A stretch of DNA of 64,000 bases. Origin: an uncultured Acidobacteriota bacterium. Its GTDB lineage: Bacteria; Acidobacteriota; Vicinamibacteria; Fen-336. Location of the stretch: assembly GCA_963720545.1 (NCBI GenBank), contig OY970399.1, positions 1,568,001 through 1,632,000 on the forward strand, read 5' to 3'. Shown here one piece after another: positions 1-64,000 of the stretch. The position numbers and the translations under genes were made by a program. Numbering within the stretch: the stretch's first letter is position 1; each line of letters begins with the position of its first letter. Below the pieces are notes generated by a model. That model was given only the letters and a program-made list of their open reading frames with translations. It did not search any database and was not told the origin of the DNA.

Positions 1-653
1 AGCCACGGAATGTAGGGGTCGCCGACCGCGAGGCGTTTCGCCTTGCCGCTGCGCGAGCCGTCGAGCACCGCCTGCACCAGCCAGCCTGGTGCGATCAGGT
101 AACGGCCGGCGCGAAACGCATCGGGCTCGGGAACCGCCTGCAGGTTCGGCGCGCCGGGCTGCCAGCCGCTCATCTCGACGACCACAGCCGCCACCACGTT
201 GCGCAGGTCGGCGCCCAGCGACTTCACGTAAGCGCGTGAGCCGGCGGTTCCGCCCTCGAAGCTGACGAACACGACGGTGCGGTTGCGGCCGGGCGCCGCG
301 GCCAGTGCCCGCGCCGTCTCGATGAGGATGCCGACGCCGCTGCCGTCGTCGTAGGCGCCCGGCGACTCCGCCGCCGAATCGTGATGGGCACCGATCACGA
401 GCGTCTCCCGGCCGGGGCCGGGCAGCACGCCGATGACGTTGCTGCCGGCGGTGCGCCCATCCGAGAAGCCCTGCAGCCGCACGTTTTCAAGCCCCGCGGA
501 GCGGAAGGCGGCGGCGACGTACTCCGCCGCCACGGCCGCCCGTGGCGAGCCGAACGGGTGCGGGCCGAGCGCCGCGAGCCGGGCGGCGTGGGTGTGGGCA
601 GCCGCGCCGTCTAGGGCCGCGGCAAGCAGCAATGGGGCTGCGAGAAGCGTCAT
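1..653 (-). CDS. M28 family metallopeptidase-like protein (3' end runs off the window; missing from the ORF track)
   Basis: Manual translation from ATG at 653: MTLLAAPLLLAAALDG...LGPHPFGSP...SNVIGVLPG..ETLVIGAHHDS....PGAYDDGSGVGILIETAR, which carries the M28 HxD and GAxDxxSG motifs. TATAAT at 669-664. Confidence 0.85.
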   Translation of the reverse strand, partial: MTLLAAPLLLAAALDGAAAHTHAARLAALGPHPFGSPRAAVAAEYVAAAFRSAGLENVRLQGFSDGRTAGSNVIGVLPGPGRETLVIGAHHDSAAESPGAYDDGSGVGILIETARALAAAPGRNRTVVFVSFEGGTAGSRAYVKSLGADLRNVVAAVVVEMSGWQPGAPNLQAVPEPDAFRAGRYLIAPGWLVQAVLDGSRSGKAKRLAVGDPYIPW

Positions 654-703
654 CGAGGAGCGGATTATAGGCTACAATCCCTACCTCTTTTTCCTTGACA
701 CAC

Positions 704-1363
704 ATGCATTTACGCCATCTCGTGACCGCGCTCGCCGGGATCGCGCTCACGGCGGTGCCCACCGGCGCCGCCGAAGTGCGCGGAAGGGTAACGATGATGG
801 AAAAGGGCGGCGCCGCTTCGTCCGACCTGGCCGCCGTGGTCGTCTACCTCGAGGGGGCCGCGGCGCCCGTAGCGCCGAAACGGACCACCATCACGATGCG
901 CGGCAAGGCCTTCGAGCCGCGCGTGCTGGTGGTGCCTGTCGGCGCCACCATCGACTTCCCGAACGCCGACCCCATCCTGCACAACGTGTTCTCCGCGACC
1001 AAAGGCAACAGCTTCGACCTGCAGCTCTACAAGGCGCCGAAGAGCGCTTCCTGGACCTTCCGTGAGGCCGGGATCGTCAACGTCTACTGCAACATCCACC
1101 CGCAGATGGGCGCCGTCGTCATCGTGCGCGACAATCCCTGGTATGCGAGCGTCCGGCCCGACGGCAGCTTCGCCATCGACGGCGTGCCCGCGGGCAAGTA
1201 CACGCTCACCGCGTGGCACGATCGCGGCGGCCAGGTCTCGCAAAGCGTCGTGGTGGGCGCGCAGGGTGCCGACGTGACGTTGGCGCTCGACGCCTCGCGC
1301 TACAAGTGGGTCGCGCACCGCAACAAGTTCGGCCGCGCCTACAGCACGGGCGAAAGGTATTGA
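704..1363 (+). CDS. Secreted cupredoxin-domain protein with C-terminal carboxypeptidase-regulatory-like beta-sandwich
   Basis: Signal peptide; FPNADPILHNVFS and YCNIHPQM give type-1 Cu ligands His/Cys/His/Met; GSFAIDGVPAGKYTLTAWH. Confidence 0.8.
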   Translation: MHLRHLVTALAGIALTAVPTGAAEVRGRVTMMEKGGAASSDLAAVVVYLEGAAAPVAPKRTTITMRGKAFEPRVLVVPVGATIDFPNADPILHNVFSATKGNSFDLQLYKAPKSASWTFREAGIVNVYCNIHPQMGAVVIVRDNPWYASVRPDGSFAIDGVPAGKYTLTAWHDRGGQVSQSVVVGAQGADVTLALDASRYKWVAHRNKFGRAYSTGERY

Positions 1364-1373
1364 CGGTTCGCGC

Positions 1374-3359
1374 GTGAGCCTCACGCAGAAGATCCTGGCG
1401 TTCGTCAGCGCCCTGGTGCTGGGGCTGCTCCTGACGACGCTCGTCTACACCACGTTCCAGGCGAACCGGCTGGCGCGCGAGAGCCTGCGCGAGGGGCTGA
1501 CGCAAACCACCAGCATCTGGGAGACGTTCCAGGCCGACCGCTACGACAAGCTCAAGCTCGGCCTGCGCGCCCTGGCCAACGAGCCGGCGTTCAAGGCGGT
1601 GGTGGAGGCGCGCGACCTGCCGACCATCCAGGACACGCTGGCGGAGCGCGGCGCCGACTTCGGCGCCGACTTGTTCGTGGTCACCGATGCGGGCGGCAGC
1701 GTGCTGTCGCGCGCCGGACGTGCGGGTCGCGAAGGCGCCGACCTGTCGCACGATCCGCTCATCCTCACCGTGCTCGACGGCCAGGAAGCGGCGACCATCT
1801 GGAAGGAAGGCACGCGCCTCTACCACACCGTGGCGGTGCCGATGGCGACCGGCGGCGCCCTGCAGGGCATCCTCATCGCCGGTTTTGCCCTCGACGAGCG
1901 GCTCGCGAGCGACATCCGCAAGCTGACGCGCTCGGAAATCGCCTTCTTCGCGAACGACGCGGGTTCCTGGAAGTTGTCGGCGTCGACCATCGGCGAAACG
2001 GGCGACGCGCTCGACCGCGCGGCCGAACCGCGCACGGAGCCGGTCACCGTCTCGTTGTCGAATGCGCCGTACCTGGCGGTGACGGCGCCGCTGCGGGCGG
2101 CGAGCGGCGAGGTGGTGGGCTCGATCGTGGCGCTGCGCAGCATCGACCAGGAGATGGCGCCCTTCCGCCGCTTCCGCTACAGCCTCATCGGCGCGTCGCT
2201 GGTGGCGCTCGTCTGCGGCCTGGGCGCCGCGTATGCGGTGAGCAGCGGCATCACGCGGCCAGTGCGCCGTCTCGTCGACCTCGTCGACCGGGTGCGCGAA
2301 GGCTCCTTCACCGGCGCGGTGCAGGTGACGAGCCGCGACGAGATCGGCACGCTGGCGCGCGCGTTCAACGCGCTGCTTGCCGACCTGCGCGAGAAGGAAC
2401 AGCTCATCACCTACCTGCGCGACGACAACGCGGCGGTGCACGAACAGCGCGCGGCCGGCAGCGGCAGCACGCCGACGCTGGTGCAGGGCGATGCCACCAG
2501 CCTGCGTCCGGACGCCACCCTCGGCGGCCTGGCCTCGCGCTACGAGATCCTCGAGACGCTCGGCAAGGGCGGCATGGGAGTCGTGTTCCGCGCGCGCGAC
2601 CGCAAGCTCGACGAGATCGTGGCGCTCAAGACGCTGCGCCCGGAGGTGCTCGCCACCGACCGCGGCCTGCTCGACCGCTTCAAGCAGGAACTGAAGCTGG
2701 CGCGCCGCATCACCCACAAGAACGTGATGCGCACCTACGATTTCGGCGAGGAAGCCGGCGCGCCTTACATAACGATGGAGTATGTCGAGGGCGTGACGCT
2801 CAAGGAGCTGGTCAAGAGCCGCGGTGCCTTGCCGCTGAACGTCGGCCTGCGCATCGCCAAGGAGATGTGCCACGGGCTCGAGGCGGCGCACGCCCAGGGC
2901 GTCGTGCACCGCGACATCAAGGCGCAGAACATGATGATCATCCCGGCCAGCGGCGCCCTCAAGATCATGGACTTCGGGATCGCGCGGCAGACGGACGTGA
3001 GCGCCGACGGCGAGCCGGGGCTGACGGTCGCGGGCATGGTGATGGGGACTCCCGACTACATGCCGCCCGAGCAGGCGCAGGGCCAGCCCGCCGACTTCCG
3101 CTCCGACATCTATTCGCTCGGCATCGTGCTGTTCGAGGCGTTCACCGGCAAGCTTCCGTTCCGCGGCGCGACCGTGCTGGGCACCCTGGCGAAGCAGGTG
3201 AACGAGGCCGCGCCCTCCCTGCGCAGCCTCAACCCGTCGATTCCCGCGAACCTCGAGGCAGCCGTGTTGCGCTGCCTCGCCAAGGATCCCGCGGCGCGTT
3301 ACCAGTCGATCGCGGAGCTGCTGGCCGACCTCGACTCGGTTTCGGCCGGCACGGCGTAG
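1374..3359 (+). CDS. Membrane Ser/Thr protein kinase with periplasmic Cache-like sensor and HAMP domain
   Basis: TM-sensor-TM architecture; HAMP (ITRPVRRL...RDEIGTLARAFN); Hanks motifs LGKGGMGVV, VALK, HRDIKAQN, DFG, GTPDYMPPEQ. Confidence 0.92.
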   Translation: MSLTQKILAFVSALVLGLLLTTLVYTTFQANRLARESLREGLTQTTSIWETFQADRYDKLKLGLRALANEPAFKAVVEARDLPTIQDTLAERGADFGADLFVVTDAGGSVLSRAGRAGREGADLSHDPLILTVLDGQEAATIWKEGTRLYHTVAVPMATGGALQGILIAGFALDERLASDIRKLTRSEIAFFANDAGSWKLSASTIGETGDALDRAAEPRTEPVTVSLSNAPYLAVTAPLRAASGEVVGSIVALRSIDQEMAPFRRFRYSLIGASLVALVCGLGAAYAVSSGITRPVRRLVDLVDRVREGSFTGAVQVTSRDEIGTLARAFNALLADLREKEQLITYLRDDNAAVHEQRAAGSGSTPTLVQGDATSLRPDATLGGLASRYEILETLGKGGMGVVFRARDRKLDEIVALKTLRPEVLATDRGLLDRFKQELKLARRITHKNVMRTYDFGEEAGAPYITMEYVEGVTLKELVKSRGALPLNVGLRIAKEMCHGLEAAHAQGVVHRDIKAQNMMIIPASGALKIMDFGIARQTDVSADGEPGLTVAGMVMGTPDYMPPEQAQGQPADFRSDIYSLGIVLFEAFTGKLPFRGATVLGTLAKQVNEAAPSLRSLNPSIPANLEAAVLRCLAKDPAARYQSIAELLADLDSVSAGTA

Positions 3360-3371
3360 AACACCGCCGCT

Positions 3372-3923
3372 TTGAAGAAGGACCCGAAGCGGATCGTGGT
3401 GCTGGGCCCAGAATCGACCGGCAAGACGACGCTCGCCGCCGAGCTCGCCGCGCACTACCGCACAACGGTTGCGCCGGAATACCTGCGCACGCTGGTCGCG
3501 ACCCGGCTGCGCGACAGCGGGCGCATGCACGTCGGCATGCGCGACACGCGGGCCATCGTCCTCGGCCAGGTCGCGAACGAAGACGATGCCGTGCGACGCG
3601 CCGGCGAGGTGGTGATCTTCGACACCAACCCCCTGCAGTCGCTCGTTTACTACGAACACTACTTCGGCGCGCGCCGGCCGCTGTGGCTGGAGCGCATCCT
3701 GGCGCAGCGTCGCTACGACCTCTATCTATTGCTCGATGTGGATGTGCCATGGGTCGCCGACCCGCAGCGCGACCGGCCGCGCTTTCGCCGCGGCTTCTAT
3801 CGCCTGTTTCACCAGGCGCTGCGCGCGCGGCAGCTGCCGTTCGTGCGCATCCACGGCACCTGGGACGAGCGCCGGCAGCGGGCGATCCGGGCGATCGATC
3901 GGCTAAGATCGGCGTCGGCGTGA
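3372..3923 (+). CDS. NadR-like P-loop kinase/ATPase (AAA_28 type), stand-alone
   Basis: GPESTGKTT, PEY, FDTNPLQ, YDLYLLLDVDVPWVADPQRD; TTG start. Confidence 0.85.
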   Translation: MKKDPKRIVVLGPESTGKTTLAAELAAHYRTTVAPEYLRTLVATRLRDSGRMHVGMRDTRAIVLGQVANEDDAVRRAGEVVIFDTNPLQSLVYYEHYFGARRPLWLERILAQRRYDLYLLLDVDVPWVADPQRDRPRFRRGFYRLFHQALRARQLPFVRIHGTWDERRQRAIRAIDRLRSASA

Positions 3924-5353
3924 CATCCCTTTCCGTGCTCGTTCCCGTCTACAACGAGGAATTCCTGGTGGAGGCTTCGCTTGCGCGCCTCGAGGCGCTT
4001 GCGGCAAGCCCGCACCTCGAGCGCGTCCAGGTCGTGGTCGTCGACGACCGCTCCAGGGACGGCACCGGCGCCATCCTCGACCGGCTGCAGGCGGCGCGCG
4101 CCGCCGAGCCGCACGGCAAGATCGAGTGGTTGTTCCTGCGCCACGAGAAGAACCAGGGGAAGGGCGCCGCCATCCGCACGGCGCTGCAGCACGCCGATTG
4201 CGAGATCACCGTCATCCACGACGCCGACCTCGAGTATCACCCGCACGACCTGCTGCGCTTCATCGACTTGTTCGTCGACGAGGAGGCGGACGCCGTGTTC
4301 GGCTCGCGCTTCGCCGGCGGCGCCGCGCGCCGCGTGCTGCTCTTCCGCCATCAGCTCGGCAACAAGTTCCTGACGTTCCTCTGCAACATGGTCACGAACC
4401 TGAACCTCACCGACATGGAGACCTGCTACAAGGCGGTGCGCACCGACCTGCTGAAGTCGATCCCCATCGTCTCCAACGACTTCCGCCTCGAACCGGAGCT
4501 GACGATCAAGCTCGGCAAGCGCAAGGCGCGCATTTTCGAGATCCCCATCAGCTATTCGGGGCGCACCTACGAAGAAGGCAAGAAGATCAACTGGCGCGAC
4601 GGCTTCGCGGCGCTGTGGGCGATCGTCCGCTTCGCGCTCTCCGACGAGATCTTCACCAAGGACGAGTACGGCAGCCAGATCCTCGCGCGCCTGTCGCGCG
4701 CGCCGCGCTTCAACGCCTGGATGGCCGACGTCATCCGGCCGTATTGCCGGCAGCGCGTCCTCGAGATCGGCAGCGGCGTCGGCAACCTGACGAAGAAGCT
4801 GATTCCGCGGCGGGCCTACGTCGCCTCCGACATCAACCCGCTCTACCTGCAGTCGCTCGCCGCCCTCACCAAGGAACGGCCCTACCTGTCGGTTTCCTAT
4901 TGCGACGTCACCGACGCCGCCACTTTCAAGCGTCCACCGGAAGGCTTCGACACGGTCATCTGCCTCAACGTCATCGAACACGTGGGCGACGACCGCGCGG
5001 CGATGAGCAACATCCATTCGGTGCTGTCGCACGACGGCCGCGCCATCGTCCTGGTGCCGCAGGGTCCAGGCAACTTCGGCACCCTCGACGAAGTGCTCGG
5101 CCACCAGCGCCGCTACACCGTGGCGACTCTCACGGCTCTGGCGGAAGCGTCGGCGTTCAAGGTCGAGGAGATGATCCCCTTCAACCGCACCGGAACGTGG
5201 GCGTGGTACCTGAACGGCAAGCTGCTGCGCCGCCGCCATTTCGGGCTGCTGCAGATCAAGGCGCTCAACCTGCTGACGCCGCTGTTCCGCGCGATCGACC
5301 GCTTCTTCCCCGCGCCGCCGCTCAGCCTGATCGCGATCCTGCGCCCGACATAG
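3920..5353 (+). CDS. Glycosyltransferase family 2 (DPM1-like) fused to class I SAM methyltransferase
   Basis: LSVLVPVYNE, VVDDRSRDGT, NQGKGAA, HDADLEY, GSRF, DMETCYK; C-terminal VLEIGSGVG and NVIEHV; GTGA overlap with the upstream stop. Confidence 0.9.
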   Translation: MTSLSVLVPVYNEEFLVEASLARLEALAASPHLERVQVVVVDDRSRDGTGAILDRLQAARAAEPHGKIEWLFLRHEKNQGKGAAIRTALQHADCEITVIHDADLEYHPHDLLRFIDLFVDEEADAVFGSRFAGGAARRVLLFRHQLGNKFLTFLCNMVTNLNLTDMETCYKAVRTDLLKSIPIVSNDFRLEPELTIKLGKRKARIFEIPISYSGRTYEEGKKINWRDGFAALWAIVRFALSDEIFTKDEYGSQILARLSRAPRFNAWMADVIRPYCRQRVLEIGSGVGNLTKKLIPRRAYVASDINPLYLQSLAALTKERPYLSVSYCDVTDAATFKRPPEGFDTVICLNVIEHVGDDRAAMSNIHSVLSHDGRAIVLVPQGPGNFGTLDEVLGHQRRYTVATLTALAEASAFKVEEMIPFNRTGTWAWYLNGKLLRRRHFGLLQIKALNLLTPLFRAIDRFFPAPPLSLIAILRPT

Positions 5354-5363
5354 TCGCCCCCTG

Positions 5364-7241
5364 TCAACGGGCGATCGTTGGCAACTTCATCCTGTTCAAT
5401 ATATGGACGAAGCGCGGGTCGCCGCGCAGCGCGTCCCACTTGGGGTCGACAGCGAGGAAGACCATGTGGACGTCCCGCTCCTGGCACGCTCTCTCCAGCC
5501 ACTTCAGGGCTTCCCGCTCGTTGCCGAGCCCGTGATGGACGAGCGCCAGGTAATGCGGCGGAACATACTTTCGCCGCGAGATCTCCTGCAACTGCCGCAA
5601 CGAGTCCTCGGCTTCGCGCCTCCGGCCGGACACGGCGTCCGTGTAGCCGCTCAATGAGATCGGCTCCGACATGCCGCCTGCAAACTCCCTGGCCTTCTGA
5701 AATGCCGCCAGGGCATCGGCGTGCCTGCCGGCGCCAGCGTAGATCTTGCCGAGAGTGATGAGCCCAACCCAGTAGTTTGGCTCCAGTTCCAGCGCGCCCC
5801 GTAAATTTTCGATCGCCTCAGGGTAGCGGCGCGCCTGGTAGAGGAAGTGCGCCTTCAGCGTGAGCGCGGGAACGGAAATCGGGTCCAGCATGAGGGCGCG
5901 TTCCGCTTGCTCCAGGGCATCTTCATTCCGGCCAAGATCGGAGAGCAGGTGACCGTAGCCAACGTGCGCGAAGAGCTGGTTTGGGCTGATCTCCAGCGCC
6001 TGCTTGAACTCCTTTTCTGCGCCCTGCCAGTCCCACTCGTACCAGAGCTTGATCCAGCCCAAAGCGGTGTGGGCTTCGGCAAGCTGCCCGTCGATCGCGA
6101 GCGCGCGCAGCGCCGCGCTCGTCGCCAGCGGAAAAGCCTCGGCAGACTGTATGTCGCTCGTGATGGGCAGGTTCCTGTAGCAATCGGAAAGCCCTGCAAG
6201 CGCGAGAGCGTAGTTCGGGTCCTGGCGAATGGCCTCCTCGAAAAATCCGATCGCCTTCCTTATCGATTCCAGCGTGGACTGATTCAGGAAAAAGCGGCCC
6301 TTGAGGTAGAGCTCGTACGCCTGCGCGTCGTTCGTGTGCCGCTTCGCCAGCAGTTCCCGCTCGCCGCCCGTCAGTTCCAGCGCCAACTCCGCCGTGACCT
6401 TCTCCGCGATCGAATCCTGGAGGGCGAAGATGTCCCTGGCATCCTCGTCGAACTCGCCCGCCCACATCTGCTTCCCGTCGCCGACGCTGACCAGCCGGGC
6501 GCTCACGCGGATCCGATCGCCCCAGGCCTGGATGTGTCCGTCGAGCACCGCCTGGACACCCAGCTCACGGCCGGCGGTGAAGGGGTCCTGCTCCGGGCCA
6601 CCGTAGCGGCGCACTGCCGACAGGGGACGGACGGTCAACTGCTGGATGTTGCTGAGCCGCGTGATCAAAGTGTCCGAGATACCCATCTCGAGAGAGGCGT
6701 TCCCGGCCTGCACCACCAGCGGCTTGAACGGCAACACGGCGATTGTCCGTATCGGCGGCAACGCGAGGCCTGGCGTTTTCGTCCACCAGACAGCGACCGC
6801 AAGCGCGGCGCCAAGCAATAGCGCCATCGACACCACTATCCGTACCCGGTTCCGGCCTGGCGCGCCTGAATCCGGGGCGGCGACGTCGGGGGCGCCTGCA
6901 CCGCTCACGCCGTCACGGACTACCTTGACCTCCGCGACGAAGCGGTAGCCGCTGCCCGGTACGGTCGCAATGTACCGGTTGTCGCCGCGGTTCTCACCGA
7001 GCACGCGGCGCAGTGTCGAGACATTCTGGTCCAGGTTGTTCTCTTCGACGAAGGCGTCCGGCCAGATGGCACGCATCAGCTCCTCGCGCGCGATCACCCT
7101 GCCCGGATTGCGCACCAGGTAGAGCAGGGTATCGAAGACCCGTGGCTTGAGGGCGACCGGATCCCCGTGTTGCAGCAGCAGGCGTCGCGCGCCGTCCACC
7201 CGGAAGTCGCCAAACTCGTGCGATTCCGGCCGCGGCTCCAT
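5364..7241 (-). CDS. CadC/OmpR-type winged-helix protein with TM, TolB-N-like and TPR domains
   Basis: FGDFRVD...LKPRVFDTLLYLV...IWPDAFVEENNL...IATVPGSGYRF; IAVLPF; multiple TPRs; C-terminal DPKWDALRGDPRF. Confidence 0.9.
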   Translation of the reverse strand: MEPRPESHEFGDFRVDGARRLLLQHGDPVALKPRVFDTLLYLVRNPGRVIAREELMRAIWPDAFVEENNLDQNVSTLRRVLGENRGDNRYIATVPGSGYRFVAEVKVVRDGVSGAGAPDVAAPDSGAPGRNRVRIVVSMALLLGAALAVAVWWTKTPGLALPPIRTIAVLPFKPLVVQAGNASLEMGISDTLITRLSNIQQLTVRPLSAVRRYGGPEQDPFTAGRELGVQAVLDGHIQAWGDRIRVSARLVSVGDGKQMWAGEFDEDARDIFALQDSIAEKVTAELALELTGGERELLAKRHTNDAQAYELYLKGRFFLNQSTLESIRKAIGFFEEAIRQDPNYALALAGLSDCYRNLPITSDIQSAEAFPLATSAALRALAIDGQLAEAHTALGWIKLWYEWDWQGAEKEFKQALEISPNQLFAHVGYGHLLSDLGRNEDALEQAERALMLDPISVPALTLKAHFLYQARRYPEAIENLRGALELEPNYWVGLITLGKIYAGAGRHADALAAFQKAREFAGGMSEPISLSGYTDAVSGRRREAEDSLRQLQEISRRKYVPPHYLALVHHGLGNEREALKWLERACQERDVHMVFLAVDPKWDALRGDPRFVHILNRMKLPTIAR

Positions 7242-7253
7242 GTTGGCGGCGGT

Positions 7254-7290
7254 GTCAGGAGTGTTCAGAAGGATTCAGCTCCCCGTTAAG
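7254..7290. promoter_or_regulatory. Helically phased TCAG direct repeats, putative wHTH operator
   Basis: TCAG at 7255, 7265 and 7275, plus TAAG at 7287, in the divergent intergenic region. Confidence 0.55.
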
Positions 7291-7369
7291 GACCGGTGGC
7301 GCGTTTCGGAGCAGATTCGACGCACATGCCGGGGAGGCACTTTCCTTTTCGGCGAAAGGAGATCTGGAA

Positions 7370-7888
7370 ATGACTTGGAAGATCCGAAGCGCAAGTAGGA
7401 CGGTGGCTGTCTGGTCCGTGTTTGCCGTCGCGGCCGGAATGGCAACCGCCTTCGCACAAGACGTGGCGTCCGGCACGGGCGAAGGCCGCGAGCTGGCGCA
7501 GTCGCGGACCAGGAGGATCGAGGGAACGTGGTTGACGCAGGTCTCGATCCGCGACTGCCAGACCGGGGCTGAATTGAGGACCTTTCCGGCGCTCAACACG
7601 TTCGCGGAGGGCGGGTCGCTCAACGACACGACCACGGGCTTCGGCCAGGCGCAGCGCAGCCCCGGCCTTGGCTTCTGGGAAAGGACCGGCCGCGACTCTT
7701 TCCGGGCCGTGTCGGTCGCGTTCCTCTTCAACCCGGCAGGCGCCTGGACCGGGACCCAGCGCCTTACCCACACGCTCCGCATCGGGCCGAACGAGCTGAC
7801 CTTCAACACTTCGAACAGGATCGTCGACCCCAACGGAGTTCCACTGGTCTCAGGCTGCGCCACCGCTGTTGGCCGTCGCCTGGAATGA
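7370..7888 (+). CDS. Secreted hypothetical protein (beta-barrel-like)
   Basis: SD AAGGAG; signal peptide ending AFA; IEGTW motif; two Cys. Confidence 0.75.
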   Translation: MTWKIRSASRTVAVWSVFAVAAGMATAFAQDVASGTGEGRELAQSRTRRIEGTWLTQVSIRDCQTGAELRTFPALNTFAEGGSLNDTTTGFGQAQRSPGLGFWERTGRDSFRAVSVAFLFNPAGAWTGTQRLTHTLRIGPNELTFNTSNRIVDPNGVPLVSGCATAVGRRLE

Positions 7889-7892
7889 TGTG

Positions 7893-7930
7893 AAGCGGCG
7901 GCGCCTTTGCGGAGTCGCCGCCGCTTTCTC
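7893..7930 (+). terminator. Hairpin/terminator between convergent genes
   Basis: AAGCGGCGGCG (7893-7903) pairs with CGCCGCCGCTT (7916-7926), followed by a pyrimidine run. Confidence 0.55.
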
Positions 7931-7973
7931 CAACACAAAGGCGAGTCGGAGTCTACCCTGCCGTGGCGGGCAT

Positions 7974-9368
7974 TCAGCCCATGAAACCGAGATCGCGCGT
8001 CGCGTAGTTGCCGAGGTTCGGGAAGATGAGGCCCAGCTCGGAATCGCCCACGCCGAACCAGCGCGCCAGCGTCGCCGCGTACTGGTCGACGGAGGTTGTG
8101 GGAATGATCTGGCCCCAGCCGACGTCATCGGGGCCGTCGTTCTGCAGCACCGGCATGCGCCCGAAGAAGCGTCCGCCGCGCACGCCCCCGCCGACCACGA
8201 AGTGGTGGGCGCCCCAGCCGTGGTCGGAGCCGTCGCCGTTCGATGACAGCGTGCGGCCGAAGTCGGACGCGGTGAAGGCGGTGACGTCGCCCTCGACGCC
8301 CATTTCCGCGGTGGCGTCGTAGAACGCCGACAGCGATTGCGCCAGGTCGGCGAGCAGGTGCGGCTGGTCGGCCAGCAGGTAGTCGTGATGGTCGAAGCCA
8401 CCGATCGAGACGAAGAAGATCTGCCGCTTGAGGTTGAGGGCGCCGCGCACGCCGATGAGCTGCGCGACCATCTTGAGCTGCGCGCCGAGCGAGCTGCCGG
8501 GAAACACGGTGGCAAGCGCGGGAGCGCCTTCGAGGGCGGCAGCAAGCGCGGCCGCGTTGTCGCGCGAGCGGTTGAAGCGCGCCGCGAACGTACGCTCCAG
8601 GACGTGCGCCTGCGCGCCCGGGGCCATCATCGCGAGGAAGGCGCGGCGCCGGTCTTCGTTCCACTCGATCGGACCGAAGGTGCGCGGCCCGTCGCTGCCC
8701 ATGATGTACTGGCTGGTCTCGGCGGCGCGTTCGAGGACGCTTTCGGACCCTAGCGAGATGGTCATCGGTACCGTCGCACCGGGATTAGCGCCCTGCAGCA
8801 GGTCGGCGATGCGACCGCCCCAGCCGAGGTTGCGCGAATCGTCGGAGCGCGACACCTGCCAGTAACCCTGCTGGTCGTTGTGCGAGAAGAGCTGCGGCGG
8901 CACCACCGCGCGGCCGGCGCGATAATCCCCCTTCGTCACCGGCTGCACCAGCGTGCCGACATTGGCGAGCACCGCGGCCTTGCCGGTGTTGAACAGGTTC
9001 TGCAGGCCGCGCATGCCCACTGGATCGGCGCCTGTTATGGCTTGCTGCAGTCCGTAGCTCGCGCCGTCCGAAGCGCCGCCGCCGGCAACGGGCGCAAGGG
9101 GTAGCAAGCTGCCACGCGGGAGAGCCAGGGTGGCGCGCGCCGCGGCGTACTGGTTGTAGTGCGCGGTGTCGGTGGGCACCACCATATTGGCGGCGTCGTT
9201 GCCACCGAACAGGAACACGCACACCAGCGCCTTGTAGTCGTCGAAGGCATCGACGCCGTAGGTGCGGACAGCGGCCTCGACCAGCTTCAGGTTGCCAAGC
9301 GCCGTGAACGCGCTGACGCCGCTGAGGGCCGAACAGATCGTGCGGTTGATCATTTCGCGTCGGTTCAT
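7974..9368 (-). CDS. DUF1501 family protein (Tat signal)
   Basis: MNRRE.. twin-Arg; DYKALVCVFLFGGND, LFSHNDQ, GWGGR, GGFDHH, SDFGRTL.SNGDGSDHGWG. Confidence 0.9.
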   Translation of the reverse strand: MNRREMINRTICSALSGVSAFTALGNLKLVEAAVRTYGVDAFDDYKALVCVFLFGGNDAANMVVPTDTAHYNQYAAARATLALPRGSLLPLAPVAGGGASDGASYGLQQAITGADPVGMRGLQNLFNTGKAAVLANVGTLVQPVTKGDYRAGRAVVPPQLFSHNDQQGYWQVSRSDDSRNLGWGGRIADLLQGANPGATVPMTISLGSESVLERAAETSQYIMGSDGPRTFGPIEWNEDRRRAFLAMMAPGAQAHVLERTFAARFNRSRDNAAALAAALEGAPALATVFPGSSLGAQLKMVAQLIGVRGALNLKRQIFFVSIGGFDHHDYLLADQPHLLADLAQSLSAFYDATAEMGVEGDVTAFTASDFGRTLSSNGDGSDHGWGAHHFVVGGGVRGGRFFGRMPVLQNDGPDDVGWGQIIPTTSVDQYAATLARWFGVGDSELGLIFPNLGNYATRDLGFMG

Positions 9369-9379
9369 GTCGGCCTACC

Positions 9380-11101
9380 TCACTTCTGGACTGTGTATTC
9401 GGGCGAGTTGACGATCAGGTACAGCGCCTCCTGCACCCGGTCGCGGCCGGCACGCGCATTCGGCATGCCGTTCAGCCGGGTGAGCAGAGCTTGGCGCATC
9501 GTTGTCGACATCTGTCCGGACAAGAACAGCACGTTGTAGCGGTCGATGAGCGCTGTCGGCGTCGCCGCCAGGGGCATGTCGCGGTTGAGGTCGACGCTGA
9601 TGCTGTCGGCGCTCGTCTGGGTGTTGCCCACGTAGTACCAGAACACCTGATCGCCCAGGGCGTTGTGGGTCGTCGGCAGCATGAAGTCGGTGGCGAGCTG
9701 CAGCTCCGGAGCCACGAGGCCCTGGTCGCTCGCCTCGCCGATCGGCTGGTAGGCGGGGCTGAAGAAGTTGAAAACTGACGGCGCGTGCAGCGCCGTCTGA
9801 CCCAGGTAGTAGTCGGCGTACCACTCGGTCGTGCGCCCGGTGCGGCTGCGCGCGTTCGTCGCACGCCACAGGTGCGAGAGGCGCAGTAGCGGCTCGCGCA
9901 CCTTGCCAAACCCAGCGGGCTGACGGCTCAGCTGGCGAGCTTCGGGATCGAGCAGGATCTGGCGCACCACCGCCTTCATGCCGCCGCGCATTCCCGAGCC
10001 GCTGTTGTTGAACTTGGCGGCCACCCGGCCCACGTAAGCGGGGCTCGGGTTGCTGGTGACGAGCCTCTGGATCAGCTGCCGTGCGATGAACGGGCCGACG
10101 TTTGGGTGGTTGAAGATGTTGTCGAGCGTGAGGTTCAGGTCGCGGCGCGGCGTCGAGCGGGTGCCGGCCGGCAGCACGCCGCCGGGCAGTGCGACGCCCG
10201 GATAGTTGAGCAGCTGCTTCGAGCCTTCCCACGAGTGGTAGTCGCGGTTCATCTCCATCTCTGCGCGCCACGCGGGGTGCGTGGGTTCCCACATGTAGCA
10301 GCCGGTGAAGTAGCCGAGCGCCTTGCAGCCTTCGAAGGTCCAGCCGGTGAAGACGTGCGCAAAGCCCTTCACCGTGTCCTGGGTGTAGGTCGGGATGGTC
10401 TTGCCCATGGCATCGCGCTTGGGCGTGCCGTCAGGGTTGAGCTGCACCAGCCCGATGGTGAAGAGCTGCAGCACCTCGCGCGCGAAGTTCTCGTCGGGAC
10501 GGATGTTGCGCACTGCGTCCGGCTTCTGGTTGCCGAGCATCGAAAGGTACAGCCCCATCACCGGGTGCAGCGTCACGTCGGTCAGCAGGTTGCGGAAGTT
10601 GCCGAAGGCGGCGCGCACCAGCGCGTCGTAGTAGCTCGCGACGCCGTAGGGCGCCCCCGAGATGCGATCGGAGCGGTCGGAGACGACGAAGATCTCGCTG
10701 AGCGCGAACGCGACCCGCTGGCGCAACTGGTCCTTGTGAATCCGTGCGGCGTCGAAAGGATCGGGGCCGCCGAGCGCGTTCTGCCACCACGCCTCCTGGT
10801 GTACGGTCCAAGACCGGTTGCTGACGGTCGCCGGGCCGAGCGAATCGAGGTACTCGAGCTCGTACGACGGCGGCAGCGCGAACTGCTCGTTGATCCAGGC
10901 GGTGTAGCCGATCGCCTTGAGGTGCGCGATGTCCTCGAGCGTCGGGCCGAAGGTCGCTTGCGCCAGGAAGCGCGCGGCTTCGGCGTCGCTGATCGACTCC
11001 TGCGCCCATGCCGGAGTTGCGAACGTCACGAACATCGCCAACGCCGCTCCCGCCATTGCAATCCGGCCGGCCAGCAAACTCGATGTCGGGAGGGTCTTCA
11101 T
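9380..11101 (-). CDS. DUF1800 family protein
   Basis: AARFLAQATFGP, DQLRQRVAFALSEIFVVS, PDENFAREVLQLFTIGL, LVTSNPSPAYV, SVFNFF; ATG at 11101 after GAGGAGG. Confidence 0.9.
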   Translation of the reverse strand: MKTLPTSSLLAGRIAMAGAALAMFVTFATPAWAQESISDAEAARFLAQATFGPTLEDIAHLKAIGYTAWINEQFALPPSYELEYLDSLGPATVSNRSWTVHQEAWWQNALGGPDPFDAARIHKDQLRQRVAFALSEIFVVSDRSDRISGAPYGVASYYDALVRAAFGNFRNLLTDVTLHPVMGLYLSMLGNQKPDAVRNIRPDENFAREVLQLFTIGLVQLNPDGTPKRDAMGKTIPTYTQDTVKGFAHVFTGWTFEGCKALGYFTGCYMWEPTHPAWRAEMEMNRDYHSWEGSKQLLNYPGVALPGGVLPAGTRSTPRRDLNLTLDNIFNHPNVGPFIARQLIQRLVTSNPSPAYVGRVAAKFNNSGSGMRGGMKAVVRQILLDPEARQLSRQPAGFGKVREPLLRLSHLWRATNARSRTGRTTEWYADYYLGQTALHAPSVFNFFSPAYQPIGEASDQGLVAPELQLATDFMLPTTHNALGDQVFWYYVGNTQTSADSISVDLNRDMPLAATPTALIDRYNVLFLSGQMSTTMRQALLTRLNGMPNARAGRDRVQEALYLIVNSPEYTVQK

Positions 11102-11226
11102 CTCTGGACCTCCTCGTCCTCTGATGTGATGAAGATGGTTTGGATTGGATACGGAATGGGAACCTACGCGCGCGGTTGCGCATAGGCAGGTGACCCGTCG
11201 CACATGGCGGAGAAAAAGCGGACGAG

Positions 11227-11252
11227 GCTCGCGCCCTGATTGTGGCGCGAGC
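11227..11252 (-). terminator. Probable terminator hairpin downstream of pckG
   Basis: GCTCGCGCC/GGCGCGAGC 9-bp stem; T-run a few nt further on the minus strand. Confidence 0.45.
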
Positions 11253-11275
11253 GGGCCGCCAGGCGGCGGCGAAAG

Positions 11276-13021
11276 CTAGACGGCTACTTTGCTGACGCGG
11301 CCGGCGAGGGCTTCGAGTTCCTTCGTCAGCTGGCCCGGCAGTCGGCTGCCGAACTTCGCGAAGAACGCCTCGATCTCGGGGATCTCTCCTGCCCACTCGT
11401 CGCGATCGACGGCGAGCAGCTGGTCGAGTGCCGCGGAAGACAGGTCGAGGCCGTCGAGGTTCAGCGAGTCGCGGCGCGGGACGACGCCGATCGGCGTCTC
11501 GTCTCCCGTGCCGCTGCCCTTGATGCGGTCAACCATCCACAGCAGCACGCGCAGGTTCTGGCCGAAGCCGGGCCAGAGGAACTTGCCCGCGGCGTCCTGG
11601 CGGAACCAGTTCACGTGGAAGACCTTCGGCGGCTTGCTGACCGCCTTGCCCATCGCGAGCCAGTGGCCGAAGTAGTCGCCCATGTTGTAGCCGCAGAAAG
11701 GCAGCATCGCCATCGGATCGCGGCGCACGACACCCACCTGGCCGGTGGCGGCAGCGGTCGTCTCGGAGCCCATGGTGGCGCCCACGAACACGCCGTGGTT
11801 CCAGCTGCGGCTCTCGTAGACGAGCGGCGCGACGCGTGCGCGTCGGCCGCCGAAGATGATGGCGGAAAGCGGCACGCCCTGCGGGTCTTCCCAGCGCGGC
11901 GACATGCTCGGGCACTGCTTCGCCGCCACGGTAAAGCGCGCGTTCGGATGCGCGGCCTTCGACTTGCCGTCCCAGGTCTTGCCCTGCCAGTCGAGCAGGC
12001 CCGCCGGCGGGTTCTTGTCCTTGCCTTCCCACCACGGCACCCCGTCGGGCGTGACCGCGACGTTCGTGAAGATGGTGTCGTGGGTTATGGTCGCCATGGC
12101 GTTGGGGTTCGTGTCCATGCCGGTGCCCGGCACCACGCCGAAGAAGCCGGCCTCGGGATTGACGGCCCAGAGGCGGCCGTCGGGACCCGGCCGCAGCCAG
12201 GCGATGTCGTCGCCGACCGTGCGCACCTTGTAGCCGGCGTTCGCGAACGGCGAGACCAGCATCGCGAGGTTGGTCTTGCCGCACGCCGACGGGAAGGCGG
12301 CGCCGATGTAGTGGATCTCGCCCGAGGGCAGCTCGAGCTCGAGAATCAGCATGTGCTCGGCCATCCAGCCCTGCTTCCGCGCCATCGTGGATGCGATGCG
12401 CAGCGCGAAGCACTTCTTGCCGAGGAGCGCATTGCCGCCGTAGCCCGAGCCGACCGACCAGATGAGCCGCTCGTCGGGATAATGGACGATGAAGCGGCGG
12501 TCAGGTGAGAGGTCGCCGGTGGAGTGCAGCCCGGGAACGAATTCCTCGCTGCTGCCAAGCTGCTCCTTCGCCGCCTTGCCCATGCGGGTCATGATGCGCA
12601 TGTTGGCGACGACGTAGGGGCTGTCGGTCACCTCGATGCCGACCTTGCTGAACGGCGAGCCCAGCGGCCCCATCACGTATGGGATCGCGTACATGGTGCG
12701 GCCCTTCATCACGCCCTCGAACAGCGGCCCGACCTTCGCGCGCGCGTCGGCCGGCGCCATCCAGTTGTTGGTCGGCCCCGCGTCTTCCTGCTTGCCGCTC
12801 GCGATGAACGTCAGGTGCTCGGTGCGCGCCACGTCGGAGGAGTGGCTGCGGTGCAGGGTCGATCCAGGTGCTTCCTTCTCGTTCAGGCGCTGCAGCGTCC
12901 CCGAGGCGAGCATTTCTCCGACCAGGCGGTCGTTCTCGGCCTGGGATCCGTCAACCCAAACGACCTTGTCGGGCTGCGTCGTCTTTTCGACTTCGTTGAC
13001 CCAACGTTCGGCTGGCGTCAT
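11276..13021 (-). CDS. pckG: Phosphoenolpyruvate carboxykinase (GTP)
   Basis: GSGYGGNALLGKKCFALRIAS, AAFPSACGKTNLAM, VGDDIAW, HPNARF, DPMAMLPFCGYN. Confidence 0.97.
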   Translation of the reverse strand: MTPAERWVNEVEKTTQPDKVVWVDGSQAENDRLVGEMLASGTLQRLNEKEAPGSTLHRSHSSDVARTEHLTFIASGKQEDAGPTNNWMAPADARAKVGPLFEGVMKGRTMYAIPYVMGPLGSPFSKVGIEVTDSPYVVANMRIMTRMGKAAKEQLGSSEEFVPGLHSTGDLSPDRRFIVHYPDERLIWSVGSGYGGNALLGKKCFALRIASTMARKQGWMAEHMLILELELPSGEIHYIGAAFPSACGKTNLAMLVSPFANAGYKVRTVGDDIAWLRPGPDGRLWAVNPEAGFFGVVPGTGMDTNPNAMATITHDTIFTNVAVTPDGVPWWEGKDKNPPAGLLDWQGKTWDGKSKAAHPNARFTVAAKQCPSMSPRWEDPQGVPLSAIIFGGRRARVAPLVYESRSWNHGVFVGATMGSETTAAATGQVGVVRRDPMAMLPFCGYNMGDYFGHWLAMGKAVSKPPKVFHVNWFRQDAAGKFLWPGFGQNLRVLLWMVDRIKGSGTGDETPIGVVPRRDSLNLDGLDLSSAALDQLLAVDRDEWAGEIPEIEAFFAKFGSRLPGQLTKELEALAGRVSKVAV

Positions 13022-13063
13022 CAGGGACTCCTGTCAAAAGGCGGAACGACCTGAGGAAGGAAG

Positions 13064-13093
13064 ATTCTAGGAGGGCGTAACGGCCCGGATCAA
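13064..13093 (-). promoter_or_regulatory. Sigma70-like promoter of pckG
   Basis: TTGATC-N18-TAGAAT on the minus strand. Confidence 0.5.
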
Positions 13094-13148
13094 CCTGTGA
13101 GCCGTATCCGCCACCCTGTCAATCACTTGCCGCTGGGTGACGCTCGGG

Positions 13149-13967
13149 TTACAGGCTCCGCGCAAAGGCACGCAGGCGCCGGTTGAACGAAGAGGCGTCG
13201 TCCCAGAATGGGCCGTGGCCCGCGTTCGCCACAATGTCAACCTGCGCGTGCGGCAGTCCCTTCTTGTGTTGGTCGACCGCGGCTCGCTTGACGACGGCGT
13301 CCGCAGCACCCTGCGTGATCAAGACCGGCTTGCGTATCCTCGGCAGCAGGTCGTCGTTGTCGAATGCGCGCGAGAAGAGGGCCTGGCGGACGTGCGGCGG
13401 GACGGATACGTTCCATCCGAGCATCATGTAGAGATCCGTGGGCGAAAGCTCCCTGAGGAAGCACCTGCGGACCAACGCTTCCAGGCTCGCTACGCTCTCC
13501 GCGGCCTCGGTTGCGAAGAAGCCAGGCACGAGCGCGAGAAACTCTGGGTCGAGAACGGCGGTCGCCTCCTCGCTGCCGAGTTTCGTGATCCCACCGACGA
13601 ATTGCATGCCACCAATGTCGCTCTCGCCGTGATGCCGTATGTAATCGAGGATGACGAGCGGCCCATAGGACCAGCCACTGAGGATCGAGTGCTCGAGGCC
13701 GAGCGTGCGAATCGCGGCGTTGACGTCGTCGGCCCACATTTTCGAATCGCCATAGGCGTCGCGCGGCTTGTCCGAGAGGCCGTGGCCGCGCAGATCCATG
13801 GCGACCAGTCGATGGTCATCGGCCAGGTCGGATTGCAACTGTCGGCTCCAGGCGAGCCAACACTGCGAAAAGCCGTGGAGGAACAGGATGGGCCGGCCCG
13901 CAGCGTTCCCGGTTTCGACGACGTGGAGCTGTACGCCTCCACCGCCGGTGATCGTGTGGTGTTTCAC
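13149..13967 (-). CDS. Alpha/beta hydrolase (non-heme haloperoxidase/esterase-like)
   Basis: LFLHGF, DLRGHGLS, GWSYG nucleophile elbow, GAADAVV, AGHGP. Confidence 0.92.
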   Translation of the reverse strand: MKHHTITGGGGVQLHVVETGNAAGRPILFLHGFSQCWLAWSRQLQSDLADDHRLVAMDLRGHGLSDKPRDAYGDSKMWADDVNAAIRTLGLEHSILSGWSYGPLVILDYIRHHGESDIGGMQFVGGITKLGSEEATAVLDPEFLALVPGFFATEAAESVASLEALVRRCFLRELSPTDLYMMLGWNVSVPPHVRQALFSRAFDNDDLLPRIRKPVLITQGAADAVVKRAAVDQHKKGLPHAQVDIVANAGHGPFWDDASSFNRRLRAFARSL

Positions 13968-14039
13968 GAGCTTTCCCGCACGCGGGTGTATAGTGCCGGC
14001 CCGCTCTGGAAGTCAAGAAAAAAACCAAAGGGAGTTCAA

Positions 14040-14504
14040 GTGAGAAAAATAACGATCTGCGTGATCGCCACGATGTTCGCCGCCGCTTCGCTGTGCCTCG
14101 CCGCCGAGGACGTGACCCTCGGCACCTGGAAAATGAACGAGGCCAAGTCGAAGATCGCGCCCGGAGCACCGAAGAACATCGACGTGGTGTACGCGGCGGC
14201 TGGCGACAGCGTGAAGATCACCGTCGACGGCCTGGACGGCGACGGCAAGCCGGCGCACAACGAGTGGACCGGCAAGTTCGACGGCAAGGACTATCCGTTG
14301 GTCGGTGATCCGGCAGCGGACACGCGGTCCTACAAGCGGATCGACTCGCACACGCTGGAGTTGAGCAACAAGCTCGGCGGCAAGGTCACGTTCACGGGCC
14401 GTGTCGTGGTCTCCGCAGATGGCAAAACCCGCACCGTCACCATCAGCGGCCTCGACGGCAAGGGCGTGAAGCAAACTTCGACCGCGGTCTACGACCGGCA
14501 GTAG
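14040..14504 (+). CDS. Secreted lipocalin-like beta-barrel hypothetical protein
   Basis: GTG at 14040 after SD GGGAG; signal peptide; GTWKMNEAKS, KFDGKDYP, VSADGKTRT. Confidence 0.8.
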   Translation: MRKITICVIATMFAAASLCLAAEDVTLGTWKMNEAKSKIAPGAPKNIDVVYAAAGDSVKITVDGLDGDGKPAHNEWTGKFDGKDYPLVGDPAADTRSYKRIDSHTLELSNKLGGKVTFTGRVVVSADGKTRTVTISGLDGKGVKQTSTAVYDRQ

Positions 14505-14532
14505 CCGGCAAGAAGCAAGCCGTACGGGCGTT

Positions 14533-14559
14533 ATAGCCCGGATAATCCGTCCGGGCTAT
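14533..14559. repeat. Perfect 10-bp inverted repeat (terminator or operator)
   Basis: ATAGCCCGGA-N7-TCCGGGCTAT. Confidence 0.7.
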
Positions 14560-14606
14560 CCGCCTGCTCATCAACCAGTTGCCGCTCCCAGCGCTAAGAT
14601 CGTCCC

Positions 14607-14873
14607 GTGGACGATCTGCCCGGCGCCGACCTCGTGCGCACCGGCCTCGACGACCTGCGCGCCGGCCGCCGCACGGTGGAATCGCTGCTCGTCTCGATTG
14701 GCGCGCCGCGGCTGCGCAGCGAGGGGATCGACGTGCCGGAAGGCTTCCCCGAGCCGGAGCACGGCCTGTATCTGATGCTGTGCGAAACTCACGATGACGG
14801 CGCCCACTCGCAGTACAACGCTCTGATCCGCCGCCTGGTGAGCTTCGAGCGCGCACTGTCGTGCGCCCGCTAG
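14607..14873 (+). CDS. Small hypothetical protein, putative antitoxin partner
   Basis: 88 aa; TAAGAT 6 nt before GTG; overlaps the downstream gene by 13 nt. Confidence 0.7.
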   Translation: MDDLPGADLVRTGLDDLRAGRRTVESLLVSIGAPRLRSEGIDVPEGFPEPEHGLYLMLCETHDDGAHSQYNALIRRLVSFERALSCAR

Positions 14874-15397
14874 CCGACGGTTCGCGGATTCGGGATTTGA
14901 TGCGCGAGCTGGGCCGCGCCGCGCGCCACGAGGCTTCGATCTACTTCACCGGTGGCGCCACGGCGGTGCTCCTCGGCTGGCGCGCCACGACACTCGACGC
15001 CGACTTGCGCATCGTCCCCGACTCCGATCCGCTGCTTAGCGAGATTCCGCGCATCAAGGAGTCGCTGCGGCTGAGCATCGAACTCGCCGCGCCGAGCGAC
15101 TTCATTCCGGAGTTGCCGGGCTGGCAGGAACGCAGCCTCTATATCGCCCGCGAGGGACGCGTGTCCTTCTATCACTACGACCTCTACTCGCAGGCGCTTG
15201 CGAAGATCGAACGCGGCCATGCCCAGGACCATACGGACGTCGGCGAGATGATGGCCCGCGGCCTCGTCGAGCCTGCGCGCCTGCTGACGTACTTCGAAGC
15301 CATCGAGCCCGTGCTTTATCGCTACCCCGCCGTCAGCCCGGAAAAGTTTCGCGCCGAGGTCCAGGCGGCGGTCAGGCGAGCGGCGGACCAGCTTTGA
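14861..15397 (+). CDS. DUF6036/AbiEii-like nucleotidyltransferase
   Basis: YFTGGATAVLLGWRATTLDADL (GG...R.T.D.D), LAKIERG..QD..D. Confidence 0.8.
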   Translation: MRPLADGSRIRDLMRELGRAARHEASIYFTGGATAVLLGWRATTLDADLRIVPDSDPLLSEIPRIKESLRLSIELAAPSDFIPELPGWQERSLYIAREGRVSFYHYDLYSQALAKIERGHAQDHTDVGEMMARGLVEPARLLTYFEAIEPVLYRYPAVSPEKFRAEVQAAVRRAADQL

Positions 15398-16277
15398 GGT
15401 AGCGGCCGGGGAGCGGGTGGTCGAGGAACACTCCGATGGCCCTGGCCGCGGCGGAAACGGCGGCGAGGTCGACGCCGGTTTCGATGCCCATGCCGTCGAG
15501 CATGTAGAGCAGGTCTTCGGTGGCGAGGTTGCCCGAGGCGCCGGGAGCGTACGGGCAGCCGCCGAGGCCGCCCGCCGAGGAGTCGACGATCGCGATGCCC
15601 GCTTCCATGGCGGCGAGGACGTTCGCGAGTGCCGTGCCGCGGGTGTCGTGGAAGTGCACCGCGAGCGCGCCGGCGGGCATCGAGTGCTGCAGCCGGCCCA
15701 TGACGTCGGTCACCTGCGTCGGCACTGCGACGCCGATGGTGTCGCCGATCGAGATCTCGTGGCAGCCAAGCGCGTGCAGGCGACTCGCAACCTCCACCAC
15801 TTTCGCGGGATCGACACGGCCCTCGTACGGGCAGCCGAAGCAAGTGGAGACGTAGCCGCGCACCCACATGCCGGCGGCGAGCGCTTCGGGCACGAACTCG
15901 GCGAAGCGCGCGAACGACTCGTCGATGCTGGCGTTGATGTTCTTGCGGTTGAAGGTTTCGCTGGCGGCCGTGAAGATCGCGATCGCGCGCACGCCGCTGC
16001 CTTGTGCCGCCTCGAATCCCTGGCGGTTCGGCACCAGGACCGGCAGGCGCACGCCGGGCGGCGCAACCACTCGCCTCGCGATTTCGTCCGAGCCCGCCAT
16101 CTGCGGCACCCATTTCGGCGAGACGAAGGCGCCGGTCTCCACCACGCTCAGCCCCGCGGCGACGAGGGCTTCGCAAAAAGCGACCTTCGCCTCGAGCGGG
16201 ATCGCGACCTTCTCGTTCTGCAGGCCGTCGCGCGGCCCGACCTCGACCACGGTCACGCGCTGCGGGTACGTGCTCAT
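15372..16277 (-). CDS. liuE: Hydroxymethylglutaryl-CoA lyase
   Basis: EVGPRDGLQNE, FVSPKWVPQM, GDTIG, HFHDTRG, GLGGCPYAPGASGN. Confidence 0.95.
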   Translation of the reverse strand: MSTYPQRVTVVEVGPRDGLQNEKVAIPLEAKVAFCEALVAAGLSVVETGAFVSPKWVPQMAGSDEIARRVVAPPGVRLPVLVPNRQGFEAAQGSGVRAIAIFTAASETFNRKNINASIDESFARFAEFVPEALAAGMWVRGYVSTCFGCPYEGRVDPAKVVEVASRLHALGCHEISIGDTIGVAVPTQVTDVMGRLQHSMPAGALAVHFHDTRGTALANVLAAMEAGIAIVDSSAGGLGGCPYAPGASGNLATEDLLYMLDGMGIETGVDLAAVSAAARAIGVFLDHPLPGRYLKAGPPLA

Positions 16278-16708
16278 TCGAGTTCCGCCAGCGGCACCCC
16301 GGCGTCAGCCATCTCGCCAACCCGGACGCCGATGCTCTTGACGATACCGTCACGCGCCGCACGCACCGCGTTCTCCATCTTCATCGCCTCGATCACCAGG
16401 ATCTCGTCGCCCTTGCGCACCGCCTGGCCGGGAACGACGCTGATCTTGATCACCTTGCCCGGCATCGGCGCCGCCAGCTCCGCGGCGCCGCCGCGCTCCC
16501 CCGCCTTGCGCTCGCCGGGGCGCGCCACCTCGAGAACGTAGGCAGCGCCGCGCCACCACAAGTGCAGCGTATCGCCGGTTCGGACGCAGTGGAACGTCTC
16601 GCTGCCGCTGCCGTTTTCGACTGCGAACGTGCCGTGGCCGAGCGACCGGACGCGCAGAGCGTCGTCGAGCGCGACGTCCCGCGTTTCTTCGCCAAGGCGC
16701 AGCAGCAT
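16274..16708 (-). CDS. Biotin carboxyl carrier protein (split C-terminal part of MCC alpha)
   Basis: APMPGKV...EAMKME biotinylation motif. Confidence 0.9.
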   Translation of the reverse strand: MLLRLGEETRDVALDDALRVRSLGHGTFAVENGSGSETFHCVRTGDTLHLWWRGAAYVLEVARPGERKAGERGGAAELAAPMPGKVIKISVVPGQAVRKGDEILVIEAMKMENAVRAARDGIVKSIGVRVGEMADAGVPLAELE

Positions 16709-16710
16709 GG

Positions 16711-18207
16711 CTACGGGCCCACCCGGAAGCCGTCCGGCTTCGACCATGGATCGGCAACGGGGGCTCGTCCACCCTGGCGCGGCGCCTCCGCTGCGACGGC
16801 CAGTGCCGCGACCACTGCCGCGAGCCCTTCGTCGGGCGGCCAGGCCGCAGCCGGCAGCGCGCCCAGGACCTCGTCGATGAAGCCGGTGTGGATGGCGCCG
16901 GCGCGAAATGCGTCGTTGGCGACGATCTGGCGCAGCCGCGCGATGTTGGTGGTGACGCCGAGGACCGCGGTGTCGCCAAGCGCCGCGCTCATCCGCTCGA
17001 TCGACTCGTTGCGATCGGCGCCCCAGGTCACGATCTTCGCAAGCAGCGGATCGTAGTGGACGCTGACCGTTGCTCCGGTCTCGATTCCGGCATCGCAGCG
17101 GACACCGGGGCCTTGCGGAAAGGCCGCGAGCAACACGCTGCCGGGCGACGGCAGGTCGCCGCGCGCGGGATCTTCGGCGTAGAGACGGCACTCGAGCGCA
17201 TGGCCGCGCGCCGAGATGTCCTGCTGCGCGAACGGCAGCGGCTTGCCCTCTGCGATCCCGATCTGCAGGCGCACCAGGTCAACGCCGGTGACCGCTTCGG
17301 TCACCGGGTGCTCCACCTGCAGCCGCGTGTTCATCTCGAGGAAATAGAACCTGCCGTCGGCGCCGAGCAGGAATTCGACGGTTCCGGCGTTCACGTACGA
17401 CGCAGCCCGCGCCGCGGCGACTCCCGCCGCGCACAGCTCCGCGCGCAGAGTCTCGCTGAGCGCGGGGCTCGGCGTTTCCTCGACGATCTTCTGGTGGCGG
17501 CGCTGCAACGAGCATTCACGCTCGTGCAGGTGCACGATGTTCCCCTGGCTGTCGGCGAGCACCTGCACCTCGACGTGGCGCGGCTGCCGCACGAAGCGCT
17601 CGAGCACCATGGCGTCGCCGCCGAACGAGGACGCGCTCTCGCGGCGCGCCGATGCCAGCGCAGCCGCCAGCGCAGAGGCGCTTTCGACGACGCGCATGCC
17701 CTTGCCGCCGCCGCCGCGCGACGGCTTGATCATCACCGGGAAGCCGATGCGCTGCGCCTCCGCCAGCAACGTCGCATCCTGCTGGTCGTCGCCGTCATAA
17801 CCGGGCACCACCGGCACGCCCGAGCGGCTCATCAGCCGCCGCGCCGCCTGCTTGTCGCCCATCAGCCGGTGCACGTCGCCGGGCGGTCCGATGAAGGCGA
17901 GCGATGCGGCGGCGCAGGCGTCGGCGAAGTCGCCGCGCTGGCTGAGGAAGCCGTAGCCCGGGTGCACCGCGTCGCAGCCGCTACGGACCGCGGTCGCGAC
18001 CAGCTTCTCGATGTCGAGGTACGAGAGTGCGGCCTCGGCGGGGCCGATGAAATGCGCCTCGTCGCAGGCGCGGGTGTGCAGGGCGCCGCGGTCGGCCTCG
18101 GAAAAGACCGCGGCGGTGCCGATGCCCATGACCCGGCAGGTCCGCGCGATGCGCACCGCGATCTCGCCGCGGTTCGCGACCAGGACCTTGCGGATCGCCC
18201 GGTTCAC
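16711..18207 (-). CDS. liuD: Biotin carboxylase subunit of 3-methylcrotonyl-CoA carboxylase
   Basis: KVLVANRGEIA, HPGYGFLS, GGGGKGMR, RECSLQRRHQK, FLEMNTRLQVEHPVTE; GTGA overlap. Confidence 0.9.
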   Translation of the reverse strand: MNRAIRKVLVANRGEIAVRIARTCRVMGIGTAAVFSEADRGALHTRACDEAHFIGPAEAALSYLDIEKLVATAVRSGCDAVHPGYGFLSQRGDFADACAAASLAFIGPPGDVHRLMGDKQAARRLMSRSGVPVVPGYDGDDQQDATLLAEAQRIGFPVMIKPSRGGGGKGMRVVESASALAAALASARRESASSFGGDAMVLERFVRQPRHVEVQVLADSQGNIVHLHERECSLQRRHQKIVEETPSPALSETLRAELCAAGVAAARAASYVNAGTVEFLLGADGRFYFLEMNTRLQVEHPVTEAVTGVDLVRLQIGIAEGKPLPFAQQDISARGHALECRLYAEDPARGDLPSPGSVLLAAFPQGPGVRCDAGIETGATVSVHYDPLLAKIVTWGADRNESIERMSAALGDTAVLGVTTNIARLRQIVANDAFRAGAIHTGFIDEVLGALPAAAWPPDEGLAAVVAALAVAAEAPRQGGRAPVADPWSKPDGFRVGP

Positions 18208-18989
18208 ACGATCCAGGTGGGCTTGCGCTTCTCGAGGAAAGCCCGCATCCCTTCCTGGCCCTCGTCGGAGACCCGGATGTCGGCGATGCGCTCGACGGTG
18301 GTGCGCTGCACGGCTTCGATCTGGTCGCGGGAGATGTCGCGGATCAGCTGCTTGGCCGCGGCCACCGCCGACGGCCCGGCCTTGGCGACCTCGGCGGCGC
18401 GCGCCGCCACCGCGGTATCGAGGTCGGCCTCGGCCACCACGTGATGCACCAGGCCGATTGCGTGGGCGCGTGCTGCGGCGAAGCGCTCGCCGGTGAGGAA
18501 CAGCTCGCGGGCGGCACCGCTGCCGATCTTGGCCAGCACGTACGGCGAGATCACCGCCGGCAGCAGGCCGAGGCGCACTTCGGTGAAGCCGAACTGGCTG
18601 TCTGCGCTCGCCACCGCGATGTCGCACGCGGCCACCAGGCCGCAGCCACCGCCGAGCGCCGCGCCGTGGACGCGCGCGATCACCGGCTTCGGCGATTCGT
18701 AGACGGCCCAGAAGAGGTCGGCCATCGCCTGTGCTTCGCGCAGGTTCTCGTCGCGGCTGTAGCCGGCCATCGACTTCATCCACGACACGTCGGCGCCGGC
18801 GCAGAACGACGCGCCGCGGCCGGCGATGACGATGGCCCGCGCGCTCTCGAAGCCGCGCAGGTCGAGGAGCGTACGCCGCAGCTCTTCCACCATCACGCCG
18901 TCGAAGGCGTTGCGCACTTCGGGGCGGTTCAGCCAGATCCTTGCGACGGGGCCTTCGAAGCTCAGTTCAACGCTCTTGGTGGTGGTCAT
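18204..18989 (-). CDS. liuC: Methylglutaconyl-CoA hydratase (crotonase family)
   Basis: LNRPEVRNAF, FCAGAD, ALGGGCGL, FTEVRLGLLPAVISPYV, EGMRAFLEKRKP. Confidence 0.9.
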   Translation of the reverse strand: MTTTKSVELSFEGPVARIWLNRPEVRNAFDGVMVEELRRTLLDLRGFESARAIVIAGRGASFCAGADVSWMKSMAGYSRDENLREAQAMADLFWAVYESPKPVIARVHGAALGGGCGLVAACDIAVASADSQFGFTEVRLGLLPAVISPYVLAKIGSGAARELFLTGERFAAARAHAIGLVHHVVAEADLDTAVAARAAEVAKAGPSAVAAAKQLIRDISRDQIEAVQRTTVERIADIRVSDEGQEGMRAFLEKRKPTWIV

Positions 18990-19003
18990 CGGTGCAGTCG
19001 ATT

Positions 19004-19894
19004 CTAAGCGATGGTTTCGGCCGGAACGGCCCGCTTGAACAGGATGAGCGCCACTCCGGCGAGCAGCACCAGCGCACCGGCGAGAAACGGGGGCTTGAGC
19101 GGCACGCCCTCGATGAGCCAGGCCCAGAAGTTTGCGAACGGCGGGTTGAGGAAGACGAACGCTGCCACCTCCGCCGATGGCAGCTTCGTGAGCGCCCAGT
19201 TCCAGACCGCGTAGCCCGCGATCACGCAGACGAGGCTCAGGAAGAGGGCCGAATAGAGCGCCCGGTGATCGGTCAGGAGCAGCGACACGGTGCGGCGTGT
19301 GATCAGGAACAGCATCGGGAAGCTGCCAAGGAACAGGCTGACGAGGTTCTTGTCCCACGCTGAGATGCCCGGGTCGGTTATGCTGCGACCGATCGTCGTG
19401 TAGAACGCCCAGCTGAGTGGCGCCAGTGCGAGAAAGATCGCCCCGGACAGGTAAGGCCAGTCGACCGGCTTCGTCGTGCCGAAGCGGATGACGACGAAGA
19501 GCCCGGCCATGGCCAGGGCCATGCCGGCCATCTGCCGCAAGCCGAAGGCCTCGCCGAAAACGAGGCGTGCCAGGATTGCGATGAACACGGGGCTGAGCGC
19601 GATGACGAGCGATGCGGTTCCCGAAGGCACGCTGCGCAGGCCGAGGAAGAAGAAGAAGTTGTATCCGGGCACGCCGAACAAGCCCATCAGGGCGAGGCGG
19701 CCCCAGGCGCCGCGCGGGATGTGCGGCCGGCGGATGGCGAGCAACACGCCGGTGGCGAGAAACACCGGCGCGAAGCGCGCGGCCAGCGCTTCGCTCACCG
19801 ACAGGTCGTGCTGTAGCCATTGCGCGGTGATGAAGGACAGCGACCACGCCGCGAACAGCAGCACCAGGGCGACATGCACGACCTTCACTTTCAT
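19004..19894 (-). CDS. DMT/EamA family transporter
   Basis: About 10 hydrophobic segments in two EamA repeats; ATGA overlap. Confidence 0.85.
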   Translation of the reverse strand: MKVKVVHVALVLLFAAWSLSFITAQWLQHDLSVSEALAARFAPVFLATGVLLAIRRPHIPRGAWGRLALMGLFGVPGYNFFFFLGLRSVPSGTASLVIALSPVFIAILARLVFGEAFGLRQMAGMALAMAGLFVVIRFGTTKPVDWPYLSGAIFLALAPLSWAFYTTIGRSITDPGISAWDKNLVSLFLGSFPMLFLITRRTVSLLLTDHRALYSALFLSLVCVIAGYAVWNWALTKLPSAEVAAFVFLNPPFANFWAWLIEGVPLKPPFLAGALVLLAGVALILFKRAVPAETIA

Positions 19895-21159
19895 TGCGGA
19901 GCCTGGTGGTTGCGCACGGTGCGCGTCGCGAACCCGACGACCGCAGCCACCAGAATGGTTGCCAAGCCGCCGCTCACCACCGACACCGTCACCCCGGTGA
20001 CGATCGAGGCGAACAGCGAGGCGACGAGGCCGGCCTCGAGTTCGCCAAGCTGGGGGCCGCCGAGGAAAAACAGGCTGTTGACCGAGGTCATGCGCCCGCG
20101 CAGGCCGTCTGGAGTCAGCACCTGGCGCAGCGTCTGGCGGATAACCGTGGAGATGACGTCGGCCAGGCCCGTGAGCGCCAGCGCGAAGAGCGTCAGGGTG
20201 AAGGACCGCGACAGGCCGTAGACGATGGTGGCGACGCCGTAGCCCGCGACCGCCCACAACAGCACGCGGCCCTGACGCTGCGGCAGCGGGCGCACCGAGG
20301 TGTAGAGCGAGCCGATCAGCGCGCCGACGCCGGGTGCCGCCACCAGCCAGCCGTAGCCGCGCGGGCCGACGTGCAGCACCTGGTCGGCGAACACCGGCAG
20401 CAGCGACACCGCGCCCGCGAAGAAGGTGGCGAAGAAGTCGAGCGTCATGGTCCACACCATGATCGGTGTCGTGAAGACGAAGCGCAGCCCCTCGCGCATC
20501 GCGGCAATGGGGCTGCCCGCTTCGGCGGGGACGCCTGGCGCGGGAGCGCCAGAGGTGCGGATGCGCGCCAGCACCAGCAGCACGCCGAGGAAGGACAGCG
20601 CGTTGAGCGCGTAGATGAGCGCCGGGGCGCCGCGCGGGCCGAGCGGCAGCCACGACTCGGCGCTGGCAAGCACCACACCAGCAAGCGCGGGGCCGATGAT
20701 GATGGCGCCCTGGAAGATGGTGAGGTTGAGGGTGATGGCGGCCGGCAGGTCGGCGGGCGGCACCAGCCGCGGTATGTACGCGGAGCGCGACGGGCCGTCG
20801 AAGGCGGAGGCCGCGGCCTGCAGGGCGTTCAGGGTGTAGATGAGCCAGAGGCGGTCGCGATCGAGGAACGTCGCGAGCGCGAGCGACGTGGCGACGATCG
20901 TCAGCGCCGTCTGCGTCAGCAACAGTACCTTGCGCCGGTCGCGGCGGTCGGCCTCGACCCCGCCCCATAGCGAGAACACGATGAGCGGCAGCACCCGCGT
21001 CAGGCCGACGAAGCCGAGCGCCAGAGGCGAACGGGTGAGCAGGTACACGTGCCAGTGCAGCGCCGCCGTCTGCATCTGCGAACCGATCCACGACACGAGA
21101 TGGGCCATCCAGAGGTTGCGGAAGTCGGGATGACGAAGGACGAGGTAGGGCCGGCTCAC
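19891..21159 (-). CDS. MFS transporter (EntS/MFS_3-like)
   Basis: FRNLW...[40 protein letters not shown]. Confidence 0.9.
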
Positions 21160-22763
21160 ATCCGGAAGACGCCGAACTTCGGCTCGCCGATCGGCGCGTT
21201 GAGGGCGGCCGAGATGCCGAGCGCCAGCACCTCCCGGGTCTGCCACGGCGCAATGATGCCGTCGTCCCAGAGCCGCGCGGTCGAATAGTAGGGGCTGCCC
21301 TCGGTCTCGTACTTGGCGAGGATCGGCGCGCGGATAGCCTGGCGTTCCGCGTCGCTGATCGTCTTGCCCGAGCGCAGCAGCTGCTCTTCCTTCACCTGCG
21401 CCAGCACCGACGCCGCCTGCTCGCCGCCCATCACGGAGATACGCGCGTTCGGCCACATCCACAGCTGCCGTGGCTGGTAGGCGCGGCCGCACATGCCGTA
21501 GTTGCCGGCGCCGAAGCTGCCGCCGATGACCACCGTGAACTTCGGCACCTGCGCGTTCGCGACCGCGTGCACCATCTTGGCGCCGTCCTTGGCGATGCCC
21601 TTGTTCTCGTATTCCTTGCCGACGATGAAGCCGGTGATGTTCTGCAGGAACACCAGCGGGATCTTGCGCAGCGCGCACATCTCGATGAAGTGCGTCGCCT
21701 TCAGGGCGCTCTCGGAGAACAGCACGCCGTTGTTGGCGAGGATTCCGACCGGGTAGCCGGCGATGCGCGCGAAGCCGGTGACGAGCGTCGCGCCGTAGCG
21801 CGCCTTGAACTCGGAGAAGCGGCTGCCGTCAACGATGCGCGCGATGACCTCATGGACGTCGTAGGCCTTGCGCGGATTCTTCGGCACGATGCCGCCGAGT
21901 TCTTTCGGGTCGAAGGCTGGCGGCTCCGGCTCGGCCACGTCCCACGGCAGTTCCTTGCGCGCGGTCAGACCCGCCACCACTTCGCGGCCCCAGGCGAGCG
22001 CGTGCTCCTCGTCCAGCGCGTAGTGGTCGGCGACGCCGCTGATGCGCGTGTGTACGTCGGCGCCGCCCAGCTCTTCGGCGCTCACTTCTTCGCCGGTCGC
22101 CGCCTTCACGAGCGGCGGCCCGCCGAGGAAGATGGTGCCGCGGTCCTTCACGATGATGGTCTCGTCGCTCATCGCGGGCACGTAGGCGCCGCCCGCGGTG
22201 CACGAACCGAGGACGATGCTGATCTGGGCGATGCCCGCGGCGCTCATCCGCGCCTCGTTGTAGAAGATGCGGCCGAAGTGATCGCGGTCGGGAAAGACCT
22301 CGGCCTGCAGCGGCAGGAAGGCGCCGCCCGAATCGACGAGATAGACGCACGGCAACCGGTTCTCGGCGGCGATCTCCTGCGCGCGCAGGTGCTTCTTCAC
22401 GGTGAGCGGAAAGTAGGTGCCGCCCTTCACCGTCGGGTCGTTGGCGACGATCATCACCTCGCGGCCGCTGACGCGCCCGATGCCGGTGACGAGCCCCGCG
22501 GCGGGCGCGGCACCCTCGTAGAGCCCGTGGGCCGCGAGCGCGCCGATCTCGAGGAACGGCGATCCGGGATCGAGCAGCGCGTCGATGCGCTCGCGCGGCA
22601 GCAGCTTGTCCTGCTCCTTATGGCGCTTCAGCGCCTCGTCGCCGCCGCCCTTGCGCGCGCCTTGCAGGTGCGAGCGCAGCTCGCCCTCGAGGCCGTCCAT
22701 GTGGGCCTTGTTTTCCTGGAACTCGGCGGCCGCGGTATCGATTTGCGTCTCGAGGAGCACCAC
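21156..22763 (-). CDS. liuB: 3-methylcrotonyl-CoA carboxylase carboxyltransferase (beta) subunit
   Basis: [49 protein letters not shown]-terminal FGVFRM. Confidence 0.96.
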
Positions 22764-22819
22764 GGCGGGGATTCTACTAGGCACCCTGAAATCACCGCTG
22801 GTTGCTAGGATTCGGCCTC

Positions 22820-23596
22820 ATGTGGAGTTCGACAGCCTGTCCGCGCTGCGGCGGGACCCAGGCACGCCGCGAAGCCAAGGGCTTCGCCTGCGCCTTCTGC
22901 GGCAGCGCGCTGCGTCCGCGCCTCGCGGCCGGCGACCGCTGCGCCGACGCCAAGGAGCGCGGCCTGTGCGCGGCCGCCGCCGTCAGCCTGTGCCGCAGTT
23001 GCGCCGCGCCGCTCTGCCGTCGTCACGGCACCAGGCGTCCGGTGTATTGGGGAGCACCCCTCGACGCCGCGCGTCTCTTCCCTGCCTGGAACGCCCGTGA
23101 CCTCGCCGACTGGACTGCGCTCTGCGAACCGATGCAGGCGTTCCCTATCCCGGATCTCGTGCCGTTCGAGTGGGTGGACCATCTTGGCCGGGCGAACTAC
23201 GCGATCGGCCGCGACGAAGACGAGGTGCGCGAGGCGCTGCGCGTCACGGCCGCGCCCTACGATGCGGAGGTGGTGGACGAAGCCGTGTGGATCGAGAGCG
23301 TCTGCCGCGGCTGCGAGAGCACGCTGGCGCGCGACGTAGACCGCGAAGTCACCACCGCCGCCCATCGCCACGCGCGGATCGCATTCATAGAGCGGGTCGC
23401 CGCAATCCGCGCCGACCTCGAACAGACGGTCCACTACGCGGAAGCGGTCCTCGGCCGCCCGCTCTCGCCGCGCAAGGTTGCGGGCGGATTCACGGGTGTC
23501 GGCCCGAAGTCGCCGCGCAGCGAATGGGACGCGTGCGGCCAGGACGCGCGGGCGCGCATCGCAAGCGCCGACCGGCTGCGCCGGCTGATGCGATGA
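22820..23596 (+). CDS. Cys-rich zinc-finger (ribbon plus B-box-like) hypothetical protein
   Basis: CPRCG..CAFCG; C..C; CRSCAAPLCRRH; CRGC; extended -10 TGnTAGGAT 8 nt before ATG. Confidence 0.7.
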   Translation: MWSSTACPRCGGTQARREAKGFACAFCGSALRPRLAAGDRCADAKERGLCAAAAVSLCRSCAAPLCRRHGTRRPVYWGAPLDAARLFPAWNARDLADWTALCEPMQAFPIPDLVPFEWVDHLGRANYAIGRDEDEVREALRVTAAPYDAEVVDEAVWIESVCRGCESTLARDVDREVTTAAHRHARIAFIERVAAIRADLEQTVHYAEAVLGRPLSPRKVAGGFTGVGPKSPRSEWDACGQDARARIASADRLRRLMR

Positions 23597-24285
23597 ACCT
23601 GACGAAGGCGCCGTTGCGTACCTTGTTCCTGGACGCCGGCGGCGTCCTCGTGAACCCGAACTGGGATCGCGTGGCCGACGCGATGAACCGCCACGGCGTC
23701 CCCATCACCGGCGACGCGCTGCGTGCCGCCGAACCCCACGCCAAGAAGGAAATGGACGTGCCCTCCCCCATCCCCGTGAGCGACCAGAAGCGCGGCTGGG
23801 TGTATTTCAACCTGGTACTGGGCCAGGCTGGCGTGCAGCCGGCCGACGGCGTCTACAAAGCGCTCGAGGAGCTGCGCACCTATCACCGCACCGAGAACCT
23901 GTGGGAGTCGTCCCCCGCCGACGCCAAGGAAAGCCTGCAGCGCCTGCGCGGCTCGGGGCTGAAGCTGGTGGTCGTCTCCAACGCGAACGGCACCGTCAAG
24001 CACCTCTTCAACCGCCTCGGCCTCGCCCCGTACTTCGACCTCATCCTCGACTCACAGGAAGAGGGCATCGAAAAGCCCGATCCACGCTTCTTCCGCATCG
24101 CCATGGACAAGTCCGGCGCCGACCCCGACTCGACACTGCACGTCGGCGACCTGTACCACGTGGATGTCGTCGGCGCACGCAACGCGTCGCTCCCCGCCAT
24201 TCTGTTCGATGTCGCGGGTCTGTATCCCGACGCCGATTGCCCACGCGTAGCTTCGCTGACCAACCTCGCCGATCTGTTGCTGTAA
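23593..24285 (+). CDS. HAD family hydrolase
   Basis: FLDAGGVL, VVSNA, EKPDP, HVGD..VDVVGA; ATGA overlap. Confidence 0.9.
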   Translation: MNLTKAPLRTLFLDAGGVLVNPNWDRVADAMNRHGVPITGDALRAAEPHAKKEMDVPSPIPVSDQKRGWVYFNLVLGQAGVQPADGVYKALEELRTYHRTENLWESSPADAKESLQRLRGSGLKLVVVSNANGTVKHLFNRLGLAPYFDLILDSQEEGIEKPDPRFFRIAMDKSGADPDSTLHVGDLYHVDVVGARNASLPAILFDVAGLYPDADCPRVASLTNLADLLL

Positions 24286-24345
24286 CTGGCCTACAATTTC
24301 ACACCGCTCAGGCCGACTCGAACCAAGGACACCGCAGGAGGACCA

Positions 24346-26070
24346 GTGAGCTTGACGAGCTTTGCCGGACTACTCGCCGCCTTTACAGCGTCGCTCACTG
24401 CCGCCTGCTCTCCGCCAAAGCCGAAGGTGCAACCCGCGGATGTCGTCATCGTCAGCGGCAAGGTGTGGACCGCCAATGGCACGACGAGTGAAGCCATCGC
24501 GATTCGTGGCGAGGACATCGCGTACGTCGGGAACACCGCCGGAGCGACGGCTTACGTCGGGCCGAACACGCAGCGCTTCGACGGCACCACGCGCCTGGTC
24601 GTGCCTGGGTTCAACGACGCGCACATCCATCTGCTGAGCGGCGCAGAGGCATTGACGCGCATCGACTTGCTGGAGGTCGCGCCCGACCTCGCTTCGGTGC
24701 AGAAGGCGATCGGCGAATTCGCGAAGCAGAATGCCGGTGCCGAGTGGGTGCTGGGGCGCGGCTGGCTGTACGGCACTTTCCCCGGCGGGCTGCCGACGAA
24801 GGACCAGCTCGATGCGTCGGTCGGCGATCGTCCCGCGTACATGGAGTGCTACGACGGCCACTCCGGCTGGGCAAACAGCAAGGCGCTGGCGCTCGCGGGC
24901 ATCACCAAAAACACCAAGGACCCGGTGAACGGCGCCATCGTGCGCGACCCGAAGACCGGCGAGCCAACCGGCGCCCTCAAGGAGGCGGCCACTTCCCTCG
25001 TGGAGAAGGCGATCCCGCGGCCCACGGTCGAGGAGCGCTACGCGCTGCTGCTGCGGGCGTTCGAGAAGCTCAGCTCGCAGGGCATCACCTCGGCGCAGGA
25101 CATGGGCTACGGGGCCAAGTCGATCGCCGACGCGATGGCGCTCGTCGATCGCGCCAGCCGCGAGGGCAAGCAGAGCGTGCGGCTGCAGATGGGCGTCGTC
25201 ATGAGCGAGGACGACTACGCGGAGGCGATCGCCGCCGCCAAACAACAGGCGGCTCGCCCGCAGACGCCGCGGCTGCGCACCAACGCCATGAAGGGCTTCG
25301 TGGACGGCGTCATCGAGGCGCACACCGGCGCGATGCTGGCGCCCTACGCCAACGACAAGACGAGCGGCGTGCCGAACTGGAAGCCGGCGAACCTCGACAC
25401 GGCCGTGACCGCGGCCGACAAGGAAGGCATCCAGGTGCACCTGCACGCGATCGGCGACCGCGGCGTGCGCATGGCGCTCGACGCGTTCCAAGCGGCCGAG
25501 CAGGCAAACGGACCCCGCGACCGCCGCGACCGCATCGAGCACATCGAGACGATCGATGCCGCCGATTACCCGCGCTTCAAGGCGCTCGGCGTGATCGCCT
25601 CGATGCAGCCACTGCACGCCGATCCCAACGGCAACCTGCTCGACGTCTGGGCGGTGAACGCCGGCCCCGAGCGGGCGGCGCGCGGCTTCAGCTGGCAGAA
25701 CCTGCAGAAGGCCGGTGCGATGCTGAACTTCGGCAGCGACTGGCCGGTGGTGACCGCCGACGTCTTCCGCGGCCTGCATGCCGCTGTCACCCGCACCACG
25801 CGCGAAGGCACGCCCGCCGGCGGCTGGCACAAGGAGCAAGCCGTCAGCATCGAGGACGCGCTGCGCCACTACACCATCGACGCCGCCTACGGCGAGTTCG
25901 CCGACAAGGACAAGGGCTCGCTCGAAGTGGGCAAGAAGGGCGACCTCGTGGTGCTTTCAGACGACCTCCTCGCCTCCGGCCCGGAGCAGATCCTGAAGAC
26001 GAAGGTCCTGCTTACGGTCATGAACGGGAAGGTCGTCTACCGCGATCCGGCGTTCGGCCCGACCCGCTAG
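24346..26070 (+). CDS. Amidohydrolase_3 (YtcJ-like) lipoprotein
   Basis: Lipobox-like TAAC; PGFNDAHIH, HAIGDR, RIEHIE, GSDWPV, KGSLEVGK.GDLVVL; SD AGGAGG. Confidence 0.92.
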   Translation: MSLTSFAGLLAAFTASLTAACSPPKPKVQPADVVIVSGKVWTANGTTSEAIAIRGEDIAYVGNTAGATAYVGPNTQRFDGTTRLVVPGFNDAHIHLLSGAEALTRIDLLEVAPDLASVQKAIGEFAKQNAGAEWVLGRGWLYGTFPGGLPTKDQLDASVGDRPAYMECYDGHSGWANSKALALAGITKNTKDPVNGAIVRDPKTGEPTGALKEAATSLVEKAIPRPTVEERYALLLRAFEKLSSQGITSAQDMGYGAKSIADAMALVDRASREGKQSVRLQMGVVMSEDDYAEAIAAAKQQAARPQTPRLRTNAMKGFVDGVIEAHTGAMLAPYANDKTSGVPNWKPANLDTAVTAADKEGIQVHLHAIGDRGVRMALDAFQAAEQANGPRDRRDRIEHIETIDAADYPRFKALGVIASMQPLHADPNGNLLDVWAVNAGPERAARGFSWQNLQKAGAMLNFGSDWPVVTADVFRGLHAAVTRTTREGTPAGGWHKEQAVSIEDALRHYTIDAAYGEFADKDKGSLEVGKKGDLVVLSDDLLASGPEQILKTKVLLTVMNGKVVYRDPAFGPTR

Positions 26071-26171
26071 CCGCGCCGCTTCGCTCGCACCCGCAGCAGC
26101 CGCCTCATCGACGGACCGAAGTACGACTGTCAGCAACGCCAGGGTGCCGGACAGCGCTGCGTCGACGGCGT

Positions 26172-26642
26172 CTACTGCTTCTCGTAGAACGACATGCTGT
26201 CGACGGGCTCACCCTTGGCGTTCTTGCCCTTCGTGGTGGTCGTGCGCGTCTTGCCGTCAGCGGATACGGCGATGGTCTGGGTGACTGTCACCTTGCCTCC
26301 ATGCTTGGTGGTGATCGTCGTGGTCCTGTCGTCGACACGCGTGAGAGCCACGACGTCGCCGTACGGACTATCGCCCATGACGGGATTGTCCTTGCCGTCA
26401 TAGTTCGCGCTGAACGTCCAATGATGCGCCGTGCCGTCGGGGCCCACCAGGTCAACGGTGAACCTGACACCGTTGTCGCCCGCCGCCTCGACCCTGGTGC
26501 TGCCGCTCTTGGCCGGCGCGCCCGTCGATTTCGCCACATTCAGTTGCCAGTCGCCAACCAGCGGATTGGTCGACTGCGCGAGAACGATGCCGCTCGACAA
26601 GCCGACGAGGACTACTGCCGTGAACAGACGCTTTGTGCTCAC
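26172..26642 (-). CDS. Secreted lipocalin-like beta-barrel hypothetical protein (paralogue of 14040-14504)
   Basis: GDWQLNVAKS, NYDGKDNP, VSADGKTRT; signal peptide. Confidence 0.8.
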   Translation of the reverse strand: MSTKRLFTAVVLVGLSSGIVLAQSTNPLVGDWQLNVAKSTGAPAKSGSTRVEAAGDNGVRFTVDLVGPDGTAHHWTFSANYDGKDNPVMGDSPYGDVVALTRVDDRTTTITTKHGGKVTVTQTIAVSADGKTRTTTTKGKNAKGEPVDSMSFYEKQ

Positions 26643-26779
26643 TTTTTTCCGCCTTTCCAATGTCACAGAGGTACCGAGTCCTTGTGAACGGCGCAGTCTG
26701 CCTCTTCGCAACGCCGGAAGCAACGTGCATTGGCAGGACCAGCGGAGATAATGTAAGTGTCCGTTGTCCTGGAGGCCGA

Positions 26780-27286
26780 ATGCAGATGATCGAGCTGTTC
26801 ACCGCGCAGTTGGAGCGCGAATCCGGACCAACGCGGCGAGTGGTGGAGCGCGTTCCCGAACGCCATGACGATTGGAAGCCGCACGTCAAGTCGATGCCCC
26901 TCGGCTATCTCGCCTCACTCGTCGCGACTATGCCCGGCTGGGTGGCGATGGCCATCGAGCAGGACGAGCTCGACCTGAAACCGGCATCGGGAGCGGCGCC
27001 GACACCGAAGCCGAAGAACACGACCGCCGAGCTGCTGAAGGCTTGCGACGACTCTGTCGTGAAGTCGCGCGCTGCGCTCGCGAAGACCACGGAAGCCCAC
27101 CTGTTGACGCCGTGGAAGCTTCTGGTGGGCGGCCAGGTGGTGATGGAACAGCCGCGCCACGTCGTGATTGCCGACGCCTTCACACATCTTGCGCACCACC
27201 GTGGCCAGCTCACCGTGTACCTGCGGCTCCATGACGTGCCTGTGCCGTCGGTTTACGGACCCTCCGCCGACGACCAGCGCTTCTAG
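26780..27286 (+). CDS. DinB family protein
   Basis: TRRVVERVP..WKPH.KSM.LG.LA; HLAHHRGQLTVYLR...VPSVYGPSAD; SD GGAGG. Confidence 0.9.
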   Translation: MQMIELFTAQLERESGPTRRVVERVPERHDDWKPHVKSMPLGYLASLVATMPGWVAMAIEQDELDLKPASGAAPTPKPKNTTAELLKACDDSVVKSRAALAKTTEAHLLTPWKLLVGGQVVMEQPRHVVIADAFTHLAHHRGQLTVYLRLHDVPVPSVYGPSADDQRF

Positions 27287-27327
27287 GACAGCTCGCCTCC
27301 TCGGCGCGTCTGGGCCAGCCGGCCTAC

Positions 27328-30129
27328 CTAGATCGCCTCATCGATGGCGTCGGCGGCGCCTCTGATGAAGGCGTCGTCGCGCATACCGAGATAGTGCGAG
27401 CGGATGTTGGTGTCGAACATGCTCGCGATCTTTGCGGTTTGCGGGCCGGGCGATCCCAATGGGACGGCAACGGTCGTGAGGTCGGCGACGAATGGGCGGA
27501 AGAGTGCTGTGAACAGCCCGCGGTGGCTGCCGTCGGGTTCGATGAGCAGGACCTTGCCGTCGTAGGGCTGCAGCTCGTAACGGTGTTGGGCGCGGGTCTG
27601 CAGGTAGTACTGAACCACCATGTTGGTGAGCGTGTCGGCGTCGATCTCGGGTGAGACGCTCTTGACCTTGTCGAGCAGCAAGCCCAGATAGTTCTCGGGC
27701 GCAGCAGCGTCCATTTGCTCCTTCGTCAGCGAAGTGGGCAGACCGGTGTTGAGTTCCATCAGCCCTGAAAAGCCGTAGATGTGATAGCGGCTTCTCTTCG
27801 CGCGCGCCGCCAGCTTCTCGAATTCGGCCTGCGAAAGCGCATCGTCCCTCTCTGCGCCGGTGTGGGCGCGGCCGCGCAGGCGGCTGGCGAGCAGGACGAA
27901 CGGCTTGAGGAACGGGCGGCTGACGCGCGCCTCGAAAGCCCAATGGCCGAAGCGGCGGTTCGAGGCGCGGTCGGTTGCGAGCGGATCGATGAGGATGAGC
28001 GCCGCGACTTCCTGCCCGGCGCGCCTCAGGCTGCGTGCTGCCTCGTAGCCGAAGACTGCCGCCGAGGAGTATGCGCAGATGAAGTACGGCCCGTGCGGCT
28101 GGCGCGCGCGCATGGCATCGACGTAGAGGCCGGCCCAGCGCGCGAAGCCCAGGGTCGGGTCGCGCTGGCCCCAGAGGAACGGATCGCGCAGGCCGACGAG
28201 CTCGCGTGTCGTCTCCAGCTCCTTGACGAGTTTCTGGTAGGGGCCCAGCGTGCCGCCCGCCGGTGCCACCAGGAACAGCGGTTCGCGGTCGGGCGCGCCG
28301 CGCCGCAGCCGCACCGCCACCGGGTTCTCGGCGGCCGGCGGCGGTGCGAGCGTGCCGCTCTTGATGCCGTCAATGCGCGCGGCCAGGCCCTCGACCGAAG
28401 GGAACTGGTAGACGACCTGGTCGCCAAGGACGCTGCGGTCGAGGTCGAATGCTTCGCGGATGCGGTGCAACGCGGCGAACACCGACAACGACGTGCCGCC
28501 GACCTCGAAGATGCTGCTGTCGTAGCGTACGTCGGGGTTGTCGAGCACCATGCGCCAGATCTCGCTGATGCGTGCTTCGGTCGGCGTCGGCTCGCGGCCC
28601 GTGCGTGTGTTGCCCGCCTGCGGGCTCGCGGCACGCTCGAGAAGCGCCTGGCGGTCCACCTTGCCGTTCGAGAGGAGCGGCAGGCGCTCGAGGCCGATTA
28701 GGAGGCTCGGCACCATGTACGCCGGCAGCCGTCGCCGCAGGTCGTCGAACACGTCCGCCTGCGGCACCGCGGCCGGGGCGAAGAAAGCGGCGAGCGTTGC
28801 GGTGCCTTCGCCACCGGGGCGCGCCACCACCGCCGCCTGCTCGATCCCGTCGTGCCGCAGCAGCGCCTGCTCGACCTCCTGCAGGTCCACGCGAAAGCCA
28901 CGCACTTTCACCGTGTCGTCGACGCGCCCGATGAAACTCAACTCTCCGGATGGCAGCAGCCGCACCTGGTCGCGGGTGTCGTAGGCGCTGCCGCCAGCGG
29001 CCACGACGTCATGCAGCACGCTGGCGGTCAGCTCGTCGTCCTTGTAATAGCCGCTGAAGACCGGGCTGCCCGCGATCCACAGGACGCCGGTCTCGCCGGC
29101 ATGCACGGGCGTCCGCTGCGCGTCGAGGACGAAGGCGCGCACGTCGTCGCCGATCGGCGTGCCGAGCGGCAGTTCCTCGCCCGGGTGCAGCGCCGCCTGG
29201 CGCAGGTCGCAGGCGAGCGTCGAGCTGGCTTCGGTGCTGCCGTAGATCGACCAGAGCGCGGGCGTGTCGGGGAACGCCGCCAGCACCTTCGCGGCGAGCC
29301 GCGGATGGACGTACTCGCCCATCAGCACCAGCACCCGCAGCGGCGGCGCCGCGAACTCCGGCAACTCGAGCGACACCTGCAGCAGCGACGGCACGATCAG
29401 GAGCCGCGTCACGGCGCGTTCACGCAGCGTCTGCCAGAAGCCCGCGAGGTCGCGCAGCTCCTGGTCGGCGACGATCACCACGGGGACGCCGCGCAACAGC
29501 GGCTCGAACAGCTCGTAGACGGCGTGAGTGGTGGTCAGGTACGACTTCTGGCAGCACACCTCCCCTTCTTCATAAGGATGCGTGTTCCAGGTCCACTGCA
29601 GCCGGTGGAAGAACGAGCGGTGGCTGCGGACGATCAGCTTCGGCCGTCCGGTCGATCCCGAAGAGGTGAGGATGAACGCCGGCTGGTCGGCTTCCCCGCT
29701 GTCCTGCACCGTGCCAGCGCCGGGGCTCGCATCGAGCACCGACAGCTCCGCGAGGTGCAGTACCGGCGCCGTGATGTTGGCCGGAAGCGGGTCGCGCTCG
29801 CGGTCGACGACGGCCGCGAGCTCCGCGAAGGCGAGGATATCGCGCAGCCGGGTCTCGGGATAGGAGGGCGGCAGCGGCACGACGGCGGCGTCTGCCATGA
29901 GGATGCCGAGCGTTGCGGCAACCGAGTCGATCGAGCGCTCCATGTGCAGCCCGACCGCGGCGCCCGCGCCGATGCCGCGCCGGCGCAGCCCTTCCGCGAT
30001 ACCGGTGGCGGCGGTCAGCAGGCCCGCGTACGTGATCTCGTTGCCGGCTTCCCGCAGCGCGACGCGCTCGGGGGTTCGCTGCGCCTGCGCGCGGAACTGC
30101 GCGTGCAGCAGGTGCTTCACGTCAGGCAA
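27328..30129 (-). CDS. Stand-alone NRPS-like enzyme, A-T-TE
   Basis: A domain: SSGSTGRPK, YGSTE, GRVDDTVKVRGFRV, NGKVDR. T domain: FEVGGTSL. TE domain: LFLVAPAGG, QPHGPY..AYSS, LID, SHY. TTG start abuts the upstream stop. Confidence 0.9.
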   Translation of the reverse strand: MPDVKHLLHAQFRAQAQRTPERVALREAGNEITYAGLLTAATGIAEGLRRRGIGAGAAVGLHMERSIDSVAATLGILMADAAVVPLPPSYPETRLRDILAFAELAAVVDRERDPLPANITAPVLHLAELSVLDASPGAGTVQDSGEADQPAFILTSSGSTGRPKLIVRSHRSFFHRLQWTWNTHPYEEGEVCCQKSYLTTTHAVYELFEPLLRGVPVVIVADQELRDLAGFWQTLRERAVTRLLIVPSLLQVSLELPEFAAPPLRVLVLMGEYVHPRLAAKVLAAFPDTPALWSIYGSTEASSTLACDLRQAALHPGEELPLGTPIGDDVRAFVLDAQRTPVHAGETGVLWIAGSPVFSGYYKDDELTASVLHDVVAAGGSAYDTRDQVRLLPSGELSFIGRVDDTVKVRGFRVDLQEVEQALLRHDGIEQAAVVARPGGEGTATLAAFFAPAAVPQADVFDDLRRRLPAYMVPSLLIGLERLPLLSNGKVDRQALLERAASPQAGNTRTGREPTPTEARISEIWRMVLDNPDVRYDSSIFEVGGTSLSVFAALHRIREAFDLDRSVLGDQVVYQFPSVEGLAARIDGIKSGTLAPPPAAENPVAVRLRRGAPDREPLFLVAPAGGTLGPYQKLVKELETTRELVGLRDPFLWGQRDPTLGFARWAGLYVDAMRARQPHGPYFICAYSSAAVFGYEAARSLRRAGQEVAALILIDPLATDRASNRRFGHWAFEARVSRPFLKPFVLLASRLRGRAHTGAERDDALSQAEFEKLAARAKRSRYHIYGFSGLMELNTGLPTSLTKEQMDAAAPENYLGLLLDKVKSVSPEIDADTLTNMVVQYYLQTRAQHRYELQPYDGKVLLIEPDGSHRGLFTALFRPFVADLTTVAVPLGSPGPQTAKIASMFDTNIRSHYLGMRDDAFIRGAADAIDEAI

Positions 30130-32058
30130 TCAGGACACCTTCATCACTTCCGCGACCGCGCGGTTGGCGGAGTCGATGGCGGCGTCGGTGTACGAGTATG
30201 CGGCGCTGTCCGCGTTGGCGATGGCGATGCGGCCGAAAGGTTTGCGGGCGCGCTCGCACGGAGTTTCCTCGCCGCGCAGCCAGAACTCGTCGAACAGCGA
30301 GTTGTACTGGTACGCGTAGCCGTGCGCCCAACGGTTGACAGTAATCGCCTTGATGTCGCTGTCCGGGTCGAATCCCGTTGGCCCGAGGATGCGGCCCAAC
30401 TGGTCGCGAATCGAGTGCTCGAACTTCTCCCAGGGCGTCGCCAGCAACTCGGTGCGGCCGGCGCGGTGCTGGTCGCGGCCGATGAGCCCGGGGCTGCAGG
30501 GCGTGCGCACCATGTGGATGACGATCGGCTCTTCCGGATCGCGGCTGCACTGGTAGCCGCCGATGCTCACGGGCAGGTCGAGGTTGGCCGACGACCAGTA
30601 GGCGCCCGGACAGTGCACGCCGCTGACGCCGGCCTTCACGAACGAGCGCCAGTTGGAGATCAGGACGTTGGTGTAGATGATCGGCACCTTCACGGCGAAC
30701 GCCAGGTCTTCCTTCTGCCGCGCCGGCAGCGTGTCGCAGATGTACGGAATCATGGTGCTCCAGCACGCGAGCACCACGCGCTTCGCGCGTACCGTCTCGA
30801 GCTTGCCGTCGCGGCCATAGGTGACTGCGACGTCGGCGGCGGTCGCGGGGTCGCCCGAGTGCACCACACGCACCGCGGTGCTGTTCAGGCGGATGCGGGC
30901 GGCCGAGGACGGCTCGTCGAGGCGCGCATAGTCGCAGCGGGCCGTGACGATGTCGTCGGCAGTCTTGCCTGGAATCGCCGCCGGGATCAGGCCGCGCACC
31001 AGCAGCCGCGCGATCGACGCGTTGCCGTCCGGGAAGTGGAAGAAGTAGGCGCGGCCGCCGTCGTCGTACTGCTTGGCGTCGTGGTTCATTCCCGGGCCGT
31101 ACGACGCGTCGAGCCCCATTCCTGCGAAGCCGGGGAACCCGAGGCCCCACGCATCCTGCGCCGAGACGCCGTCGATGCCGAAGCCGTAAAGGCTGTGGGG
31201 ACGCTGCTGGAAGAACTTCACGACGTCGCCGTGCGCCTTCGTCGTCTCGGTGAGGTACTTCGCGTAGCTGACGCGCGCGAGCTTTGCCTTCTTCTCGGCC
31301 GAGGACAGGCCCGGCAGGTAGTCGACGCGCTCGGTGTAGAGGCGCTGCAGGTCGCGGCGCGCCTGCTCGGCCATCGGCGCCTCGGCCATGAACTGCGCCC
31401 AGCTGGCGGCAGCGGCCTCGCGCTGCGCGGTGGTCTCGCCTTCGCCCACCATTGCCCGGCTGGAAAACGCGAGCAGCTTGTCGGCGCCGAAGGTTTCCTT
31501 GTCGAAGAAGACACCCTGCTTCAGGCCGCGGCCCGAGTAGATGCTCTCGTCCACCACCTTCTGCCAACGCGAGACGTCGATGCCGAGGTCGTTGACGAGG
31601 CCCTTGGCAACCGCGCTGTAGGGCGCCGGGCTGTCGATAGAGAAGGTGCCGCCGTAGCCGAGGATCGTCCGATCCCCCACCTTGTACTCATTGCGCTTGG
31701 CGTGGCCGCCGAAGTCGTCGTGGTTGTCGAGCACCAGGATCTTCGCCGCGGGACCGGCGGCGCGCCGGAAGTAGTGCGCGGCGGACAGGCCGCTGATGCC
31801 GCCGCCCACCACCACGAGGTCGTAGGTCTCGCCGGTGTCGCGCGGCGCGGGCGCGCTCTTCCAGTAGCCGGGTTCGCGCAGGGCGTGGCCGAACGCGTAG
31901 GCGGCGTCGTAGCTGCCGCGCAGTCCGGTGAGCGCGGGCGGGTAGTAAGGCGCGTCGGCGGCAGCCGCCGCGGCGTGCGCGGCGCGCGGCAGCAGCGAGG
32001 CGCCGATGGTGAGTGCCACACCGTTCAGGAAGTCGCGGCGATCGATCTCATTCGGCAC
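30130..32058 (-). CDS. spdH: Spermidine dehydrogenase-like FAD oxidoreductase (Tat-exported)
   Basis: RRDFLNGVAL Tat motif; YYPPALTGLRGS; VVGGGISGL; LDNHDDFGGHAKRNE; HFPDGNASIARLLVR; ITVNRWAHGYAY, resembling Pseudomonas SpdH as I recall it. Confidence 0.85.
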   Translation of the reverse strand: MPNEIDRRDFLNGVALTIGASLLPRAAHAAAAAADAPYYPPALTGLRGSYDAAYAFGHALREPGYWKSAPAPRDTGETYDLVVVGGGISGLSAAHYFRRAAGPAAKILVLDNHDDFGGHAKRNEYKVGDRTILGYGGTFSIDSPAPYSAVAKGLVNDLGIDVSRWQKVVDESIYSGRGLKQGVFFDKETFGADKLLAFSSRAMVGEGETTAQREAAAASWAQFMAEAPMAEQARRDLQRLYTERVDYLPGLSSAEKKAKLARVSYAKYLTETTKAHGDVVKFFQQRPHSLYGFGIDGVSAQDAWGLGFPGFAGMGLDASYGPGMNHDAKQYDDGGRAYFFHFPDGNASIARLLVRGLIPAAIPGKTADDIVTARCDYARLDEPSSAARIRLNSTAVRVVHSGDPATAADVAVTYGRDGKLETVRAKRVVLACWSTMIPYICDTLPARQKEDLAFAVKVPIIYTNVLISNWRSFVKAGVSGVHCPGAYWSSANLDLPVSIGGYQCSRDPEEPIVIHMVRTPCSPGLIGRDQHRAGRTELLATPWEKFEHSIRDQLGRILGPTGFDPDSDIKAITVNRWAHGYAYQYNSLFDEFWLRGEETPCERARKPFGRIAIANADSAAYSYTDAAIDSANRAVAEVMKVS

Positions 32059-32108
32059 GGTGGCACTCTCCCATCAGCGAACGAATACTTCTGCAACAAG
32101 GATCCCTC

Positions 32109-32134
32109 GCTGGGCTGCCAACGGCATGCCCAGC
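32109..32134. other. Intergenic hairpin (possible terminator or processing stem)
   Basis: GCTGGGC-TGCC/GGCA-t-GCCCAGC stem between the aminotransferase and spdH; no U-tract. Confidence 0.45.
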
Positions 32135-32150
32135 TCGGGACACGCGCGCG

Positions 32151-33482
32151 TCAAGCCATCTCGCGCGCTATTTCGTCGAAGACGCGGAGCATGGTGTCGA
32201 CATCGTCCTGGGTGTGCAGGGCCGACACCGTCCACTGCTCGTCCCAGCTCTGCGCCTGCGGGATCACGCCGCGGTTGAGGTTCATGTGCCAGTAGCGCCA
32301 GAACGACTTCACGTCCTGGTCGTGCCACTCGCGGTAGTTGCGGGCCGGCTTCTTGCGCCAGTAGACGCAGCCGTTGGTTCCCAGGTTGACGGCCACCCAC
32401 GGCTTGCGGTGCCGCTTGATGATCTTGTTGTGGCCCTCGGCGAGCGCGTTGCCGAGCGCCGTCGCCTTCACGTACACGTCCTTGGTGAGGATCTGTTCCA
32501 GCGCCACGATGCAGGCGGTGGTGGCGAGCGGATTGCTCGCGTAGGTCCCGGCGTGGAACGAGCGGTGCTGCGCGATCTCGTCCATGATCTTGCGGCTGGC
32601 GCCGAAGGCGCCGAGCGGCAGGCCGCCGCCGATCGCCTTGGCGAGGCACACCATGTCGGCCTTGACGCCGTAGTACTCCTGCGCGCCGCCCCAGGCGAGC
32701 TTGGCGCCGGTCTTCACCTCGTCGAAGATCAGGAGCGCGCCGTGTTCGGTGGCGAGCTCGCGCAGCTGCTGCAGGAAGCCGTCCGCCGGCGGGATCACGC
32801 CGACGTTCATCATCACCGGCTCGAGGATGATCGCCGCCACCTGCTTGTCGTTCTTCTGCAGCACCTTGCGGACGCTGTCGATGTCGTTGAACTGCGCCAC
32901 CACGGTGTTCTTGACTGTGCCGCCGGGAATGCCGTGGCCGACGGGCAGCGCCTTGGGCCGCTTCTTGCTGCCGGCGAGCTCGAGCGACGGCTTCACCGAG
33001 ACGAGCGCCGTGTCGTGGCCGCCGTGGTAGGCGCCTTCGAACTTCAGCACCTTGTCGCGCTTCGTGTAGGTACGTGCCAGGCGTAGCGCGTGCATCGTCG
33101 ACTCGGAACCGGAGTTCGTGAAGCGCACCTGCTCCAGCTGGAAGCGCTCGCCGATGAGCTGCGCCGCGCGCAGTTCGCGGTCGTGCGGCATGCCGTAGAG
33201 CGTGCCCTCGGACGCGGCGGCGGCCAGCGCCTTGACCATCACCGGGTTCGAATGGCCCACCATCAGCGCGCCGAAGCACATCGAGTAGTCGGTGTACTCG
33301 CGCCCGTCCACGTCCCACATCTTCGAGCCCTCGGCCCGCTGGATGTAGATGGGATACGGCTCGTAGGTGCGGAAATTGCTCGACACGCCGAGGGGCAGGA
33401 TCTTCTCCGCCTCCTGATACATCGCGCGGCTCTTCGGCGTCTGGGCCTTGTAGCGGTCCAGTTCCTGCTCGTGGGTCGTCAT
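32151..33482 (-). CDS. Class III aminotransferase (GSA-aminomutase-like)
   Basis: LPLGVSSNFR, WDVDG.EY.D, RFTNSGSE, FEGAYHG, IFDEVKTG, AKAIGGGLP, HAGTY. Confidence 0.9.
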   Translation of the reverse strand: MTTHEQELDRYKAQTPKSRAMYQEAEKILPLGVSSNFRTYEPYPIYIQRAEGSKMWDVDGREYTDYSMCFGALMVGHSNPVMVKALAAAASEGTLYGMPHDRELRAAQLIGERFQLEQVRFTNSGSESTMHALRLARTYTKRDKVLKFEGAYHGGHDTALVSVKPSLELAGSKKRPKALPVGHGIPGGTVKNTVVAQFNDIDSVRKVLQKNDKQVAAIILEPVMMNVGVIPPADGFLQQLRELATEHGALLIFDEVKTGAKLAWGGAQEYYGVKADMVCLAKAIGGGLPLGAFGASRKIMDEIAQHRSFHAGTYASNPLATTACIVALEQILTKDVYVKATALGNALAEGHNKIIKRHRKPWVAVNLGTNGCVYWRKKPARNYREWHDQDVKSFWRYWHMNLNRGVIPQAQSWDEQWTVSALHTQDDVDTMLRVFDEIAREMA

Positions 33483-33651
33483 GTGCGCCTCCTCAAGTAC
33501 GACAACGACGTCAACCTTGTGCCTGCCAAAACGTCCGGCCGGGCGGCCCTTTGAGCGAACTAGTGGCGTTCGTTCGTGTCGTCGCGGGGAGACGGACGGT
33601 AGGGGTGGTGCTCGAGCAGGTTGACCATGAGGTTCGCCGGTAATCCGGAGG

Positions 33652-35028
33652 TTACGCCCGTTTGCGGCGCATGAAAAGGAGCACCGGCAGGCCGAGGAAG
33701 ATGGCGCAGCCCGCGAGCATCTTCGCCTCGAACGCGAACACCGACTCGATCTGGCGCGAGGGTACGAAGGCGACGATCATGCCGAGGGCGGTGGTGAGGA
33801 GCCCGCTGCAGCCGGCGGCGGTGAGCTTCGCCTTCGAGTAGCGCAGCGGCTCGGGCGCGCCGGGGCGCCCCATGCCGATGAGCATGGCGTAGACGTAAAG
33901 GAACGGCACCAGTTGCAACACCACGGCGAGATCGAGGAGCGTGACGAAGGCCTCGTGCACGCCGGCGCCCGCGAAGGCCATGGCGATGATGACGGCGGAG
34001 CAAAGCGCGTGCGCTAGCAGCGCCATGTACGGCGTGCCGAAGCGCGGGTGGAGCCGGCCGAGCGCGGGCGGCAGGTAGCTGTCGAGGCCGGCGACGAACG
34101 GAATGCGCGCCGAGCCCGCGTACCAGGCCGAGGCGATGCCGGCGATCGACACCGCGAGCACCAGAGCCAGCGGGCCGAGGATCCACGGCACGCCCGCATC
34201 GGCCGACATGCGCTCGACCGCCTGCATGACGCCCTGCACCACGCCGATGTCGTCGCGCTTCACCGCCAGCAGCACCGAGAGCGTCGCGCCCACGTAGAGG
34301 GCGCCCGAGATGACACCGCCCCAGGCGACCGCGCCCGGCAGGATCTTCTTCGGCTCCTCGATCTCGTCGCCCATCACCGAGGCGAGCTCGAGGCCGACGA
34401 GCGCGAAGCAGATGACGCCAAACGACGAAATCATCGGCCAGTCGATGCCCGAAACCGCGAGGTCGTGCAGCGGGATGGTGGCGCCGCGCACCAGCCAGGC
34501 GTGCAGGCCAAGGCCGATGAGCACCGAACAGGCGACGGCGGTGCCGATGCCGCCGAGGTTGTTGACCCACTTGCCGACGCCGAGGCCGCGCGTGTTGAGG
34601 GCGAAGAGGAGAGCCAGGAACACGAGCGAAGCGACCAGCGTGAACACCGTGTTGTCGGCGAGGGCGCGGGTGCGCGCGCCGCCGATGAAGGTGGTGACGC
34701 CCACCAGGTAGAAGAGCACCGTGGGGACGTAGAAGACGTTGTTGGTCCAGTAGCACCAGCCGGCCATGAAGCCGTGGAAGTCGCCGAACCCCTTCTTGGC
34801 CCAGAGGTACACGCCGCCCTCGCCCGGGTAGCGCGCCGACAGCTCGATGACGGCGACGCCCTGCGGGAGGAAGAAGAGCGCGAGTGCCGCGAGCCACAAC
34901 CAAAGCGTCGCGGCGCCCTGGGCGGCGACCGTCGGCACAACGTTGAGGTTGGTGATGGCGACGACGAACAGCAGTACCAGGTCGAAGCGGCCGAGGACGC
35001 GCTTGAGGTGCGGTCCCGGCTCGCTCAC
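33652..35028 (-). CDS. APC family amino acid/polyamine permease
   Basis: About 12 TMs; ELSARYPGEGGVYLW, FALVGLE.ASVMGDEI..P, ARIPF...LP..L.RLHPRFGTP. Confidence 0.92.
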   Translation of the reverse strand: MSEPGPHLKRVLGRFDLVLLFVVAITNLNVVPTVAAQGAATLWLWLAALALFFLPQGVAVIELSARYPGEGGVYLWAKKGFGDFHGFMAGWCYWTNNVFYVPTVLFYLVGVTTFIGGARTRALADNTVFTLVASLVFLALLFALNTRGLGVGKWVNNLGGIGTAVACSVLIGLGLHAWLVRGATIPLHDLAVSGIDWPMISSFGVICFALVGLELASVMGDEIEEPKKILPGAVAWGGVISGALYVGATLSVLLAVKRDDIGVVQGVMQAVERMSADAGVPWILGPLALVLAVSIAGIASAWYAGSARIPFVAGLDSYLPPALGRLHPRFGTPYMALLAHALCSAVIIAMAFAGAGVHEAFVTLLDLAVVLQLVPFLYVYAMLIGMGRPGAPEPLRYSKAKLTAAGCSGLLTTALGMIVAFVPSRQIESVFAFEAKMLAGCAIFLGLPVLLFMRRKRA

Positions 35029-36380
35029 GCCGAGGCCGAGGCGATGGCGGCGCCGAGGATGTCGAGGCCCTCGTTCAGTTCGGCGTCCGAGATCACCAGC
35101 GGCATCAGGGTGCGCACCACGTTGCCGAGCGTGCCGGCGGTGACCGTCACCAGGCCGTGCTCATAGCAGTGCTTCGCGATCGCCGCGGTCTGTTCCTTCG
35201 CCGGCGCCTTGGTGGCGCGGTCGGTGACGAACTCGATGCCCCACATCGCGCCGATGCCGCGCACCTCGCCGACCAGCGCATGCTTCGCCTTCCAGGCTTC
35301 GCCGCGCGCCTTGACGATGGCGCCGATCTCGTTGGCGCGGAGCAGCAGGGCGCCGTCCTCGAACTGGTCCAGGACCGCGAGCGCGGCGGCGAGCGACACC
35401 GGGTTGCCGCCGTAGGTGCCGCCAAGGCCGCCGACGATGGCGGCGTCCATGATCTCGGCGCGCCCGGTCACCGCTGCGAGCGGGAACCCGCCGGCGATCG
35501 ACTTGGCGCTGATCAGGATGTCGGGCACGACGCCCGAGTGCTCGATGGCGAACAGCTTGCCGGTGCGGCCGAAGCCGGTCTGCACCTCGTCCACGATCAG
35601 CAGCATGCCGTGCTTCGTGGTCAGCTCGCGCAGCCTGCCGAAGTAGTCGGGCGGCGGCACCACGAAGCCGCCCTCGCCGAGCACCGGCTCGACGATGATG
35701 GCCGCGACCTTGTCGGCTTCGACGTGGCGCTTCCACATGTCCTCGAGCGCGTCCATGCAGGCCTGCGTCGGATCCTTGGCGGCTGCGCCGAGCGCCGAGC
35801 GGTACGCGTACGGAAACGGCATGCGGTAGATCTCGGGCGCGAACGGCCCGAACCCGGTCTTGTAGGGATGCACCTTCGACGTGAGGCTCATGGTGAGCAG
35901 CGTGCGCCCGTGGAACGCGTCTTCCGCCGCGACGATCGCCGGCCGGCCGGTGGCGACGCGCGCGATCTTCACCGCGTTCTCGACCGCCTCGGCACCGGAG
36001 TTCACGAACAGCGTCTTCTTGGCAAAGGCGCCCGGTACCTTGGCGTTCAGGCGTTCGGCAAGCGTCACGTAGCTCTCGTAGGGCATCACCGCGAAGGCAC
36101 TGTGGGTGAGCTTCTTCGCCTGCGCGGCTGCGGCTGCCGATACCGCGTCGTTGGTGTGGCCGACGTTCAGGCAGCCGATGCCGCCGGCGAAGTCGATGAG
36201 GCGGTTGCCGTCCACATCCTCAACGGTTGCGCCGTGCGCCGAGGCGACGAAGATCGGCGTCGCGTGGGCGGGGCCGCGCGGCACCGCGGCGTCGCGCCGC
36301 GCCATGAGGGCCCGCGAGCGGGGGCCGGGAATCTGGGTCTTGAGCGAGACGGCGGAAGCGGCGCGGGTTTCGGTGGCCAT
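35025..36380 (-). CDS. gabT: 4-aminobutyrate aminotransferase
   Basis: DVDGNRLIDFAGGIG, NSGAEAVENAVKIAR, AFHGRT, EPVLGEGGF, DEVQTGFGRTG, AKSIAGG, GGTYGGNP. Confidence 0.92.
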   Translation of the reverse strand: MATETRAASAVSLKTQIPGPRSRALMARRDAAVPRGPAHATPIFVASAHGATVEDVDGNRLIDFAGGIGCLNVGHTNDAVSAAAAAQAKKLTHSAFAVMPYESYVTLAERLNAKVPGAFAKKTLFVNSGAEAVENAVKIARVATGRPAIVAAEDAFHGRTLLTMSLTSKVHPYKTGFGPFAPEIYRMPFPYAYRSALGAAAKDPTQACMDALEDMWKRHVEADKVAAIIVEPVLGEGGFVVPPPDYFGRLRELTTKHGMLLIVDEVQTGFGRTGKLFAIEHSGVVPDILISAKSIAGGFPLAAVTGRAEIMDAAIVGGLGGTYGGNPVSLAAALAVLDQFEDGALLLRANEIGAIVKARGEAWKAKHALVGEVRGIGAMWGIEFVTDRATKAPAKEQTAAIAKHCYEHGLVTVTAGTLGNVVRTLMPLVISDAELNEGLDILGAAIASASA

Positions 36381-36411
36381 GGTCGTTAGCGCGGTACTTT
36401 ACGCCTGTTGG

Positions 36412-37779
36412 CTAGGTCTCCAGGATGGCCGCGACCGACTCGCGAAACGCCTCGGTGTGGCGGTCGATGTCGAGCGCCGTCGCCTGCGGCGCGATGAGCG
36501 CCATGTTGTGGAACGGCGTCATCAGGATGCCGCGGTTGAGCGCGGCGAGGTGCATGTAGCGGTCGAGTTCATGGTCGACAGCGGCCGCGGCTTCGCCGCC
36601 ATTTCGCGGGGCTTGCGGGGCGAACCAGTACTCCGCCCGGCACCCCAGTTGTTTCACGATCCAGGGCAGCAAGAACTCGGCGATTGCCGCCTCGACGCCG
36701 GCCGCGAAGCGTGCGGCGAGCGGAACGGTGCGCGCGAACGCCGCTTCGGTGAGCACCGACTCGAGCGTGGCGCGCATCGCCGCGAGCGACAATGCGTTGC
36801 CGGCGAGCGTGCCGCCGGTGCCGTTCGTGTCGGAGTCGGCGGCCGGCGAGCATTCGGCGACGCGGTGCGCGACCTCGGCCGAGAGGCCGTAGACCGCCGC
36901 GGGAATGCCGCCGGCGATGGGCTTGCCGAGCACCAGCATGTCGGGCTCGAGGTTGTGGGCGCGCGTGTAGCCGCCCGGTCCGGCGCTGATGGTGTGGGTC
37001 TCGTCAATGACCAGCAGCGTGCCGGTGCGGCGTGTCAGCTCGCGCAGTCCTTCGTGGAAGCCCGGTTCCGGCAGGACGATGCCGATGTTGGTCATCGCCG
37101 GTTCGGCGAGCACGCAGGCGACGTCGCCGGGCAAAAGCGCCGCCTCGAGCGCCGCGAGGTCGTTGAACTCGACGACCTTCGTGGTGAGCGCCGGGTCGAC
37201 CGCGGGCCCGAGGTTCCCAGGACGGGCGCGTGCCTGGCCGTCCGCGCCCAGCACCACCAACGTCTCGTCCACGGTGCCGTGATAACACCAGTTGAAGACC
37301 AGCACCTTCGGCCGCCCGGTGATGCCGCGCGCCAGCCGCAGCACGAAGCGGTTGGCGTCCGTCGCGGTCAGTGCCACCTGCCAGTACGGCAAGGAGAAGC
37401 GCCGCTGCAGCTCCTCGCCCACCCACACGGCGTCGGCGGTCGGCAGCATGAATGTGGTGCCGCGGCGCAGCCTTTCGATCGCCGCGGACACCGCCGGCCA
37501 CGGTGCGTGGCCGGTCATGGCGCCGGTGTCGCCGAGGCACAGGTCTACGTAGTCATGGCCGTCCGCGCAGGTGAAGTGCGTGCCGCAGCCGCTCTCCACG
37601 AACAACGGAAAGGCGCCGGCCCAGCGCACCATCCAGTTCATCGGCACGCCGCCGAGCAGCGATCCCCGGGCGCGCTCGAAGAGCGCACTCGAGCGCGGGT
37701 GGGCGGCGGCGAACCGCGCGTCCTCGGCGGCGGTGGCCGTGGCGAGGCGTTCCCGCGAGATTGGCGTGGCGCCGCTCAA
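36412..37779 (-). CDS. Class III aminotransferase (GVPMNWM/DETHT subtype)
   Basis: GGVPMNWM, DLCLGDTGAM.GH, ATDANRF, CYHGTVDE, IDETHT, GKPIAGG, TPFHNM. Confidence 0.9.
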   Translation of the reverse strand: MSGATPISRERLATATAAEDARFAAAHPRSSALFERARGSLLGGVPMNWMVRWAGAFPLFVESGCGTHFTCADGHDYVDLCLGDTGAMTGHAPWPAVSAAIERLRRGTTFMLPTADAVWVGEELQRRFSLPYWQVALTATDANRFVLRLARGITGRPKVLVFNWCYHGTVDETLVVLGADGQARARPGNLGPAVDPALTTKVVEFNDLAALEAALLPGDVACVLAEPAMTNIGIVLPEPGFHEGLRELTRRTGTLLVIDETHTISAGPGGYTRAHNLEPDMLVLGKPIAGGIPAAVYGLSAEVAHRVAECSPAADSDTNGTGGTLAGNALSLAAMRATLESVLTEAAFARTVPLAARFAAGVEAAIAEFLLPWIVKQLGCRAEYWFAPQAPRNGGEAAAAVDHELDRYMHLAALNRGILMTPFHNMALIAPQATALDIDRHTEAFRESVAAILET

Positions 37780-37786
37780 GGCGCTT

Positions 37787-39247
37787 CTAGTACCAGCCGA
37801 TCGGCTGCTCGTTCAGGTTGATGTGCACCTGCTTCACCTGCAGGTACTCCTCGGCGCCCCACGGCCCCAGCTCGCGGCCGATGCCCGACATCTTGTAGCC
37901 GCCCCAGGGCGCCTCGACGTAGGTCGGCTGCATGTGGTTCACCCAGATGATGCCCGCCTGCAGCCGCTTCACCATGCGGAAACACTTGAAGATGTCGCGG
38001 CTCCACACCGCCGCGGCCAGGCCGAACGGCGTGTCGTTGGCGATGCGCAGCGCATCCTGCTCCTCGTCGAACGGGATCACCGACATCACCGGGCCGAAGA
38101 TCTCCTCGCGCGCGATGCGCGCGGAGTTGTCGACGTCGTAGAAGATCGTCGGCTGCACGTAGTATCCCTTTTCGAGCCCGGCCACCGTGGCCATGGCGCC
38201 GCCGGTCGCGACCTTCGCTTCCTTCTTGCCGATCGCCTGGTAGGAAGCGATCCGATCGCGCTGTTCGCGCGACACCACCGGCCCCATCTTGGTGGCGCGG
38301 TCCATCGGCTCGCCGAGCGTGATCTTCTTGGCCTTCTCGACCATTGCGTCCACCATCTTCTTGTATATGGAACGCTGCACCAGCACGCGGCTGCCGGCCG
38401 AGCAGACCTCGCCCTGGTTGATGAAGACGCCGAACAGGGCGCCGTCCACCGCAGACTCGAAGTCGGAGTCGGCGAAGAAAATGTTGGGCGACTTGCCGCC
38501 GAGCTCGAGGCTCACCTTCTTCAGCGTGTCGGCGGCGGAGCGGGCGATCATCTTGCCCACCTCGCTGCTGCCGGTGAAGGCGATCTTGTCGACGTTCTGG
38601 TGCGAGACGATCGCGGCACCCGTCTCGCCATAGCCGGTGACGATGTTGACCACACCCTTCGGCACGCCGCAGTCGGCGAAGAACCTGCCGAACTCCAGGA
38701 GCGTCAAAGGCGTCTGTTCGGCCGGCTTGATGACGACCGTGCAGCCAGCGCAGAGCGCCGGCGCGATCTTCCACGCCGCCATCAGCAGCGGGTAGTTCCA
38801 GGGAATGATCTGGCCGGCCACGCCGAGCGGCTCGCGCATCGCCAGCGAAACCGCATTGTCCGGCACGTTCAGCACCTCGCCGTGGATCTTGGTGGCAAGC
38901 CCGCCGTAGTACTCGAAGCAGGTCGCGACGTCGGTGAGGTCGTATTCCGCCTCGACGATCGGCTTGCCGCTGTTGCGGGTCTCGATCTCGGCCAGCCGCG
39001 GCAGCTCCTGGCGCATGCGTTCGGCGAGGCGCAGCAGGATGCGGCCGCGCTCCTGCGCGGTGACCTCGCGCCATTCGGTGTCGAAGGCGCGGCGCGCCGC
39101 CTGGACGGCCCGATCCACGTCGTCGGATCCAGCATCCGGTACCTTGGCCATGACCGTATCGGTCGAAGGGTTGAAAACATCGAAGGTCTTGCCCGATTTC
39201 GCGCCGACCCACTCGCCGTCGATCAACATCGCATACGTTTTGGTCAT
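37787..39247 (-). CDS. Aldehyde dehydrogenase (betaine/amino-aldehyde type)
   Basis: IPWNYP, KPAEQTP, FTGS, LELGGKSP, NQGEVCSAGSR, EEIFGPV, PWGGYK.SG.GRELG. Confidence 0.95.
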   Translation of the reverse strand: MTKTYAMLIDGEWVGAKSGKTFDVFNPSTDTVMAKVPDAGSDDVDRAVQAARRAFDTEWREVTAQERGRILLRLAERMRQELPRLAEIETRNSGKPIVEAEYDLTDVATCFEYYGGLATKIHGEVLNVPDNAVSLAMREPLGVAGQIIPWNYPLLMAAWKIAPALCAGCTVVIKPAEQTPLTLLEFGRFFADCGVPKGVVNIVTGYGETGAAIVSHQNVDKIAFTGSSEVGKMIARSAADTLKKVSLELGGKSPNIFFADSDFESAVDGALFGVFINQGEVCSAGSRVLVQRSIYKKMVDAMVEKAKKITLGEPMDRATKMGPVVSREQRDRIASYQAIGKKEAKVATGGAMATVAGLEKGYYVQPTIFYDVDNSARIAREEIFGPVMSVIPFDEEQDALRIANDTPFGLAAAVWSRDIFKCFRMVKRLQAGIIWVNHMQPTYVEAPWGGYKMSGIGRELGPWGAEEYLQVKQVHINLNEQPIGWY

Positions 39248-39323
39248 GATTTGCCGCCCCCGGTGGTTCCGGCCGGCAGGATACGACGGCACAACTTTCG
39301 CAGCAAATGGTGCAGCCGTTTGC

Positions 39324-39353
39324 TTGACAGTTCGTCGACGGCCCGATTACAGT
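39324..39353 (+). promoter_or_regulatory. Sigma70-like promoter of the TonB-dependent receptor
   Basis: TTGACA-N18-TACAGT. Confidence 0.6.
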
Positions 39354-39382
39354 CCGCTCCAGTTCTGCCCGGGGGTTTACCT

Positions 39383-42115
39383 ATGAGCCGTATCCGCCCT
39401 GTTGCGATCGCCATGATCCTCCTCGCGATTGCAATCCCTTCCTTCGCCCAGCGCACGACCGGTTCCGTCCTGGGAACGGTCACGGATGAATCCGGCGCGG
39501 TGCTGCCCGGCGTCACCGTCACGCTGACAGGCGCCAACGTCGTCGGCACGCAGAGCTCGGTCACTTCCGAGCGCGGCGGCTATCGTTTCGCCGCCCTGCC
39601 GCCCGGCGATTACACCGTCATCTTCACGATGTCGGGGTTCTCGACCATGAAGCGCGACGGCGTCAAGGTGCCGCTGGGCGGCACGGTCGAAGAGAACGTC
39701 GGCATGAAGGTGAGCTCGCTGTCCGACGAGATCACGGTGAGCGGCGAGGCGCCGGTCATCAACACGGCCTCGAACCAGGTGAGCACCAACTACGACAAGG
39801 ACTGGGTGCGCAACGCGCCGATGAAGCGCTACTCGTTCTTCGACCTGATCGCGGCGGCGCCGGGCGTCAACCAGAGCACCTCCAACAACGAGCGCGCCAC
39901 TTCGTTCGGCTCGGCCACCACCGACAACTCCTACCAGCTCGACGGCACCGACTTCACGGCGCCGCTGACCGGCGCCGCGTGGCCGTTCCCGAACACCGAC
40001 GCCATCGAGGAAATCGAGATCCTGTCGCTCGGCGCGCCGGCCGAGTACGGCAACCTGCAGGGGGCGGTCTTCAACCTGGTCACCCGCCAGGGCTCGAACG
40101 CCTTCCACGGCGACCTCAACTACTATCACCAGAGCCAGGGCCTGACGAGCAGCAACACGACCCGCGAGCAAGACGACGGCTTTCCATACACCCGCGTGAA
40201 GTTCAACGACTACACGGCGCAGATCAGCGGGCCGGTCATCAAGGACAAGCTCTGGTTCTTCGCGTCCTACCAGCACCAGGCGAACTACGAGGCGCCCGCC
40301 GGCGTGCCCAAGGAGTTCCCCACCAAGCAGGATGCCGACCGCGTGTTCGGCAAGATCAACTGGCAGATCAGCGACCGCAACAAGCTGATGTTCGCCTACC
40401 ACGACGACTACTATCGGCTGCCCGGCTCGTCGAACGCGATCACCGACCCCAACTCGGTCACCGTCGAGCACGGCCACAACCCGTCGCCGAACCTCACGTT
40501 CACGTCGGTGCGTTCCGACAAGACCTACATCGAGGCGCGCGTCTCGGGGTTCTACGGGAAGGACCACGGCGACCCCATCGTCGACGGCCAGCCGCGGGTG
40601 AAGCCGCGCTTCCTCGACTTCGACACCGGCGAGACGCTGGGCGGCATCTACTCCTGGTATGACGGCACCAGCGACAAGACTGCGGCCTCGGCGAAGATCT
40701 CGCATTTTGCCGACCACTTCATGGGCGGCAGCCACGACTTCAAGTTTGGCGTTCAGTTCAACAGCGGCGGCAGCGACTACGCCACCGGTCCGAACGACTA
40801 CATCTATACGTACAGCGGCGTGCCGGCCTACGGGTACACCCAGGTTCCCTACCACAGCGCCGGAAAGATGCGCGCGCTCGGGTTCTTCTTCGACGACACC
40901 TACCGTATCGGGTCGCGCCTCACCGTCAACTTCGGCGCGCGCTACGACAACAGTAAGGCCAGCTTCGACGCCTACCCCATCCTCGACAAGCTCGGCGACG
41001 AGACCGGCGCCTCGACGGCAGCCGTAGACAAGTTGTTCACCTGGAACGTGGTCTCACCGCGCCTCGGCTTCACCTACAAGATGACCGAAGACGGCAAAAC
41101 CGTCCTCAAGGGACATTGGGGTCGGTACTACCGCGGTATCGTCACCGGCGAATTCACCGGAGTGACCCCGTCCATCACGCCGCGGTTTCTGTTCGACGGG
41201 ACTTACGACGATGCCGGCAATCCGCAGAACCTGGAACTGGTGTCGGACATCTCGAACCTGCACGTCGATCCCAGTTTCAAGGACCCGACTACCGACCAGT
41301 TCATCCTGAGCTTCGAGCGCGAGATCGCGCAGAACCTGGGCGTGTCGGTCAACTACGTCTACAAGAAGGGCAAGCACTACGGCGGATGGATCGACACCGC
41401 CGGCACCTACGAGTCCGTACCCTTCACCGACGAGACCACCGGGAAGACGCTCAACCTGCTGCGGCTGACGAGCGAAACCACCGATCGGCAGTTCCTGCTG
41501 ACCAACCCCGACCCGATGTTCACCAAGTACAACGGCGCGACCTTCCAGCTCACGAAGCGGATGTCGAATCACTGGCAGACCGTTGTGTCGCTGGTGTGGT
41601 CGCGCTCGACCGGCCGCCTCGGCTCGAGTTTGCTCGGGCCATTCTCACGCCAGAGCGGCATCAGCCCCACCTTCGGCCAGAACCCGAACGACTACATCAA
41701 CACCGACGGACGGCTCATCGAGGACCGGCCGTTCGTGTTCAAGACGCAGTTCTTCTACGAGCTGCCGAAGGGCTTCCAGGTGGGCTTCAACTTCATCCAC
41801 CAGTCGGGCCGCCCGTTCGGACGCACGATCAACCCCAGTGACTTCCTCAACATTCCGAGCACCGTGACGCTGCTCGAGCCGATCGACGGCTCGCTGCGAG
41901 TCGCGAACTCGAACGTGTTCGACATCCGCGCGCAGAAGGACATCACGCTCTCGGGCGACGTCAAGCTCGGCCTGTTCCTCGACGTCCTCAACCTGTTCAA
42001 CAACGCCGCGAACGAGAACGTCGGCAGCCGGCTGGTGTCCTCGGATGCCTTCGGCCGCGCCACCGACATCATCTACCCGCGGCGCGCCATCCTCGGGGCG
42101 AAAATCCACTTCTAG
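39383..42115 (+). CDS. TonB-dependent receptor with N-terminal carboxypeptidase-regulatory-like domain (Oar-like)
   Basis: Signal peptide; GTVTDESGAVLPGVTV, GYRF..LPPG.Y; SGSN-like QGSNAFHG; GPVIKDKLWFF; SPRLG; C-terminal Phe. Confidence 0.93.
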   Translation: MSRIRPVAIAMILLAIAIPSFAQRTTGSVLGTVTDESGAVLPGVTVTLTGANVVGTQSSVTSERGGYRFAALPPGDYTVIFTMSGFSTMKRDGVKVPLGGTVEENVGMKVSSLSDEITVSGEAPVINTASNQVSTNYDKDWVRNAPMKRYSFFDLIAAAPGVNQSTSNNERATSFGSATTDNSYQLDGTDFTAPLTGAAWPFPNTDAIEEIEILSLGAPAEYGNLQGAVFNLVTRQGSNAFHGDLNYYHQSQGLTSSNTTREQDDGFPYTRVKFNDYTAQISGPVIKDKLWFFASYQHQANYEAPAGVPKEFPTKQDADRVFGKINWQISDRNKLMFAYHDDYYRLPGSSNAITDPNSVTVEHGHNPSPNLTFTSVRSDKTYIEARVSGFYGKDHGDPIVDGQPRVKPRFLDFDTGETLGGIYSWYDGTSDKTAASAKISHFADHFMGGSHDFKFGVQFNSGGSDYATGPNDYIYTYSGVPAYGYTQVPYHSAGKMRALGFFFDDTYRIGSRLTVNFGARYDNSKASFDAYPILDKLGDETGASTAAVDKLFTWNVVSPRLGFTYKMTEDGKTVLKGHWGRYYRGIVTGEFTGVTPSITPRFLFDGTYDDAGNPQNLELVSDISNLHVDPSFKDPTTDQFILSFEREIAQNLGVSVNYVYKKGKHYGGWIDTAGTYESVPFTDETTGKTLNLLRLTSETTDRQFLLTNPDPMFTKYNGATFQLTKRMSNHWQTVVSLVWSRSTGRLGSSLLGPFSRQSGISPTFGQNPNDYINTDGRLIEDRPFVFKTQFFYELPKGFQVGFNFIHQSGRPFGRTINPSDFLNIPSTVTLLEPIDGSLRVANSNVFDIRAQKDITLSGDVKLGLFLDVLNLFNNAANENVGSRLVSSDAFGRATDIIYPRRAILGAKIHF

Positions 42116-42118
42116 CGC

Positions 42119-44242
42119 TTAGCGGGAACCGATCTCGCGCAGCCTTTCCCTTGCAGCCGTGAACGACGGCTGCAAGGCGAGCGTCTTGCGGAACCAAGGC
42201 TCGGCGTCTGCCGGGCGCGACTGGCGCAGCAGCGTGAGGCCCAGGTTGTAGTTGTAGAGCGGATCCTTGCCGTCGAGCTTGACGGCTTCGCGGAACACCT
42301 TCTCCGCTTCCGCCATCTGCCCCTGGCCACCCAGCACCATGCCGAGCGAGTTCCAGTAGGACGCCTGCGTGCCGTCGAGGGCGACGGCTTCGCGCAAGAG
42401 CCGGATGGCATCGCCGGGACGGTTTGCGTCGCGGTACATCTCGCCCAGCTGCACCTTGGCGAGGGCGTTCTTCGGTGCCAGCGCGACCGCCGCCTCGTAG
42501 GCGCGCACGGCGTCCTGCGGGCGCTCGAGGCGGCGGAAGATGCGCGCCTGCGCCAGCGGCAGCTGCGAGTCGGTGGGCGCGGCCTTCACGCCGCGCTCCA
42601 ATGCCGCGAGCGCGCCGGCGCTGTCCCCCATCTCGAGGCGCGCATCGGCGATGCCGACGTAGGCGGCACCGTAACCCGGCAGCCGCTCCAGCGCTTTCTC
42701 GTAGTGCGCGGCGGCGTCGCGGTAGCGCCGCGTCTGGGCCAGCGCCCGGGCCAGGTAGTAGTGCAGCTCGAAGCTCTCGATGCCGCGCTTCTGCAGCTCC
42801 GCGAAGCGCACGACGCTGTCCTGCGGCCGCTGCTCGCGCAGCGCCACGAGGCCCTCGCGCATCAGGCGGTTGACGAGCTTGTAGTCCTCGACCTTGTCCT
42901 TGGGATCGGCGCCAGTGGCGGCACCGGCTGGCACCGTACCGGCGCCGATGTAGCCGAGAGCGCCGAGCTTTTCGAGCATCTCGGGCGGGATGGCGGCCGC
43001 GGCGCCGCTGTCCTTTGCCCGCGCCTTCTCGGCCGTGAGCCATTGCGCGAGGGCGCCACGCAGCGCCGCGGCTTTGGCCGGCTGGCTCGCCGCGAGGTTT
43101 TGCAGCTCGCCGGGATCGTCCTTCAGGTCGTAGAGCTCGGCGCGCGGCGCCTGGATGTACTTGTAGCGGCCGTCGCGCAGCGTTCGCAGGTCGCTCCAGC
43201 CGAAGTGCAGCAGAGGCACCAGCGACTCGGCATAGATCGGCTCGCTGCCCGCGACCGCGCCGCCGCGCAGCGCCGGCGCCAGGCTGCGTCCCGAAAGCTT
43301 CAGCCCTGGTGGCTGCGCCATGCCGAGGAGCTCGAGAGCCGTCGGAAAGACGTCGACCGTGCGCGCGGGTGCGTCGAAGCGACGGCCGGGCACGACGCCT
43401 GGCGCACGAATCACGAGCGGCACGTGCAGGGTCGACTGGTAGACGAAGAAGCCGTGGACGCTTTCGCCGTGCTCGCCCAGGCCCTCTCCATGGTCGGAAG
43501 TGACGACGAGCGCCGTGCTGTCGGCGACCCCGAGGCGTTTCAGCGCGGCGTCGAGCCTGCCGACCAGTTCGTCCGACCAGGCCACTTCGCCGTCGTAAGG
43601 CCGCCCGGGGTAGCGCGAGGCATAAGGTTCCGGCGGTTCGTACGGGTCGTGCGGATCGTAGAGGTGCAGCCACAGGAAGAAGCGCCCCTGCGCCGCGTTC
43701 TGCTGCAGCCAGTCGATCGCCTCCGCGGTCGGCCCGTCGCCGCGCTTCTGGATGGTGTTGAGAAAGCGCGCATCGTCCTCGCCGATCTCGAAGCGGTCGG
43801 AGTAGGTCGCAAAACCCCGCGCCAGGCCCGACTGTCGCGACAGCACCACCGACGACACGAACGCGGCGGTGCGGAAGCCGGCCTGCGCCAGCGTGTCGGC
43901 GAGCGTCGGCACCGCGGCGACAAGGCCCGGGGTGACGTTGTCGCGCTGGCCGTGTTCGGCCGGGTACAGGCCGGTGAAGAGGCTCGTGTGCGACGGCCGG
44001 GTCAGCGGCACGTGCGCCGAGGCATTCGTCGCCAGGGCACCCGCGGCGGCCATGGCGTCGATATGGGGCGTCGCCACCGAAGCGCCGTAGCAGCCAAGGT
44101 GGTCGGCGCGCAGCGTGTCGATGGTGACGATGACCAGGTTCTTCGAGGTGGGCGGCGGCGGCGCGGTGCGGGTGCAGCCCGCGACGAAGAGCAGCAACGA
44201 GGCGGCGGCCAGTCCCAGTCCCCGCTTCGAGGTGGCGGCCAT
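42119..44242 (-). CDS. Sulfatase-like hydrolase with C-terminal TPRs (lipoprotein)
   Basis: Lipobox VAGC; IDTLRADH, PLTRPSH.SLFTG, HLYDPH, TSDHGE, LGALGYI, then TPRs. Confidence 0.9.
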   Translation of the reverse strand: MAATSKRGLGLAAASLLLFVAGCTRTAPPPPTSKNLVIVTIDTLRADHLGCYGASVATPHIDAMAAAGALATNASAHVPLTRPSHTSLFTGLYPAEHGQRDNVTPGLVAAVPTLADTLAQAGFRTAAFVSSVVLSRQSGLARGFATYSDRFEIGEDDARFLNTIQKRGDGPTAEAIDWLQQNAAQGRFFLWLHLYDPHDPYEPPEPYASRYPGRPYDGEVAWSDELVGRLDAALKRLGVADSTALVVTSDHGEGLGEHGESVHGFFVYQSTLHVPLVIRAPGVVPGRRFDAPARTVDVFPTALELLGMAQPPGLKLSGRSLAPALRGGAVAGSEPIYAESLVPLLHFGWSDLRTLRDGRYKYIQAPRAELYDLKDDPGELQNLAASQPAKAAALRGALAQWLTAEKARAKDSGAAAAIPPEMLEKLGALGYIGAGTVPAGAATGADPKDKVEDYKLVNRLMREGLVALREQRPQDSVVRFAELQKRGIESFELHYYLARALAQTRRYRDAAAHYEKALERLPGYGAAYVGIADARLEMGDSAGALAALERGVKAAPTDSQLPLAQARIFRRLERPQDAVRAYEAAVALAPKNALAKVQLGEMYRDANRPGDAIRLLREAVALDGTQASYWNSLGMVLGGQGQMAEAEKVFREAVKLDGKDPLYNYNLGLTLLRQSRPADAEPWFRKTLALQPSFTAARERLREIGSR

Positions 44243-44244
44243 GG

Positions 44245-45012
44245 CTAGAGGATGGTGCGGCGCTCGAAGTTGCGGGCGCCGACGAGAGCGAAGAACGCGG
44301 TGAAGAACACGGTGCCGCCGAGCAGCAGCGGCAGCGGCATGTGCGGCACGTTCGGCGTTACCGCGTAACGCATCGACTCGCTCATGAAGGTGAGCGGGTT
44401 CAGCAGGAACACGTACTGCAGCGGGCCCATCACGCCGAGCGAGGCCCACGGGTAGTAGGCGCAGCCGAACATCATCATCGGGCCGAGGATCACCGCGAAC
44501 AGCAGGCCGGTGAAGCGCTGCTGGATGGCCGTGCCAAGCGTCAGGCCGAAAGCGGCCGACAGCAGGCCGCCGAGGATGGCGAAGGGCGGCAGCGCCAGCC
44601 AGTTGGGGCGCACCGTGCTGCCGGCGAGGCGGTGCATGAGGAACACCATCACCGGCAGCGCCAGCACGCCGGCTAGCGTTGCGTGCACGGAGCCCGCGAG
44701 GATCTTGCCAAATGCCACCTCGCGCACGCTGATGGGCGCCAGCAGCCGCTCGTCCACCTCGCGGCTGCCGCCGAGGTCCACGACCAGCGGCATCAGCACG
44801 CTCTGTACCCCCGCCATCAGGATCGAGATCGACATGAGGCCGGGCAGCATGGCGGTGCCGAAAGCGTCGGAGACGAGCCCGAGCCGCGGCAGGATGTTGC
44901 CGAACACCAGCACGATGAGGATCGGCTGGGTCATGGTGCCGAGCAGCAGGAACGGCAGGCTCTTGCCGATCACGTAGAGGTCGCGGTAGAGGAGCGCCAG
45001 GAAGGTCTTCAA
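44245..45012 (-). CDS. ABC-2 type transporter permease
   Basis: Six TM segments, RLLAPI, LNPLT; TTGA overlap. Confidence 0.88.
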   Translation of the reverse strand: MKTFLALLYRDLYVIGKSLPFLLLGTMTQPILIVLVFGNILPRLGLVSDAFGTAMLPGLMSISILMAGVQSVLMPLVVDLGGSREVDERLLAPISVREVAFGKILAGSVHATLAGVLALPVMVFLMHRLAGSTVRPNWLALPPFAILGGLLSAAFGLTLGTAIQQRFTGLLFAVILGPMMMFGCAYYPWASLGVMGPLQYVFLLNPLTFMSESMRYAVTPNVPHMPLPLLLGGTVFFTAFFALVGARNFERRTIL

Positions 45013-45980
45013 TCGCGCAGCTCGCGGCCGGTAAGGTGGATGTAGACGTCCTCGAGGCTCGGCGGAGTCAGGCTCACGTGGTGCAGCTCGGCGCCTTGCT
45101 CGCGTGCCGCCGCCAGGACGCGGTCGAGGATGCCCTCGCGCGACGAGAGGAAGAGGCGAATGCGCTCGAGGTCGCTGTTCTCCTCGGCGACCCCTTCGAC
45201 GCGCGCGACGCCGGCAAGCGTCCCGAGCAGGGGTGCCAGCGGCGCCTGGCCCTTGATCCACAGGTCGAGGATGTCGCCGCCGGGCAGCGAGGCCTTGAGC
45301 GCCGCGGGCGTGTCGAGGCGCAGGATCTTGCCGTGATCGACGATCGCGAGGCGCTCGCAGAGGAGATCGGCCTCTTCCATGTTGTGGGTGGTGAGGATGA
45401 TCGTCAGGCCGCCGCGGTGCAGGCGCGCGAGGGTTTCCCACAACAGGCGCCGCGCCTGCGGATCGAGGCCGGTCGTGGGCTCGTCGAGCAATAGCACCGC
45501 CGGGTCGTGCATCAGCGCGCGCGCGATCATCACCCGCTGCTGCATGCCGCCCGAGAGCGTCAGCGGCTTGGCATCGGCCTTCTCTTCCACCTGCATCTCG
45601 CGCAGCAGCCGTTCGGCGCGGCTGGCGATTTCCTGCGCGTCGAGCGCGAAGTAGCGGCCGTGAAAGGTGAGCACCTGGCGCACGCTCAGGTCGCGGTCGA
45701 GGTTTCGCACCTGCGGCACCACGGCGATCGCGCGCTTGGCGCGCCTGCCGTCCTTCACCACGTCGATGCCGTCCACCAGGATGCGGCCGCCGGTGGGCTT
45801 CACCATGGTGGTGACGCAGCCTATGGTGGTGCTCTTGCCGGCACCGTTCGGCCCCAGCAAGCCGAAGAACTCGCCGCGCGCCACCGTGAACGACACACCG
45901 CGCACCGCTTCGACTGCCGGGGTGCGGCGCCGCGCGGGATAGGTCTTGTGCAGGTCCTCGACGACCAGCGCCTGGTTCAC
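45009..45980 (-). CDS. ABC transporter ATP-binding protein (DrrA-like)
   Basis: GPNGAGKST, LSGGM, LLLDEPTTGLDP, TTH, PSLEDVYIHLTG. Confidence 0.95.
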   Translation of the reverse strand: MNQALVVEDLHKTYPARRRTPAVEAVRGVSFTVARGEFFGLLGPNGAGKSTTIGCVTTMVKPTGGRILVDGIDVVKDGRRAKRAIAVVPQVRNLDRDLSVRQVLTFHGRYFALDAQEIASRAERLLREMQVEEKADAKPLTLSGGMQQRVMIARALMHDPAVLLLDEPTTGLDPQARRLLWETLARLHRGGLTIILTTHNMEEADLLCERLAIVDHGKILRLDTPAALKASLPGGDILDLWIKGQAPLAPLLGTLAGVARVEGVAEENSDLERIRLFLSSREGILDRVLAAAREQGAELHHVSLTPPSLEDVYIHLTGRELRD

Positions 45981-47245
45981 AGCCGCCGGCCGTCCGCGAC
46001 CACCATGGTGCCGTCCTTCAGCACCCGCGAGATGGCCGGGACGCCGACCCGCACCAGGTCGAGGAGCCGATCGGAGCGCAGCACCACGAAGTCGGCGCGC
46101 TTGCCGACCTCGATGCTGCCGACGCTGTGGTGCAGGTCGAGCGAGTACGCTGCATTGATGGTCACGGCCGCGACCGCTTCCTCGAGCGAGAGCCCCATGC
46201 CGAAGCACGCCATGGCCATGGCGAACGGCAGCGACGGCGACAGGCCGCCGCCGGGGTTGGCGTCGGTCGCCACCGCCACCGGCACCGCAGCGTCGATCAG
46301 CGCGCGCGCCGGCGCGTAGCGGCCGAGGCGCAGGAAGAGCGCCGCCGACGGCAGCAGCGTCGCCACGGTGCCGGCCGCCGCCATCGCGGCGATGCCAGCC
46401 GGCGAAACGTGCAGCAAGTGGTCGGCGGAGCGCGCGCCGAGTTCGGCCGCCACTTCGGCGCCGCCGGTCCAGGCCAGCTCATCGGCGTGCACGCGCGCCT
46501 TCATGCCGTTGGCTTCGGCGCAGCGCAGGATCTGGCGCGTCTCGTCCACCGTGAAGACGCCCTCTTCGCAGAAGACGTCGCAGAAGGTGGCGAGCCGCCG
46601 CCGCGCCACTTCGGGAATCATCTCGTCGCACAGGAGGCGGATGTACCCGGCGCGGTCGCCGCGGTGCTCGACCGGCACGTCGTGCGCGCCGAGGAAGGTC
46701 GGCACCACCGTGCAGGGATGACTGCTCGCCGCATCGCGGATGGCTTCGAGCGTGCGGATCTCGGACTCGGTGGTGAGGCCGTAGCCGCTCTTGATCTCGA
46801 CGCTGGTGGTGCCGCACAGCAGCATCTCGTCTAGGCGCCTGATGAGCGTGTCGCGCAGCTCGGCGCGCGACGCGTTGCGCGTGGCCGCCACGGTGCTGAC
46901 GATGCCGCCACCGGCGGCGGCGATGTCCTGGTAGCTGCGGCCGGCAAGGCGCATGCGAATTTCGTCGTCGCGGTTGCCGAGGTAGGCGATGTGCGTGTGC
47001 GCGTCCACGAACCCCGGCAGCACCAGGGCGCCGTCCACTTCGAGCACCGAGCCCTCGGAGAGCACGTTCACGTGGCCCTCCCAGTCGCTGTCTGCGCCCA
47101 CCCAGACAATCTGTTCGTCGAGCACCGCAACGCAGGCGTTCTCGACGATGGCAAGGTCGCCCAGCGCGGCGCCGGTGCGCGGCGCCGGGCCCGCGAGCGT
47201 CGCGAGCCTGCCGATGCGGCGAATGACGAGGTCGGCGTCGATCAT
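45977..47245 (-). CDS. hutI: Imidazolonepropionase
   Basis: PGFVDAHTH, GGGI.STV.ATR, EIKSGYGL, TFLGAH, DVFCE, HADEL, SADHL, ATDANPG. Confidence 0.93.
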   Translation of the reverse strand: MIDADLVIRRIGRLATLAGPAPRTGAALGDLAIVENACVAVLDEQIVWVGADSDWEGHVNVLSEGSVLEVDGALVLPGFVDAHTHIAYLGNRDDEIRMRLAGRSYQDIAAAGGGIVSTVAATRNASRAELRDTLIRRLDEMLLCGTTSVEIKSGYGLTTESEIRTLEAIRDAASSHPCTVVPTFLGAHDVPVEHRGDRAGYIRLLCDEMIPEVARRRLATFCDVFCEEGVFTVDETRQILRCAEANGMKARVHADELAWTGGAEVAAELGARSADHLLHVSPAGIAAMAAAGTVATLLPSAALFLRLGRYAPARALIDAAVPVAVATDANPGGGLSPSLPFAMAMACFGMGLSLEEAVAAVTINAAYSLDLHHSVGSIEVGKRADFVVLRSDRLLDLVRVGVPAISRVLKDGTMVVADGRRL

Positions 47246-47270
47246 CGTGAGTGGCTTGGCGCCTAGCCGA

Positions 47271-47870
47271 TCAGTAGTAGACGGTCACGCGAAATGCGCC
47301 GGAATTGTCCTGCAGGTAGTCGTCGTTCACGCCGAGGAACAAGCGGCCGCCCGCGCGCGCCCGGATCGGTGAGCGGTCGTCGCCGATGAAGAAAGGATCG
47401 CCGTCCTCGCCGATGCGGCCGATGAGGGCCGCCGCGGCACGGCTGGGAATGGGCCGGTTGGCGTTGCGCGGCGAGCCCGATTCGCCGGCCGGCCCGTCTG
47501 CGCGCTTCGGCCCCCAGCGCACTTCGCCGCGCGCGTAGAAGTAGAGCTGCTGGCCGCCGCGCACCTCGATGCCGGTTTCGGTCCAGCCCGAGGCCGCCGC
47601 CACGTTCACCTCGCGTTCGCGCGCGCCGCGCGGCGGGGTGCCGGCGTCGTCGCCCGAATATCCGCGGCCCTCGAACTCGATGCGCGCGACCTCGTCGCGC
47701 CTGAACCGCTGCACGTCGCCGCGCGAGTCCTCGAACTCGACGCGGCTGCCGTCGATTGCGACCAGCTCGCCGTCGTAGCGGCGGCCGTTTCGCAGCACCA
47801 GCACGTCGGCCTGCGCGCTCGCGCCAAGCGCCAGCAGGAGCACGCAGCAGGTCAGCGGGGAATGACGCAT
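47271..47870 (-). CDS. Secreted protein with LecA/PA-IL-like domain
   Basis: Signal peptide; D.LVLRNG N-domain; W.ETGI, ALIGRIG..PFFIG, GRLFLGVNDD...DNSG.F.V. Confidence 0.7.
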   Translation of the reverse strand: MRHSPLTCCVLLLALGASAQADVLVLRNGRRYDGELVAIDGSRVEFEDSRGDVQRFRRDEVARIEFEGRGYSGDDAGTPPRGAREREVNVAAASGWTETGIEVRGGQQLYFYARGEVRWGPKRADGPAGESGSPRNANRPIPSRAAAALIGRIGEDGDPFFIGDDRSPIRARAGGRLFLGVNDDYLQDNSGAFRVTVYY

Positions 47871-47896
47871 GGCTGCAAGGATAATATGAGAGTCCT

Positions 47897-49282
47897 ATGG
47901 CCCAGGCGACGCGCAGCGAACTGGACAGTTTCGGCCTCATCGAGGTTCCCGCAAACCGCCTGTGGGGAGCGCAGACGCAGCGCTCCTTGCAGAACTTCAG
48001 GATCTCGACCGAGAGGCTGCCGGCCGCGCTGATCGCCGCGCTGGCGCTGGTCAAGAAGGCAGCGGCCCTCGTCAACGAGGATCTCGGCCTGCTGGACGCG
48101 AAAAAGGCGGGCGCCATCGTCGCCGCCGCCGACGAGGTGCTGGGCGAGCGCCACGCGGACGAGTTTCCGCTGGCCGTCTGGCAGACCGGTTCGGGCACGC
48201 AGAGCAACATGAACATGAACGAGGTGCTCGCCAACCGGGCCAGCGAGCTGCTGGGCGGCGAGCGCGGCGAGGCGCGTCTCGTGCACCCGAACGACGACGT
48301 CAACAAGAGCCAGTCGTCGAACGACGTCTTCCCCACCGCCATGAGCGTCGCCGCGGCCCGCGCCGTGGGCGACGCCGTCATCCCTGCCGTACGCCGGCTG
48401 CGCGACGTGCTCGCGCAGAAGTCGGCGGAGTTCGTCTCGGTGGTGAAGATCGGCCGCACCCACTTGCAGGACGCGACGCCTTTGACACTCGGCCAGGAAT
48501 TCTCCGGATACGTGAGCCAGCTCGACCACGCGATCGCGCATCTCGAGGCGTCGCTGCCGCACCTCTACGAGCTGGCCCTTGGCGGCACCGCGGTCGGCAC
48601 CGGCCTCAACGCGCATCCCGAGTACGCCGCGCGGGTGGCGGCGCGCATCGCCGACCTGAGCGGCCTGCCGTTCGTCACTGCGCCCAACAAGTTCGAGGCG
48701 TTGGCGGCCAACGACGCCATGGTGCACGCCCACGGCGCCCTCAAGACACTGGCGGCGGCGCTCAACAAGATCGCGAACGACGTCCGCTGGCTCGCCTCCG
48801 GCCCGCGCTGCGGCATCGGCGAGATCACGATCCCGGAGAACGAGCCGGGCAGCTCGATCATGCCGGGCAAGGTCAACCCGACGCAGTCCGAAGCCGTGAC
48901 CATGCTGTGCGCGCAGGTGTTCGGCAACGACGCCGCCATCAACATCGGCGGCGCCTCGGGCAACTTCGAGCTGAACGTGTTCAAGCCGCTCATCGCCCAC
49001 AACTTCCTGATGAGCTGCCGCCTGCTCGCCGACGGCTGCGACTCGTTCCGCGAGAACTGCGCGGCGGGCATCGAACCAAATGCCGCGCGCATCGCCCAGA
49101 ACCTGCAGAACTCCCTGATGCTCGTCACCGCCCTCAACCCCCACATCGGCTACGACAAGGCCGCCAAGATCGCGAAGCACGCCCACACCACCGGCAAGAC
49201 CTTGCGCGAAGCCGCCGTCGAGCTCGGCTACGTGAGTGCCGCCGACTTCGATCGCTGGGTCCGCCCCGAAGAGATGGTGTAA
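47897..49282 (+). CDS. fumC: Class II fumarate hydratase
   Basis: [43 protein letters not shown]. Confidence 0.98.
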
Positions 49283-49332
49283 CGAGCCCGAATTCCTGAG
49301 CCGCGTATGTCGTTGGACGCGCGGTGAAGGAT

Positions 49333-49456
49333 CCGCCAGCCCTTGCGCAACTCGTTCCGGAACGAGTCGCCCCACCATTCTGGCCAGCCGCATCAGGATT
49401 GATGCGGTTCGCTCCTCGACATGGTGGACTGCGTCCGGACGCAGTTGAGGTGGCGG
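49333..49456. ncRNA. Putative structured RNA or DNA element (four-way junction), unassigned
   Basis: Nested stems: 49333-38/49451-56; palindrome 49350-67; 49372-78/49421-27 enclosing 49388-95/49400-07; palindrome 49428-45. Confidence 0.5.
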
Positions 49457-49473
49457 GCGTGTTGTAATTGGCC

Positions 49474-50064
49474 ATGCCGACGGCGACGAAGAAGGCGATC
49501 GACAGCGTCGTGTTTCCCAGCGCGGCGCATTGGGATGCGTGGCTTGCGAAGAACCACGACAAGGCGCCCGGCGTGTGGGTCAGGATGGCAAAGAAAGCGT
49601 CCGGCAAGGCGTCGGTCGGATATCCCGACGTACTCGATATCGCGATCTCGTGGGGGTGGATCGATGCGCTACGGCGCGCGCACGACGAGCACTGGTACCT
49701 GCAGCGGTTCACGCCGCGGGCGAAGCGCAGCCCGTGGTCGAAGATCAACTGCGCCAAGGCGCTGGCCATGATCCGCGCGCAGCGCATGCAGGCGCCGGGG
49801 CTCGCCGAGGTCGAGAGGGCGCGGAAGGACGGGCGCTGGCAGAAGGCTTACGCCGGACAGAAAAAGTCGGCGGTGCCCGCCGATCTCGCGTCGGCGCTAG
49901 CGAAGAACAGGAAGGCGGCTGCCTTCTTCGCCACCCTCGATTCGAAGAACCGCTATGCGGTGCTGTACCGCATCCAATCGGTGAAGAAGGCGCAGACGCG
50001 CGCGGCGAAGATCGCCTTGTTTGTCGCAATGCTGGCGCGCGGCGAGCGCCTCCACGCGACGTAG
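49474..50064 (+). CDS. YdeI/OmpD-associated family protein
   Basis: W.AWL.KNH, WGWID, RFTPR...SPWSKIN, VPADLA.AL, KKAQTR. Confidence 0.92.
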   Translation: MPTATKKAIDSVVFPSAAHWDAWLAKNHDKAPGVWVRMAKKASGKASVGYPDVLDIAISWGWIDALRRAHDEHWYLQRFTPRAKRSPWSKINCAKALAMIRAQRMQAPGLAEVERARKDGRWQKAYAGQKKSAVPADLASALAKNRKAAAFFATLDSKNRYAVLYRIQSVKKAQTRAAKIALFVAMLARGERLHAT

Positions 50065-50070
50065 GCGCCG

Positions 50071-50520
50071 CTAGAACACCTTCTTGCTGTCGATGAGGAT
50101 GGTGACCGGCCCGTGGTTCACGAGGCTCACGTCCATCATCGCCTGGAAGATGCCCTCGGCCGTGCGCAAGCCGTGCGCGCGGACCGCCGCGACGAACTTG
50201 AGGTAGAGGACGCGGGCTTCCTCCGGCGGGGCCGACTCGATGAAGCCGGGGCGGCGGCCGCGGCGCACGTCGCCGTAGAGTGTGAACTGCGAGACGGCCA
50301 ACACCTCGCCCGCGGCGTCCAGCACAGAGCGGTTCATGGCGCCCGCGTCGTCCGGAAAGATCCGCAGGTTCGCGACCTTGTCCGCCACGTAGGCGACGTC
50401 CGTCTCGGTGTCGCCGCGGCCCACGCCCAACAGCACCAGGAGGCCCGCGCCGATCTCGCCCACCACGGCACCGTCCACCCGGACCGACGCCTGATGGACC
50501 CGCTGCACCACGGCTCGCAT
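50071..50520 (-). CDS. dtd: D-aminoacyl-tRNA deacylase
   Basis: [23 protein letters not shown] (N.GPVT). Confidence 0.97.
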
Positions 50521-50591
50521 GGCAACGGATTGTAATAGCATGGCGCGCAAGGCCCGGATTTCACCGTTCGGGGCCAGGGAGGAGCCAATCC

Positions 50592-50858
50592 GTGACGTAC
50601 GTCATCGCCGAGCCCTGCATTGACACCAAGGACACCGCCTGCGTCGAGGTGTGCCCGGTCGATTGCATCCACCCCAAGAAGGACGAGGCGGACTTCGCCA
50701 CCGAGAACAAGCTCTACATCGATCCCGAGACCTGCATCGACTGCGGCGCCTGCGTGCCGGTGTGCCCGGTGCAGGCGATCTTCCCGCAGGACGAAGTGCC
50801 CGATAAGTGGAAGCACTTCACGCAGATCGACGTCGACTGGTACGAAAAGAAAAAGTAG
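50592..50858 (+). CDS. fdxA: 7Fe ([3Fe-4S][4Fe-4S]) ferredoxin
   Basis: [18 protein letters not shown] and [21 protein letters not shown]. Confidence 0.93.
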
Positions 50859-50864
50859 GGGGCC

Positions 50865-51308
50865 ATGGACAAGAACCTGCGTCTCGCGCGTTTGTTTTTC
50901 GTCCTGCTCCTCATCGTCACGGCCGGGCGCTGGATCCTCGGCTTCCGCCACGTCCCCTACGCCGAAGGCACCGACAAGTTCAGCATCGTGACGCTGACGA
51001 TCTTCGGCGCCATCTTCTACGGCGCCTTCGTGCGCCGCTGGCAGGGCTACTCGCTGGTGCAGGCCGCGCTGCTCGGCGCGCTGCTCGGGTTCTCCGGGCA
51101 GGTCCTGGTGTTCCTCTCGACCGCCATCACTTACGGGCTCGGCATCGACAGCTACTTCTCGTTTCCGCGCGCGCTGAACGTCGACGCCCCGATCGGCTTC
51201 GCCGACGCCATGCTGCGGCGCGCCGGCGGGATGTTCTTCAACACTCTGTCGGGCGGCATCGTCGGCGCCATCGGCTGGGCGTTCGGCGGCCTGCTTCCCG
51301 AGAAGTAG
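50865..51308 (+). CDS. Four-TM membrane hypothetical protein
   Basis: Four hydrophobic segments; starts 6 nt after the ferredoxin stop; GC3-rich codons. Confidence 0.75.
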   Translation: MDKNLRLARLFFVLLLIVTAGRWILGFRHVPYAEGTDKFSIVTLTIFGAIFYGAFVRRWQGYSLVQAALLGALLGFSGQVLVFLSTAITYGLGIDSYFSFPRALNVDAPIGFADAMLRRAGGMFFNTLSGGIVGAIGWAFGGLLPEK

Positions 51309-51315
51309 GCGGCGG

Positions 51316-52170
51316 CTACTTCTTCGGCCGCAGCGCGGCCATCATCTCTTTCGCGGCGGCGCGGTCCAAATGCGCGAACCCGGCGAACTGCTGGCCCGAG
51401 AAGAGCGACTCGGCGCCGTCGAGCGTGACGATGTCGCCCGTCTGGTAGGGGCTCGCATCGCTCATCATGTAGGCGGCGAGGTTGGCGAGCTCGTCGTGGC
51501 GGCCGAAGCGTCGTGACGGCACCCGGCGCAGAGCCTGCTTCTCCACCTCTGCTCCCGGCATCAGCCGCGAGAAGGCGCCGTCCGTCGGGAATGGCCCGGG
51601 TGCGATGCCGTTGAGCCTGATGCCGTACGCCGCCCACTCGACCGCGAGCGAACGCATCATCGCCGCAACGCCTGCCTTGGCGGCCGCCGACGGCAGCACG
51701 AACGCCGAGCCAGTGGCGACGTACGACGTGAGCATCGAGAGCACTTCCCCGCCCGCCTTGCGCGCGATCAAGCGGCGGCCCAGCTCGCGAGTGCAGTAGA
51801 ACGACCCGTAGAGAACGATCTGCACCACCGAGTTGAAGGCGTTGTCCGACAGGTCTTCGGACGGGCTCAGGAAGTTGCCGGCGGCGTTGTTGATCACCTG
51901 GTTCGCTGCCCCCAGCTCGCCTTCGAGCGCGTCGAACGCGGCGACGATCGCGGCCGAATCGCGGACGTCGCAGACCGCACTCGCGGCAGTGCCGCCGGCC
52001 TGGCGAATTGCCGCGACCGTCTCCGCGAGCGGTGCCGCGCGCCTGCCGAGGATGCCGACCTTCGCGCCGAGCCCGGCAAAGCGCATGGCCACGGAGCGGC
52101 CCAGGCCGGTGCCGCCGCCACTGATGATGGTGGTCTTGGCGGCGAGCAGGTCGGGGCGGAACGGCTCCAT
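51316..52170 (-). CDS. SDR oxidoreductase, 2,4-dienoyl-CoA reductase-like
   Basis: SGGGTGLG, NNAAGNF, SAAAKAG, IAPGPF. Confidence 0.9.
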   Translation of the reverse strand: MEPFRPDLLAAKTTIISGGGTGLGRSVAMRFAGLGAKVGILGRRAAPLAETVAAIRQAGGTAASAVCDVRDSAAIVAAFDALEGELGAANQVINNAAGNFLSPSEDLSDNAFNSVVQIVLYGSFYCTRELGRRLIARKAGGEVLSMLTSYVATGSAFVLPSAAAKAGVAAMMRSLAVEWAAYGIRLNGIAPGPFPTDGAFSRLMPGAEVEKQALRRVPSRRFGRHDELANLAAYMMSDASPYQTGDIVTLDGAESLFSGQQFAGFAHLDRAAAKEMMAALRPKK

Positions 52171-52180
52171 GCCGCGGATG

Positions 52181-52528
52181 CTAGCCGCCGGAACGCTTCG
52201 ACGCGAAGCCGCGCGCGGCGAGCGCTCGCTCCACGGTGTCGCGGTGGTCGCCCTGGATCTCGATGATGCCGTCCTTCACCGTGCCGCCGGCACCGCACGC
52301 CGCCTTCAGCTCGCGGCCAAGCGCGTCGATGGCGTCGCGGTGGCCGCGGATTCCGCTCACGAGCGTGACCACACGGCCGGAACCGCGGCGGTCGAGGCGC
52401 AGCCGTGCCTGCGAGGCGCGCGGGTCGAGCGCGCGCGAGCCGGCCGGCGCAGGACGCGGTGCGCGCGGCGCGTCGGTCGAATACGCGAGCGCTGTTTCAG
52501 CGCCGCCCACGGGGGTTTTTCTCCGCAT
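52181..52528 (-). CDS. yciH: Translation initiation factor SUI1/eIF1 homologue
   Basis: LAYSTD, GRVVTLVSG, LKAACGAGGTVKDG.IEIQGDHRD. Confidence 0.92.
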   Translation of the reverse strand: MRRKTPVGGAETALAYSTDAPRAPRPAPAGSRALDPRASQARLRLDRRGSGRVVTLVSGIRGHRDAIDALGRELKAACGAGGTVKDGIIEIQGDHRDTVERALAARGFASKRSGG

Positions 52529-52585
52529 TGAGGTCAATGTTAAAGTTCCGCCTGCAGATCTTTTCCTAACGCAAGCGAGGATCCT

Positions 52586-52843
52586 ACGACGAACCGCGGA
52601 CGAGCAAGCCAGGCGAAAAGAAGGCGGGAGATCGCTCGCCAGGAAAAGGCCCGGGACAAGGCCGCCGATCGCGCCACCCGCCGCGACACCCGAGTCACCC
52701 GCGAGCGCCCCGCCGGTGAAGACCCGGACATCGCCGGGATCCGCCCCGGACCGCAGCCGCTTCCCGAGGAGTTCGCCGACCTGCGTGACCTTGGCGACCT
52801 GAACGCCGAGGAAGGCGAAGAAGAAGAAAAAGAAGAGGCGTAG
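52586..52843 (+). CDS. Small basic-N/acidic-C protein (EDPDIAGIRPGPQP), apparent ACG start; not in the ORF track
   Basis: 85 codons (M)TNRGRASQAKRRREIARQEKARDKAADRATRR...EDPDIAGIRPGPQPLPEEF...EEEEKEEA*. SD GAGGA at 52577-81. No in-frame ATG/GTG/TTG after the TAA at 52541. Confidence 0.75.
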   Translation, partial: TTNRGRASQAKRRREIARQEKARDKAADRATRRDTRVTRERPAGEDPDIAGIRPGPQPLPEEFADLRDLGDLNAEEGEEEEKEEA

Positions 52844-52854
52844 GCCCGCGGCAG

Positions 52855-53739
52855 CTACGGCGTCAGCACCTCGACGCCGTCCTTCGAGATGAAGATGGTC
52901 TTCTCGGCCTGCGCCACCGGCCGGCGCCCCCGTTCCACGAGCGGCGGGTAGACCTGCAGGTCGCCGGCGCGCTCCAGGCTCTTGAGCGTCGCGTCCACCT
53001 CGGCGCGCGCGAACTCGGAGAGCTGGCGGCGGGCGAACGGCAGGCCGCGAAACGCCTGGATCGCGGTGACGAGCGCGTTGCCCTTGCGGTTGGGCGGGCC
53101 GACATGGCGGAAGACCTCGGCCTTGCCCTCTTCGGTGATGAGCCCCTTGCCGTCGGTCGCGAACGGCTCGATCGCCACCACCATCCCGGCCACGAGCCTC
53201 GTGGTCGAACCGTCGGCGACGTTGGGAATGGAGGGCGAGGTGTGCACGGTGTAGCGGCCGACGCCGTGGCCGCACAGGTTGCGCACAGGGGTCAGGCCGT
53301 GCGAGCGGATCGTCAGCTCGATGGCGGCGGCGACGTTGTTGATGCGCACGTTCGGCCCGGCGGTGCTGATGGCGGCATCGAGCGCGTCGACGGCGGCGTC
53401 GACGAACTTCTGGCGTTCCGGCACGCCGCCGACGTTGACGGTGAGCGCGGTGTCGACCACGTAGCCGTCCACGTGCACCCCGAGGTCGAGCTTGGCCAGG
53501 TCGCCCTGCTGGTAAGCGGTCTCGTCTTCCGGAGACGGACAGTAGTGGGCGGCAATGTGGTTGACCGAAGACTGCGTCGGGAACGCCGGCAGGCCGCCGA
53601 GGCGCGTCATCTCGTCGTCCACGAACTGGCAGACATCGCGGATGGTGGCGCCGGGCACGATGCGCGCGGCGCCGTCGCGGCGCACCTGCGAGGCGATGCG
53701 ACCCGCTTCACGCAGGCATTCCAGGGCTTCACGAGTCAT
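52855..53739 (-). CDS. map: Type II (archaeal/eukaryotic-type) methionine aminopeptidase
   Basis: AFP...S.N.IAAHY, KLDLGVHVDGY.VDTA.TV, NLCGHG...VH, AIEPFAT.G.G, insert GLPFARRQL, YPPLVE...VAQAE.T. Confidence 0.9.
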   Translation of the reverse strand: MTREALECLREAGRIASQVRRDGAARIVPGATIRDVCQFVDDEMTRLGGLPAFPTQSSVNHIAAHYCPSPEDETAYQQGDLAKLDLGVHVDGYVVDTALTVNVGGVPERQKFVDAAVDALDAAISTAGPNVRINNVAAAIELTIRSHGLTPVRNLCGHGVGRYTVHTSPSIPNVADGSTTRLVAGMVVAIEPFATDGKGLITEEGKAEVFRHVGPPNRKGNALVTAIQAFRGLPFARRQLSEFARAEVDATLKSLERAGDLQVYPPLVERGRRPVAQAEKTIFISKDGVEVLTP

Positions 53740-53761
53740 GGGAGGCAGAGAGGATAGCAAA

Positions 53762-53806
53762 CAAAAGGTCGCGCCCGGGCCGCGGAAATGTCCGCGGACC
53801 CGGGCG
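53762..53806 (-). terminator. Rho-independent terminator of csp
   Basis: 15-bp GC stem with one bulge (53772-53806), followed on the minus strand by CCTTTTGTTT. Confidence 0.75.
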
Positions 53807-53830
53807 TGATGGCACGCGTCGCTGCAGCGG

Positions 53831-54031
53831 CTACGCCTTGGAGACGTTCGCGGCGCGCGGACCCTTCGGGCTGTCGACCACCTCGAAGCGCACTCGCTCA
53901 CCCTCGTTCAGGGTGCGAAACCCGTCGGCGCGGATTTCAGAGTGGTGCACGAACACGTCCGGACCACCTTCACGCGAGAGGAAGCCGAATCCCTTGGCTT
54001 CGTTGAACCATTTCACCGTACCTTCGATCAT
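53831..54031 (-). CDS. cspA: Cold-shock protein
   Basis: [34 protein letters not shown]. Confidence 0.97.
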
Positions 54032-54180
54032 GAACGTGCGGCCTCCTCAGACCTGTGCCAGCACTGCGCCACCAGACGCGTCCCAGCACGAGTCCCGCCA
54101 CCGCGGCGGGCATCAGTTGGTACGCCGGTGTAACGGCTGCTGGCGAAGCGAAAGATAGAAGGGCGCATGACACCTGTCAA
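54032..54180 (-). promoter_or_regulatory. csp promoter and long structured 5' UTR
   Basis: TTGACA (54180-75)-N17-TATCTT (54157-52); roughly 110-nt leader with internal stems. Confidence 0.75.
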
Positions 54181-54235
54181 CATACGTTGTTCGAGGCGGT
54201 AGGCTCGGCAAACGTTCGAGGAGGAACTGCGAAAG

Positions 54236-55375
54236 ATGACGACGAATAGCCGCGCGGCGCTCGCACTCTTCGCCCTGCAACTTGCCGCATCCGCGGCGGC
54301 CGCGGCCGAACCGCGGGCGCGCGACCTCGGCATCCCGTTCGAGCGCTCGACTCCGGGCGCGCTGAATGCGATCACCGATGTGCCGGGCGTCGGCGTCGGC
54401 CAGGTCACGCTCATCGAAGGCACTGACGTGCGCACCGGCGTCACCGCCGTGGTGCCGCGGCTCTTCAAGGACAAGCCGCCCGCGCAATGCTTCGGCGCGT
54501 CGTTCAGCCTCAACGGCAACGGCGAGATGACCGGGCTGCCCTGGGTGGACGAGTCGGGCCTCGTCGAGGGGCCCATCCTCATCACCAACACCAACAGCGT
54601 GGGCATCGTGCGCGACGCGGTGATCAAGTACGCGGCGCGCAAGTTCGGCCCCGACGGCCTCTGGTCGCTGCCGATCGTAGCCGAGACCTGGGACGGGCCG
54701 CTCAACGACATTTACGGCCACCACGTGAAGGAAGAGCACGCGCTCATGGCCATCGACCGCGCAGCGGGCGGGCCGGTTGCCGAAGGCGCGGTCGGCGGCG
54801 GCACCGGCATGGTGTGCTACGAGTTCAAGGGCGGGATCGGCACCGCCTCGCGCATCGTCAAGGTGCGCAACGACAGCTACACCGTCGGCGTGCTGGTGCA
54901 GGCAAACTTCGGCCGCCGGCCGCAGCTGCTGATTGCCGGCATCCCCGTGGGGCTCGAGATTCCCGAGGGCGTCTTCCGCGAGAAGGAGGCGGGCTCCATC
55001 ATCATCGTGGTCGCGACCGACGCGCCGCTGCTGCCGCACCAGATGAAGCGCCTTGCGCGCCGCGCGGGCCTCGGCGTGGCGCGCACCGGCGGCGTCGCCG
55101 GCAATGGTTCGGGCGACATTTTCATCGCCTTCTCCACCGCCAACCCCAAGGCGGCCGACACCGGCGCAGTAGTGCCGCTCGAGATGCTGCCGCTCGGCGA
55201 TATGGATGGCCTGTTCGAGGCGGTCGCGAGCGCCACGCAGGAGTCGATCATGAACGCTCTGGTCGCGGGAAAAACGATGGACGGCTACAAGGGCAGCCAC
55301 ATCATCGGCCTGCCGCACGACCGCGTGGTCGAGATCCTGAAGAGGCACAATCGGCTGGCGCCGCCCCAGCCGTAA
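54236..55375 (+). CDS. P1/S58 family aminopeptidase (DmpA/BapA-like), secreted
   Basis: RARDLGI, NAITDV.GV.VG, NGNGEMTG, EGAVGGGTGM, KGGIGTASR, GNGSGD autocleavage site. Confidence 0.93.
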   Translation: MTTNSRAALALFALQLAASAAAAAEPRARDLGIPFERSTPGALNAITDVPGVGVGQVTLIEGTDVRTGVTAVVPRLFKDKPPAQCFGASFSLNGNGEMTGLPWVDESGLVEGPILITNTNSVGIVRDAVIKYAARKFGPDGLWSLPIVAETWDGPLNDIYGHHVKEEHALMAIDRAAGGPVAEGAVGGGTGMVCYEFKGGIGTASRIVKVRNDSYTVGVLVQANFGRRPQLLIAGIPVGLEIPEGVFREKEAGSIIIVVATDAPLLPHQMKRLARRAGLGVARTGGVAGNGSGDIFIAFSTANPKAADTGAVVPLEMLPLGDMDGLFEAVASATQESIMNALVAGKTMDGYKGSHIIGLPHDRVVEILKRHNRLAPPQP

Positions 55376-55406
55376 GAACCAAGGCGCAGCGGCGGGCGTC
55401 CAACCA

Positions 55407-57839
55407 ATGACCATGGCGCTCGACAACTTTCGCCGCGACCTCGCCTACGCCGCCAGGAGCCTCGCCCGCGCGCGCGGGCACAGCGCCGCCATCATCATCG
55501 TGCTCGGCCTCGGCATCGCTGCCTGCGCCGCGGTGTTCAGCGTGGTGAACGCCGTGCTCCTCAAGCCGCTACCCTACGCCGATCCCGAACGCGTGGTCGT
55601 GCTGCTGCACGGCGGCCGCAGTCCGGTGGCGCCCGCCAACTACCTCGACTGGAAGCGCGAGCTGCGAACGTTTTCGGCAGTGGGCGCGGCCGAGGTGTGG
55701 GGGCCTAGCCTGACCGGGTCCGACCATGCCGAGCGCATCAGCGCGGTGCGCGTCAGCGCCGGGCTGCTGCCGATGATCGGTGTGACCCCGCTCGTGGGCC
55801 GGCTGTTCACCGCGGACGAGGACGAGGCCGGCCGCGAGCACGTGGTGGTGCTGGAGCATTCGTTCTGGCAGAGCCGTTTCGCGTCCGACCCGGCGGTTGT
55901 CGGCCGCACCATCACCCTCGACGGCGAGGGCTACGCCGTGGTCGGCGTCGCTCCCCCCGGCTTCGGCTTTCCGCACTTCTGGGCCGACGGCGCGCAGTTG
56001 TGGAGCCCGTTGCCGCTTGCCAGCCGCGCCGGCAGCCGCCGCGGCGAGAGCCTGCGGGTGTTCGCGCGCCTCGCGCCGGGCGCGACACTGCCCCAGGCCC
56101 GCGCCGAGGTCGCGGCGGTGACCAGCCGCCTCGAGGCGCAGTTCCCGGGCACGAACCGCGACGTGCAGGTGGTGCCGGTGCTCGATATGGTCGTGGGCGA
56201 CGTGCGGCCGGCGATCCTGGTGCTGTTCGGCGCGGTCGGCTTCGTGCTGCTCATCGCCTGCGCCAACGTCGCGCACATGCTGCTGGCGCGTGCGACCGCA
56301 AGGCAGCGCGAGATGGCGATGCGCCTGGCGCTCGGCGCGAGCCGCGCGCGCCTGGTTGCGCAACTGGGCGCCGAGAGCCTGCTGCTCGCGGGCGCCGGCG
56401 GAATCCTCGGGATCGTGCTCGCACGGTTCGGCGTGCGCGCGCTCCTGGCTCTGGCACCGCCTGGCCTGCCGCGCGTCGCAGGCGTCGCGCTCGATGGCGG
56501 CGCGCTCTTCTTCACGGCCTCGGTGACGCTCGCCACCGGTATCGTGTTCGGCCTGGCGCCGGCGTTCCACGCGACCAGGCGCGACGTGACCCTGTCGCTG
56601 CGCGGCGCCCGCGGCACGACCGACGGCGCCGGGCGTGCCAGCCTGCGGGGCCTGCTGGTTGGCTCCGAGCTGGCACTGGCGGTGGTTCTCCTGATTGGCG
56701 CCGGCCTGATGGTGCGCTCCTTCGTGGCGCTGCGCGCGATCGATACCGGCTTCAACCCGCAGGGCGTGATGACGATGGTGGTCGCGACCGCGGGCAGCGG
56801 CGCCGCCGAGCCCGCACGCCGTCCGCGCTTCTTCCAGGAAGTGGTCCGCGACATTGCCGCGCTCCCGGGTGTCGAGGCGGCGAGCGCCATCAATCACTTG
56901 CCGATCGCGGGTGACGTGTGGGGATGGGCCTACCGGGTCGAGGGCCGCAACGAACCCACGCCCGACAACCAGCCGCGCGCCACCTATCGCGTGGTCCTGC
57001 CGCGCTATTTCGCGGCGATGCAGGTGCAGGTGCTGCGTGGTCGCGACCTCGACGACCGCGACGTGGCGTCGGCCCCCGGCGTGGTGGTGGTCAACGAGGC
57101 CCTGGCCGCACGCCAATGGCCGGGCGAAGACGCGGTCGGCAAGCGGATCGCCATGGCCGGCAAGGACGCACCGTGGCTCGCCGTTGTCGGCGTCGTGAAG
57201 AACACCGTGCGCGGCCGCCTGGCGGCCCCGCCCGATGACGAGGTCTACCTTCCCTACCTCCAGGCGACACCCTATCTCGAGGAACAGGATTCGCACTTCG
57301 GCTACCTGACGCTCGTGGCACGCACCAGCGGCGATACCGCGGCGCTGGCGCCGGCCATGCGCCGCGTTGTCTGGCGCCACGAGCCGAACGCGCCGGTCGC
57401 CGAGGTGGCGGCGATGGCGGCAGTCGTGAACAAGGCCACGGCCGCGCCGCGTTTCTACCTGGTGCTGCTCGGTGCCTTCTCGGCGGTCGCGCTGCTGCTC
57501 GCGGCTGTCGGCATCTACGCGGTCATGAGCTACGCGGTGGCGCGGCGCACCAACGAGATCGGCATTCGCATGGCGCTCGGCGCGGCCCGGGCGCAAGTGC
57601 TGCGGCTGGTCCTTCGCCAGGGCGCCATCGTCGGCATCGGCGGCGCCGTCGCGGGTCTCGTCGGCGCGCTTCTGCTCACCCGCCTCATGGGCTCGATGCT
57701 CTACGGCGTCGGCGCACGCGACCCGCTCACCTTCGGCGCGGTCGCGGCGCTGCTCACCGCTGTGGCTCTCGGCGCGAGCTACCTGCCGGCGCGACGCGCC
57801 GCGCGGCTCGAGCCGCTGCGCGCGCTGCGCGAGGATTAG
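55407..57839 (+). CDS. ADOP/MacB-like duplicated ABC permease
   Basis: DLAYAARSL, FSVVNAVLL.PLPY, LLIACANVA, R.RE.A.R.ALGA, duplicated second half, YLPARRA. Confidence 0.93.
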   Translation: MTMALDNFRRDLAYAARSLARARGHSAAIIIVLGLGIAACAAVFSVVNAVLLKPLPYADPERVVVLLHGGRSPVAPANYLDWKRELRTFSAVGAAEVWGPSLTGSDHAERISAVRVSAGLLPMIGVTPLVGRLFTADEDEAGREHVVVLEHSFWQSRFASDPAVVGRTITLDGEGYAVVGVAPPGFGFPHFWADGAQLWSPLPLASRAGSRRGESLRVFARLAPGATLPQARAEVAAVTSRLEAQFPGTNRDVQVVPVLDMVVGDVRPAILVLFGAVGFVLLIACANVAHMLLARATARQREMAMRLALGASRARLVAQLGAESLLLAGAGGILGIVLARFGVRALLALAPPGLPRVAGVALDGGALFFTASVTLATGIVFGLAPAFHATRRDVTLSLRGARGTTDGAGRASLRGLLVGSELALAVVLLIGAGLMVRSFVALRAIDTGFNPQGVMTMVVATAGSGAAEPARRPRFFQEVVRDIAALPGVEAASAINHLPIAGDVWGWAYRVEGRNEPTPDNQPRATYRVVLPRYFAAMQVQVLRGRDLDDRDVASAPGVVVVNEALAARQWPGEDAVGKRIAMAGKDAPWLAVVGVVKNTVRGRLAAPPDDEVYLPYLQATPYLEEQDSHFGYLTLVARTSGDTAALAPAMRRVVWRHEPNAPVAEVAAMAAVVNKATAAPRFYLVLLGAFSAVALLLAAVGIYAVMSYAVARRTNEIGIRMALGAARAQVLRLVLRQGAIVGIGGAVAGLVGALLLTRLMGSMLYGVGARDPLTFGAVAALLTAVALGASYLPARRAARLEPLRALRED

Positions 57840-57846
57840 CCGCGCC

Positions 57847-58884
57847 CTAGTGGCTGCGCTGCGACATCAGCGCGTAGCCGATCTGCTTGTAGAGGACGCG
57901 CGCGCCGACGTTGCCGTCCCACTGGTCCCGCCCCTGCGGGTCGGGTGCCACTTCATTGAGGTCGAAGCCGACGATGCGCCTGCCGCTCTCGACGATGCTG
58001 CGCAGGATCGACGACGCCTCGGAAAACGACAGGCCGCCGAGCACCGGCGTGCCGGTGTGCGGGCACAGCGCCGGATCGAGCCCGTCGATGTCGAACGACA
58101 CGTAGACGACCGAGGGCAGGTCGGCGACGATGCCGCGCGCGATGCTCGTCCAGGTGTCGCCGTCCAGCAGGCGGCGGCGCATGTCGGCATCGAAGTAGGT
58201 GCGGATCCGCCCGTGGCTCGCCTCAATGAGGTCGTTCTCCTCCTCGCAGTAGTCGCGCACGCCCACCTGCACCAGCCGCGACACCGCCGGCAGCCGCGTC
58301 GCCACGTTGTGCATGATCGAGGCGTGCGACCAGGTGAAGCCCTCGTAGGCGTTGCGCAGGTCGGCATGCGCGTCGATATGCAGGACGCCGACGCCAGGAT
58401 GGTGCTCGGCCACGGCGCGGATCGCGCCGAAGGGCGTCGAGTGGTCGCCGCCGACGATGCCGATGAGCTTGCCCTGGTCGAGCCAGTGCGCAGCCTGCTT
58501 GTAGACCCAGGCGTTCATCTGTTCGGAGAGAGCGTTCACGGCGGCCGCGGCCTTCAGCAGTTCCGGCTGGCCGGCGCCGACACCGCCGGCTTCCAGCACC
58601 GGCGCCGCGAGGCGCCGCGCCTCATCGCTCCAGGCACGCACTTCGGCCGAAATCTCCACCATTGCGATGCCGGCCTCGTAGGGCTTGCCGGTCTCGCGAT
58701 CCAGCAGGTCCACCTGGCGGCTCGCCTCGAGGATCGCCGCCGGACCATCGGCCGTGCCCGACCCGTAGGAAACCGTTGCCTCCCAGGGAACCGGGATGAG
58801 CACCACCTTCGCCTGTTCCGGGGTGAACGGCAGCCCGTAGATGCCGTCGGCTGCCGCGGCGGCGTTGGGATCGATTGCGTGCAT
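57847..58884 (-). CDS. speB: Agmatinase/ureohydrolase family protein
   Basis: GGDHS, DAHAD, SHAS, SFDIDGLDP, TGTP..GG, DLNEV. Confidence 0.88.
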   Translation of the reverse strand: MHAIDPNAAAAADGIYGLPFTPEQAKVVLIPVPWEATVSYGSGTADGPAAILEASRQVDLLDRETGKPYEAGIAMVEISAEVRAWSDEARRLAAPVLEAGGVGAGQPELLKAAAAVNALSEQMNAWVYKQAAHWLDQGKLIGIVGGDHSTPFGAIRAVAEHHPGVGVLHIDAHADLRNAYEGFTWSHASIMHNVATRLPAVSRLVQVGVRDYCEEENDLIEASHGRIRTYFDADMRRRLLDGDTWTSIARGIVADLPSVVYVSFDIDGLDPALCPHTGTPVLGGLSFSEASSILRSIVESGRRIVGFDLNEVAPDPQGRDQWDGNVGARVLYKQIGYALMSQRSH

Positions 58885-58908
58885 GTCTAGATCCTAGTTG
58901 AGGCGCGG

Positions 58909-61338
58909 CTACTGAATATAGCCGAGGGCCCGCAGGCGCTCGAGGTCCTCGCTGCTGACGGCGCCCGCGGACGCGTCGGGCTTGAGCCGCGCGGCGTTCG
59001 CCATCTTTCGCCATGCTCGCAGCTCGGCGGCAAGGCGCGCGACGATTTCGGGGTGCTGCGCAGTGAGCGGGTGCGCGTCGCGTGGATCGGCGTGGTGATC
59101 GTAGAGTTCGAACTCGGGCGCGCCGTTCGCTCGTTTGGTGTTGTGAATGAGCTTCCAGCCGTCGGCGACGATAGCGAAGGACTCCGTGTCGCGAGGTGGC
59201 GGCGCGCCCGCGAGCATCGTGGTGGCGTTCTTCTCGGAGATCGCCGGCCGCGGCAGCCAGCGGCCGGTCGATGCGTTTGCCGCACCCGGAGCGGCCAGCA
59301 ACGCGCCGAGGCTGCGGCCTTGCAGGCCAGCCGGCGCTGCCAGCCGGCTCGCCGCGAGCAGCGTCGGCATGATGTCGATCGTCTCCACCGTCTCCTCCAC
59401 CACGCGCGGCCGCACGCCGGCGCCCCAGAGAATGAGCGGCACGTTGTCGAGCTCGCCATAGACGCTCTGGCCGTGGAACATCCGGCCGTGGTCGAGAAAC
59501 TCTTCACCGTGATCGCCGGTGAAGACGAGCAGCACCTTGCGGTCGAGGCCGAGCGTCCGCAGCCTCTCGACGAGCCGCCCGATCTCGGCGTCGAGCCCGC
59601 GGATCGAGCCGTCGTACAAGTCCCGGTCGTAGCCGACATAGGCGTTGGGTTCGATCCCGGCGCGGAGCAGTTCTTCGCGGGTGGGCATCATCGCGCCCAG
59701 GTTCCGCAGCAGCGGATCGGCGATGAAGCGCTTCACGCGCACCCCGTCCTGCGCATGCTGGGGCGCGCGCGCGGCATCGGCCCACACGGTGTCATACGGC
59801 GCTTCGGGACGGTAAGGGTCGTGCGGGTCTGCCACGTGCAGGAACACGAAAAAGGGCACGTCGCGGTGCGCGCCGAGCCACGGAAGCACGCGGTCGACGT
59901 ATTCTCGCGACGTCTTGCTCGAGTCGGGATTCGGCAGCGAGCCGCTCTCGTGGACTTCCTCGAAGCCCTGGTGGAGGTTCGTGAACTTCCCGGTGAAAAG
60001 GATCGAGGAAAACGCGATGGTCGCGTAACCGGCAGCGCGATACGACTCGGCCAGAGTCTGCGCGGACGCCGGCAGGCGGTCGGCGAAGTCGAAGACGCCG
60101 TGGGAGGCGGGATACAGCGACGTCATGAGCGACGGCGTCGCCACTTTGGTCCAGCTCGCCTGGCCGATGCAGTCGCGGAACAGCGTGCCCTCCGCCGCCA
60201 GCCGGTCGATATTCGGCGAAGTCTCGCGCTTGTAGCCGTAGACGCCGAGGTGATCGCGGCGCAGCGTGTCGGCCCAGATGAGGATGACGCCCTGGGGCTG
60301 CTCGGCCGCACCCGCCGCGGCCCGCGAGCGCACAACGGGAGAGCCCCAGAAGCCGATCGTTCCCGGTTTCTCGGCAGCGAGGGCAAGAGACAGCTCCACT
60401 TCGCGCCCGGCGTAGGCCGCGAGGTCCAGCGAGATGTCCTCCCAGCGGTACGGCCGCGTCAGCGTCCGCGCAAGGAGCAACGCAGGGCCGGCGCCGCCAT
60501 CCGCGGGCGAGGCCGACAGCGAGAACGCGACCGGCCCGCCCTCCAGCGTACCGATGGCGAGGTCAAGCCAGGGGCGCGCCGGCAGCGTGACGCGCCACCG
60601 CACGGTTTCCGGCGCCCGGGCGACGACCGTCTCCCGATAGATCTCGGCGAGTCCTTGAAAGCCCACTCCCGACGGCACGGACGCAAGGTGCTCGCGGCGG
60701 AACACCAGCCGCAGGGATTCGATCTCGAACGTGGCGCCCTGCTTGTCGGTCGGCTGGATGAAGATGTGCCGCGCCCGCGACGCCTGTATCGACAGTGGCG
60801 ACGTCAGTGTGTAGGTCCGCAGCTCGTCGCCGGCGACGAGCGGCGTGGTGAAGTCGGCCGGGAAATTCCGCGCGTAGTCGAGCACCGAGTCTTTGTCGAG
60901 GCGCTCTGCCGCCGACAAGGACACCTTGAGATTGCCGCCGGCCGAAGCACGCAGCCGGACCTCGATGTGGTGCACGACATCGCTGTCGTCCAGGCCAGCC
61001 GTGCGCTCGAAATGGACGATGGGCATGTTCCCGCTCGCGCGCCCCCGGAGCCGGCCGGCGCCTATGGCAAGGTCCGCAACATCATGAAACGCCTGCCAAC
61101 CGCGGGTCGCGGCGAGCTCGGGCGGGATCCTGTCTTCGCGGCTGTCGCCGGCAAAGAGCCATTCGGTGCGCGGCGGGGGCGGGCCAGAGGGAAGCCGGTT
61201 CGACACCGCATCGGCCGTGTAGACGTCGACGAGGCGCTGCGCCGGCGGCGCCTGATGCCGTCTGCAGTTCGCGAAGCCGACCGCCAGACCGAGAACGACG
61301 ACTGCCAGCGCCAGCCTGCGCGCCGGATCTGTGCCCAT
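58909..61338 (-). CDS. Sulfatase-like hydrolase with large N-terminal beta domains
   Basis: ADTLRRDH, ASWTKVA..SLMTS, DPHDPY, TGDHGEEF, C-terminal LRALGYIQ. Confidence 0.88.
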   Translation of the reverse strand: MGTDPARRLALAVVVLGLAVGFANCRRHQAPPAQRLVDVYTADAVSNRLPSGPPPPRTEWLFAGDSREDRIPPELAATRGWQAFHDVADLAIGAGRLRGRASGNMPIVHFERTAGLDDSDVVHHIEVRLRASAGGNLKVSLSAAERLDKDSVLDYARNFPADFTTPLVAGDELRTYTLTSPLSIQASRARHIFIQPTDKQGATFEIESLRLVFRREHLASVPSGVGFQGLAEIYRETVVARAPETVRWRVTLPARPWLDLAIGTLEGGPVAFSLSASPADGGAGPALLLARTLTRPYRWEDISLDLAAYAGREVELSLALAAEKPGTIGFWGSPVVRSRAAAGAAEQPQGVILIWADTLRRDHLGVYGYKRETSPNIDRLAAEGTLFRDCIGQASWTKVATPSLMTSLYPASHGVFDFADRLPASAQTLAESYRAAGYATIAFSSILFTGKFTNLHQGFEEVHESGSLPNPDSSKTSREYVDRVLPWLGAHRDVPFFVFLHVADPHDPYRPEAPYDTVWADAARAPQHAQDGVRVKRFIADPLLRNLGAMMPTREELLRAGIEPNAYVGYDRDLYDGSIRGLDAEIGRLVERLRTLGLDRKVLLVFTGDHGEEFLDHGRMFHGQSVYGELDNVPLILWGAGVRPRVVEETVETIDIMPTLLAASRLAAPAGLQGRSLGALLAAPGAANASTGRWLPRPAISEKNATTMLAGAPPPRDTESFAIVADGWKLIHNTKRANGAPEFELYDHHADPRDAHPLTAQHPEIVARLAAELRAWRKMANAARLKPDASAGAVSSEDLERLRALGYIQ

Positions 61339-61380
61339 GGGTGCCTGTTGCGCGGCAGTCTATGGCAGCCGCGGCCGCTC

Positions 61381-61425
61381 TTGCAGTATGCATTTATCTG
61401 CAGTACTCTTGCATTTCAATGCAGT
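61381..61425 (+). promoter_or_regulatory. argR promoter with two tandem ARG boxes
   Basis: TTGCAG (61381)-N17-TACTCT (61404). Cores TGCATTTATCTGCA (61389-402) and TGCATTTCAATGCA (61410-423) start 21 bp apart, i.e. 18-bp boxes plus a 3-bp spacer. Confidence 0.85.
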
Positions 61426-61888
61426 CAAAGATCACCCGGCAGCGGGCCATCCTCGAGCTCGTGGCGCTCGGACAGGTTGCCACCCAGGCGGAGCTGAAGC
61501 TGCGCCTCAAGGAACGCGGCATCGCAGTCGACCAGGCGACCCTGTCGCGCGACGCCCGGGAGCTGAACCTCGTCAAGGTGGGCGACGCGGCGGGGGGCTA
61601 TCGCTATGCGACGGTCGAGCAGGTGTCGCACACCGCCGGCGGCAAGGCGAGCGTGGTGCTGGCGCGGCTGGTGCGCGGCGCCGACTGCTCGGGAAACGTG
61701 GTGGTGGTGCGCACCGCGGTCGGCGACGCGCAGCCGGTGGCGCTCGCCATCGACCACCTCGGCTGGCCGGAGGTCGTCGGCACCCTCGCCGGCGACGACA
61801 CCATCCTCATCGTGGTGCGCGAAGGCGTGGCGGCGCGCAAGGTCGTGAAGAAGGTTCTCGGTTTCTCGCACGGAAAGAAGGACGCGGC

Positions 61889-61892
<4 letters not shown>
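61419..61892 (+). CDS. argR: Arginine repressor
   Basis: RQ.AI, TQ.EL, QATLSRD, GTLAGDDTI. Confidence 0.96.
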
Positions 61893-63088
<1,196 letters not shown>

Positions 63089-63090
63089 GC

Positions 63091-64000
63091 ATGCCGAGCC
63101 TGCTGCGCGAGCGGTTCGCGACCGGCGCCGACCCCTTCACCGAGAGCTTCGTCGCATCGGTTGTCGACGACGCCCGCCTGGTGCGCTTCGACATCGAAGG
63201 CTCCATCGCCCATGCGGCGATGCTGGAGAAGTGCCACCTGCTGACGCGGCGCGAGGGCGCACGCCTGCGCGCCGCGCTGGCGCGCATCCTCGCCGACTGG
63301 GAGGCCGGCCGCTTCGTCCTCGACCCGGCCGACGAAGACGTGCACATGAACGTCGAGCAGCGCCTGGGCCGCTCGGTGTCGCACAAGCTGGCCGCGAAGC
63401 TGCACACGGCGCGCAGCCGCAACGATCAGGTGGCGCTCGACCTGCGCCTCTGGGTCCGGGCCGAGGGCGCGCTGCTCCAGGCTTCGGTGCGGGCGTTGCT
63501 GCGCGCGCTCACGACCCGCGCCGCGCGCGAGGCCGGCACGCTGCTGCCGGGGGTCACCCACCTGCAGCACGCGCAGGTGGTGAGCCTCGGGCACGTCCTG
63601 CTGGCCCATCACGACCGCATCGCGCGCGACCAGGCACGGCTGCGCGACGCGCTGGGCCGCGCCGAAGTGTCGCCGCTGGGCGCCGGGGCGCTCGCCGGCA
63701 CCTCGCTGCCGATCGCGCCGCGCCTCACGGCGCGCGCGCTCGGCTTCCCTGCCACCTTCACGAACTCGATCGATGCGGTCAGCGACCGCGACTTTGCCGT
63801 CGAGTTCGTCTCGGCCTGCGCGCTGCTCGCCACACATCTGTCGTCGCTGGCCGAAGACTTCATCCTCTGGTCGACACCGGAATTCGGCTTCATCGAGCTG
63901 CCCGACGCGCTCACCACCTCTTCCTCGATGCTGCCGCAGAAGAAGAACCCGGACACGGTGGAGCTGGTACGCGCCAAGGCGGCGGTGGTAACCGGCGCCC
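63091..64000 (+). CDS. argH: Argininosuccinate lyase (runs off the window; not in the ORF track)
   Basis: Manual translation from ATG 63091: ...EDVHMNVE...KLHTARSRNDQV...PGVTHLQHAQ...SPLGAGALAG...NSIDAVSDRD...SSMLPQKKNPD. Confidence 0.96.
   Translation, partial: MPSLLRERFATGADPFTESFVASVVDDARLVRFDIEGSIAHAAMLEKCHLLTRREGARLRAALARILADWEAGRFVLDPADEDVHMNVEQRLGRSVSHKLAAKLHTARSRNDQVALDLRLWVRAEGALLQASVRALLRALTTRAAREAGTLLPGVTHLQHAQVVSLGHVLLAHHDRIARDQARLRDALGRAEVSPLGAGALAGTSLPIAPRLTARALGFPATFTNSIDAVSDRDFAVEFVSACALLATHLSSLAEDFILWSTPEFGFIELPDALTTSSSMLPQKKNPDTVELVRAKAAVVTGA

Follow-up and report, generated by a model that had tools for sequence, protein, structure and literature searches.

A conserved, unannotated small gene with a likely ACG start codon, divergent from yciH in an uncultured Acidobacteriota bacterium

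Near-cognate start codons are known from few bacterial genes, and almost all of them are AUU, AUA, AUC or CUG. The closest described cases include infC, which encodes initiation factor IF3 and starts with AUU in Escherichia coli and AUA in Staphylococcus aureus, and E. coli pcnB (AUU), whose near-cognate starts are reported to keep output low (10.1101/063800, PMC5499595, PMC13009471). The near-cognate starts of S. aureus ccpN (AUA), cvfC1 (AUU) and citZ (AUA) are documented by ribosome profiling and reporters, at about 10% of AUG and with extended Shine–Dalgarno (SD) sequences, and that of citZ is described as limited to one strain lineage (PMC13009471). ACG is reported to be weaker than AUU, AUA and AUC (PMC3643588), and accounts of the AUG-to-ACG mutant of phage T7 gene 0.3 and of E. 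coli GFP and CAT reporters give initiation of about 1% or describe it as severely reduced. The accessible text of a survey of annotated starts does not include ACG among them. Our search of the literature, with subscription journals mostly outside it, found no natural ACG-started chromosomal gene in bacteria, although supplementary tables of ribosome-profiling studies may list some.

Here we describe a small gene in a 64,000-nucleotide stretch of contig OY970399.1, hereafter the window, from an uncultured soil bacterium of the Acidobacteriota. Like infC and pcnB, it is chromosomal and combines an SD with a near-cognate start; unlike theirs, its codon is an ACG, mismatched at the second position and confined to one lineage. 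As in pcnB and citZ, the codon falls in the Met column, the SD stands at a working distance and there is no other in-frame start. The gene also resembles ccpN, cvfC1 and citZ in being a small or regulatory gene missed by annotation, and citZ in the lineage-limited distribution of its codon, but it has an ordinary rather than extended SD and is known from sequence alone. The T7, GFP and CAT starts share its codon but are laboratory mutations, whereas this ACG is natural and common to strains. In contrast to infC, no feedback loop is evident, since the gene does not encode a known initiation factor. We read the gene as working like pcnB or S. aureus citZ, with a weak start that would lower the dose.

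Layout of the locus and its predicted start signals

The small gene lies between yciH and a methionine aminopeptidase gene, map, in the following arrangement.

51316..52170, minus strand: short-chain dehydrogenase gene (sdr), behind yciH; it is the partner divergent from the small gene where yciH is gone
52181..52528, minus strand: yciH (SUI1 family), 115 aa, divergent neighbour with a leaderless-type ATG; PF01253 over cut-off
52537..52546, both strands: predicted shared promoter core, extended −10 RTGnTAnnnT on plus and TAACAT on minus
52537..52569, plus strand: out-of-frame ATG frame of 10 codons, ending at TAA 52567–52569; the same in short-read contigs X1 and X12
52573..52581, plus strand: Shine–Dalgarno-like site, with a GAGG core 5 nt before the first ACG and GAGGA at 52577–52581
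52586..52588, plus strand: ACG, likely start codon, aligned to the homologues' Met column
52589..52591, plus strand: second ACG, alternative start, adjoining the first
52586..52843, plus strand: small conserved gene, 85 codons and TAG, single copy, with a basic N-terminal helix, the motif DPDIAGIxPGPQP and an acidic tail
52855..53739, minus strand: type II methionine aminopeptidase gene (map), convergent neighbour; TIGR00501 280.8 bits, cut-off 222.65
53831..54031, minus strand: cold-shock domain gene (csp); PF00313

The order sdr, yciH, small gene, map is common to most loci of the family, and by this order the small gene is orthologous to its counterparts. The window's map starts with ATG. 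Its type II product is of the archaeal and eukaryotic kind and is kept throughout this bacterial family.

The small-gene frame opens, stop to stop, at 52544, after the stop at 52541–52543, and holds no ATG, GTG or TTG from that stop to its end. Re-reading the sequence bore out the original prediction on this point and on the position of GAGGA, which precedes the two ACG codons by 4 and 7 nt. The hidden gene that it had proposed is real (conserved, unannotated and single-copy), and all of its coordinates were correct. No second copy was found in this genome, so the gene has no back-up. Pairing of the SD with this genome's 16S tail is worth −7.5 kcal/mol, against −1.3 to −14.1 in relatives, and is thus mid-range; the SD is not strengthened, unlike those reported for weak starts (PMC5622118, PMC13009471).

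Overlapping −10 elements on the two strands were found as claimed: TG-T-TAAAGT at 52538–52546 on the plus strand and, on the minus strand, TAACAT at 52542–52537, 8 nt before the yciH ATG at 52528. The extended motif RTGnTAnnnT occurs at most 75 nt upstream in 34 of the 39 map-linked loci that have their 5′ end (17 with ATG, 17 with GTG), compared with 199 sites in the whole 4.09 Mb genome, both strands counted, which places the promoter call above chance. TAACAT is among the commonest hexamers at such a distance before starts in this genome (12 of 285). A consensus promoter scan requiring a −35 element gave no match at the locus, and folding of the leader yielded no stable, start-independent structure worth claiming. 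Transcription would start near 52553 on the plus strand and at 52528–52530 on the minus strand. These predicted starts, about 23–25 bp apart, fall within the 7–25 bp by which bidirectional promoters are reported to be defined (PMC10268837); such promoters have overlapping opposite-strand −10 boxes, as here, but their commonest layout has a spacing of 18 bp. The leaderless-type start of yciH is supported by three close relatives that open at the same Met (52528) and lack the alternative GTG, on which a strain difference, 52509 A>G, also bears.

The ACG codon and start usage in the family and the genome

Where relatives open with M-A-N-R-G-R the window reads T-T-N-R-G-R, which places the first ACG in the Met column. 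P0002, a database protein from a sister lineage with 93% identity, has Thr-Thr at the ACG ACG site and is known as a protein, not at the codon level. Among this lineage's database entries there are five of yciH and one of the small gene, the latter from a likely wrong ATG.

We compared eight short-read runs with the locus. Contigs X1, X5 and X6, from three studies, span the ACG, X1 possibly deriving from the source sample. X1 has no differences across 52480–52762; X5 has 13 differences and 2 gaps across 52351–52844, 12 of the 13 being placed and none of these in 52510–52761; and X6 has 9 differences across 52572–53031, all placed away from the start, with the ACG 14 letters from the contig end. 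X7, X8, X11 and X13 do not reach the site, and X12 is gapped over it. At position 52587, where the original prediction had allowed for a sequencing error, the three studies' contigs agree with ACG; since they carry it with no listed change at the codon, such an error is rejected. Over 52510–52761, from the promoter through the leader to two thirds of the way along the gene, there are no placed differences in X1, X5, X6 or X12, whereas yciH differs by 4–7% in X5 and X6. This clean block may reflect strong constraint or a local sweep.

Start codons were then scored at 210 of 213 distinct loci (206 distinct core sequences), the other three being truncated at the 5′ end; duplicate retrievals and four weak matches were excluded, and related loci are not independent. 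ATG is used at 136 loci, GTG at 53, TTG at 18 and a near-cognate codon at 3. With 207 of 210 starts canonical, no near-cognate start is kept across a wide clade, and this orthologue tabulation, which had been proposed with the prediction, marks the ACG as lineage-specific. Three near-cognate starts in 210 may not exceed background; the neighbouring csp and sdr genes have canonical starts in 52 of 52 and 27 of 27 cases. The other two near-cognate copies, each known from one assembly, are a CTG start in G292 (locus L242), with GGAGG 5 nt upstream, and an ATC start in G225 (L261), with a stop codon two codons upstream. Both copies carry an SD, have eroded motifs, sit on long branches and lie near csp, not yciH, and their sampled family relatives have canonical starts.

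The map gene shows a start pattern of its own. In 8 of 33 loci (L007, L009, L014, L025, L026, L035, L036 and L116) it has CTG instead of any ATG, GTG or TTG, and in seven of these eight CTGA overlaps the stop of the upstream gene, where other relatives have ATGA or GTGA. The pattern, conserved in two clades, points to coupled re-initiation on the CTG codon. TTG and GTG starts of map are also common among relatives.

A screen of start usage against the relative G037 covered 580 orthologue pairs, or 1.6 of its 5.7 Mb, so rare cases may be missed. It raised 36 flags in this genome and 60 in G037; the 36 are mostly wrong-frame matches, alignment overshoot or frameshifts, with a few still ambiguous, and genome-wide relaxed starts were set aside as an explanation. 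Among the 110 pairs anchored on a G037 ATG, 80 have a canonical start at the same place, 29 have one elsewhere in frame and only the small gene has none, which argues against genome-wide ACG initiation. In this genome infC (L111, G000:C1 about 463900–463340, minus strand) has ATA at its likely start, a non-canonical start of the usual kind. The screen also brought up apparent frameshifts relative to G037 in conserved genes near 2636900 (+) and 1215500 (+) of G000:C1, possibly assembly errors.

Selection on the frame and competing explanations

The frame still looks to be under purifying selection after the start change, on a small sample, because 6 of the 7 coding differences in strain X6 are synonymous (neutral expectation 0.25–0.31 synonymous, P 0.001–0.004); this test draws on one contig at depth 3.9, and all of the differences lie after 52761, in the last third of the gene. 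P0002 differs from the window protein by five substitutions and two in-frame insertions, all of which spare the motif and the first 29 residues.

There are also signs of relaxed constraint in this lineage. The identity of the small protein to its relatives is 0.64, versus 0.80 among the relatives, a wider gap than for map (0.58 and 0.62), sdr (0.75 and 0.79) or yciH (0.54 and 0.60). In a quick and weak tree of 65 columns all three near-cognate copies sit on long branches: the stem to the window copy and P0002 measures 0.82, the CTG copy 0.81 versus 0.37 for its sister and the ATC copy 2.11 versus 0.26. The map branch of this genome is long as well (0.54). The window copy places outside the syntenic clade, and in its tail it is similar to distant homologues; ancestral retention may thus account for part of the divergence.

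We consider it probable that an ATG-to-ACG change took place in this lineage and that the gene is still translated from the ACG by SD-led initiation, at a predicted 1% or so of the ATG level. A transcript from the extended −10 at 52538–52546 would have some 33 nt of leader, the SD would be bound by the 30S subunit, and fMet-tRNA would read ACG with a second-position mismatch, giving a trickle of protein that would suffice for the frame to stay selected. In E. coli, ACG is reported to give 48/7314 and 78/7838 of AUG activity, or 0.7–1.0% (PMC3643588), and mostly an N-terminal Met by mass spectrometry (bioRxiv 10.1101/063800). The start change is most readily explained as a turn-down, by drift or under mild selection, of a gene whose amount is of little consequence in this lineage, since weak starts are tolerated in the family and its three near-cognate copies evolve faster. 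An output near 1% may be too little to explain selection.

We rate as unlikely a bolder reading, of a natural chromosomal ACG kept by selection in an uncharacterised RNA- or ribosome-binding family whose dose has been throttled repeatedly through IF3-policed ACG, CTG and ATC starts of independent origin, within a cluster of translation genes in which map also starts with CTG in some relatives. IF3 would be expected to police this start as it does near-cognate starts in general, and a narrower form of the idea holds that the ACG itself was selected as an IF3-sensitive control of initiation fidelity, in the manner of infC, with YciH playing no role. The IF3 loop looks intact, given the ATA of infC in this genome; near-cognate starts have arisen three separate times in the small-gene family; and the locus is rich in translation genes, with map CTG-started in some relatives. 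We regard such a selected control as unlikely: the SD is not extended, the near-cognate start is not kept over a wide clade as infC-type control would require, and the patchy distribution of near-cognate starts argues against a built IF3 circuit.

Alternatively, the gene may be a silent pseudogene, slowly decaying since the loss of its start. The missing start, a divergence faster than that of the neighbours, the dispensability of the family in many lineages (99 of 251 genomes in the phylum sample match its profile, many weakly) and the eroded motif of the CTG and ATC copies would all fit. This reading is improbable in view of the synonymous bias in X6, the frame and motif that stay whole in two lineages despite the changes separating P0002 from the window copy, the promoter and SD unchanged in strains, and the single copy, which leaves no back-up.

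A further candidate start, absent from the original prediction, is the ATG at 52537, one base out of the small-gene frame; translation from it would enter that frame through re-initiation or through a +1 shift close to TTT TCC TAA. The corresponding ATG of the sister lineage is in frame, and P0002 was called from it, 16 codons upstream of the Met column; the 16-residue extension is open, both of its ends match the window translation, and GAGG stands 3 nt before the ATG. The ATG is, however, the RTG of the promoter motif, which is found in all 34 motif loci and lies in the small-gene frame in 10 of them, the level expected by chance. It would sit upstream of the predicted transcript start, X1 and X12 both have the one-base offset, and no family member has a conserved extension. 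A start there is therefore highly improbable; the ATG is likely not on the mRNA, and we read the upstream Met of P0002 as a gene-caller artefact.

The original prediction had gone on to propose that the ACG start is under the control of YciH, itself expressed from the shared promoter. Of that prediction the hidden gene, the ACG as likely start, a predicted −10 region of bidirectional type shared with yciH and the leaderless-type start of yciH are supported; the YciH-gated circuit is not, and we hold it to be very improbable indeed. The −10 boxes do overlap, YciH is a homologue of eIF1, and the title of Lomakin 2006 speaks of reciprocal activities of eIF1, IF3 and YciH. Against this, yciH is present in 30 of 204 small-gene loci, and in 29 of these 30 the small gene starts with ATG, so the linkage predates the ACG and does not track it. 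The two do not co-occur as the circuit would require: one of the three near-cognate copies adjoins yciH and one of the 30 yciH-linked loci has a near-cognate start, the CTG and ATC copies lying away from yciH. The ancestral linkage is often broken, yciH being located elsewhere in several other genera and not found in G002, G003, G009 and G015, which are 94–97% complete and all have the small gene. YciH moreover works in trans, so adjacency adds nothing, and the title of Osterman 2015, the one in-vivo paper on E. coli YciH, calls its involvement in initiation fidelity unlikely.

Editing of the ACG to AUG on the RNA, or an assembly error, is scarcely credible: the change is a single C-to-U step, of a kind known from plant organelles, and the single-contig genome has some apparent frameshifts, but the short-read contigs of three studies match ACG and there is no second clear case among the 110 ATG-anchored pairs, hence no sign of genome-wide editing.

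The protein family and the meaning of the gene

The small protein has 1429 homologues, whose source names point to Vicinamibacteria, Acidobacteriota. The gene is present in 50 of 59 genomes of the taxonomic family as well as in every one of the 22 relatives of the same family or class that the phylum sample lists. The window protein scores 89 bits against the family profile, like other members. Many genomes of other classes match the N-terminal helix alone (profile positions 1–50), a hint that small basic proteins lacking the motif form a wider set. The motif DPDIAGIxPGPQP, named in the original prediction, is real: it is invariant or nearly so in two alignments, as are K11, E15 and K25 among 55 diverse sequences, and the window protein is a member of the family on this evidence.

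AlphaFold predicts one long helix at residues 9–38 (pLDDT 95–97 for residues 11–30) and little else (pTM 0.36). Searches with the small protein of Pfam, NCBIfam, PDB sequences and Foldseek gave no match, and ESM Atlas gave hypothetical clusters only. A look-alike of the IF2 N-terminus in ESM Atlas fell below the reporting threshold and was set aside. Three matches among longer proteins look like frameshift or chance read-throughs rather than fusions; lengths of 150–182 were outside that search.

A cold-shock gene occurs in 49 of 204 small-gene loci, with 30 of the 52 csp matches directly upstream on the same strand. The protein may resemble the N-terminal extension of Bacteroidota cold-shock proteins. 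Its basic helix, its acidic tail and its frequent place directly behind csp suggest a helper that binds RNA or the ribosome, and we tentatively propose, as one possibility, a small basic accessory factor of this kind acting alongside cold-shock proteins.

Present evidence does not open a new regulatory circuit. If the preferred reading, a gene still translated from its ACG, is true, a conserved ACG-started gene under selection would mean that the weakest class of near-cognate codons functions in nature and that genes with an ACG start escape gene finders. The locus further draws attention to a small protein, nameless and class-wide, for which a function should be sought.
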